Source of the DNA: Eledone cirrhosa
Taxonomy: Eukaryota
Length of the DNA stretch: 64,000 nt
NCBI GenBank assembly: GCA_964016885.1
Contig: OZ024742.1
Coordinates: 26,226,001 to 26,290,000, forward strand
Reading direction: 5' to 3'
In this document: positions 1 through 64,000 of the stretch, piece after piece
Numbering within the stretch: position 1 is the stretch's first letter
Layout of the letters: every line of letters begins with the position of its first letter
Notes under the pieces: generated by a model
What the model was told of the DNA's origin: nothing
The model's database searches: none
The model's input: the letters and a program-made list of their open reading frames with translations, nothing else
Translations under genes and position numbers: made by a program

Positions 1-792
1 CTAGCTTTCATTTTCTATTACAGAAGATTAGACCTAATTACCAATTGCTGGTTTTAATTTTGTTGTTGTGGATATTGTTTTCGTTGTCGTTGTTATTGTT
101 GTTGATGTTATCATGTTGCTATCAGAGTGTAAAAATATTTTTAGTGCTTTCTGGTATCAGCTTCGGCATTTTTTCTTTGGAATTGTTGCTTTTTGTTTTT
201 CTATTGTCCTGTTAGAATCTTGTTTTTCTACGCTCCTTGCCTATTACATTGATATACAGATAACTGTGTCTCATTGTTTTCGATGTGGACTAAAACATGA
301 AATTACTCTATCAACAACAATACGAACAACAATAGAGACGAAACAAATGGAGGTCGAATGACTTTTAAATCCATATTTTTATCAGACGATTCCAAGCGTT
401 ACTCAGCTTGGACAATGTTTAATTAGTCTGCTGTTAATGAAAAGAAAAGAAAATAAACTATAAGGAAAATCACAAAATTACAAAAGCGAAAAATATATGA
501 AAATTATATCTAACATAATATAGCCACACATATAAATATATATGATCCCAGAGTGATCCAGACGTTTCATTTTGCTAATGCCGAAATAAATTGTTAATCT
601 TTGTTGTGATAACGCTTTTGATGTTTTATCTTAACTGATTTCTATTCTAGGAAGTACTCTGTACACTGTTTTCTGGCAAAATAACACATCTATAAATTTT
701 ATACGAAGCTTGCCTTGCTAAAGACAAAATCAATGAATAGTTTATCAAATAATATACGCGGTGGTTATATGAAAGTTTCTAAGAAGCTAAAC

Positions 793-1046
793 TTGCGGGA
801 GTTGACATCTACCTAGGCAGAAGGATAATTAGGTTATTTAGTGTATATATTCCCCAAATATTGTATATTTCATGAGCTTAAGGATATAAAGGTTTGACGA
901 AAATCGGACTTGTTTATAGATACACTGAAACGATTGAAAGTAAGATTGCACCAAAAAAGAAAAAGGAAAGACCGGGAGGTAATATTCCAGAATATTACTT
1001 ACTATAGAGTATACAACTAACATCTGTTTCTGACATTGCATATATA

Positions 1047-1126
<80 letters not shown>

Positions 1127-1193
1127 TATATATATATACTGTATATATATATATATACTGTATATATATATATACTGTATATATATATATATA

Positions 1194-1285
<92 letters not shown>

Positions 1286-1539
1286 TATATATGCAATGTC
1301 AGAAACAGATGTTAGTTGTATAGTCAATAGTAAGTAATATTCTGGAATATTAGCTCCCGGTCTTTCCTTTTTCTTTTTTGGTGCAATCTTACTTTCAATC
1401 GTTTCAGTGTATCTATAAACAAGTCCGATTTTCGTCAAACCTTTATATCCTTAAGCTCATGAAATATACAATATTTGGGGAATATATACACTAAATAACC
1501 TAATTATCCTTCTGCCTAGGTAGATGTCAACTCCCGCAA
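793..1539. repeat. ~255-bp near-perfect inverted repeat arms around an interrupted (TA)n centre
   Basis: 793-~1050 (TTGCGGGAGTTGACATC...CTGACATTGCATATATACTG) is the reverse complement of ~1282-1539, with only a few mismatches. Confidence 0.9.
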
Positions 1540-1601
1540 AGAGTTTCGGTAGGAATTCTAAAGGAAATGAGAGTGCTCTATGTAAGCTACAGAGCTATTT
1601 A

Positions 1602-1768
1602 GTTATGTAATAAACCCCATAAGACAGTCGTTACATTTATCAAAGTTTTCACGAAGACAGATGAGCTCGACACAGACGTCTGATTTCAGACGTCTGTGTC
1701 GAGCTCGTCTGTCTTCGCAAAACCTTTGGTAAATGGAATAATTGTCTTATGCTGTTTATTACACAACC
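1602..1768. repeat. Imperfect palindrome/hairpin (fold-back element remnant)
   Basis: GAAGACAGATGAGCTCGACACAGACGTCTGA-TT-TCAGACGTCTGTGTCGAGCTCGTCTGTCTTC core centred at ~1684; arms extend ~80 bp. Confidence 0.8.
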
Positions 1769-1938
1769 ACACACACACATTCACACACACACATACACAC
1801 ACACACACACATCTATATATATATATAACGTTCAGACCCTCTTCCTGCTATATCAAGCGTTAACCTAATATACCCCTTCCATATACTTATCTATTGTGTT
1901 GTTATTTCTGTTTACCTTTTACATACATATATATATAG

Positions 1939-2039
<101 letters not shown>

Positions 2040-2044
2040 CATAT

Positions 2045-2128
<84 letters not shown>

Positions 2129-2172
2129 CGTAAAATAAGAAAATTATAAAATTAACTTATTACTAAAATTTC

Positions 2173-2255
2173 ACTCCCAACTAATTAGTTTCTGAAAGGG
2201 AATAAACATACTTTCCGAAGAAGCGTACAGAGAAGCCTTTCGTCATCAGGGAAGT
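2173..2255 (-). ncRNA. Type I hammerhead ribozyme motif, family R1
   Basis: Minus strand: ACTTCC-CTGATGA-C-GAAAGG...CCTTTC-A-GAAA-CTAATTAG-TT-GGGAGT; stems I and II pair, stem III is palindromic, GUU site. Confidence 0.75.
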
Positions 2256-3132
2256 CTATTCTCAACTAAGTTTCCAGGCAATACGTGGACACAGGGAACT
2301 CATACAAAAATAATTCAGTGGATGGAAAAAAGCAAAGCGTGGACTAAATTCCTAGCCATTGAGAAAATCACTGCCTACTGCGTCGGTGGCACATTCAAAA
2401 GAATCAATCACGTGTCATCGGGTCAATCAGTGGAAAGTGGTTTGTTAAGAAGACAGCAGCCTGACTGTTACTATAGCAGCAGTTCTGGCTAATTTTTGCT
2501 CGACAAATAATTTGGAGATGATTATATAGAATTAGTATATCTAGTAACATATATATACACAGATGCATACTTATGCTAGCAAATATATAGGTTTTGTCTT
2601 AGAAACTTTGTGGTTCAATGCATGGGGTTGCAGAACAATAATATGAGAGACGTAAAATAAGAAATTATAAAATAAGAAATTATAAAATAATGAAATTTTA
2701 GTAAATAAGTTAATTTTATAATTTTCTTATTTTACGTCTCTCATATTATTGTTCTGCATCCCCATGCATTGAACCACAAAGTTACTAAGACAAAACCTAT
2801 ATATTTGCTAGCATAAGTATGCATCTGTGTATATATATGTTACTAGATATACTAATTCTATATAATCATCTCCAAATTATTTGTCGAGCAAAAATTAGCC
2901 AAAACTGCTGCTATAGTAACAGTCAGGCTGCTGTCTTCTTAACAAACCACTTTTCACTGATTGACCTCGATGTCACGTGATTGATTCTTTTGAAGTTGCC
3001 ACCGACGCAGTAGGCAGTGATTTTCTCAATGGCTAGGAATTTAATCCACGCTTTGCTTTATTCCATCCACTGAATTATTTTTGTATAAGTTCCCTGTGTC
3101 CATGTATTGCCTGGAAACTTAGCTGAGAATAG

Positions 3133-3215
3133 ACTTCCCTGATGACGAAATGCTTCTCTGTACGCTTCTTCGGAAAGTATGTTTATTCCCTTTCAGAAAC
3201 TAATTAGTTGGGAGT
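3133..3215 (+). ncRNA. Hammerhead motif, family R1 (one stem II mismatch)
   Basis: ACTTCC-CTGATGA-CGAAATG...CCTTTCA-GAAA-CTAATTAG-TT-GGGAGT. Confidence 0.65.
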
Positions 3216-3656
3216 GAAATTTTAGTAAGTTAGTTAATTTTATAATTTTCTCATTTTACGTCTCTCATATTATTGTTCTGAAACCCCATGCATTGAACCA
3301 CAAAGTTACTAAGAGAAAACCTATATATTTGCTAGCATAAGTATGCATCTGTGTATATATATGTTACTAGATATACTAATTCTATATAATTATCTCCAAA
3401 TTATTTGTCGAGCAAAAATTAGCCAAAACTGCTGCTATAGTAACAGTCAGGCTGCTGTCTTCTTAACACACCGCTTACCATTGATTGACCTCGATGTCAC
3501 GTGATTGATTCTTTTGAATTTGCCACCGACGCAGTAGGCAGTGATTTTCTCAATGGCTAGGAACTTAGTCCACGCTTTGCTTTTTTCCATCCACTGAATT
3601 ATTTTTGTATAAGTTCCCTGTGTCCACGTATTGCCTGGAAACTTAACTGAGAATAG

Positions 3657-3739
3657 ACTTCCCTGATGACGAAAGGCTTCTCTGTACGCTTCTTCGGAAA
3701 GTATGTTTATTCCCTTTCAGAAACTAATTAGTTTGGAGT
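3657..3739 (+). ncRNA. Hammerhead motif, family R1 (stem I mismatch)
   Basis: ACTTCC-CTGATGA-CGAAAGG...CCTTTCA-GAAA-CTAATTAG-TT-TGGAGT. Confidence 0.6.
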
Positions 3740-3902
3740 GAAATTTTAGTAAGTTAATTTTATAATTTTCTTATTTTACGTCTCTCATATTATTGTTCTG
3801 CAACCCCATGCACTGAACCCCAAAGTTACCAAGACAAAACCTATATATTTGCTAGCATAAGTATGCATCTGTGTATATATATGTTACTAGATATACTAAT
3901 TC

Positions 3903-3944
<42 letters not shown>

Positions 3945-3947
3945 CTT

Positions 3948-3999
<52 letters not shown>

Positions 4000-4001
<2 letters not shown>

Positions 4002-5335
4002 TATTTATTTTAGATACGTTGCGATCTAGCTTGCAGGACTCCCATATGGGCTTATACCGCGGCAATACACTGAGCCTATCTAGCCATAAAAGTGGTCACG
4101 ATCTAGGCAGTTTTAATAAAAGATTTAATTGCAACATTTAATGAGTTAGGACTTAGGATCACAGTAGCTACTAACCTTAGTAGTGTAGATTTCTTAGATG
4201 TAAATTTAGATCGTCACACACATAACTTTAGCCATCTATAAGCTAAATGAAAAACTAAATTACATGCCCAAGAACTCATGCCACCCACAGTTTCCAGAAA
4301 GGTCCTGAAAAATATCGGCACTAGAATCTCTAATCTCTCTTCTAATAAAACTATGTTTGACAGAGCGGCACCTTGTTAGTGTTAGCTAACAGTGACTTCT
4401 CACAATCAATTGCTTGCCCACCTACTAACGCCTATAAAAATAGAAAAAGAAATTGTGCGCCCATCCCAACTCTCTTCACTCAACGTTAAAACTAATGTAG
4501 ATAAATTATATGTAGCTCTTTTGAATAGGCACTTCCGCATAGGCCATACATACCGTTACAACTTTAACAGACACAGGGTGAAACTAGGATATTTCTGTGC
4601 TAAGAATATGAAGGCCCACGTCACCAACAACTGTATGAGCAGAACCCCATCAGGATGCTCTTGTTGAAGGCCTGAAACTTGCTCCATTGAAGAACAGTGC
4701 AACAGGCTCGCTGTAATTGATGAAGCTGTAGTCAGTTCTATCTGACCAAATCAACAAGAGCTCAAATCCTATGTAGGTATGTTGGAGGCCTGTTTTAAAG
4801 AACGCTTCCTGAATCATCTGTCGACATTCAGACACCCCGGACAAACGATCGTCCACGAAGCTTGCGAGCCACATATGATCCCTCAAGGACACAGGCGTGG
4901 ATTACTCCATTCAATGTTAAATTATTAGTAAGTCTAAGCCCTACGTCTCGTGGACTGTGCATTGAAGTCATAATCAAATTCCTGAGGAGATGGGTAAAAG
5001 CGCCTGTAGAAATCAAGGGAGGAAATTTTCTCGTCTGTCCGCACGTTTGGAAACACCTATTACGTAAAGCTCCACGCTGACTGATATGAATAATCTATTA
5101 TACTCTCGAATGAATAACATGAATAATCTATTACATTCTGAGTTTCAACAGTTATTTCCCTCGCACCGATCCTACGTCAGTTAACCTCCCCTTTGGAAGT
5201 TACTTCTTCTGCATATACTTATTCGTATAATTGTTTTTACTTTTCCGTATAATCTCATTTAAACCGAGCTGATGATCCGAAAGGAAAAAATTGTTCTCGG
5301 GAATGGTGAATTAACAGTTGTGGAACTAATTCTAT
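4000..5335 (+). pseudogene. Degenerate 5'-truncated Penelope-like element (RT C-terminus, GIY-YIG, 3' HHR remnant)
   Basis: Fragments GLYRGN (cf. GLYRDD), VDFLDV, NVKTNV...[25 protein letters not shown]; decayed HHR CCGAG-CTGATGA-TCCGAAAGGA-AAAAATTGTT-CTCGG at 5264-5300; same family as 26463-27175. Confidence 0.8.
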
Positions 5336-5420
5336 ACATACAGACACACAAAGACAAACGCACACACACAGACGCACGCACACATAGACGCACACACGCA
5401 CATACACACACACACACAGA

Positions 5421-5488
<68 letters not shown>

Positions 5489-6929
5489 ATGTAGTACGCT
5501 CATGTCATGCGTAGAAAATAGGTACGATCGGTTGATATAAAATAGCCTATAAAATAGAGACGGAAAAAGAAATTGCTAGCTTAATATTAAAAGTTAAATA
5601 TTGTAAAAATTATAATTAGTGATATTAATTGTATATATATAATTAAAGACATAGCAATTACGTGCGCTATACATTGGGCCATTATCTTAAAATATACACG
5701 CTGTGTTATTTCTTCTGTAAACATTCTCCGGTGTGTATATAATCTATTTTACATTTCTGATACATTTTACATCTTATGATATATATAAATAGATTTATTG
5801 TTTTATTCTAATTGTTAAATAATTACCAATATTCCGTAAATAATTAACAGTATTACTTAATAATTATTGATTGTTTGCTACATTTAATAATACTCTTCTA
5901 TAATTTGTAGTAATTAATGGATTAGTAATAACTTTAATTTAATTTTAATTAAAATTCCAGCGCACATTTATTAAACATTTCTCAAAAGAAAATATACAAC
6001 AACAACCACAAATCATACAACATTTTATATTTCTGAAATAGCAGTTTACTTTTCAGCAATTTATTGGCAATTTACCGATTTATAATGAAAATGAGCAGTA
6101 CGTATTTAAAATTAAATTGCATGGCCTAATATGTAGAATGAATGACCAGCATATGATCTGAGGAATCTATCAATACGAATATTGCAGTTGCTTGGTTGGA
6201 GATATTTCTTGTACCACACATCTATTTAATATTTAATATAAAAGGAAAATTCCAAGCAGGCTTCAAATGCGCATTTTACGTTTCCCTTTAAGCATCTAAA
6301 TTTCATTACCGGTCATTAAATTTGAATAGAGATAACGCAAGGATGATTGTTTTTACAATGGTTCATTAAGAGGTTATATACCCAAGAAATATCAACTGAT
6401 TATTATTGCTGCTTAGACAAAAACCTGTTCAACAGATGAGGGCAGGTCTTAGACAAAATTACAAATGACAATATTAACACAATACTTAAGAAATGAAGAC
6501 ATGGTGGGGAATGACAATAAATTTGAAATAAAGTAACAAGATTGAAATCAATATAGAGTTCTTTTTTTCATTAGCTACTATATAAAAATACTACCAGGGA
6601 AATCTGGCCCTTTTCTATATTTGATTTTTGGTGGGAGCAAGTATTAACTAAAAGTTAGTATGATGTGCTGATTACGAAATATTTTCTGGACACATATTTT
6701 CAACAGGATTCAACATGTAACCCACCTCATTCAATTGTCATATTTATCACATTTCCACAATAATACCACCCTCCCAATCACACCCGTTTCTAACTACAGA
6801 ATGGAACATCCCTGACACGTTAAAACACCTGTATGTCCGATAATCCATACTACCATATGATTGCGACCTCAACCCCTCCCACATTTATGGTTATAGTATT
6901 TATTATGTTTTTTGTCTACTGTAAACGAT

Positions 6930-7110
6930 TCTGACTCAGAGAGTCTTATCTTATGACGGGCTTAACTTGACAGCTAGTGATACCTCTGACTCAGACAGTC
7001 TTATAGGTGGTCGCTACTCTCATGACAGGCTTAACCCGACAGCTCGTTTAACTTTTGATTCAGTCAGTCTTATTGCTGGTCGCTCCTTTCACGACGTGTT
7101 TAACTTGACA
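6930..7110 (+). repeat. Three diverged ~55-70-bp tandem units
   Basis: TCTGACTCAGA.AGTCTTAT...GCTTAACTTGACAGCT repeated. Confidence 0.6.
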
Positions 7111-8247
7111 TCTATATAGAAAGGATTGACAGAAGAATTAGGAGTGGAATGGTTTTGATATGTCAGCTCCATTAAAACAAATTAGAATGTAATGGACCTT
7201 CAGTTTCGACGATGTGTTTTGTAACATTTCAATCGGAAAATTAACGTATAAATAGCTGAGTATTCCAAAGACACGCGTTCCCCTAACGTGATTCTCATGA
7301 AGATTCAGCAGGACACAATTTGTGACAAGCCGCTAGTTCTTCGAAATACAGCGAGAGTCCATCTGACTAGATTCCGAATAGTTTCTGTCTATCCAATCTC
7401 ATTCAGAAAACATGAGTCCATCCGAAGCTCTCGTAAAAGGCTCCGACCGAACATGTTATGTCATGGGACCAACTAAGGAATCAAACTATTCGGCCAGGCT
7501 GCGTCCACAGTTTAGTTAATCTCCTTTATATTTTAAGATATAATTTCCTTGTTGATTTCATACTTAACTGAGTCGTTGCTTTTAAAATAGTCTCTTCCGT
7601 ATCACCGAGATCTCTAATCAATGGTGTACCATTGTTGACCATTCCATAGGGTGAATATTGACGGTTACTCCATTATTGAATGTATCTTCCCTTATTAAAT
7701 TACCTCGGGTATGATATTGTTCTGATATACCAAACAAGTAGAGTGTCCGCCCGGAGTCTTTCTCTTTTCTAGGGTCGATAAGATTAATTTCAGAGAAGCA
7801 CTACTAAGGCAAATTGAATCTACTGTACCATGACCCAGAACGTGTGCTTTGGCAGCCATAGCAAGAAACGTTATTATTCTCATTTTTGATTTAGGATGGC
7901 AGAAATCGTAAAATATCGGCAAGAAAAATCTTGATGAATGTAGTTACCTCCCTTCACATTTACACTTGATACTCTGGCTGTGTTGAAATCTCTAGGGTGT
8001 ACAAAATAATATCTAAGTATGGAAAGAGGGAAACTGAATCAATCAACTATATCCTATCTCAGTAACATTGTGGCATGGTGCCAATCTGAATAACAATAAG
8101 TATCATCGTATTTATGTTAATCATAACGATCAGGTAAATATAACGATAATAATAGTAATGATGATGATGATGATGATATAGATTTGTTGTTGTTGTTGTT
8201 GGCTGTGGTGTTGCTGTTGGTGGGGTTATAGTGGTGGTGTGGTTTTA

Positions 8248-8432
8248 CTGGCAGGGTCGTTAGAGCGTCAGCTAAAATGCATAGCACTATTTCTTCCGGC
8301 TCTTTACGTTCTCAGTTCAAATACCGTAGAGTTCAACTTTGACTACTGGGGTCGTGAAATAAAGTACAGTTAATCACAGGAGTCGGTATAATTAACTTAT
8401 CTCTCCCCTAAAAAATGTTGGCCTTATACCAA
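8248..8432 (+). mobile_element. tRNA-derived SINE (diverged)
   Basis: A-box-like TGGCAGGGTCGTTAG, B-box GTTCAAATAC, then AACTTTG...GGGGTCG..AAATAAAGTAC shared with other SINE copies in the window. Confidence 0.6.
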
Positions 8433-9126
8433 CATAAGAAGCCACATTTAGAAGGTTGCCAAGCGCTCAAGAGATTGTACTAACTGAAAAGCGTGATAGG
8501 TAGCCAGAATGAAACACTTGCGTTTTCTAGAGTGTTATTGGGAGCTATGAGCGACGATTATCTAGGATCGGTTGTAGACGTCAATACGAACAATTTGACC
8601 AGGATCTTTCGCAGGTTTTAAATTGTGATAGGATCAGTTGGGTGAGTGACTGAAAAATACAGAACAAAACCTTTATAGAATCAGCCCTGGCTTTACAGCA
8701 TTGCAGAAAATGACACCCCTGGGAAAATTAAATATCCTTTGAAAAGTACTGTATCTGAGGTTACATAGCATGATAGGAAGTCAATTAAATAATCTAGTGT
8801 TAATCATCACTGTGCACATGAATATGACTAATAATAATGATAACACCAGTATTATCCTCAGTAGGACTATAGGGAATTACGTAATGAACGTCATCATCAT
8901 CAGAATCATCATCAACATCATCATTAACATCATTATCATCACCATCATCACCCTCATCAACATCAACATCATCATTATCATCGTTACTAACATCAAAATA
9001 TCTCTAATTGTTAATTTCAACGAAGATGAAAGAGGAAATAGAACAAAGACATTTTAGTAACAATACTATTATAATTTATTTTTGCATATATACGATAGAT
9101 ATATATATATATGTGTTGTATATGTG

Positions 9127-9180
<54 letters not shown>

Positions 9181-9339
9181 GAGGGTGTCCATAACAATAT
9201 AAACACACTTCGACAGCATTCTAATAAATATTGCCTGTACAGGTAATCTATTTTTGTATACATTATTGGAGGATATCCTGTATATGGATAAACATATGCA
9301 CACGCACACGCACACAAACACACACACACACTAACACAC

Positions 9340-9386
<47 letters not shown>

Positions 9387-9516
9387 AAAAGTTATATACG
9401 TGTATATGTATACATATATAGGTATACATAGAGGAGCCATTATGTTTTTCAAAAATAAAAATACTATTGAATTAAAAATCATATGAAAAGAATGATGTTC
9501 ATAATAATAATAATAA

Positions 9517-9646
9517 TTGTTTCTACTTTTGGCACAAGGCCGGCAATTACCCAGTACATTACTGGTACTTTATTTTATCGACCCCGTAAGGATGAAAGGC
9601 AAAGTTAACCTCGGCGGGATTTGAACTCAGATCATAAAGGGACGTT
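9517..9646 (-). mobile_element. tRNA-derived SINE, 5'-truncated
   Basis: Reverse complement of GAGTTCAAATCCCGCCGAGGTTAACTTTGCCTTTCATCCTTACGGGGTCGATAAAATAAAGTACC...GGCCTTGTGCCAAAAGTAGAAACAATT. Confidence 0.8.
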
Positions 9647-9869
9647 AATAATAATAATACTATTAATATTAAAACTATAGAAGTAAACACAACCACTAGC
9701 TTGCTGATAAAGACAAATGTCATCAGTGTTTTAGCTTAACATTATCGGCGTTGGAGACTTGAAATTCACAACTGGTCTTGATACTTAGTTCCTTATCAAT
9801 ATACCTCGCCATATATATACATACTCACACGCACACACATACACACATATATATATATGTATATATATA

Positions 9870-10092
9870 TAGGAAAAAGTATGACCCCGACGGTAGAGCT
9901 CAAGCCGTTTCGACGGCTATTTCTGGACTAAATTAGAATTTTTAGCCTGATTCACCAGAAATAGCCGTCGAAACGGCTTGAGCTGTGCCGTCGGGGTCAT
10001 ACTCTTTCCTATTTCCCACTCTACTACCCTAAGTATTGAGTACTCTGGTGCGTTATGGTCAATCTCGTTCCTTACCATAATTCCTTTGTTAT
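9870..10092 (+). mobile_element. Solo fold-back pseudo-LTR fragment related to the 48.9-52.9-kb PLE, in (TA)n
   Basis: TAGCCGTCGAAACGGCTTGAGCT..GCCGTCGGGGTC...CCCACTCTACTACC...TTAT, preceded by its own inverted partial copy. Confidence 0.8.
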
Positions 10093-10099
10093 ATATATA

Positions 10100-10332
10100 T
10101 ATGTATGTATGTAAAAGGTAAGCAGACATAACAACACATTCGGTACAGTATATGGAAGGAATATATTAGGATAACGCTTGAAATAGCAGGAAGAGGGTCT
10201 TAATATTTCGGACGCTAGTCCTTCATCAGAAGAAAGGAAGAGAAATTAAATGGATTGAAGGGATGGGCGGGGTGTAATAAGAAAACAAATGCTTTTAGAG
10301 AAAAATAACAGGTCCATCTATGTTGCCATTTC
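10100..10332 (-). mobile_element. Short HHR-bearing PLE-like terminal fragment (family H); HHR at 10198-10233
   Basis: Minus strand TCTT-CTGATGA-A-GGAC-TAGC-GTCC-GAAA-TA-TT-AAGA; paralogs at 11768-11985 and partial at 1828-1925. Confidence 0.65.
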
Positions 10333-10367
10333 GTGTGTGTGTGTGTGTGTGTTTGATATATGTTAAG

Positions 10368-10690
10368 TGTCATGGCTTATTGGTTGGACATTTGGGCATG
10401 CAATTAAGAGGTTGTGAGTTTGAATCTGGGACCGGGGAGGGGGGGGACCGTTGTGTCCTTGTGTATGATACTTTATTTCACGTCAATCCAGTATACTCAG
10501 CTGTAAAAATGAATTGTGACATCACTGGTGACAAGATGTATTGGCGGTTACCTTTTTCTTAGGATAATATCAGTGGCGTGGAGAGGGGAGATAGTATACA
10601 TGGATGACAACTGGTCTTCCACAAGACTTGTACTGGCTCGGGGGGACATTTTCTAGTTGCAAAACCATGTCATTAGCCAGCGATTGGGAC
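10368..10690 (+). mobile_element. Second tRNA-derived SINE family
   Basis: A-box-like TGGCTTATTGGTT, B-box-like GAGTTTGAATCT, then TTGTGTCCTTG...CTTTATTTCAC...CCAGT..ACTCAGCTG core; related reverse copy at ~36100-36540. Confidence 0.55.
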
Positions 10691-10728
10691 CTTACATATA
10701 TTATATGTATATATATATATATATATTT

Positions 10729-10788
10729 AGTTTCAGAAGATCCCGTTAAGGGTGAAATCAGCGGTTCTTTGATTAAACTTTAATCTGT
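10729..10788 (+). ncRNA. Hammerhead-like motif with CAGAAGA core (family A)
   Basis: AGTTT-CAGAAGA-TCCC-GTTAA-GGGT-GAAA-TCA...TGA-TT-AAACT; stem III is T-A here where other copies have G-C. Confidence 0.55.
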
Positions 10789-10799
10789 GATTTTAATAA

Positions 10800-10849
<50 letters not shown>

Positions 10850-11058
10850 GTAATAATAATAAATGTGAAGACTAAGATCCGAAGTGGCCTCGATAAAGGA
10901 TAATATATATCTAAAACATATAAAACCGTAGTGCAAGTATTTATTAAAATAACAGATTAAAGTTTAAGCAAAGAATCGTTGCTTTCACCTTTAATGGGAC
11001 CTTAAGAAGATCCGGTTAAGGGTGAAAGCGAGGATTATTTGCTTAAAATTTAATACAT
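10850..11058. mobile_element. Family A fold-back fragment (tail plus inverted pLTR end)
   Basis: Matches 23910-24060 and the reverse complement of 40120-40270; another fragment at 12164-12300. Confidence 0.7.
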
Positions 11059-11075
11059 ATTTCTAGGGCGGGTAA

Positions 11076-11708
11076 AATTCCCGAGATCCATGGACGAGTT
11101 CTCTCGAGCGGTCTCAGTCCCTCATTATCGCTGCCATGTCCTGCGTCTCCAACAGACCAATGTCTGTCCTTAGGGCATCAACATACGTTAACCTTGGTCT
11201 TCTTCTTCCAGTGTATCCATGTAGGGGCTCCCACAGGAGCACTGAGTGCAATGTCAACACTGGATGTCGGTGAGCATGTCCAGCTAACCTCAGTCTCCGC
11301 TGTGTCACTTTTGAGCTGACTTTTGGGAGGCTCCCATACAGCTCTGTGTTTTTCATCCTCAGTGTACACTGATTAATGTTCAGAGCCATCCTCAGCATTC
11401 TCGTGTAGCACCCATCCACCATCTGAGTGAGTTTCTTGGTCAGTGTCCAAGTCTCCGACATGTACAGCAACAAAGACTCCACTACAGGAATGCAGATGCG
11501 GATTTTCAGGTCTTTACGAAGGTCCGACTTCCTCACCGATCTCAAGCTGTGGGGCGCCGCCCAGGTTTGCTCTTCCTCTCAACCACATCATCTTCCGTAT
11601 TCCCAATCTTTGCTCCCAAATACAGGAAGTCCTCAACCAATTCTAATGGCTTCCCGCCTGCATTAGTGATCCCCTCTGGCCTCTTAACATTCTCTAACAG
11701 ATATTTTG

Positions 11709-11712
<4 letters not shown>
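11076..11712 (-). mobile_element. RTE-type LINE 3' fragment
   Basis: ORF 11114-11545 (VESLLLYMSETWTLTK...DGCYTRMLRMALN...RRLRLAGH); close paralog of 17873-18510. Confidence 0.9.
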
Positions 11713-11744
<32 letters not shown>

Positions 11745-11857
11745 CATATATATATATACATATATATATGTATGTAAAAGGTAAACAGAAATAACACAAT
11801 CAGTACATTATATGGAATGTATATATTAGCTTAACGTTTTAAATAGCAGGAAGGGGG

Positions 11858-11893
11858 TCTCAACGTTTCGGACGCTAGTCCTTCATCAGAAGA
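11858..11893 (-). ncRNA. Minimal type I hammerhead (family H)
   Basis: TCTT-CTGATGA-A-GGAC-TAGC-GTCC-GAAA-CG-TT-GAGA; palindromic AACGTT stem III as in minimal PLE HHRs. Confidence 0.7.
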
Positions 11894-12057
11894 AAGAAAG
11901 AGAAATAAAATAGATTAAGGAACGGGCGGGATCGAATTGGAAAAATGTATTTAGGTAAAAATAATAGGTCCATTCATGTTGACATCTCTTGCAAAACTGT
12001 TGTGGCTGGCATTTTGTGTATGATATTTTTTTTAAAAAGTGGATAATGGCGCGCGTC

Positions 12058-12169
<112 letters not shown>

Positions 12170-12297
12170 TAACAGATTACAGTTTAAGCCAAGAACTGGT
12201 GCTTTGAACCTTATTTGCTCTACGGTTCTTATATATCTGATATATATTTATCCTTATCGAGCCCTCTTTCGATTTTAGTCTTCAAATTTATTATTAT

Positions 12298-12365
<68 letters not shown>

Positions 12366-12859
12366 ATGTGCGTGTGCGTGTGTCTATGCGTGTGCGAACA
12401 CGCCGCGAACGACTTCTTGTGTCAGTGTGATGTTTGTATTTGAATGTGTGTGTTTTAGTTTTGTGTTAGCAGATATATGTTCTCATATTTTAAAAAAAAA
12501 CAGAAACGTGGCTTCTCTACTCATTGCAGCTGTTTGTCAATAGCTGTTTCCCTGTATTGCTACGTGTTCTTCAACAAAAGCAAGACGTATGTAATATATA
12601 GCTATGCTCATTAAGATAATATATGTTGAAAACGGAAGTGTTTGGAATGCGGCGAGTATATTTTAGAATTGGAATAGAAATAAGATTCAACGTAATTTTT
12701 TTACAATACAATATAGTCTAATAATGGGACATATAAACCCACTCAACCTGAAATTATTTTGGTGAAGCTTCTATTTCAATTGAAACATGTGTTGAATAAT
12801 GTTGCGCCCGCTCCTGTATGTGGGTTGAGAAAAAATGTATACTGCAGCTGCACTTTACA

Positions 12860-13125
12860 CGCAATGCCCCAGAGAGTATCCACTGCATCAACCATTACAG
12901 CTAATGAGATTCCTTCATCTAATCGGATGCTCTACTCTAGAGTTGGCGGAGGAAAACAGCAGTTCGTGCTCGGAGAACACCAAGGTCTAGATGGAATTCT
13001 GCAAGAAAACGAATCATCTTGTCAAGTTCCTGGATTTGGATATTTCAACTTCTTTCATATTATAGGCTCACCAGGCCAGGATTGCTGTCCAACTAGACAC
13101 AGTTGGAACAGAATTATGTGATATC
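12860..13125 (+). pseudogene. Possible Tc1/mariner transposase C-terminal relic
   Basis: Peptide ...NFFHIIGSPGQDCCPTRHSWN loosely resembles the WPxxSPDLNPxxxxW motif; heavily decayed. Confidence 0.3.
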
Positions 13126-13233
13126 TCCGATGTGGGATTTATTCCTATCGAATAGCAAAACGTTAATCACGTCTGGGCACATATCTGTTATCATGCCAGC
13201 AGGCTCCAGTTGTGATGAAAAAACTGTGTCCTA

Positions 13234-13628
13234 AATGATCCTTTAATAATTGTTTCTATTTTTGGCACAAGGCCAGCAATTATCCCAGTGGATTACTGGT
13301 ACTTTATTTTATCAACCTCGTAAGGATGAAAGGCAACGTTAACCACGGCGATATTTGATCTCAGACTATAAAGGGGCGTAACTCTAGGCTACAAAGCATA
13401 CCGTCCGACATTCTACCGATATTGCCAATCCACCAATGATCCTTTAATAATTGTTTCTACTTTTGGCACAAGGCCAGCAATTAACCAGTACATTACGTAA
13501 GGATGAAAGGCAAAGTTAACCTCGGTGGGATTTGAACTCAGAATGGCAAGGGGCGTAACTGTATGCGTCAAAGCATAGCGTCCAACCCTCTACCGATACT
13601 GCCAATCCAGCAATGATCCTTTAATAAT
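13234..13628 (-). mobile_element. Two tandem tRNA-SINE copies delimited by three copies of a 17-bp target duplication
   Basis: AATGATCCTTTAATAAT at 13234, 13435 and 13612; SINE bodies lie between. Confidence 0.8.
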
Positions 13629-14034
13629 GATATCAAAATCAATGTGCTGAGGAAAGCGACATGCGCAGTTGTGACAATACTATGGATGTACTCGTAGTCA
13701 GAGGTTCACGACCATAACTGGACAACGTTACTGTATTTAATGATAAAATGAGAGGTTTCTTGAATTAGGACTAGACTGAGGAATTAACTGTCTTTTGTGT
13801 TATAAGACCTGCTGTCTGGTCTCCTTTGTTAATATGAAGCCATGTTACAATAGATTGGAGAGCTGGATGAATACTATTTAATTAACGTCTCGAATTTCGT
13901 CTATAATATATATATATATATGTGTGTGTGTGTATATGTATATATATATATATATATAAATATATATATATATACACACATATATATATACACACACACA
14001 CACACATATATATGTATATATATATATATATATA

Positions 14035-14336
<302 letters not shown>

Positions 14337-14353
14337 CATGTATGTATATTTAT

Positions 14354-14385
<32 letters not shown>

Positions 14386-14449
14386 TTATATATATATATA
14401 TGTATATATATATTTATGTATTTATATAAGTATTTATATATGTATATAT

Positions 14450-14510
<61 letters not shown>

Positions 14511-14592
14511 GTATATATATATATACACACACATATATATATACACATATATGTATACATATATAAATACATAAATATATAAATAATATATT

Positions 14593-14637
<45 letters not shown>

Positions 14638-14640
14638 TAC

Positions 14641-14765
14641 TACTACTACACCGGGCCAGAGCAGACCTAGGAGTTATGACAACTAAGGGGTAACTCCACA
14701 TTCCCCACAGCTCCTGGACTCCCGAACTGGAGCCTTCCTACTGGATGTAGTTTAATGTCATACAC

Positions 14766-14827
<62 letters not shown>

Positions 14828-14952
14828 GTGTATGACATTAAACTACAACCAGTGGGAAGGCTCCAGTTCGGGAGTCCAGGAGCTGTGAGGAATGTGGAGT
14901 TACCCCTTAGTTGTCATAACTCCCAGGTCTGCTCTGGCCCGGTGTAGTAGTA
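14641..14952. repeat. 130-bp inverted repeat arms around a (TA)n centre; right arm leads into the LINE
   Basis: 14641-14770 is the reverse complement of 14823-14952 with ~5 mismatches. Confidence 0.85.
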
Positions 14953-17370
14953 CCTGTTAGCGCCCCATTTATGGGTTAAATAAATACCTTATTCGAGTGG
15001 CGCCAGTAAGGTATTGTTAGCCATTGAAAAGAAATATGGAGAGTCTATCTAACAGCACTAGGTTTAGAGCCCTTAATTACATTGTCAAGGAGCAGTCTTT
15101 TCGTTATGACTCTGCTGGCTTAGAGCCACAGGGAGGGCCAGTGGATGATGGATCAGCTGTCTCTGAGCCATCAAAATGGGCACTTTGAATGTGAGGACAA
15201 TTCGGACGATGGAGAAGAGAGAGGAGTCGGGACATCTGTTCGATGAGAGTGTACGCAGATACTTGCGTTCCAAGAACACAGGATACTACACGATGAGCCC
15301 GCGAGGAGTGTGATGATTGGGAAGAGGAGCCAGCTCATCACCACATCGGCAGTGAGGAACATGACCAATGCTGCAGTGGGAGGAGTGGCTTTTCTTTTCA
15401 GCACAAAAACCAGTCTATTGGTGAGGGTAATAATACCTGTCTCCTTGCGAGTGTTGAGGGTCACCTTCAATGGAAACCCAAGACTGACAGTCATCTCGGC
15501 CTATAGTCCAACCGAGGGAGACAGTGATGTGAGTGCGGAAGAGTTCCATGAGGAGGTGTGTAGAGCTGTGAACACCACACAAGCACACAACATTCTGATT
15601 GTTTTGGGGGACTTCAATGCACATCTGAGTAAGGAAGGCAGTGAAGATCCTTGCTGGTACTTCCATAACTACACCAAACGAAATGAGAGACTACTGAGAG
15701 ACACCCTGCTGGAGGCGAACTTGATAGCGACCAACCTAAGGTTTAGGAAGATCCCGGGGAATATGTGAACCTACATCTCAGTTATGCACCTGTCCAAGTC
15801 CCATATTGATTTCATTCTGGTGAGGAAAAAGTGGCGGAATAGTGTTCTGAACACAGAACCATACAACTATTTCAGTACACTGGGTAACGACCACCGGCTT
15901 ATTATCAGTGAGGTCCGGGTGAGCTTAAGAAAGAGCAAAGCTCAGCCCCTGATAGCAATCTATGACTGTGGAAATTTCAAGGAAGATGATAAGCTACAGG
16001 AGAGGTTCACAGTGGAAGTGAGGAACAGGTTCAGTGCTCTGTGTGGAGAGACAGAGGAGAGAGAGATTGGATGGACTAAGGAGCGTGTGACGAGGAGGTA
16101 CGGGCACTTCACCAATGCATTGGCGGAAGCAAGTGAGACCCTGGCGTCGAGGAGAAAGAAGAAAAGGAAGCACATCAGCTCTGCAGGCCCAAATGTGTGT
16201 GCAGCCAGAGAACACATGAAACTGCCAAGGACGAATTCTATGCTGATCCTACGGAGGAGAGGATGGAGACAGTGGAGGTGATGAGGGAAGAACTCTGTAC
16301 CGCTTACATTGAGGCCAGAGAGGAGGCACTGATAGAGAAGATCAGAAGTGTGGAGAGAGCGGTTAACAGGTCTGATGTAAGGAGAACTGGATGATCATCA
16401 ACGATAACATAGGGAGGAAGGGAAGGTTTTCGACTCAGATGCAGGGAACAGGGCCCGAGGATAGGAAGAGGAAATGGCTAGACCATTTTAGGACCCTACT
16501 AGGAGAGCCGCTCTCCACAGCCCAGAGCACTGGGGAGATCAGGCGGCTGTTTGAAGAACTGGATATTGAGACAGAGCCCTTCCCCATAGAGGTGGTTCAG
16601 AGAGCCAAGAAGAAGATCAAGGAGGGCAAGATTCATGGAGAAGATGGAGTGGCATCATAGGTGATGAAGATGTGTGATTTTCATGATATCATCCTGGGGT
16701 TCTGTAACCAGGCACTGGAGAAAAGAGTTGCTCCGAATCGGTGGCGGATCAGTAACATCGTGCCAGTACACAGAAGGGAGATCTCTCTAACACCAACAAC
16801 TACATGGGGGATCTCACTGACGTCACTTGTGGCAAAGACCCTTAACCGGATGATTCTTAACAGGATCCAGCCTGAGATGGAGAAGAAGCTCGGGGACAAC
16901 CATGACGGCTTCAGAGAGGGAAGATCAACCACCAGTCACATCCTGATGCTGAGGAGGATATTAGAGGGAGATAGAGCAAAGTGCCTTCCTGCGGTCATGG
17001 TTTCCATTGACTTTAGTAAGGCCTTTGATTCTGTGGACCGTCACTGCCTGATGAAGATCTTACAGGCTTATGGAATCCCCAAGAAGATAGTGGACCTGAT
17101 ATCACTGCTCTACACCAAAACCAAAGCCCAAGTCATTACAACCAATGGGATGACAGAGTTCTTTGTGATACTGAATGGAGTGCTCCGGGGTTTTACATTA
17201 GTTCCCTAACCTTGTATCATCGTAGTGGACTATTATATGCGCTTTGCACTGGAGAAACACCAGGATACTGGATTTAATGTAGCACCAGCTCAGAGCAGGA
17301 GAGTTAAGGGGAAAAATATATCGGATGCTGAATTTGCCGACGACAGAGTTTTGGTGACAAATACAGTGAT
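14823..17370 (+). mobile_element. RTE-type non-LTR retrotransposon, 5' part (APE endonuclease and RT), decayed
   Basis: MGTLNVRT, GGVAFL, VISAYSPT, LGDFNAH, HIDFILV, GNDHRL (APE); GISLTS, GFREGRSTTSHI, IDFSKAFDSV, AEFADD (RT); stops and frameshifts; 5' boundary uncertain. Confidence 0.9.
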
Positions 17371-17374
17371 TTGA

Positions 17375-17870
17375 TGCATGTCCAGCCAACCTCAGTCTCC
17401 TCTGTGTCACTTTTGAGCTGACTTTTGGGAGGCTCCCATACAGCTCTGAGTTTTTCATCCTCAGTGTATACTGATTAATGTTCAGAGCCATCTTCAGCAT
17501 TCTCGTGTAGCACCCATCCACCATCTGAGTAAGTTTATTGGTCAGTGTCCAAATATCAGACCCGTACAGTAGCACAGAATCCACTACAGCAATGAAGAGG
17601 CGGGTTTTCAGGTCTTTACGAAAGTCTGACTTCCACCCCGATCTCAAGCTGTGGCAAACCGCCTAGGCCTTGCTCTTCCGCTCAACCACATCATCTGTAT
17701 ACCCAATCTTTGCTCCCAAATACAGGAAGTCCTCAACCAATTCTAGCGGCTTCCCGCCTACATTACTGAACCCCTTTGGCTTCTCAACATTCTCTACCAG
17801 ATATTTTCTTTTAGTCTCATTCATTCTCCGCCCCATAGTCATCGATACAGTCTCAACCTCCTGCATCAAA
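17375..17870 (-). mobile_element. RTE LINE internal/3' fragment
   Basis: ORFs 17198-17647 and 17663-17887 (VEDFLYLGAKI, SVLLYGSDIWTLT). Confidence 0.85.
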
Positions 17871-18881
17871 TCATTCCCGAGATCCATGGACGAGTTCTCT
17901 CCAGCGGTCTCTGTCCCTCATTATCGCTGCCATGTCCTGCGTCTCCAACAGACCAGTGTCTGTCCTTAGGGCATCAACATATGTTAACCTTGGTCTTCCT
18001 CTTCCAGTGTGTCCATGTAGGGGCTCCCAAAGGAGCACGGAGTGCAATGTCAACTCTGGATGTCGGTGAGCATGTCCAGCCAACCTCAGTCTCCTCTGTG
18101 TCACTTTTGAGCTGACTTTTGGGAGGCTCCCATACAGCTCTGAGTTTTTCATCCTCAGTGTATACTGATTAATGTTCAGAGCCATCCTCAGCATTCTCGT
18201 GTAGCACCCATCCACCATCTGAGTGAGTCTCTTGGTCAGTGTCCAAGTCTCAGACCCACACAGCAGCACAGACTCCACTACAGCAATGAAGAGGCGGATT
18301 TTCAGGTCTCTACGAAGGTCCGACTTCCACACCGATCTCAAGCTGTGGCACGCCGCCCAGGCCTTGCTCTTCCTCTCAACCACATCATCTTCCGTATTCC
18401 CAATCTTTGCTCCCAAATACAGGAAGTCCTCAACCAATTCCAGCGGCTTCCCGCCTACATTAGTGATCCCCTCTGGCTTCTCAACATTCTCCACCAGATA
18501 TTTTGTTTTAGTCTCATTCATTCTCAGCCCCACACTCATCGACACAGTCTCAACCTCCCGCATCAAATCCTCTGCCTCCTTCACTGTATTTGTCACCAAA
18601 ACTATGTCGTCGGCAAATTCAGCATCCGATACCTTTTTCGCCCCAACTCTCCTGCTCTGAGCCGGTGCTACAGTAAAGCCAGAGTCCTGGTGTTTCTCCA
18701 GTGCAAGGCGCATACAATAGTCCACTACGATGATTAAAAAGGTAGGGAGCCAATGTATCTCCCTGGAGCACTCCAGCCAGTATCTCAAAGAACTCTGTCA
18801 TCCCATCAGGTGTAATGACTTGGGCTTTGGTGTTGGTGTAGAGCAGTGATATCAGGTCCACTATCCTCTTGGGGATTCCAT

Positions 18882-18882
<1 letters not shown>
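17871..18882 (-). mobile_element. RTE LINE 3' fragment (RT C-terminal half)
   Basis: YGIPKRIV...GVLQGDTLAPYLF, frameshift, then AEFADDIVL...FLYLG...GRPRLTYVD...W. Confidence 0.9.
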
Positions 18883-20130
<1,248 letters not shown>

Positions 20131-20299
20131 GATAATTGGTTACGTGCACGCGTAAATATACAGATATCCTAAATATACTTCCACAGAAATATATGTGTAT
20201 TTATGTGCGTGAGTGATAGTCTGTATGTGACTGTGCGTGGGTGTTTGAGTCTGTGCTTGAATGTGCGTGTGTGTATCTATCTGTGTCCATGTTCGTTTG

Positions 20300-20400
20300 T
20301 GTGTGTGTCTTTGTAACTGTATATATGTGTGTGTGTCTTTGTAACTGTATATATGTGTGTGTGTCTTTGTAACTGTATATATGTGTGTGTGTCTTTGTGT
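20300..20400 (+). repeat. 28-bp minisatellite
   Basis: GTGTGTGTGTCTTTGTAACTGTATATAT x~3.5. Confidence 0.85.
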
Positions 20401-20582
20401 AGCCGGTTAATGATTCAATGATAGCAGGATATGTAATTGAATTTCATTTCGACAGATTGAATACCAATAAACTAGGAGTAATATTTCTTTGTGTTACATT
20501 GCATATCTACTTCATGCATACATCCATATATATGTATATATACACACACGCACATATATATATATATATATATACATATATA

Positions 20583-20626
<44 letters not shown>

Positions 20627-20688
20627 CATGCGTACACACACCCACACTCACACCCCCACACCCCCACACACATACACGCATACACACT

Positions 20689-20720
<32 letters not shown>

Positions 20721-21052
20721 CATATATATATTCATTTTATTAAGGCTGCATATCAATTCTCGTTGATCTGGAGTTTCACATGGATACCAAGTGTCACCAG
20801 ATGAAACTGTGATAGCCTGGCGAAACTTACAGCCATAATAAATTCAATATCAAAACTCTATTTCGTTACTGAGTCCACTTTTCTCCGAGCCGTCTCTACT
20901 TAAATAAGACAGCTAATACTCCAATCCGTCTACAGACACTCAGTCAACATCCTAAACCGAACGCTAACCTATACTCATGACACCTGCCAAAACAAACCAT
21001 AATCATACTCCATATTTCACAAACCAAAATCTGACCACCCATCTTCCCAAAC

Positions 21053-21172
21053 TGGCACTCTTCGTCAATGCATCCTGTTGTCTTTTACATAATGGCGCTT
21101 TACGCCAATGCGTCCTGTAGTCTTTCACATAATGGCGCTGTTCGTCAATGCGTACTGTAGACTTTCATATGA
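21053..21172 (+). repeat. 40-bp tandem repeat x3
   Basis: TGGCRCT.TTCGTCAATGCGTCCTGTAGTCTTTCACATAA units. Confidence 0.8.
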
Positions 21173-21947
21173 TGAAATATCTTGATTCTGATTGTTGACT
21201 TAATAATCTTCCGTTTAGCGTATAACATGTATGTCCGTTGACTAAACTCCGTTGACTAAGTTTCTCCAATGACATCACTCGTAAACCATGCTCCTATCGT
21301 AGAGTCTGATATTTTCGTCATTGAATTCTACTCCCCTAACAATTAAGGTTAATAATTTATCTTACGCTTTGATCTGTCTGTTATTGCTGGACGTAGCAGA
21401 TTTTAAGGCTACCGCTTTTATAGGTTTCCGGATCAAATTGAACATGAAATCTATTGAAGAATTTTAGCATTTAAAAAATTAAAATAGCAATTCGAATTTT
21501 CAGGCCTGTTTCATTTCTACATTTAAGATACGTGTGTACATGTATATACATTGGTGAAGTCTAGGTTAAACACACGTAATTTGTGCATATATATATTTAT
21601 CACACGTGGCCTGCTAGGGCTCTTCTTACAATATAACTTAATTTATTACCAACATCAGCGCTAATTATATGTAAATTAGTATGTCCGTTTCAGAAATATT
21701 CCAAGAGCTGATGGGTACATATTTATACACCTGCAAAATACATGTTTCGTTGTGTTGATTGGATGATATACACCTCTTTTAATGAGGGTATAATAAGATC
21801 CGAAAATATGTTTATCTTCCTTGTCAATTTACAGGGATTTTTATGTTGTCTAGCATGTTTACATGACTACATATTTGATGTTTCTTTATATTTACACAAT
21901 ATTGTGCAGTCTCGGTTACACACAGGCTATATTTACAGATATGACGT

Positions 21948-22013
<66 letters not shown>

Positions 22014-22513
22014 TAAGTATATGTACAGATATCTGATATATGCGTACTTATCTAGCTGTGTGCTAAAGATATGAAATACAATAGAGAAAACTAAAAATAA
22101 AACATAAAACCGAAACAGAAACAAAACGCACACAAAACGCACACAAAGACACAGACGCACAAACACGCACACACACACAAAATATAACACACACACACAC
22201 ACGTACAACATAAAATACCAAACATTCTACATGAAATATGAAATAAAACGGAAATATCACCATCGAAATAAACCCTTATTCATCGATGTCAAATCTATTT
22301 GCCAAAGGTAATAATAACAGTTGTACGCAGACGATAGAAACATCATTTATCTAGTGACAATAGGTGTCTAATTGAGCTATATAATATGTGCTAGCTACCA
22401 ACAAAACCATTCTTATTTCGTAACGTTAAATCACTGTCAATTATATTGAAGCATTTTGAAGCAATTCATGTCTAAATGATACCTCGTTATGATGGTAAAG
22501 ATATATATATATA

Positions 22514-22614
<101 letters not shown>

Positions 22615-22617
22615 TTA

Positions 22618-22686
<69 letters not shown>

Positions 22687-22832
22687 TTGAAAGAGAGTGA
22701 GGAACTACGATATTATTAGGTAAATATGCAAAATAAAAATACTTCGAATGAATAGCATGTAAAAAAGAAATTGTACACACCCACATACAATGTATATATA
22801 TATATATTATATATATATATATATATAATATA

Positions 22833-22918
<86 letters not shown>

Positions 22919-22982
22919 ACGTTCTTGTATTAATTATAACATATATTACATATTTCGATTACATACATTTATATGTATATGA

Positions 22983-23041
<59 letters not shown>

Positions 23042-23909
23042 CATACATGTATATGCGTTTGTATTCTTTTTAAATTGTTATTTTCTTCTCTGTGGAAAGC
23101 GTACCAGTTCAAAGAGAATAAAATAATTTATAGTTTCAATGTTACTTAACTGCCTCCATTTCTTCCAACTTATTTCGCCAATAGTTTGTTTCCTTTCAAC
23201 CTATTTTACTTGCTGTTGCATTTACATTGACTCTTATTGTTTTTGTTATTTATGCACTTCATCTAATTGTTGTTCTTGTTCATCTCGGTCGGATATTATT
23301 TTTTTCTACGGCTATAATGCTTAGTAATTTTTCACGTATTTGCTTTTTATTTTTCTATAATTTTGTTATTTCTCTCTCCTTTTCACCTGACTATTTCTTC
23401 AAGTAGTATCCATTCTCTTCTGTTATCTCGGTGTATTACTTAGGCAGAATGGAGTTTCCTAAGAAATGACGGCGAAAAAATAACATGAACATTTAAAAAA
23501 AAAAAAACTTTAATTAAGCTATTGAAGCTAATTTCCGTTGCTCGGTATTTTACTTACAATGGTAAGACATGGAAATATTCTTGAGATTCTAAACTTGTAG
23601 CGTTACTACATATGTTTGGTTTCAATTCTTTGTTGAAATATATATACTGTAAACACTCACAACTATAGCAATATACACACACACACACACATATATATAT
23701 GTATAGAGAGAGAGAGGGGGGGGGGAGAAACAACAGCAACAACGAAAACAAAACAAAGATTACCAGGTAACTTACTGTTTCCTTACCGTATCTTACGGTT
23801 CATTTTGCATTGTTAGCCTTGTATCTCTTTCCACACTATCTATGATATACAATACTTCAAACACACTATGGCATTTTATTATATATATATGTATATATAT
23901 ATATATATA

Positions 23910-25002
23910 GTAATAATAATAAAATTGAAGACTAAAATCCAGAGAAGGCTCGATAAGGAAAATATATATCAGATATATAAGAACCGAAGAGCAAATATCT
24001 ATTAAAATAACAGATTAAAGTTTAAGCAAAGAATCGCTGCTTTCACCCTTAACGGGATCTTCTGAAACTAACAAAGTCAATCTGTAAACGCAGAACTGGA
24101 TATTTCAAAAAAACGTTGCAACCGGAGGAAGACAGGAAGACGATCGTACGTATATTTGACTGTTTTGGCGTATAATTTTTACATATTCTGGTATTTAGGG
24201 CTTGGTTATGTGTATATGGGAGTTTTGCGTCTGCGTGAGTATGCAGGTTCGTACGTATGGTGGGTGTGTGTAGGTGTACTTCTTGTTTTGTTGACTTACG
24301 TCTCCGAACCTTCGCGTATTTATTTGTAGGGATGTGTGTGCGCTTGTTATATACGTATTTATTTACTTATATACGTTTATATAATTATTTATTTATTTGT
24401 ACACAAGCATACACACATACACATATTTATATGTGCGTGGCTTTGTATACCTATGGTAAGGTTTTGCGTATGCTTGTGTATGTACGTATCTGTTTGCGTG
24501 TATGTATTTATTTGTTCCTATTACTTCTGTATTGTATTTATTTACTTTGTTCTTAACTCTGTAGCGGAGATTCATTCGGTCTCCTAGTTAGAATTTTAGT
24601 CTACGACTTCTGCTATACCATTTACGTGGTTTTGTCTTTGCACGCTATTGTTCTCCACGCTCCACATATGACTTATTATCTTCGTTTTTTCGTTCATTGC
24701 CAGAGAACGTCTCTATGCACCACTTAGAGAACATTAGTCTACGACCTCTTTTATACCATAAACATGGTTCTGTCCTTGCACGTAATTGTTTTTCACCGCT
24801 CCTATTAATGACGTATTATTCGTTTTTTCCCGTTCTTTGCCAGCGAACGTCACCATGAACCAAAGTATCGTCTTCCTGTCTTCCTCCGGTTGCAACGTTT
24901 TTTGAAATATCCAGTTCTGCGTTTACAGACTGACTTTGTTAGTTTTAGAAGATCCCGTTAAGGGTGAAAGCAGCGATTCTTTGCTTAAACTTTAATCTGT
25001 TA

Positions 25003-25010
<8 letters not shown>
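23910..25010. mobile_element. Family A non-autonomous PLE-like element with inverted termini, in (TA)n
   Basis: 24000-24143 is the reverse complement of 24867-25010; HHR-like motif in each arm (24010-24085 minus, 24925-25000 plus); internal ~135-bp duplication at 24596-24860. Confidence 0.75.
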
Positions 25011-25075
<65 letters not shown>

Positions 25076-25420
25076 TGGCGGGCTGGCCAGGTTGCCAGTT
25101 TCCCAATGGCAAGTGGGTGCCAGGGGGTCCTGGGTACCACTGCAAGAGCCCACTGTAGCATTGCAGGACCCACTGCAATATTTTAGGAGCCAAAGCTTCG
25201 CTTTCAAAAAATATCTGATATCTATGAAGAAGGATAACATAAAAAAAAATGAAAATAAATAATTAACCAAATTGGTCAATCAATTCCCTATGGAATTACT
25301 AGAAACCAAAATATAGATAGTGCAAGTAGCTGGAATAAGTGGTTGTACATTCTACGAAAGCTAAAGCTTAGTGTATTCATTCATGCATGCAAACATACAT
25401 ATATAAACACAGACACGCAA

Positions 25421-25516
<96 letters not shown>

Positions 25517-26292
25517 ATATATATATATATATGTATATCTATATACTTACACGCGACTATTGACCAAATAATATTTGTTATCAATGGGTTAAAGACATCA
25601 GTCAAATCAATTAGAGGTGAAGGTGGTGTATATATATATATCTAAACATACACACACACATACAGACACACAGGTATATATATATATACATTGAGTGAAT
25701 GTGAAAAGCCAAAGGTCATTACTGAAAGTGTCTGCTTTTCGCAAAATACATATTTTTTATTAGAGGAGTTAAGTTATTTTTCCGCAAAAATTTGATTGCA
25801 CTGTTTTGTTTCCACTTGTGTATTTTTTGAAAATGTCATTTATTCTTTATAAAAATAAAATGATAGTATTCTGTATGTAGGTGTGTCCGCTTCATCTGGC
25901 AACCAATAATTTTAGATCTAGTCTGCCAGCACTGATGGTGATTATCGCTAAATATTGATGTTGATTTAGTTATTAATATTAATATTATTGGGCACACAGT
26001 GAAGATTTGTAAGAGCCCACTTGCATAATAATCCATTGATTTTACACAAGTTTGTACATAACTTGCTACAATTTCACCCACCAAGTAGAAATCTTATAAT
26101 GAAACGATTCGTTTGGGAAATGAGATCTTTAATATATCTCATATAAAATAATACAGCCAATTATCCACACAATACAATATAGTAAGCACTCCAAACGTTT
26201 AATTGGGAATATACTCCGGTATTTCTTAATGTTTGTTGAGAGAGTTGGAAATTGGTCGGAGTATCGCTAATAGCTTTCTCCGTTTAGGTAGT

Positions 26293-27205
<913 letters not shown>

Positions 27206-27351
27206 TTTAGAGTTTATGTTGGTTGTATACCAACACCTCAGTATGCAGGCTAGAGCACTCGACGAAGTGCGCAGGTTGGTTTGGTTACTCCGGAGTAGTG
27301 TAAAATAAAGTTAAATAAAAGTCAAATGATTAAAATTTAGCTTCGTTTATT

Positions 27352-27406
27352 ACTGCTATATATATTTCAGTGACAGCCATCTTTGGCTGTGACCTCTTCA
27401 GGCAGT
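27352..27406 (-). ncRNA. Type I hammerhead (family F) within a repeat at ~27300-27485
   Basis: ACTGC-CTGAAGA-GGTCACAGCCA-AAGA-TGGCTGTCACT-GAAA-TATATA-TA-GCAGT. Confidence 0.75.
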
Positions 27407-27657
27407 TTGAATTAGTATGGTATAGACAAGTACATATGTTGTTTAGGTGTATGATATTGTCAATACTCTGATATGCCCAGTTCCTTGTTGGGTTGTTAAT
27501 TCACTGGGGAACTGGAGTCATATATATATATATATATATATATACTTTTTGAAATAATGAAATGTAAGGATATCCTATTAAATAAGCGACAACAATTAAT
27601 TATATCATGTAATCATAAAATTAGAAGAACTTTTAAATATTATAAACATAATTAACA

Positions 27658-28672
27658 AGATAGAAAAATGCGTACAGCAAAAAAAGTAATATTGTTGGAA
27701 TATAAAAACTTTAAAAATACAGGACAAGAAACTAAAATAAAACTTTAAAAGAATAGGACAAGAAACTAAGATAAAACTTTAAAGAATTGGACAAGAAATA
27801 AAAAAAATTACAATAATATTAATGGCAATATTTTTATTTGTAAAAAATCGAGTTCCACATTCATAGGCTCTGGGTTCCACATTCAGAGGTCGTCGTCAGA
27901 CCGGCGGGATCATTTGATCCTGGTTTGAACACCAATTGGGCCATAACCATACCCCTATTTCATCATTCGGCGACACGCCTCATGTTTCATGCATAATGTG
28001 AATGGACCCATGGGCGCATGAACACAGATCTTGAGCAGCAGCGGAGGTCTTGTCGTCCCGCTCATCCTTGATCTTGACCAACCCGTCCATCTTCTCCTTC
28101 TTGTCCTTGAGTTCAAGTCCGGCAGTCCAGATTAATGCGCGCCACAGCTTTCTGGGACAGGAAGGGGGAGCAGGGGGACTGGAGGGATGACGGGACAGAG
28201 GGAGGGAGGACCGGTGGTTGAGGGAGGTTCCGTAGTCGGTGGTCAGAGTCGACATCTTGTCCCGGTCGTCTTCTCCATCTTCGTCTGGTGTTGCAGGACC
28301 AGAAGTGCATTCTTGGAGGAGACCTGCAGCTGCATCGGCCAATTCTTCTTGCAATGGTCATTCTGACGGGCAGAACTGCTCAGCCAACCAGCCCCAACCA
28401 GAACCAACCGCTCAGGGGCAACGCACAATGAGATCATGACAATTATTATGCACTAATCAAGAAGATACTGGGGCATAGTACAGGAAACGAATAATAAAAT
28501 GTTGCCACTAATATTATTGTAAAATTTTTTTATTTCTTGTCCAATTCTTTAAAGTTTTATCTTAGTTTCTTGTCCTATTCTTTTAAAGTTTTATTTTAGT
28601 TTCTTGTGCTGTATTTTTAAAGTTTTATATTCCAACAATATTACTTTTTTTGCTGTACGCATTTTTCTATCT
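27658..28672. mobile_element. ~177-bp inverted repeat arms (with internal ~33-bp subrepeats) enclosing a GC-rich coding-like core
   Basis: 27658-27834 is the reverse complement of 28496-28672; core includes ORF 27980-28354 (minus, acidic/Pro-rich, unassigned). Confidence 0.65.
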
Positions 28673-30018
28673 GGTCTACTATTTTTTAAGGCAATGCAAG
28701 CAACAACTATCTAATAATTAAATGATCATAGTGAATTACTGACAAGTGATTGACATTTTAAAGTTCTTTTAAGTATAATTGCAATCTAGTTGAGGCAACT
28801 TGCTTAATGACAAAGCTACGTCATTTCTGGATTACCTCCCCTAGCGTCACGCTTACTACTCACTCACTTGAACACAAGATTTATCAGCAAACTTTGATTA
28901 TAAACTTTTTCCCGCTGGACCAAATTTCTAGATTTTTAAGCCAAAAGATGCGTAATGATCTACTGTTCATGCTCATATAAGTTTTATCTCAGTTAAATAA
29001 AGTAGAGCTGCGCTGTACTGTCGTAAACAGACGATTGCCAACGAAAACACGACCACAACAATATTACTAAACGGACTAACATCCGTTTAGGATATACACT
29101 TTACAAATTATTATAATAATTTTTTTTTTTTTTTTTAAATTAGTTAACCTATAATTAATATTCTACTACTAATGAACTGCATAATTTTATTTCCCTTTTA
29201 CAGCTATCTTTTCCTAAAATTTATACCAATAAGTATACATATAAACTATTTTAATTTCAGGTTATGAATCTATATTCCTTATAATCTATATACATTTGTT
29301 ATTTCTCACTAATACATTTATCCCCCCCCCCCCAATTATTATTATTATTTTTTATTCTCCCTTCGTTTTTAACAACATTCTTCAATTACATCTAACTCTT
29401 ATTTATCATATCTATATGAATTAATATAAATTTATCAATATAAATATACCTATCAATTTAATTTATTTATTTTCTTTTTATAGATGTAAATTCCTTATGT
29501 TTTAAATAAGATTGATATTTTTCACTAACACATTTATCGTAAAATGTTATTCTCCTTAGATTTTTACATTAGCATTATTCTTTTATAACATCAAATTTTC
29601 GTGTACCTTTTACCGACTTGACCTATTTTCATCCCCAAAGTAATCTTTTCATCCAAAATACTCTTTCCATTCAAAACTGAAGTCTGCTTTCCTCTACCAC
29701 TAAATTAAAGTTCCATTACTACTATTCTACATCTTGACGACTTACTACTTTTCTATTGGTCAATTCAAAACCTGTTCCCAAACAGACCTATTATATTAAA
29801 TCTTTGTTGGTTTTTTCAATAAACAAATATCATTATTTCTGAAGACAGCATATATATGTGTAGGTATGTATATTCCCTCTGATAGTTTGTAAAATGTTTA
29901 CATAGATCTATATGATATACATACCAACACACACATATATATCCTAGAAACGATCGTAAAATTATGAATTTTTTAATATAAGGAACTGTTTCTTTGTTTT
30001 TATTCATTATTTTTATTA

Positions 30019-30075
<57 letters not shown>

Positions 30076-30081
30076 TATATA

Positions 30082-31308
30082 ACGAAGGAAGTGTGTTAAG
30101 GAACCAGATGGACCGTAACGTACCAGAGTATTCAATTATTATGGTAGTAGAGTGGATAATAGGAAAATGTTTAACCCCGACGGCAGAGCTCAAGCCGTTT
30201 CGACGGCTGTTTCTGGACTAAATTAGAATATTTAGAATGGTAATAAATAGTCGAACTTTTCAAGGGGTAATTCCTTATATGGGAAGACTGTAGTTGTCAA
30301 AAGGATTGATCAAAGTTTCTTGTAAACACAATTAAATCTTTCATGGCGATGGATTGGAGGTGTTGGTGGCTGAACTTGCCTGTAGAACAATGATGGAGTG
30401 GATGGAGCCGGTCAAGCGTTGAAAGTGAATTCTATACATCAAATTGTAAGGAGTATGTACGGAATTAGGCTAGGTAGAAAGCAGGCTAAAAATAAATCTG
30501 AAAGTGGGACGTTATAAAAATAAATTGTTAATGAATTGAGATTAGAAGAAAAAAATAATACAAAAATTAAATAGCAAAAAATGATAAAAAGTCTCTAGAG
30601 TCTAAAGCAGCTGCTATATTTTTAGCTGGTATTGAGTTAGTGGCCAATGATGTATAGAATTTACTGGGGCGGGGGTACTGAGGTTACAAAAGCCCGATGG
30701 GCTGCCTCAAGGTAGGCGAAAGAGAAAAAAAGAAAAGGAAGAGGAGAGGGAGTGGCAGGAACTGATAAGAAGAAATAAGGGTAAAAGAAAACAAGTACGT
30801 CTACCTATTTGTTCGGCAAGTGGGGAAAAGAAAGATGTCTCAGCCATTGTTTACCCACCCGGGTTATGAGGGAGTTTGAGGGTGAGGTAAGTCCTAGGCA
30901 ATCGGTGTTTACATGCAGTTACAAGTACGTCTTTTTTGTTTAGGAGTTCGTCCTCCGTAAACATCATTTGTATTGTTTCCTCGGAGCATAAGTTACTCGG
31001 AAGGCGTCCTCCTATGTAGGAGTTAGCCCTGGACAGTAAGATCCAAGTAAGATTGTATATTATGTTGTTATATTGGAGGTTCCAGATGTGGCCCGAGAGT
31101 GTAGTGGCATGTCGCCGGGCCATGAACAATTGAATTGTTTACAAGAGACTTTGACCAATTCTTTTGACAACTACAATCTTCCCATATAAGGAATTACCTC
31201 TTGAAAAGTTCCTCTATTTATTACCACGCTAAAAATTCTAATTTAGTCCAGAAATAGCCATCGAAACGGCTTGAGCTCCGCCGTCGGGGTTAAACATTTT
31301 CCTATTCC
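30082..31308 (-). mobile_element. Truncated PLE (GIY-YIG C-terminus and pLTR) with an inverted pLTR copy, in (TA)n
   Basis: ORF 30851-31129 (ATTLSGHIW...NLCSEE...LLNKKD..VTACKHR); HHR-bearing arms at 30162-30274 (minus) and 31190-31302 (plus) with TTGAAAA core. Confidence 0.85.
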
Positions 31309-31309
31309 C

Positions 31310-31396
<87 letters not shown>

Positions 31397-31397
<1 letters not shown>

Positions 31398-31497
31398 TGC
31401 CAATCATTGTAAGTTTGAATCTAACTGACATGCAACAACATATATATAGGAATAAGATAGGCCCAATTCATAGTAGATTCAAATATTACAGAGAGAA

Positions 31498-31564
<67 letters not shown>

Positions 31565-31572
31565 GAGGGAGG

Positions 31573-31608
<36 letters not shown>

Positions 31609-32282
31609 TAAAGAGAGTGCTAAATAGTGAGAGAGGGGGGAAATGAGGTGCAACAGAAATGAAACATGGATTAAAGGTTAAAATGTAGTCTAGATAGATG
31701 AGAAACAAAACAAGGATGTAGTTTATGGAACACCTAAATGATTTAGAAGTCGACCTTAAGTAGGAGCAATAATATTAGGAAAGACATGACCGAGACCACA
31801 TCATTTTGTTTTGAAATGTTTGAAAGTGGCTTTATAAGTATGAATTTTCATCAGTGTTTCGTAGTTGTCTCTGTGGCCTAGCTCTAGGTACTAGAGACGG
31901 TGGAGATTTTCACCTTGGGTTCAATCCTGGTCAAGAGTTACATGTAACCTTTTTCTGTTTTTATTTTTTAACCAATAGAAAATAACTGAGAAGGTTTACA
32001 GGGAACCCTACTCCCGACCAGGATCGAACTTCAGACTAGGATCACCCCCGTCTGTGATTCCTCCAACTATGCCATCGAGATAGCTAAATCAGTAAGATGA
32101 AAATTGAAAATTATAAACCTACTTTCAAAATGAAAGTTACGAAGATGTCGTTCATGGCTTTCCTAGAGCTATTAGTAATATTTAGGATAGACTTGTCAAT
32201 CTTCTGGCCCTTTGGTAACAACCCATTATTCCTATTTGTGTTTAACTGCTGAATTAATTTATATTGATTATTTTAGTGCACA

Positions 32283-32346
<64 letters not shown>

Positions 32347-32381
32347 ATACATTGGGAGGGTCATGTTGTCATGTTATATAT

Positions 32382-32460
<79 letters not shown>

Positions 32461-32736
32461 TCTACAACTTCTTTTATACCATAAACGTTGTTTTGTCTTT
32501 GCGTGTAATTGTTTTTCACTGCCCCAAATAATGACGTATTATATTCGTTTTTTCTCGTTCTTTGCCAGGGAACGTTTTCACGAACCAAAGTATCGTCTTC
32601 CTGTCTTCCTCCGGTTGCAACGTTTTTTGAAATATTCACTTCTGCGTTCACAGATTGACTTTTTTAATTTCAGAAGATCCCGTTAAGGGTGAAAGCAGCG
32701 ATTCTTTGCTTAAACTTTAATTTCTTATTTTAATAA

Positions 32737-32817
<81 letters not shown>

Positions 32818-33490
32818 GCCAATCTTTGTAAGTTTGAATCTGATATGCAAAAACATATATATGTGTATGAATAAGGTAAGCGCAAATCATAATAGATTCA
32901 AATATCACAGAGAGAAAGAGATAGGGGGAGGGAGATAGAGAGAGAGGGGGTGGGGGAGATATGAGGTACAACAGAAATGAAACATGTCTTACAGGTTAAA
33001 ATGTAGTCTAGATAGATGTGAAGCAAAACGAGGATGTAGATTATGGAACACCTAAATGATTTAGGAATCGACCTTAAGCAGGAGCAATAACATTAAGAAA
33101 GAAATGAACGACACCACAACACTTTGTTTTAAAAATTTTGAAAGTAGGTTTATAAGAATGAACTTTCAAAAGATTTTCGTAGCTGTCTATGTGGCCTAGC
33201 GGTTGTTACTAGAGACAGTGGAGATCCTGACTTTGGGTTCAATCCTTTTTTATTTTGCAACCAATAGAAACAAACTGAAAACATTTGCTTGGAACCCTAC
33301 TCCCGGCCAGGAACGAACTTCAGAGCACGATCACCACCGCCTATTGATTCCTCCAACTAAGCCAAAGAGACAGCCACACAAATATAATGAAAATTGATCA
33401 TTATAAACCTAATTTCAATATGAAAGTTAAGAAGATGCCGTTCATTGCTTTCCTAGAGCTATTATTAATATTTTAGGGTCGACTTCTGTT
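31397..33490 (+). repeat. Diverged direct duplication (31397-~32200 vs 32817-~33490); each copy contains a palindromic unit with two convergent tRNA-like heads
   Basis: ATGCCAATC.TTGTAAGTTTGAATC starts both copies; GTGGCCTAGC...GGTTCAATCC on plus and TGGCATAGTTGG...GTTCGATCC on minus. Confidence 0.7.
32456..32735 (+). mobile_element. Family A element 3' fragment with CAGAAGA HHR-like motif
   Basis: Aligns to 24732-25010. Confidence 0.75.
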
Positions 33491-33621
33491 CATTATTGAA
33501 AGACTCAGGATTTCGCAAATTACATAATTTTTTTTAGTGGAGAAGGTAAGATATTTTTCCTCAAAAGTTTGATTGCACTGTTTTGTTTCCACTCATCTAT
33601 TTTTCAAAAATATTATTTCTT

Positions 33622-33742
33622 CACTGAGTTCAAATCCTGCCGAGGTTAACTTTGCCTTTCATCTATACAGGGTCGATAAAATAAAGTACCATTTATGCAC
33701 TGGGTAATTTGCTGGCCTTGTGCCAAAAGTAGAAACAATTAT
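33622..33742 (+). mobile_element. tRNA-derived SINE fragment
   Basis: CTGAGTTCAAATCCTGCCGAGGTTAACTTTGCCTTTCATC...GGCCTTGTGCCAAAAGTAGAAACAATT. Confidence 0.8.
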
Positions 33743-33914
33743 TTATTCATTATATATATTAAATGATAGCATTATATATGTAGGTGGGACCCCTTCATCT
33801 CCTGGCAACCGATATTTTTAGAACTAGTCCGCCGCCACTGTATACATATATATATGTATATATATATGTGTGTGTGTGTGTGTGTTTGTGTGTGTGTTTG
33901 TGTGTGCGTATGTT

Positions 33915-33946
<32 letters not shown>

Positions 33947-34334
33947 CTTATAAAGCAAAGTTGTGAGCGCGTCGAATCTATGTTCGAGTTCCTCTGCGTT
34001 CAGAGTTCAAATCCCACGGAATACCACCTTGTCATTTATGCTTTAGGTGTCGATGAAGGAAATACTAGCCCAGTGATAGTGAAGCCCTTTCACTCCTTTT
34101 TGGTTGTTCTCTTGGTCGATGTAAGTGACGGTTGAGTGGGAGTCTGTAATGATAGGCGAAATGCTATGGTACATCCTACCACGTCTATTCTGAGAGATGG
34201 GTGTAAACTTTCTCACTTAAAATATAAATATATTTTCACATCTACACTCACATACATATACATACATGCACTTACACACACACATACATTTAGAGATAGA
34301 GAGATAGATTGATATATAGATATATATATGTATC

Positions 34335-34404
<70 letters not shown>

Positions 34405-34849
34405 CTGAGAGAGAGGGAGAAGGAAGAGGAGAAGGAAAGATGGAGCGAGAGAGAGAAAACACAATGTAAATCAACAACGTAAAATGTTAGAAGTCTCAAT
34501 CTAGGCATATAGAAATACATGAATGTGGATATATACACAAGATATTAGCACACACCACCCACACACATAATCACCCGCCCCCCTTATATATATATATTAT
34601 CTGTATATAACAAAACGTACGTAGGAATATATTCTTACATGTAATATACATGTAAGCCTACAAAGAAGTAAATGTGGACAACCTTGCACATGTCGCTAGA
34701 AATATGACAGAACACATTAACAACCATGTACAAAATACTTGGAAACACATATCAATGAATGTGAACATAAAGAAAAAGGGATCGATACAACCATATGTAT
34801 AGAACTGTTAGTATGTAACATCGCATTATTAAGACATATTCAGGTAATA

Positions 34850-35626
<777 letters not shown>

Positions 35627-38600
35627 CGCGCCTACGTTTGTTTGTGTGTTAATGTCTCTATAATTTATATTTATGCTCGTTCTTTCTAATCCCTTTTTAT
35701 CATTGATCAGATTTAATCATTTCCATAATACATGTTCCCTGCTTTTATTCCACCTAATTAATGTTCCGCTTTAGGTATACATATTCTTACACATCCATAG
35801 ATGAATGTTAAATTTGTATTGCCACCAGGAATGATAGGCAATAACTGGCTAACTGGCATGTGTATCTATGAGTAAGCTGGGATATCACACCAGAATACCA
35901 TGTAGTCTTGATATTGCTGTTTCTTTTATTGAGCTCTAAAGGGGACGGAGTGTGTATGTAATAAAATAGGCGAGAAAACGACTGAGATGCCAGCTGTATG
36001 TGTAATGTATCCGGTACTGCTCAAATACAGGTATTGATCAAGATATTGAATATCGAAACAGCGTAATCGAGAAATTAAAAGGCATGAGAGTCATGATTAC
36101 ATAGACACGTATACCTTGATCCTTTTCTTCAGGGAGATCTAGCGGAGAGAATGTGACAAGGCTGTCCCTTTGAATTACTGGTACAACTAATTATTCTGAC
36201 CCGAGTGGACTAGAAGTTTGTGAAATAAACAGAATTGCTAAAGGAGAAAACGCAACGGCGTAAATCAGACTAACAAGCTTGCTATCTTGAACTGAACAAG
36301 GAATCCATTTTTTTTATACCGCTCCCAGATTGACAAGCTCCCAGACCTCAATCGGACCAAGGAAGCAATGCTTTCATCAGTCTTTCCATGGCTGATACTC
36401 TCAAATGGTCACGCTCTTCAGCAATGGGAAATAAAAATGCCTTGGTCGAGGTCATATCGCATCACCCAGTCCGGGAATCGACCTTGCAACCTCATGATTG
36501 CGAATTCAATTCTCTATCCATTACGCCATGCTTGTTCACATAACCACTAAGCCAGATGAATTCATTCAGATTAGATATATGTATTTAATTGCCACATTGT
36601 AGACCGTCATTTGGCAGATACTTTAAAACGCTTGGCAAAATACAATCTCTTACAGCTGTTAAGGTTTGCTCCCTTCCAGACACTCTTTGTGTGTCCATCC
36701 CATGCATCCCAGGACATGTTGCGGGTCCATTGCTAGTTGTTGCAGCATGAAATCGATTCTGCAATATATTTTTTGAGCAGGCCCCTATACCTAAGTGCGT
36801 AGCTTGGTGATCAGTGAATCACTGCAGTTTGAGTCATTACTTCTACGAATTGAGAGATCGTAGCTCCGATACTATGGGCTTGTGGTTACAATGTCTCAGT
36901 AAAAATCGCTGGATAAACAAACCAGCAGGAGATCCAGGAGTAGACCCTGATCAAGTTATTTGGATAATATCAATGAGCTTGGCTGGTCTCGCTTGGGGAT
37001 CAATCCACATCAGTTGAAGACGGTTGCTTCTGACTGGATCCCATGGAAGCATTGTTTCAGGATACTTCCCCCACGATCTTCTCAGGAATAAGTAAGAGGA
37101 GGAGAAGAAGAGGCAGAAGTAGTAGTAACATTTCAATTTGAGGGTGAGGTGAGTCCTCTGCCAGCTACTGGTAATATTTAATCCAGTACAACCTTCTTCA
37201 TGGCCAAGTGGCCAAGTGGTTAAATAGTTTCACCAACACACATTTGACCAAGTGTGCTGAGTACGTCTACACACCTGACATGTTTAAAATTATACAGAAA
37301 GTAGTGGTGGTCAACCAAAGAGGGGATCCCCTAACTGGACGAAGAACGCCATTGAGCATATTGGATAAGAAAAATGTTCGATGGATTGGCGGATTTGTTA
37401 AAGCGGATTTGTTATTTTAATTTAAGTCCTGTTCTGGCCTACCCAATTGAGAGATAATCCGTCTTGCTATTTTTAACACAACCATATGCACATTGGATCT
37501 AATTTGCACAATCTTGGGCCGATTCTCCGGTTTGAAACTATTTTCTTCCTTCCATCCAACCAATCTCAGCGGTTCTGAAATATGATCATGATCGCTAACA
37601 TTACCTTTCTAAATAAACAGTAAAAAAAATATTGCAATATGTATAAGATCAAGACATTTAATGTCAACAGTCAGATCTACTTAGACGTAACTATATTACT
37701 AAGCAGGAGAAAAAAATGAACAGAAGATTAGAAGACAATAAATTGAAATATATGTAGTTCTTCGCAAAGGGAAAACACTGTGACAATTCCTGACACTTCA
37801 TGGACATAGCAACATTATTCCAAGTCGTAGAATTCTAACATAAAACAAGATGTGTTGAAAGCATAAATGTTAAATTGAAAAACAAACATGTAAAGTAGGA
37901 ATAAAATTACGTCTGTAGAGATAAACTAAATATTTCAGATGGGTTAACAGGCATCTGACACTAAGTGAAGACTGTTTTCGCTTTTCTTCCTTGGAAACAA
38001 AAATAGTCATGTTATGTTTTGTGTAAACTAATATTTTAGTTATATTCATAGTTACATTTTTATTTTAGAAAGAAACAGAAACATGATATAATATTTTGTG
38101 TGAAATCATGATGAATTTGTGTGATTTTGTACACACATTTCACATTTAGACAATACTAGGAAAGTTGCTGATGAATAATCCATACCAACGAGATATTCAC
38201 GAGATTGCTCGTTTCCTCTTAATGATGCAGACTGCTTCTGCACTTAAAATACAGCCACAACAACTGTAACAGCAACTACACATAGCTAACGATGGAGTAC
38301 CTTCTTTTCATCGTGTGTGGAATCATGAGGACAATATTACAACATTTACAAATGTACAATCCATACCAAAAATTCTTTATCACCTTATTGATGCAGAATG
38401 CCACTATATTTAAAATAGAGCCACAAAAACTGTAACAGCAATAATAAAATAGCAGAGCTACTACGGAGTAAATATATATGGTTGGCTGACCTGCAAGAAA
38501 TAGTAGTTAAATTCCCAATAGGAAGGACACATTAGAAAACATAGTTCTAGATACGCAACTCATGGAATAATTCTAGGCGTTCAGGGATAAAATGGCTTTG

Positions 38601-39226
38601 GTCATAAATCTGCTTGATCAAAGTTGACCAAGAAATCAAACAACAACAAAATATAGCAGCAATAATGTTTTTTAAGATAGGAACAATGCCAATCATTGGT
38701 GGAAAGGTTTAGTCGGTTCATTTTCTTGTAGTATTTGACTAACACCATTATTTTGTCGATTCTAGAATATTGAAACGTATAGGTGAACTTGGTGAGGTTT
38801 AAACTTAAAATTGGTAACTAGGTACTACCTACCGTACAGCATTTTTGGCATATATAGAGGCTGCACACCAACAATTTATACATATATTTATTACAATGCT
38901 GTTAAGTGTGTATACATTTTTCGAGACACACATGTGCTTCGGGTTTCCCTCTTCGGTTTGTTGTTTCCCGTTTTTTTCGCTGTTTTTTTTTTCCTTTTTC
39001 TTCTCTTTTCCCTTCTGTTATTTTTTTTTTTTCGCTATCCCTTTTTTTCCCAATAACTTCCTTTAATTATTGACGCACTGAGATTAGATATCTTGTCTTT
39101 AATACGTAAAAATATCCATGATCCCCACCGGACATCTGATGAAGGAAAACTTTCTCCCGTTCGTGCTTTCCTCTTATTTATAAGTACACCTTATCCAGCA
39201 ATTACACAGACTCTGTTTCTTCTTAA

Positions 39227-39265
<39 letters not shown>

Positions 39266-39507
39266 GAGAGAGAGGGAGGAGAGAGAGCGGGGGGAGAGAG
39301 TGTGTGTGTGTATGTGAAGGAGAGAGAGAGATAAATGTATAACACTTGAGATACCTATTGGTCTCGTATTCCTCTATACAAACTGTGCGTCTACCTATGC
39401 ATAAAATACAACACTGATTTGTAGTCTCTTCGATATCAGATACTGCTCGCAGTTATTTATATATATATACATACATACATACATACATACATGTATATAT
39501 ATATATG

Positions 39508-39583
<76 letters not shown>

Positions 39584-39634
39584 TATATATACATATATAT
39601 ATGTATATATATATATACACACATATATATATAC

Positions 39635-39755
<121 letters not shown>

Positions 39756-39768
39756 TATATATATATAT

Positions 39769-39855
<87 letters not shown>

Positions 39856-39861
<6 letters not shown>

Positions 39862-40270
39862 TAACAGATTAAAGTTTAAGCAAAGAATCGCTGCTTTCAC
39901 CCTTAACGGGATCTTCTGAAACTAACAAAGTCAATCTGTAAACGCAGAACTGGATATTTCAAAACACGTTGCAGCCGGAGGAAGACAGGAAGACGATACT
40001 TTGGTTCGTGGAAAGGTTCGCTGGCTAAGACCGGGAAAAAACGAATATAATACGTCATTAATAGGAGCGGTGAAAAACAATTACGCGCAAAGACAGAACC
40101 ACTTTGTTAGTTTCAAAAGATCCCGTTAAGGGTGAAAGCAGCGATACTTTGCTTAAACTTTAATCTGTTATTTTAATAAGTATTTGCTCTACGGTTCTTA
40201 TATATTTGATATATATTTATCCTTATCGAGCCCTCTTTGGATTTTAGTCTTCAAATTTATTATTATTACT
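39856..40270. mobile_element. Family A fold-back insertion (inverted arm, direct arm, 3' tail) in (TA)n
   Basis: HHR-like motif at 39864-39939 (minus) and 40109-40168 (plus, CAAAAGA variant). Confidence 0.8.
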
Positions 40271-40533
40271 ATATATATATATATATATATATAATAATAT
40301 ATTTAGAAACACACAGATACATGCGGACACACACATATACATGAATGCATCCACACCCAACCGTGAGTTAAGGGTGCCAACCTCACCGATGTTGCTCAAT
40401 GAATGACTGGGACAGACCAATCCGGTTGAACTAGACTGAACCAGTATCAGAGTTAAAATTACATTATGAAGAGAGAAGAAACATTTAGATATAATTAGTA
40501 ATAAAATGTATCATACCTAAACTGCCCTTAGAT

Positions 40534-40623
40534 TCCTCGACTACGTAGTTTCGTGGCATAAACAAAAACAATACATCATAAAGATATAGAGTCTCTGCGA
40601 GGTCTGCCGACTTATCAAGAGGA
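40534..40623 (-). ncRNA. Type I hammerhead with U3-A8 core (family I)
   Basis: TCCTC-TTGATAA-GT(C)GGCA...TGCCAC-GAAA-CTACGTAG-TC-GAGGA. Confidence 0.7.
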
Positions 40624-41076
40624 TACCTCATTTTACTAGTCTCAAGAACGCGTCTACACGACGTGAGAAAGAATCCCAAAAGGTGGAGGGGGAGATAGTC
40701 ACGCGATACAACGGTCGAGAAACAGAGCTAAGCCTCTTATAAGCCCGAAGAAAATACCACAGAGGCGGAGGGGGTTGTGTCCGCATGTATCTGTGTGTTT
40801 CTAAATATATTGTTAATAACTCCCTCTGGTTGAGTAATCTTTAAAGTGTGGTGACTGCTGGAAAGCTGCCATTACTCATACTTCTCGCCTCCTTCACCAC
40901 CTCTTCTACGGCTTCGATATAAATACCCCCTCCACCTCTGTGGTATTTTCTTCGTGGTTATAAGAGGCTTAGCTCTGTTTCTCGACCGTTATATCGCGTG
41001 ACTATCTCCCCCTCCGCCTTTTGGGATTCTTTCTCACGTCGTGTAGACGCGTTCTTGAGACTAGTAAAATGAGGTA

Positions 41077-41166
41077 TCCTCTTGATAAGTCGGCAGACCT
41101 CGCAGGGACTCTATATCTTTATGATGTATTGTTTTTGTTTATGTCACGAAACTACGTAGTCGAGGA
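41077..41166 (+). ncRNA. Type I hammerhead with U3-A8 core (family I)
   Basis: TCCTC-TTGATAA-GTCGGCA...TGTCAC-GAAA-CTACGTAG-TC-GAGGA. Confidence 0.7.
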
Positions 41167-41334
41167 ATCTAGGAGCAGTTTAGGTATTTTACATTTTATT
41201 ACTAATTATATCTAAATGTTTCTTCTCTCTTCATAATATATATATATATATATATATAGTTTTATCCCGAGTTCATGCGCTGGTAACCACAGTAAGTAAG
41301 GTACTCAATACAAATCAGTGTATAACTATTTAAT

Positions 41335-41440
41335 ATAGAAATGTCTTCTACAGAACTAGGACTGTTTCATTCGGGAGAAATCCTAATCCTGATGATTTCT
41401 CTCGAATGAAATAGTTCTAGTCCTGTAGAAGCCTTCTATA
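41335..41440. mobile_element. Short fold-back remnant with HHR core (family G)
   Basis: CTGATGA-TTTC-TCTC-GAAT-GAAA-TAG...CTG-TA-GAA at 41389-41430, preceded by its inverted partial copy. Confidence 0.55.
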
Positions 41441-41669
41441 TTGTATATATATATATATATTAAGTGTTTAGAACGATATGCGTGCGTTGTGTGTAATGTA
41501 TTATTTTACTCTACCTCAACACATGATGGGAAATAATGCATGTTTAAATTCTTATTTAAAATGACGTCAATATACATACATATTCATACTAACTGCCTGC
41601 AAATCTGAAGAAGTTATAAGCACTATGGGTAGGAAGAGACTGAAGTTCGGAATCTATACCTGGAATGTC

Positions 41670-41744
<75 letters not shown>

Positions 41745-41801
41745 ATGTATGTATGTATATATATATATCTGTGTGTGTGTGTGTGAGTGTCATATATATA
41801 T

Positions 41802-41882
<81 letters not shown>

Positions 41883-42330
41883 TGTATGCACATGTATGCG
41901 TGTGACTGTATATGTATGTATCGAAGACATAAATCACAGTTCCAAAACTGTCATTAGATATTACATCAAATTTCCTTATTCATTTTACCGAGAAAAAAAC
42001 ATATAGAAACCAACAACAAAAGCAAAACAAAATATTTTGTTCCAGATATTGTGAGTAGACATATTCTACAGATATTCGTTTCGTGGGAAAGTTTCCGTCC
42101 AGCGAGGAAGATTGGGAATTTTAATAGTTTTCTTAGCTATTGCAATTTGATCTATACTCCCCTGCTTTTTGCAGAACTTACTGAATAAATCACAATCTGA
42201 TGTCTATTATGGGAGAAAGTGTATTATTATCTTTTTTATTAATTTCATATTTATTTTCTAATTCCATTCTTTTCTTTATTTTGTCTTTGAAACAAGCCGA
42301 TTTACTTTTAACTCTGGATATTTGCTTTTA

Positions 42331-42421
<91 letters not shown>

Positions 42422-42423
42422 TA

Positions 42424-42469
<46 letters not shown>

Positions 42470-42498
42470 TGTAGACATTCCAGGTATAGATTCCGAAC

Positions 42499-42544
<46 letters not shown>

Positions 42545-42546
42545 TT

Positions 42547-42577
<31 letters not shown>

Positions 42578-43374
42578 ATAACTGCGCAGCCAATATAATC
42601 AATCCGCATGTAAAGGAGGCAGACATGGGACGTGGACGACATTCTTAGCAGCGACGCCATTGAAATAGAGTTTACAGTTTCAATCCATTGCTGATTATAT
42701 ACCTTTCTAATTTATCCTACTTATGTATATGGGAGGGTTTCAATGGTCATACGCATGTAACTCGTATCAACTTGTGACAACATTCCGTCTTTAAAACGTC
42801 TTGCTCCTATATTATAAGTTATTTTATAACATCTCCGTCTATGCGCACAATATTCTTTATATTAACTTTATCATCTCAACCCTTTGTAAAATTTCGAGGG
42901 ATCAGCTAACTATATATAATGTTTATTTACTACACGACACAAGAAAGCTATGATTCAGCTATCAAATGTAAGACTGTATGAGTTGTCACGGACTTTTGGT
43001 TTAATGGTTTAAAGCGCTGAGCCGGTATCTGTGATATACTCACAGCGGCCGATGGCAACTGCTTTCTCCGTCTTTTAACGGTCTTCACACTATTTTATGA
43101 GCTATTTAATAGCATATTCGCCTCTGAACACATCATTCTTTATAGTAATTATTTTTGCTCTTGAGTCTGGGAGGAAAGGCCAGTTCCTATGATCCGTTTT
43201 CAGGAATTCCCACAAAATCCTGATGGAATCGAAGAATCGCCATTTTGACATACATCAAGTCATGGGGACTTTTAAAACCTGGTGGAGGCTATTCAACTCC
43301 TGGACGGAACATAGCCGATTTTTTCCCTAGAGACATCGTGCAATAGAGAGGGTGTGACAGAGGGGAAATACCGA

Positions 43375-43694
43375 CCCAGTATTTGACCTGTACTTTATTT
43401 CTTGACCTCGACATAATGAAAATCACATTTGACCTATGTGATATTTGAACTCAGAGAATCAGAACAAATTCCACAAAGAGTTCTGTCATTTCACTGCCTT
43501 GATATATATATATAAGCGCTGAAACATCTATGATTTATAGTAAACAGCTGATGAAGGATGCTTTTATTCTCTTGTTTACGTCCCGTTTACCTTCTACCCC
43601 ATCGTTTTCAATAACAATGCAGTCTAATTCTTCCCCTGTAATTTATTTATATATATATATGTATGTGTGCGTGCGTGCGTGCGTGTGTGTGTGC

Positions 43695-43757
<63 letters not shown>

Positions 43758-44222
43758 CGTGTGTGTGTGTGCACATGCATGGTCACATTATTCCCGAGAG
43801 AGTCCTAGAGGCGTTTGTACGGCATTTGCTTTTAAACCAGGAGGAACCCTGTTCTTTACCATATCTGAATAAATGTGAACTAATATAGAGGAGGAATCTA
43901 CCCCATTACAAGACTGGTATTTGTTTTATCGATCTTCAATGGATAAAAGGCAAAGTTGAACCCTACGGGAATTGAACTCTTGCTGAGAGACGAAACATAT
44001 TGCAAGGAATTCGATCCGAGTTTCGAACGGTTCTGCCACTTCACCATATTGTTTCTACATTTGGCACAAGGTCAGCAAATACCCAGTACATAACTGGTAC
44101 TTTATTTTATCAACCCCGTAAGGATGAAAGGTAAAGTTAACCTTGGCAAGATTTGAACTCAGATTGTAAAGGGACGTACAGGAAAGCATGTCCGACCCTC
44201 TAGCGATACTGCCACTTCACCA
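43375..44222 (-). mobile_element. Cluster of three tRNA-SINE copies (~43375-43500, ~43915-44045, ~44047-44222)
   Basis: Each has the reverse complement of the GAGTTCAA(A)T B-box and the AAAATAAAGTAC-type motif. Confidence 0.6.
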
Positions 44223-44607
44223 AATTGAAAGATATATATATCAAAATATATTCAAAATATATTGTTATTTTTGCTTGTATGAGAACCTAACTCGACAGTT
44301 AACATATACACTCAGATATGGATATAGATATATTCGGCTTGATATTTTTATGGCTCAATGTAAATCAAAGTTCGTTAAGAAAGAAATGTTTTTTTTTATG
44401 GAGTTTAAATTTCAATTTATTTTGATGTACGTTTAATAAATTTTATTTCGTGTTTCTGAGTGCATTATTTAAATCCTCGGTTTATATATATATTATTTCC
44501 AGTTCCTCAGTAAAATAACAAACCAACCAGGAACTGGGCATATCAGAGTATTGACAAAGTTATACACCTCAACAACATATGTACTTGTCTATACCACACT
44601 AATGCGG

Positions 44608-44662
44608 ACTGACTGAAGAGGTCACAGCCAAAGATGGCTGTCACCGAAATATATATAGCAGT
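44608..44662 (+). ncRNA. Type I hammerhead (family F) within a repeat at ~44530-44705
   Basis: ACTGA-CTGAAGA-GGTCACAGCCA-AAGA-TGGCTGTCACC-GAAA-TATATA-TA-GCAGT. Confidence 0.65.
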
Positions 44663-44817
44663 AATAAACGAAGCTAAATTTTAAACATTTGATTAATTTT
44701 ATTTTATTTTATATATATATGTGTATATATTTATAATTATTTATATAAATATATTTATATATATATAATTATTTATATAGATATATGTATATATATATAA
44801 TTATTTTTATATATACA

Positions 44818-44854
<37 letters not shown>

Positions 44855-44878
44855 ATAATAAACAACATAAGGCAATTA

Positions 44879-44939
44879 TTTCATTTACCAGTGGTTTCTT
44901 GAAAGCAAACAAATTCTGCTTTCAATCATCAGAATGAAA
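44879..44939 (-). ncRNA. Type I hammerhead (family D)
   Basis: TTTCATT-CTGATGA-TTGAAAGCA...TGCTTTCAA-GAAA-CC-ACT-GG-TA-AATGAAA. Confidence 0.8.
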
Positions 44940-45275
44940 AAATCATGGTGTATTTATTGACGTTGGATTTTAAAAACAAAAATATAATCTATATGAAAGT
45001 GAGGCTGGAAAAGGAAGAAGGAAAGCTAAAATAAACACACATGCACACACAACACACACACACACACACAATTACATACACATACATATATACATACACA
45101 CATATATATATATATATACATACATATACACATATATATATATATATATATACATACACATATACATACACGTACAAATACACATACATATACATATGCA
45201 GACATACACACATATATATCAATATATCAATACATACACATACATACAAATACACAAACACACACACACACACAC

Positions 45276-45312
<37 letters not shown>

Positions 45313-45646
45313 CATACACACAATCATACACATATACACACGTACATACACACATATACATGTAGACATATATACACGCATACATACGCATACACAAATA
45401 TAGATACATGTATACACATCTAAATACACACACACACAAATAATTATAAGAAAAAATATAATAATAAAAATACCGGCACATAATAAAAATAAATGTAAAA
45501 ATTATTATAAAGTTGACAGCGATACAGGCAACAAATAAATGAAGAAACACACGTGGTAAGCAATCCACACAATTGCACATACACACATTAAAATAAATAC
45601 ATACGCACACACACACATACATATACACATACATACACATACACAT

Positions 45647-45726
<80 letters not shown>

Positions 45727-45853
45727 ATATACATACATATACACACACACATACATACAAATACATACGCACACATGTATGTGTGTAAAACTCATTCTTA
45801 GAAGTATTCATTGAACCTTGTTTAACTATTAATTATATATATATATATATAGT

Positions 45854-46210
45854 ATATAAGAACAAAAGATGGTTAAAAGAGTTCCATGTATTTTATTATG
45901 CGCATTTCAAAAACAAATATCATCATGCAATAATATTTGTGTTTTCATCAGATAAAACAGGAAGACATGATATGAAGGTTAAACAACACTTGTGGATAGT
46001 GCAGTTTTAAATCAACATTTGAAATGCGCATAATAAAATACATGGAACTCTTTTAACCATCTTTTGTTCTTATATATTATGTATACTCCAGTCCTTCAAA
46101 TTGTAGAGTGCTTCTTATCCGATATCTGCATTGCTTTATTGTACTACAATAAAACAATGCAGATATCGGATAATAAAATACATAGAACTCTTTTAACCAT
46201 CTTTTGTTCT

Positions 46211-46214
<4 letters not shown>
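45854..46214. mobile_element. Fold-back HHR element (family L)
   Basis: 45854-45911 is the reverse complement of 46018-46073; third partial end at 46171-46214. Confidence 0.7.
45890..45958 (-). ncRNA. Type I hammerhead (family L)
   Basis: GTTTTAT-CTGATGA-AAACACAAATAT...ATATTTGTTTTT-GAAA-TGCGCA-TA-ATAAAAT. Confidence 0.75.
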
Positions 46215-46285
<71 letters not shown>

Positions 46286-46811
46286 AATACATATATATAT
46301 ATACATATATATATATATTATAAAATATATATATATATATACATACATATACACACACATATAAGAAAACGCATAAATATTATATATATATAAAAATAAA
46401 AAGGTGAAAGGTGTAAACAAATAGTTGGGAATACGACAAATGATAAATAAATAAATAATTAGAAAAGGGTATAAATGTTTATAGCTGATTTAGAGCACTG
46501 AACTAGTTCCTGGAGCAAATGATCAATTAAAATAAGCATTAAATTACTGTATGTAATTATGCATATACATACACACATATATACATATATATATATACAC
46601 ACACACACACAGACACACACAGCCATGCAAATACACACATATATACATACATACATACATATACGTATATATATACATACATATAGGAAAAAGTATGACT
46701 CCGACGGCAGAGCTCAAACCGTTTCTGAGGCTATTATATATATATACACATAAACAATTATATAAAAATACACACACACAGACATACACACACGCACACA
46801 CATATATATAT

Positions 46812-46882
<71 letters not shown>

Positions 46883-46899
46883 ATGTATAAAAATCAATA

Positions 46900-48018
46900 C
46901 AATATAATTACCTCATTACCAGAGGTTTCTCGAATGAGGTGAATACGAAAGAAACATCTTCATTCGTTCGTCAGACGAGGCAATATAAAACATGGGTAAA
47001 TACTTGGAAAGTCTCATCAAGAAAAGCAAACCTTTCCAATGTAGATTTCCTAGATATAAACCTAGATTTGCCTACTGCTTCTTATAAACCATACCATAAA
47101 CCTAATGAAAACTTAAAATATATAAATAAAGGCTCTTGCCATCCTCCTATAGTTTTTAAAAACCTTATCCCTAATATTAGCCGTAGGATCTCCACCCTCT
47201 CTTCCTCAGAAGCTATATTTTAATAAGGCATCCCCCTACTATAATAAAACCCTCCAAAATAGCGGTTTTACTGAAGCGATTAAATACATACTCAACTATA
47301 CTAACTCTATTAAACATAAAAACAGGAAAAAAAAAAAAATCTGGTTCACACCCCTCTACTCTCTAGCAGTTAAAAGTAATGTAGGCAAACAATTCCTAGA
47401 GTTCCTAGATAAACATTTCCCTAGAACACATAGATACTATAAGATCTTTAATAGAAACTGTGTCAAAATTAGCTATTCCTGCGGTCCCCCTATTAAGTCC
47501 TATATCATCAACAAAAAATCACCTAGAGAAAATCAAACATGCTCCTGTAGAATCAAAAGTGAATGCCCATTACAAGGTAAATGCAACACCAAAGCCATTG
47601 TATATGGTGGCTAAAGTGACAACCATCAGCAACAACCATCCAGCCACCAGTGAACGATATGTGGGTATGACGCAAGACAAATTCAAAACGCGTTATTACT
47701 CACATGTCGCATCCTTTCGACATCCAGAAAAAAAGATTTACAACCGCTCTGGCTAGCAGAATTTGGGATTTGAAAGACCAAGGCATCCAATATAAATTGG
47801 ATTGGTCAATTTTGAACCAATCTAAAGAATATGCAAGAGGAACAAGAAAATGCACGCTCTGCATAAAAGAAAAATATTGGATCTTGCAAAATTTTAAATC
47901 ACCAAAGACCTGCCTGAACACAAAGACGGAAATTTTCACCAGTTGCCCACACATGAAATCACACCTGCTTTCCAGCTCATATAAACTTAACACACTTTCA
48001 TATACTTATCCTCCATAA
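46900..48018 (+). pseudogene. Decayed Penelope-like RT C-terminus and GIY-YIG (distinct subfamily)
   Basis: VDFLDINLDL...YKPYHKPN..LKYINKGSCHPP; YVGMTQDKFKTRY; LASRIWDLK...CTLCIKEK...LNTKTEIFTSCPH; frameshifted. Confidence 0.9.
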
Positions 48019-48089
48019 ACTCTTATTATTCTCTTTATAATTACCCTTTCTGATTTACTTTCATTTTTATCCTATTATTAATTTCATTT

Positions 48090-48162
48090 ATGTTTATTTT
48101 TATTTTTATTTTTATTTTTATTTTTATTTTTATTTTTATTTTTATTTTTATTTTTATTTTTA

Positions 48163-48193
<31 letters not shown>

Positions 48194-48240
48194 TTTATTT
48201 TTTTTATTTTTTTTTTTATTTTTATATATTTTTTTTATTT
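48090..48240 (+). repeat. (TTTTTA)n hexamer array in the PLE 3' region
   Basis: Direct inspection. Confidence 0.9.
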
Positions 48241-49161
48241 TTACTTCACATCCACCAATAACCCCCCCTTATTATCCGGTTCACTTACCTAATATCTTCA
48301 CTTTCCATTGTTTACTTCCCTATTTCCTTCACTAACTGATTGAAAAAGTCACGTGCGTTTTCCACTACAGATATTTTTTATTTTTATTTTTATTTTTTAT
48401 TTTTGCACAGCCAATCTTACAATTTTATATTTGTACTTACTTATCCACAAAGTTTTTTACACCCTGTATCTATGTGTCTGAACGCCTTAATGTGTGTATA
48501 CTTTCTATATATGTACATGAGCGCCTACGTATGTGCGCGCGGGTGCGTGTATATATATATATATATGTATATGTATGTGTATGTGTCTTTATATCCGTGT
48601 TTTTACATCTAGGTTTTATGTTTTGTTTCTTTTTTCTTCTCCCCTTTTTTTACATCCTCATTTTTATGCGTGTGCATACAAACAGATCAATATGCGTGAG
48701 TGTAAGTATGTTTGTGATGTTCCTAGGATGGTTTGATCGGCGGTGGATGTAGTGCAGATTGTCATTAGGTTTCCTGTATGGGTAGTACAGGTCGTTTTCG
48801 AGGTCGAGGGTCACGTCCAGGAAGTTTAGTCGGGTCAGGGACGTTTGTAGGGTTAATTTAAATCCCCAGTCGCGGAAGAATCTGATACACCTATTTGCTT
48901 TTCTTCACTCGCAGTATTTTTTCTTTCCTATATATTTCTACCCCCCATTGTTCTACCTACCGTTCCGACTTCCTCCCCCTCCCCCTCCCCTGTATCTTCT
49001 TTGACCTCATGCCCAGCTGTAGCTGGCACTACCAACGCTTGATTGGGTCTACTCCACCCCCTCCCCTCTTTCTCCTACTGGCAGGTTTAGCCACCATCTC
49101 CCCTACTAATTTGCAACCACAGAATTACTACTGATTTTTGACAATCACTTTGACCATATAT

Positions 49162-49273
49162 GGAATTACCCCTTGAGAAGATCGGCTATTTAAATACCAG
49201 GATAAATTTTCATTTAGTCCAGAATTAGCCGTCGAAACGGCTTGAGCTCAGCTGTCGGGGTCTTACTGGTTCC
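49162..49273 (+). ncRNA. Type I hammerhead with U3-A8 core in the 5' pLTR (family C)
   Basis: ACCCC-TTGAGAA-GA(T)CGGCTA...TAGCCGTC-GAAA-CGGC...GCTG-TC-GGGGT; distal GGAAT/GTTCC pairing. Confidence 0.75.
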
Positions 49274-49446
49274 TATTACCCACTCTACTACCTCAAGTAT
49301 TGAGTACTTTGGTGCGTTATGGTCCACCTGGTTCCTTACCACATTGCCTTCGTTATCTAGCTCCTACTTCCGTAGTAGAGCACTTTCCGACCCTACCACG
49401 CCGTATCCAGACTTTTCCGCTAAGCTCAATTCATTTCACCCGCACC

Positions 49447-51608
49447 ATGCGAAAACACAACATTGACTTCTCTACCAAGAACATCCCAATCCCACCGAAA
49501 AAACTTTACCTTCGGATGCTCACGAAAAAAATCGATCTATTTGCGAAAAGACTTAGATGGAGAACTTTTTTCTATGACAGATATTGCGACAACCAAACTT
49601 CGGCACCAAGGAGAGATTCGGATTTATTACCGACAAATCTCCGCCCCTGAACCCCTTGCTCGCACCCTTCGAGAATGACCTCTTCCAACTGGTCAAGAAC
49701 ATTAAATTTGAACCCAGACACAACCGATTCCTACAAAAACTCCGTAGCAACTTAACAGAGTATGATAACACAAATGACATCATGGTGCATTCGGATAAAA
49801 CTGGGAACCTATACTTTGTCAACCCTGACAGATACCACACACTGATCAGGAGCAGCCTAAACTCCACCTATAAAAAGGCCAACCACCCTTGCATCGAGGA
49901 CATAAATCGAGATGGACAACAAATCACCTCCAGCCTCGGGGTCGCCGACCGCACGGAACCTCTAGACCCACGGACACCATACTTCACACTGAAGGACCAT
50001 AAATCCGATTTTGACCGTAAACCCTCTATCAGGCTTATTAACCCAACGAAGACCGACATAGGGAGAATCAGCAAAAAAATCCTAGACCGCGTGATACCAA
50101 AAGTCAAGCAACACACCCGACTTAGCCTATGGATCAACACCCAGGAAGTAATCTCCTGGTTCAGCAATATGGAGGATAAACGAGAAACTAAATTCATACA
50201 GTTCGACATAGAGAGCTACTATGCTTCAATCACCTTACCGCTACTTACTGCTGCCTTGGACTTCGCCGAAACACTTGTGCCCATCACTGACCAGGAAAGA
50301 AAAATCATCCTCCACGCCAGGAAGACAGTCTTACTCTTTGACGACTCTAAATGGATAAAAAGAGCTCCCGACTCACCCTTCGACGTCAGCATGGGCGCCA
50401 CGGATTCGGCGGAGGTCACAGATCTTATAGGATTATTCCTAATAGCCAAACTCACTGATATGTTTCCTGCATTCGGTGGTGGATTGTACCGTGATGATGG
50501 GCTCCTTACCCTTAAAGGGTACAACCCCAGTAGTACAGATCGGGTCCGGAAACAATTAATCAGATTCTTCCGCGACTGGGGATTTAAAATAACCCTACAA
50601 ACGTCCCTGACCCGAGTAAACTTCCTGGACGTGACCCTCGACCTCGAAAACGACCTGTACTACCCATACAGGAAACCTAATGACAATCTGCACTACATCC
50701 ACCGCCGATCAAACCATCCTAGGAACATCACAAACAACCTGGTCAAAAACATCTCCCTCCGCATATCCCGTTTGTCAGCTAATGAGCGGATATTCGATGA
50801 ACATGCGCCTTATTACAACCAGGCCCTCAAGCGGAGTGGTTTCCGGGAGGAAATATCCTACTGTCCAGCTCCCATTAGCGGAACCAGCAAGAGACACCGC
50901 CGCTCACGCAATGTAACATGGTTCAATCCTCCCCACAACGCAGAGGTGACAACTCCCATCGGGAAACTATTCTTTAGGCTCATTGAAAAACACTTCCCAT
51001 TACAACACCGCTACCACAACATAATTAACAAAAATACCATCAAACTCTCTTACAGCACTACACCAAACTTCGCACAAAACATCGTCTCCTCTAACAACAA
51101 AAAACTCAACCCCGATGGCAGAAATAACCTAAATAGCAATGGAGAACCGACCAGGAGGTGTAACTGCCCGGATAGATCTATTTGCCCACTCGACAATAGA
51201 TGCAGAGACCGTAATGTGATCTAACAGTGCAACGTGAGGACGGATACCTTCAACAAAGCCTATATAGGACTTACCGCATGTGACTTCAAGACCCGGCTAT
51301 ACCAACATAGACATACCTTCCGAAACCCGGCCCGGCTTCACGCCACTACACTTTCGGGCCACATATGAGACCTCAAGGACAACAACATCACCTATGATCT
51401 CACTTGGAGATTACTGTCCAGAGCCAATTCTTACACGGGAGGACGCCGTCCGTGCAATTTATGCTCGGAGGAAACTTTACAGATGCTGTTTTCGACGGAC
51501 CAACTCCTAAACAAGAAAGATGAACTGGTTACTGCATGTAAACATAGATTGCGTAGGACTTACCTCGCCCTCAAACCCGATAATGACCCGGGGGGGGGGG
51601 TAGACTAG
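49447..51608 (+). pseudogene. PLE polyprotein (RT plus Cys-rich linker plus GIY-YIG endonuclease) with one frameshift and two stops
   Basis: ATG 49447 MRKHNIDFSTKNIPIP...RLRWRTFF; frameshift at ~49590; SDKTGN, FDIESYY, SMGATDSAE, GLYRDDG, FLDV; CNC...CPL..C; VI*(TAA 51222)QC...AYIGLT; HI*(TGA 51366); CNLC..E...CKH. Confidence 0.9.
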
Positions 51609-52700
51609 GGCTATAACACCCCACTTGCCGATTTTGCAATGGGTAACCCCTGCTTGCCAAGGGAGACGTAAGATCTTCTTTGTATTCTTTTATCGCTTCC
51701 TTTATTTCCTTCCCCCCTCTCTCCTTAGTCCTTCTACCCCAGCTCTTCTCCTTTGTCGGCGTCTTTTCTCGCCCACCCGAGGCTGCCCTTTGGCCCCTTG
51801 TAGCCTTAGTACCCCCACCCCCTCCCCTAGTCTATGATAGATTTGGCGGACTCCGCCCTTTATAGCAGTTGGTTTAGACCCCGGATACTTGTCCCCTTTT
51901 TCCGACCGCTCCCACTATTCTCTGTGCCCTCTATATTTCTTAGTGGCACTTATGCCTTATTTTTTCGTTTCAGTATTTCTTTCTTCGCTTTTCTTTTGGG
52001 CGGGGTGGATTCTGAATTTATTTTTCCGTATTCTACCTTTACTTCGTACGAAATTTCATGTAGCTTGTTTTAGATCTTTTAGAGTTAGCATTAGTATATA
52101 TTTTTCTCGGGACTCAGAATTATTATCTCGTACTAGTTCACTTTGCTGCACTGGGTGGTTGCTGGCATTGTGCCCGGGATGGAAACCTTTATTGTTTATT
52201 TCATGGTAGTCTCTTTAGTATTTTGGCCCCTTTTGTTGACCCGTCACCGTATCTTTTACGTACTTATACCTCTTAAAAGGGTCCTTGCCTAATCCGTCCC
52301 ACCTAGTTCTTTTACTTATTTCTTTATTTCTTTACTTCTTTCTTTCTTTATTTATTTATTTATTCTAGCCTAACAATAGCTAGAGACCAAGGTCGTAGAA
52401 TTTAATTTACTTTACTTTTTTCTCTACACTTATTTGCTTTTCTTCACTCGCAGTATTTTTTCTTTCCTATATATTTCTACCCCCCATTGTTCTACCTACC
52501 GTTCCGACTTCCTCCCCCTCCCCTTCCCCTGTATCTTCTTTGACCTCATGCCCAGCTGTAGCTGGCACTACCAACACTTGATTGGGTCTACTCCACCCCC
52601 TCCCCTCTTTCTCCTACTGGCAGGTTTAGCCACCATCTCCCCTACTAATTTGCAACCACAGAATTACTACTGATTTTTGACAATCACTTTGACCATATAT

Positions 52701-52812
52701 GGAATTACCCCTTGAGAAGATCGGCTATTTAAATACCAGGATAAATTTTCATTTAGTCCAGAATTAGCCGTCGAAACGGCTTGAGCTCAGCTGTCGGGGT
52801 CTTACTGGTTCC
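52701..52812 (+). ncRNA. Type I hammerhead with U3-A8 core in the 3' pLTR (family C)
   Basis: Identical to 49162-49273. Confidence 0.75.
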
Positions 52813-52894
52813 TATTACCCACTCTACTACCTCAAGTATTGAGTACTTTGGTGCGTTATGGTCCACCTGGTTCCTTACCACATTTCCTTCGTTA

Positions 52895-53009
<115 letters not shown>

Positions 53010-53468
53010 ATATTTGTCTGTGTGTATTTTTGTATAATTGTTTATGTGTGTATATATATAATAGCCTCAGAAACGACATGAGCTCTGCCGTCGGGGTCAT
53101 ACTTTTTCCTATATGTATATATATATACGTATATGTATATGTATGTATATATGTGTGTATTTGCATGGCTGTGTGTGTGTGTGAGTATATATATGCATCT
53201 GTATATATATGTATGTGTATGTATATGCATAATTACATACAGTGATTTAATGCTTATTTTCATTGATCATTTGCTCCACTAACTTGTTGAGTGCTCTAAA
53301 TCAGCTATAAACATTTATACCCTTTTCTAATTATTTATTTATTTAATATTTGTCGTATTCCCAACTATTTGTTTACACCTTTCACTTTTTTATTTTTACA
53401 TATATATAATATTTATGTGTTTTCTTATATATGTGTGTGTGTGTATATGTATGTATATATATACATAT

Positions 53469-54170
53469 AATATAAGTATGTACACGTACATACATATATG
53501 TATGCAGACGTACAGTAGTATGTATATATATATATACATACATGCACACATATATATATGTACGTATGGATTCACCGAACATTTATTATAATGCTCGGTG
53601 TGTTTGTAAACAAACATCGCGTATTAAGCCGTAGTGTCTAGCAACCATCGTTGCTCGTTTGTTCAACACTGACAAAGGAACGCTATACTACTTTCAAGCT
53701 TATTAGCTATCGTCAGCAACGTATACCTTCCTGCCAGATTGTTGAACGTATATACTTACCTTATGCATATTAACGGCTGAGTAGCCCAATTTGCATATCG
53801 AGTGGGTTAATCGGCTGGGTGCACCGAAAATGATAAACGGAAAAAATGAAACAAAATTTCATTTCCCACTCTTAGTACGGCTCTTACTTAAATATAAGTA
53901 TGTACACGTACATACATATATGTATACAGACGTACAGTAGTATGTATATATATATACATACATGCACACATATATATATATGTACGTATGGATTCACCTA
54001 ACATGTATTATAATGCTCGGTGTGTTTGTAAACAAACATCCCGTATTAAGCCGTAGTGTCCATCAACCATCGTTGCTCGTTTGTTCAACACTGACAAAGG
54101 AACGCTGTACTAGTTTCAAGCTTATTAGCTATCGTCAGCAACGTATACCTTCCTGCCAGATTGTTGAACG
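53469..54170 (-). mobile_element. Family E HHR-bearing tandem repeat, ~422-bp unit x1.7
   Basis: AATATAAGTATGTACACG at 53469 and 53891; homologous to 18961-19400. Confidence 0.8.
54102..54144 (-). ncRNA. Minimal type I hammerhead (family E)
   Basis: ACGTTG-CTGACGA-TAGCT-AATA-AGCTT-GAAA-CTAG-TA-CAGCGT. Confidence 0.75.
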
Positions 54171-57100
54171 CTTTTTCCAGTTTCAAATACAATGAACTTT
54201 CTGCTTGAACAATTGCAAGTTTTAGTGACCATGTACTCACGTCACGAAGAACATTATTTATTATGAACATTATTTATTACAAACACTATTTAAGAACAAA
54301 TATTGTGTATATCATTGTGTATGACATTTTTTTTTCTTCTCTCTCTTGTTTTGCAAAATTTGAAATGTTCTTGTTCTGTAACATTGATTGTGTAATTGCC
54401 ATACTTTTTATATACATACAAGGAGTGTACATATTCTGTTTTTCATGCACACTACAAAACCACGTTTGTTTCACCTTTTAGTTCATACACTGAGCAATAG
54501 ATATCTGTGTCCCTCTAACTCTTACACTACAAAATGTTTCCTGTTTGATCACACATTTCACAAATCACAGCATAGTATATAAATGTTATTGAGACACGAG
54601 TAACATAATAATGATGTCAACAGCAGAAATTAGAGATGAAATGTATGTTTATTTTTGTTGTAGCACAAATAATGTTTGTTAACTTGTGTGGTTGAAGTTA
54701 CACATAAAATGAGGTTACAAAAGGGAATGTGCCATTGAGCCAGGCCCAAGGAAAGCCGGCAGGCCAAAGTGCAAAATCTCACCGTCACATGTTGTACGTA
54801 TTGCTGGTTCGAAGTTCAGGGTGCGAGAGGTTGATTCTTCAAATCAACGCAGGAATGTTTCCCTCTGGGCGCGTAGAGATACATTCTCTTCTACTGGCGC
54901 TGATTGGCTGAGCTGAGCCAAATCACGCACAGAGAATGTATGTGATCCCGCGGAATGTAGATCACTACAATACTCCCACTCTAGACGTAATGCGATACAG
55001 ATAATTGAATCAGCAGGAAAAAATGCTGAAAGAGCACATCAGCGAAAAAAAATAATTGAACAGAAGAATGCATTCAAGAAAAAATGAGGCGCTAAGGGCC
55101 GTGTTGAGCTACTGTGTCAAATGATTAGCTGTTTTGTAGTTTATACGTGACCATCAAAGGTCTAACAGAAAACGGATAAAGTCTGACATGGGCGAAGTTG
55201 CTGTTCTTGCATTAAATGTTAATGGTAAGTGTTGTACCACTAGCTGTGGATGAAGCTATTATGGTAGTTTACCAGTGCTGGCAAGAAGATGATAGGTAGT
55301 CGAGAAAATGTCGACCTCTCAGATGTATTGCCGAAAGTGCTAGGCACCCAGGAAAAAATTGGCTGATTGCTTGAAAATAAAGAAACAAGTTGAATCTGTA
55401 GGTGGGTAGTAGTTGAAATAGAAATTCCATAATTCTGGCGAATCCATAGAAATGGTGGAAATGCTGACAGGTCCAGTTCCATTTGTTGCTTTCCCAGTGA
55501 GTCGGGTAAGGTAACAAATGGAGGGAGGTTGTTATGGATGATGAGTGTGCAACGAGATGCGAAATTGTTTGAGTTCAGCTGCAATTAGCATTCTCGTGTT
55601 GCGGAGCAGGTGAATTAAGCTGCAAAATGTCGATAGCATGATTGGTGTCGCCACAAAGGGAGAAAGGATCTCGCAGAATTTTATAACGTTTGAATATCAT
55701 ACACCAAGAACAACATGTTGGTGTGTGTCAAAGAAATATGTGTGCATATGCAGGCATGTAATACAGCAAAGAATGTGTGGGTGCAGTCATATATACAATG
55801 ATAAAGAAAATGATGCAGTCATATATACAATGATAAAGAAAATGATGCAGTCATATATACAATCATAAAACATTCTTTTCATATAATGCGGTTTTAAAAG
55901 AATAAATGTCCAAACATTGCCTGTAAAAAAAAGAAAGATAGAATTATTTCTTAACAGATAGTTCGCTTTTTCTTTTCTTTGGGATCGCTCTTACTAGGAA
56001 GCTAGTAAAGTTGTTGTTGTTGTTGTTGTTAAAAAAAGTCACAGTGAATCTTCTGTAGAATCGAAGTCGAGCGTTGAAGAGCCTAGAGTCACTAATATCC
56101 GAGTCACGTCTGACGCCATAGTGGTGAATAGACTGATATCTTAATTTCTCTAATCTCTGTGGTAACGAGACAGAAGGTATGGAGGTTGCGTCGGTAAAGT
56201 TACAAGCTGCCACATCGCTATTCCATGGTGTTGGTTAGTAGTTAACCATGTGTTGTCGCTGCTGCTGATGTATTTGGTAGTGGTGATAGCCATGTGTTGC
56301 TGTTGATGGCTGGTACTAGAGAAGTTGTTGGTGGTAGCCATTTTGAAATATCCTCGTGGCGAATACTTTCCTTTTTTTTTATACATACACTGCCAATTTT
56401 AATTTTATTTCAAAAGGAATGGTTTGAACTGAAAATATTCATCACGTCGGGGTCACCACTTTTAGCAGGATGCTTACGGCCATTCAGTTCAGACATTACA
56501 GTTATCTTCACTGCCCAGTTAGACTTTTTGTCACGCAATTCACAGGCAGCGCAACCCAAATTGCAACAGGCCCATTCATCACGCCTGCATAAATCTGGTC
56601 AAGGTCATTTTATAGTTTATTTCTTTTTTCTCTTCCTGACACACACATCTTGCCATATCATCTCTACATCAACTCTGTCCTGTACTCGAAGATCACAAAA
56701 TTTCACAACATGCTGGACAGTCCTGGGGCTATTGTCATGACAAATGCACCACTGGCCCATTACTATACGATATTTCGGTCTTTTGTTGTACAAAAGATCT
56801 GGCAGGGGGATATAGTGTGCAGCCACCGGAAATAACATCTGTGAAATATACAGCGCCATCTACCTGTTAGCTAGCTACCTCAACGTGAAACAAAAGAACC
56901 CTTAACACCTACCAGAATAAAGGCCTACGCACCGGCTAAACATCAAACAATTGTTTCTGTATAAATAGAGTGGTTCCAAACACTTCGCCAGTCGACTTTT
57001 GGCAGTCAGCTAGTGCATCGTTGTTCCTTTACTCTGCCACGCTTTGTCACTCACACAAGCCTTGTATCTCGTATCGTCGCTTCATGAGAAAATAAATAGC

Positions 57101-57324
57101 TGATCGAATTTACAGCTCGCCTTGCTTCGTCCTTTTAACTTCTGCTTACGTCTGTCCATCCTCAACAGTTCTTTTAAGGGCTATATGAGAGAACAGTCCT
57201 TTTAAGGGCTATCTTCAGATCTGTTCAGACCGTATGCGATAAGAGTTCTTCTAAGGGCTATTATCGGATCTGATCAGAAGTAGTGACCAGACTTACTAAT
57301 CACGTCGCTACATATATATAGATG

Positions 57325-57515
<191 letters not shown>

Positions 57516-57518
57516 ATA

Positions 57519-57555
<37 letters not shown>

Positions 57556-57718
57556 GTGTGTGTGTGGGTGGGTGTTTGTGTATTTGTATGTATATGTATG
57601 TTTGGATATGTTGATATATATGTGTGTATGTATATATATGTATGTGTATTTGTACGTGTATGTATATGTGTATGTATGTATATATATATATATATATATG
57701 TGTATATGTATGTATGTA

Positions 57719-57763
57719 TTCCTGAAGATTTCATCTGAATGAAACAGTACTAGTCCTGTAGAA
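57719..57763 (+). ncRNA. Type I hammerhead (family G), 5'-truncated stem I
   Basis: TTC-CTGAAGA-TTTC-ATCT-GAAT-GAAA-CAG-TACTAGTC-CTG-TA-GAA. Confidence 0.6.
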
Positions 57764-57787
57764 GGTCCTTCTATAAAATAAATAAAA

Positions 57788-57833
<46 letters not shown>

Positions 57834-57960
57834 ATGTAACTGTGTGTGTATGTGTGCATGTGTGTTTATTTTTCCTTTCCTTCTTCCTTTTCCAGCCTCA
57901 CTTTCATATAGATTATATTTTTGCTTTTAAAATCCAATGTCAATAAATACACCAGGATTT

Positions 57961-58021
57961 TTTCATTCTGAAGATTGAAAGCAACATTTGTTTGCTTTCA
58001 AGAAACTACTGGTAAATGAAA
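57961..58021 (+). ncRNA. Type I hammerhead (family D)
   Basis: TTTCATT-CTGAAGA-TTGAAAGCA...TGCTTTCAA-GAAA-CT-ACT-GG-TA-AATGAAA. Confidence 0.75.
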
Positions 58022-58114
58022 TAATTACCTTATGTTGTTTATTACATAACTATTAAGCTCTGAAACCTAAATAGACCACTCTTTTTTACTGGACCTTTCC
58101 GAGGGAATTACTTC

Positions 58115-58216
<102 letters not shown>

Positions 58217-58529
58217 ATATGCTGGAAAGCCTGTCCGACCCTCTACCGATACTGACATTTCAACAAATTGAAATATATATGCATCAAAATATATTCAAAA
58301 TATATTGTTATTTTTGCTTGTATGAGAACCTAACTCGACAGTTAAAAAATACACTCAGATATATATATAGATATATTCGGCTTGATATTTTTATGGTTCA
58401 ATGTAGAGCAAAGTTCATTAAGAAAGGAATGTTTTTTTTTGTTTATGGAGTTTAAAGGTCAATTTATTTTGATGTACGTTTAGTAAATTTTATTTCGTGT
58501 TTCTGAGTGCATTATTTAAATCCTCAGTT

Positions 58530-58713
58530 GGTGGATTGGCAATATTGGTAGAGGGTCAGACACCATGCTTTGCAGCAAAGAGTTACGTCCCCTTATGTGC
58601 TGAGTTCAAATCCCGCCGAGGTTAACTTTGCCTTTGATCCTTACGGGTTCGATAAAATAAAGCACTAGTAATACACAGGGATAATTGTTGGCCTTGTGCC
58701 AAATGTAGAAACA
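58530..58713 (+). mobile_element. Full-length tRNA-derived SINE with 19-bp target-site duplication
   Basis: ATTATTTAAATCCTC(A/G)GTT at 58511-58529 and 58714-58732; B-box GAGTTCAAATCC. Confidence 0.85.
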
Positions 58714-58730
58714 ATTATTTAAATCCTCGG

Positions 58731-58792
<62 letters not shown>

Positions 58793-58807
58793 AGAGAGAG
58801 AGAGAGA

Positions 58808-60349
58808 GAGAGAATTTAGTATATCTACTAACATATGCGTACAGATGTACGCTAATGCTAGCAAATACACAGGTTATGTCATAGTACCTAGGTGGTTCAA
58901 TGCAGGAGGATGCAGAACAATAATATAAAAGACGTAAAATAAGAAAATTAAAAAAACTTTTAAAAAAAATTAACTTACTAAAATTTTCACTCCAACTAAT
59001 TAGTTTCTGCAATGGGATAAAGACAGTTACGTAATATAACTGTCGAGAATTGCGTCATCAGGGAGTCTATTCTCAGCTAAGTCTCCAGGCAATGCGCGGA
59101 CACTGGGGACTAATATAAAAATAATAATAATTCGGTAGATGGAACAGCTAGCGGGGACTGGATTCCATGCACTGAAAAGCTTGCTGTCTCTGGTCAAATG
59201 GCAGATTCTAAAGAATCAATCACGTGACACTGAGGCTAGTCGGTAGGAGTGGGATGGTAAGATGACAGAAGCCTACTATCACACCAATAAATTAGTACCG
59301 GTTTTGGCAGGTTTGCTCAACAAATAAATAATTTGGAGATAAATATAGAGAATTTAGTATATCTACTAACATATGCGTACAGATGTACGCTAATGCTAGC
59401 AAATACACAGGTTATGTCATGGTACCTAGGTGGTTCAATGCAGGAGGATGCAGAACAATAATATAAAAGACGTAAAATAAGAAAATTAAAAAAAAATTAA
59501 AAAAAATTATCTTACTAAAATTTTCACTCCAACTAATTAGTTTCTGCAATGGGATAAAGACAGTTACGTAATATAACTGTCGAGAATTCATTGCGTCATC
59601 AGGGAGTCTATTCTCAGCTAAGTCTCCAGGCAATGCGCGGACACTGGGGACTCATATAAAAATAATAATAATTCGGTAGATGGAACAGCTAGCGGGGACT
59701 GGATTCCATGCACTGAAAAGCTCGCTGTCTCTGGTCAAATTGCAGATTCTAAAGAATCAATCACGTGACACTGAGGCTAGTCGGTAGGAGTGGGATGGTA
59801 AGATGACAGAAGCCTACTATCACACCAATAAATTAGTAGTGGTTTTGGCACATATGACATAACCTGTGTATTTGCTAGCATTAGCGTACATCTGTACGCA
59901 TATGTTAGTAGATATACTAAATTCTCTATATTTACCTCCAAATTACTTATTTGTTGAGCAAACCTGCCAAAACCGCTACTAATTTATTGGTGTGATAGTA
60001 GGCTTCTGTCATCTTACCATCCCACTCCTACCGACTAGCCTCAGTGTCACGTGATTGATTCTTTAGAATCTGCCATTTGACCAGAGACAGCGAGCTTTTC
60101 AGTGCATGGAATCCAGTCCCCGCTAGCTGTCCCATCTACCGAATTATTATTATTTTTATATGAGTCCCCAGTGTCCGCGCATTGCCTGGAGACTTAGCTG
60201 AGAATAGACTCCCTGATGACGCAATGAATTCTCGACAGTTATATTACGTAACTGTCTTTATCCCATTGCAGAAACTAATTAGTTGGAGTGAACATTTTAT
60301 TAAGTAAGTTAATTTTTTTAAAATGTTTATAAAATGTTCTTATTTTACG

Positions 60350-60356
<7 letters not shown>
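58808..60356 (-). mobile_element. Non-coding ~540-bp HHR-bearing repeat (family R2, diverged relative of R1): ~2 tandem units plus one inverted unit
   Basis: AGAATTTAGTATATCTACTAAC at 58811 and 59349; 59852-60356 is the reverse complement; HHRs at 58989-59066 (minus) and 59526-59607 (minus). Confidence 0.8.
60208..60289 (+). ncRNA. Type I hammerhead (family R2)
   Basis: ACTCC-CTGATGA-C-GCAATG...[GACAGTTA/TAACTGTC hairpin]...CATTGC-A-GAAA-CTAATTAG-TT-GGAGT. Confidence 0.75.
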
Positions 60357-60440
<84 letters not shown>

Positions 60441-61082
60441 TGAAGTTAGTCCTTCATCAGTGATCTTCCAACCATAATTGGTATGTCATCGCTTTAAAGA
60501 CCATATACCTCCTGTTGGTGCGTGCAGCGGCTAAAGAAAGTCGTTGGGACACGTAAATAAGGGGAACGAGCGAGAGTGTAAACAAACAAAGATGGTAAAG
60601 CAATGAAAAGTGAGTAAGAAAGAGTCAATTTCCAGATTTCCATGAATATAAGTTCGGTGAAATCGTAAACGAGAGAGGATAAAGACCATCAAACCTAGTC
60701 GAAATGTGAGCAAGGAAGGAATTCCGCACAGGTCAAACGGGAGGAAGAAGAGAGGAATTGGGTGAACATAAGTTCTGTGAAACCGTAGACGAGAGAGAGA
60801 AAAGTGGAACAAGCTTGGTCAAGCTTGTGAGAGAAAAGAATTACGCACAGGTCAAACGGGAGGAAGTAGGAGAGGTAGTAGCAGAGAGTGAGTGAGTGAA
60901 GGGTGAGGAAGAGGCTAACAGATAGAGTGAGTGTTAGAGAGGGTAAAATACAGAGAAAGAGGAAGCAGTAAGAACGAAATAGACGGGTCACAGCGGGGGG
61001 GGGGGATATATGTATAAATATGAGAATAAACGTGCTGCGTGGTTGTATATGGGTTACATATGAATAAAGTTTGTCCTTCTTC

Positions 61083-61142
<60 letters not shown>

Positions 61143-61266
61143 AAATATTTATAATTATTTATATAGATATATTTATATATATATAATTATTTATATAGAT
61201 ATATTTATATATATATAATTATATATATGTATATTTATATATAAATATAGAATTATTTATATTTAA

Positions 61267-61303
<37 letters not shown>

Positions 61304-61330
61304 TTTATATATATATATACATATTTGTTT

Positions 61331-61426
<96 letters not shown>

Positions 61427-62050
61427 TTTTGCTTAAAATCCTAAACAAATTAAAATAATATACAGTAATGCAAATATATTCTCTCATACATCATTCCAAG
61501 AACATGCATTCATCATATGTACAGCCACACACCTATTCCTAAACATACAGGTATACATATAAAATGCACACGTTTATAAATAAGCACAGCCACATATATA
61601 CAGACAGGCACCAACACCTCTAATTCCGTTATATCTTTAATCTATTCACTTCTCGTCTTGGTAATTGCATTAGTAAAACAGCTGCACTAGAGTTATGATT
61701 CTGGTTTTCTAGTAAGTTTCTTTTGCTAAGTGAATTAAACCTTTATTCAGACAACACACAACAAGAAGAAAAACATAATCAAATATCATTATTATTATTA
61801 ATATTATTATTATTATTATTATCATCATTATTATTATAGTTGTTGTTGTTATTTTTTTTATTCCTATGTGTAACAATTAGATATAAAAAGAAATGTCTTT
61901 AAAAAAATGGTAGAAAACATCCCATAAACTATTCGCTGATTTGATTCATTATTAATTATTTCGACGGTAATTTTTCACTGTTCATGTCTTGTCTGACAGG
62001 TTACAATCCCACCAGATTTGGTATATACCAGCTTCGTTTATCTAGTTATT

Positions 62051-62086
<36 letters not shown>

Positions 62087-62120
62087 GAGAGAGAGAGCGA
62101 AAGAGAGAGAGAGGGATATG

Positions 62121-62196
<76 letters not shown>

Positions 62197-62940
62197 TGTG
62201 TATTTGTGTATGTACACGAAACAGTTCTCTCACCTACAAAATCATCACACACCACTATAGCGTTGCAATGACAACACGTAATGGTTCACAGGTCTCTCTC
62301 TATCACACACACATCAGAAATATACACATTTCTCTAACCCAGAAACTGACATATAAAGAGGATGGTACAAAGAAGACTATACAATTTAGAGTTGGTTTGT
62401 ATGAACATGTTGGACAGACATAGTCTGCAGTATAAAGCTTGTCTCAAACTAGGAGGCTCGTGAAGGCGATATGCTTATCGAGTTACCTGACATGAGCCAA
62501 CTGAGAGTTCAGGATATCGTAGGTTTAAATCCCCAGCTGTTGCTGGTACTCGTTTTCAGCTGAATATACTGGAGCCACATCAAATGAACACGACACACAG
62601 CCCAGGAATCGAACCTAAGTTCATAATATTACAAGGCCACGCATTTCAATGAACAGAAAATACCAAAAACAAAAGATAAAAGAGTATTTAATCGAAGTCC
62701 TGAATATAGGCGAGATTTACTTGAGGCCAAACACCCAAAACCCCAATCCTCTTGCTTTCTCTCAATAGTTATATTTTTCGGCATACATGCAAATGCAACT
62801 GGGTACAGTTTCTTTTGCAACCTTGAACAAATGCTCGGGAATTAGTAGTGCAGCAACTAATTCTATAATTTCACCTTTCCTCCTATGTGAATCTTGATAA
62901 CAACATTTAATCTCTCCCTTTCTCCCTAACAAATAAAACC

Positions 62941-63008
<68 letters not shown>

Positions 63009-63040
63009 GTTGTATTTGTTACTTTTTTAATTACTTTGAC

Positions 63041-63076
<36 letters not shown>

Positions 63077-63077
<1 letters not shown>

Positions 63078-63447
63078 TTAAAACAATGAAATAAAAATTA
63101 AAGTCGTTAGGAAAATACTTCACTGCTTTACGATTGTTTCTAGGGGATAATAATACATCGTACGCATATTTCATTAACGATCTATGTAAGGTTAGTTACA
63201 AAATATCAGATAAGAAGAATATTTAGCTACTTGTATATCATCAGCTGTTGTCAAAAGCAATCATTGCTTTTGACAACAGCTGATGATATACAGGTAGCTG
63301 AATATTCTCCTTATCTGATATGTTGTAACTAACCTTACATAGATCGATAATGAAATATGCGTACGATGTATTATTATCCCCTACAAACGATCGTAAAGCA
63401 GTGAAATATTTTCCTAACGACTTTAACTTTTATTTCATTGTTTTAAC
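63077..63447. repeat. ~370-bp palindrome with a 1-nt centre, adjacent to (TA)n
   Basis: ...CTGTTGTCAAAAGCAAT-C-ATTGCTTTTGACAACAG... centred at 63262; arms ~94% complementary by eye. Confidence 0.9.
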
Positions 63448-63838
63448 GTATATCATTACACTGTTTTCCTTTTTATGATTTTTTTTGTTTTCCGGGCTTT
63501 ATTTTAACCTACAGCATTATCAACATATGGATTACATTGAGTTCTTCATGCAGACTAGACCCCATAACTAACTGTGGATAATTCTGTATATATATAAATA
63601 TATATACGCAGATGTATTTGTCACTTTTTTATTACTTTTACGTGTATATATATGTATATATACACATGTAGATAGATAGAAAGATATATACATATGTATA
63701 TGTGTGTGAATATATACATACACACATATATATATATATATGTATGTAAAACATACATATGTATATACATACATATGTATATATATAAGTGTATATATTT
63801 GTACATAATACTTTTTGTATGAGTGTGTGCGTATATAC

Positions 63839-63899
<61 letters not shown>

Positions 63900-64000
63900 A
63901 TTTGAATGTATTACTTAGAGAATGCAATGATTCGTTGATGAAAACATCAAAACAATCCCTCAATTATCGATATCTCCGGCCCAGACAGCTTCCATTGATA

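What the first reader, a model, noticed from the sequence alone, without database searches (positions are those of the whole stretch)
2120..3905. R1/R2 retrozyme-like ~520-540-bp repeats with a covarying stem II and a conserved C.A at its base
Seen: R1 (here) and R2 (58808-60356) are clearly homologous but diverged. Stem II is GAAAGG/CCTTTC in R1 and GCAATG/CATTGC in R2, two compensatory pair changes. CTGATGA-C, A-GAAA and CTAATTAG-TT are invariant. Loop II is a ~35-40-nt insert that differs between them. Position 10.1/11.1 is C.A instead of the usual G-C. Both also conserve GTCACGTGATTGATTC and ATTGCCTGGA.ACTTAGCTGAGAATAGA. Inference: the RNA fold is under selection, and the unit size fits a circRNA-forming retrozyme.
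Basis: partly seen in the sequence, partly recalled or inferred. Interest (0 to 1): 0.78.

Follow-up and report, generated by a model that had tools for sequence, protein, structure and literature searches.

The report
Ribozyme repeat riding Penelope-like retrotransposons
R1 and R2 are two of thousands of copies of a ~525-base non-coding repeat that carries a likely self-cutting RNA (hammerhead ribozyme), and their ends look just like those of this genome's Penelope-like jumping genes, so the repeat is likely a parasite spread by those genes' enzyme, possibly through a circular RNA.

Summary
R1 and R2 belong to one non-coding 520-570 bp family with a type I hammerhead motif: 8,604 exact core matches genome-wide, 0 in the control, at least 9 subfamilies. 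Stem II covaries, and the 'loop II insert' is a second covarying helix. C.A is not invariant: an A.A subfamily exists, and autonomous Penelope-like elements (PLEs) here carry A.G or U.U at that position. No unit is attached to an ORF (0 of 124 loci), so it is not a plain pLTR. Copies end at two fixed sites, about +61 and +181 after the predicted cut. Two-armed insertions use one of each (63 of 64), as ORF-bearing Hydra-clade PLEs here do (14 of 14). A CTCC..GTYGAGC hairpin follows the long end in R and in 7 of 8 Hydra families. Verdict: a non-LTR retrozyme-like element, likely mobilised in trans by Hydra-clade PLEs. Boldest lead: template-dependent (CT)4-48 runs at long ends (17 of 20 against 1 of 24) suggest telomerase-like stuttering at initiation. 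Cleavage, expression and circles are untested. The scan's notes record similar tandem-plus-inverted hammerhead inserts on other DNA; there they proved to be PLE ends.

The parts
2119..2673 (-). R1 inverted arm; outer 3' end at the short (S, about +61) site, running into (TA)n
2179..2249 (-). hammerhead core (CUGAUGA to GUU); predicted cut between 2179 and 2178
2691..3209 (+). R1 unit b; its core 3139-3209 has a broken stem II pair (GAAATG)
3210..3733 (+). R1 unit c (524 bp, cut site to cut site); core 3663-3733
3734..3912 (+). R1 3' partial unit ending at the long (L, about +178-181) site, then (TA)n
3394..3413 (+). CTCC..GTYGAGC hairpin just 3' of the L site, shared with Hydra-clade PLEs (also 2870-2889 +, 2498-2517 -, 59936-59959 +, 59315-59338 -)
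1923..2122 (.). (TA)n left of R1; the right (TA)n is 3903-4001
58791..58813 (-). (CT)10 run between the R2 L end and the (TA)n; absent from internal copies of the same site
58808..59850 (-). R2 long arm (about 2 units) ending at the L site; cores 59531-59602 and 58994-59061 (the latter with a 4-nt deletion)
59853..60359 (+). R2 second arm; core 60213-60284; ends at the S site, then (TA)n
4000..5335 (+). separate, degraded Hydra-clade PLE (RT end, GIY-YIG, own hammerhead at 5269); a neighbour, not R1's parent

Best explanation
R1 and R2 are copies of a high-copy, non-coding ~525-bp hammerhead repeat (a non-LTR retrozyme-like element) whose ends match those of the genome's Hydra-clade Penelope-like elements, so it is likely copied into (TA)n sites in trans by their RT-endonuclease. 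Shown: closed non-coding unit, covarying fold, two fixed 3' ends, one short plus one long end per two-armed insertion, shared hairpins 3' of both ends. Inferred steps: (1) tandem copies are transcribed; (2) the hammerhead cuts after GUU, probably as a dimer through the 12-nt palindrome in helix III; (3) monomers are ligated to circles, in which an internal decoy (about +273) is predicted to hold the 3' strand of stem I and switch cutting off; (4) a dimeric PLE protein binds the hairpins, cuts both target strands, primes one cDNA at the S site and the other at the L site on the same RNA, and copies across the cut site, often more than once round; (5) the two cDNAs join head-to-head. I put trans-mobilisation by Hydra-clade PLEs at about 0.85, real self-cleavage at about 0.75, and a circular rather than uncut multimeric template at about 0.55.
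For: No PLE ORF is contiguous with a unit in 124 loci. 104 of 174 arms run back through the place where an ORF would sit and meet the previous unit instead. Six-frame translations of both units have frequent stops. 3' ends of 174 arms: 79 S, 78 L, 17 other. Two-armed insertions with both ends defined: 53 of 53 S+L in 104 loci, plus 10 S+L and 1 S+S in 20 A.A loci; 63 of 64 in all, p about 4e-18 against 0.5. ORF-bearing families A, B, D, G821 and K show the same rule, 14 of 14 inverted pairs with both ends defined. This is the known PLE 'tail at one end' (PMC8557442 Fig. 2 legend; PMC3846280), explained by two internal RT start sites (PMC11167929). CTCC-N-GTYGAGC lies 6-15 nt after the L end in R1, R2 and the five families where both the motif and the L end were located; it is present in 7 of 8 autonomous families and in 58 of 70 full R units, against 6 of 5,000 shuffles. 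A related hairpin follows the S end in R and 7 of 8 families. The partners meet the Hydra definition (RW, DKT, CxCX5C, CxxC, CxH; PMC8557442 section 11), have intact 714-832 aa ORFs, and their best-scoring copies are as young as R (1.1-3.6% pairwise; R1 3.3%, R2 4.6%). Both arms come from the same subfamily in 27 of 30 insertions. Fold: 95% of cells paired, 46 cells with double changes against 15.9 in shuffles; further covarying helices along the unit; circular fold z of -3.7 to -6.4 in 7 of 8 units; decoy pairing probability at least 0.68 in 13 of 19 circles; palindrome duplex -10.8 kcal/mol.
Against: No single partner family can be named: local alignment of R's post-cut region to 9 families' pLTRs is not significant (best p 0.02 of 54 tests). 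The L-motif regex was written after looking at these sequences, so the shuffle count flatters it, and family D lacks it. Units within one insertion are not usually closer to each other than to the nearest outside copy (10 of 30 tandem and 9 of 32 inverted pairs), so the genomic data do not prove a single-monomer circle. The window's R1 copy folds no better than shuffles (z -0.2; z -0.5), and ten R1 units give only -94 to -110 kcal/mol. Rfam finds no hammerhead. In published work 8 of 9 predicted Xenopus retrozyme dimers did not cleave in vitro (10.64898/2026.07.22.740005), and a PLE's insertion did not need hammerhead cleavage (PMC11167929). One S+S pair exists (L266), and 15 two-armed loci had an undefined end.
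Confidence: 0.8

Rival explanations
1. Non-autonomous PLE derivative mobilised as an uncut or partly cut linear multimer. The hammerhead is kept for another reason (processing long read-through transcripts, or protein-assisted cutting), and no circle is made.
For: Internal RT start sites make more-than-unit copies possible from any linear multimer. Hammerhead mutants did not block PLE insertion in vitro (PMC11167929). Within-insertion identity is not clearly above between-locus identity. 14 of 101 arm 5' ends lie within about 20 nt of the cut site against 6.7 expected if uniform, which would fit cut linear templates or RT stalling at stem I.
Against: Insertions are 5'-truncated, so a purely linear cycle would shrink arrays, yet 47 of 101 arms exceed one unit. 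Some arrays are near-identical inside (L111 0-0.4%, L049 0.6-1.7%). The predicted decoy pairs across the circle.
Confidence: 0.35
2. R is only the pLTR/3' end of an autonomous PLE family that I did not find, and the copies are its truncations.
For: It has every insertion trait of a PLE end. The genome holds tens of thousands of Hydra candidates, of which only the best 100-150 per search were scored. An earlier scan note (e1-7908855) found this outcome on other DNA.
Against: 0 of 124 loci are ORF-linked (95% upper bound 2.4%). The L-site-to-next-hammerhead stretch is seamless and homologous in all subfamilies. A unit profile finds no pLTR homology in loci of about 11 Hydra families, only separate R insertions (L196, L201, L318) and one low-complexity hit. 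Short-stem-II relatives of the core are only 17 deletion variants.
Confidence: 0.08
3. Satellite DNA spread by DNA-level amplification (unequal crossover or extrachromosomal DNA circles), with a vestigial hammerhead.
For: One 12-unit array (L259) has units 6/10 and 7/11 only 1.3% and 2.3% apart, a sign of later local duplication.
Against: Most loci hold 1-3 units and are dispersed over many contigs; 3' ends are fixed, 5' ends vary and the S+L rule holds; RNA covariation runs across subfamilies.
Confidence: 0.03

Closest known systems
Metazoan non-LTR retrozymes (Cervera and de la Pena 2020, PMC7229834; Li, Clavereau and Pollet 2026, 10.64898/2026.07.22.740005)
   Same: Non-coding tandem unit with a type I hammerhead, low GC, thousands of copies, co-occurs with PLEs. 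A mismatch at the foot of helix II is known there (axolotl HHR_Amex2, U.U). The unit length lies in the 51-972 bp range of the 2026 preprint.
   Different: Longer than the 170-400 nt circles tested in 2020. PLE-type rather than canonical hammerhead (extra bases at the foot of a long, two-helix stem II; GUU site; 12-nt palindrome). In the sections I read, those papers argue the PLE link from co-occurrence and pLTR homology; here it rests on insertion ends and shared cis-hairpins, with no overall pLTR homology. A predicted self-pairing off-switch, which PMC7229834 says most animal retrozyme circles lack. Expression and cleavage are untested here.
pLTR and 'tail' of Hydra-clade Penelope-like elements (Craig et al. 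2021, PMC8557442; Arkhipova et al. 2013, PMC3846280; Frangieh et al. 2024, PMC11167929)
   Same: (TA)n targets, 5' truncation, head-to-head inverted arms, tail at one end only, hammerhead just upstream of the two ends.
   Different: No ORF. The tail is about 120 bp (66-165 bp in this genome's Hydra families) against 30-40 bp in print. In the passages I read the tail is 'optional' or 'often at one end'; here the one-short-one-long rule is near-absolute.
PLE minimal hammerheads (Cervera and de la Pena 2014, PMC4209133) and core variants (Perreault et al. 2011, PMC3088659)
   Same: Extra nucleotide after A9, conserved G-C behind it, long helix II, palindromic helix III, likely dimeric cleavage. 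U10.1-U11.1 mismatches and stem I-stem II pseudoknots are known.
   Different: A second extra base (A) before G12, giving C.A or A.A. An internal loop plus second helix in stem II, with a candidate 5-bp pseudoknot to the 5' side of stem I (one compensatory subfamily). I did not find C.A described in the passages read.

Membership tests
Non-LTR retrozyme | type I hammerhead in each unit (core, stems I-III, NUH) | tested here: met
   core intact with GUU; Rfam models do not score it
Non-LTR retrozyme | head-to-tail tandem units of a few hundred bp, no coding capacity | tested here: met
   units 507-571 bp; stops in all six frames; 0 of 124 loci ORF-linked
Non-LTR retrozyme | dispersed and mobile | tested here: met
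Non-LTR retrozyme | self-cleavage of the RNA | not testable with these tools
   needs a cleavage assay; only conservation and folding
Non-LTR retrozyme | expressed as linear and circular monomer RNA | not testable with these tools
   needs RNA data from this organism; see Tried and rejected
Non-LTR retrozyme | target-site duplications when present; no LTR, PBS or PPT | tested here: inconclusive
   ends lie in (TA)n, so TSDs cannot be read; PBS and PPT were not searched for
pLTR of an autonomous PLE | flanks an RT-GIY-YIG ORF | tested here: not met
   0 of 124 loci; nearby PLE fragments are separate insertions
pLTR of an autonomous PLE | two fixed 3' ends, tail at one end of inverted insertions | tested here: met
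   63 of 64
pLTR of an autonomous PLE | sequence homology to the pLTR of an ORF-bearing family | tested here: not met
   only short hairpin motifs are shared; families were not exhaustively sampled
Hydra-clade PLE (the proposed partner proteins) | RWK-type, DKT, CxCX5C, CxxC and CxH motifs; C-terminal GIY-YIG; (TA)n insertions; hammerhead in pLTR | tested here: met
   against PMC8557442 section 11; no tree was built and absence of CCHH was judged by eye

The most novel reading that the evidence does not exclude
The Hydra-clade PLE reverse transcriptase starts each insertion like telomerase: it re-copies a 2-nt template repeat at the start site many times before running on. This would write the (CT)4-48 runs seen only at terminal L ends of subfamilies whose template reads TCTCT (17 of 20, against 1 of 24 for TCTTT; 26 of 1,990 background TA runs; Fisher p 3e-8), and perhaps much of the flanking (TA)n as well. 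PLEs and their circular ribozyme parasites would then be a main source of this genome's microsatellites, and an asymmetric RT dimer would read one circle from two fixed sites marked by a conserved hairpin. Not excluded: slippage by DNA polymerase after insertion, or choice of compound targets (the opposite flank shows no CT/GA run in 17 of 17). Whether the (TA)n itself is synthesised could not be decided.
Probability: 0.4. Interest if true: 0.8.

Novelty: new variant of a known kind. Interest (0 to 1): 0.58.

Why it matters
Which enzyme mobilises animal retrozymes is an open question; PLEs were proposed from co-occurrence and pLTR homology. Here a purely non-coding hammerhead unit carries the PLE insertion signature and short cis-hairpins shared with intact, young Hydra-clade PLEs of the same genome, which names the clade and gives a ready in vitro pair (RNA plus RT-EN). 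The near-strict one-short-one-long rule constrains the unresolved PLE mechanism (one RNA, two start sites, two target strands). The template-dependent (CT)n runs give a direct test of telomerase-like reiteration in telomerase's sister RT group. Hammerheads with C.A or A.A at 10.1/11.1 are rejected by filters that demand pairing there (PMC3088659 methods), so such families are likely under-counted.

Tried and rejected
RNA evidence: no RNA holder listed; the three runs laid are contigs of unrecorded kind from one sample and say nothing on expression. Rfam: nothing at gathering score, and only hairpin look-alikes (MIR841 and others, caused by the inverted repeat) at relaxed E. Metagenome scan: 7 matches, none with stem I/II pairing by inspection, treated as chance. 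Parent PLE hunt: 6 DNA or protein searches of the genome with PLE queries plus flank checks found none; apparent R-PLE contacts (L045, L158, L268, L271, L277, L287) are nested or adjacent insertions or low-complexity hits. Assigning one partner by alignment: not significant. Within- versus between-locus divergence as a circle test: inconclusive. Empty-site test of (TA)n synthesis: only 4 loci gave candidate matches, none informative. Pfam: no family for the intact 719-aa ORF or the window's 548-aa ORF, so the Hydra assignment rests on motifs. Lunse et al. 2017 (PMC5785218) is not held, so whether C.A or A.A variants were tested there is unknown. Supplements of all papers were not read, and Craig et al.'s supplementary hammerhead list may hold similar motifs. 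Rows dropped: 11 duplicate loci before counting; 15 two-armed loci with an undefined end; two further hammerhead families (H, J) were not scored for the S+L rule because their ends were not clean. Sampling: 45 loci were picked by similarity to R1/R2, 70 by core pattern from the first 57 Mb of contig C1, and 20 from the non-C list, so counts are not a random genome sample. My guess that the host is an octopus-like mollusc is from recall, was used only to choose paper searches, and is untested.

Full report
1. Observation. The window comes from a 3.0-Gb, microsatellite-rich genome, read here as animal from its Hydra-clade PLEs. R1 (2119-3912) and R2 (about 58808-60359) are each a minus arm and a plus arm joined head-to-head, with 3' ends facing outward into (TA)n. 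Units measure 524 bp (R1) and 537-541 bp (R2) and are 72-75% identical. The exact core pattern occurs 8,604 times in the genome and the reversed control 0 times. 49 full units fell into 9 clusters 9-28% apart; 21 more units came from an A.A subfamily.

2. The RNA. On 22 hammerhead regions chosen to span subfamilies, a structure with stems I, II and III plus a second helix inside 'loop II' keeps 95% of cells paired. It has 46 cells with changes on both sides against 15.9 in shuffles, and slid controls pair 32-47%. One stem II position takes A-U, U-A, G-C and C-G; all 4 pairs of the inner helix covary. Cells count sequences, not events, so this is support, not a p-value. GAGAA on the 5' side of stem I can pair with TTCTC in the internal loop, with a compensatory change in one subfamily; such pseudoknots are known (PMC3088659, passages). 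Helix III holds a perfect 12-nt palindrome (duplex -10.8 kcal/mol), and isolated motifs are predicted to misfold as monomers, which fits dimeric cleavage. Further helices covary along the unit. An internal CACTCC (CACTTTCC or CACTCTCC where the stem I strand is one base longer) is predicted to capture bases +1 to +7 in 13 of 19 circular folds, while stem I forms with probability above 0.4 in 3; this is prediction only. Circular folds beat shuffles in 7 of 8 units but not in the window's R1 copy.

3. The C.A. The A is near-invariant (38 exceptions). The C is replaced in 440 cores, mostly by A in one subfamily and otherwise mostly by T scattered over subfamilies, as CpG decay would give (my count of the 100 listed rows: 67 A, 30 T, 3 G). 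No subfamily with a Watson-Crick pair there appeared among the rows listed. Autonomous PLE hammerheads in this genome have A.G (families A and F832), U.U (D), U-A (B) or A-U (G821). PMC4209133 (parts 1-2 of 4 read) lists an extra base between positions 9 and 10.1 followed by G-C as a PLE trait. So the feature is an unpaired step before a G-C pair, not a unique C.A.

4. Is it a pLTR? In 124 distinct loci no unit is contiguous with a PLE ORF. PLE fragments nearby (18 of 104 and 9 of 20 loci) are on the other strand, separated by (TA)n or other DNA, or interrupted by R (six such contacts were read base by base, the rest judged from coordinates). 104 of 174 arms extend back past the point where an ORF would lie and meet the previous unit. 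The degraded PLE beside R1 (4000-5335) belongs to an old family with its own hammerhead. A profile of the unit found no pLTR homology in loci of about 11 Hydra families. The searches score only the best candidates, so a rare parent is not excluded.

5. How it moves. Arms end at two sites, about +61 (S) and +181 (L) after the cut: 79 S, 78 L and 17 other among 174 arms. Two-armed insertions with both ends defined pair S with L in 63 of 64 cases (53 of 53; 10 of 11), while unpaired arms are 22 S and 21 L. ORF-bearing families show the same: D +36/+102, A +34/+111, B +37/+114, G821 +43/+134, K about +50/+138, and 14 of 14 inverted pairs are S+L. This is the PLE tail (PMC8557442, passages and section 11; PMC3846280, passages), which PMC11167929 (parts 1-2 of 4 and passages) ties to two internal RT start sites and a predicted dimer that cuts both strands. 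A CTCC..GTYGAGC hairpin sits just 3' of the L end in R and 7 of 8 autonomous families, and a related hairpin 3' of the S end. The motif was defined after seeing these sequences. Whole-region alignment names no single partner. Candidate partners are intact and young and carry the Hydra motifs. Both arms share a subfamily in 27 of 30 insertions, consistent with one RNA molecule as template. In the pattern-picked loci 88 of 101 arms cross the cut site and 47 exceed one unit (these loci were chosen for holding a core), so the template is a circle or an uncut multimer. Within-locus divergence cannot separate the two.

6. The stutter. Terminal L ends carry (CT)4-48 before the (TA)n in 17 of 20 loci whose internal copy of that site reads TCTCT and in 1 of 24 reading TCTTT; nine further ends with other internal variants gave 4 such runs; background is 26 of 1,990. 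Internal read-through copies are not expanded, and the opposite flank has no matching run in 17 of 17. R2 in this window shows it. Reiterative copying at initiation is my preferred reading. Slippage after insertion is not excluded, and the test for (TA)n synthesis failed for lack of empty sites. A search for this in print returned nothing on PLE reiteration.

7. Comparison. It works like a non-LTR retrozyme (PMC7229834, parts 2-4 of 6 read; 10.64898/2026.07.22.740005, parts 1-3 of 5 read) and meets the sequence-level criteria. Cleavage and circles, both defining, are untested, so membership is probable rather than shown. It fails the pLTR test on ORF linkage. Ten paper searches found no report of this family or of S+L pairing in a retrozyme; subscription papers and supplements were not covered. 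An octopus repeat annotation (PMC13282606, passages) does not mention ribozymes; whether it concerns a related genome is unknown. PMC8490949 (passages) added nothing specific. Two earlier scan notes on other genomes describe similar inserts as PLE ends; none exists for this genome or sequence.

8. Verdict. A real, structured, mobile, non-coding element; a new variant of a known kind.

Noticed in passing
window 49578-51224 (+): 548-aa stop-free frame is the RT and linker of another Hydra-clade PLE (DKT, YRDD; similar by eye to the 788-aa family at L102); Pfam misses it.
   Followed up: partly
window 5269, 41389, 44932(-), 45951(-), 10229(-), 11889(-), 63244(-)/63280(+): Further hammerhead-like motifs, several matching pLTR hammerheads of other PLE families; the genome holds a dozen or more hammerhead families.
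   Followed up: partly
L283 (G000:C4:171767856-171771134, minus strand): A second, unrelated hammerhead repeat in 495-bp tandem units with U.U at 10.1/11.1 and no ORF seen; likely another retrozyme family, frequent in the fetched loci.
   Followed up: no
L309-L313: Very young 832-aa Hydra PLE family, dozens of copies with identical scores; its hammerhead core reads CCGAAGA (U4 to C) with A.G at 10.1/11.1. Families at L176/L242 have CAGAAGA.
   Followed up: partly
L259 (G000:C1:152492675-152499367): 12-unit array of the A.A subfamily; units 6/10 and 7/11 are near-identical, showing later block duplication.
   Followed up: partly
window 2966-2980 and homologues: TGTCACGTG is invariant in all 11 groups compared. 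It contains an E-box (CACGTG, recalled motif) and could be an internal promoter element.
   Followed up: no
L111-L180 arms: 14 of 101 arm 5' ends lie near the cut site (8 at +7 to +17, 6 at or near the helix III palindrome) against 6.7 expected; either cut templates or RT stalling and fold-back.
   Followed up: partly
L045 1328-2141: R2 insertion inside a PLE RT coding region with no (TA)n; the right end shares about 10 nt with the target, suggesting microhomology priming.
   Followed up: no
window 15247-18797: Fragments of a LINE (Exo_endo_phos_2 and RVT_1 hits), unrelated to the finding.
   Followed up: no
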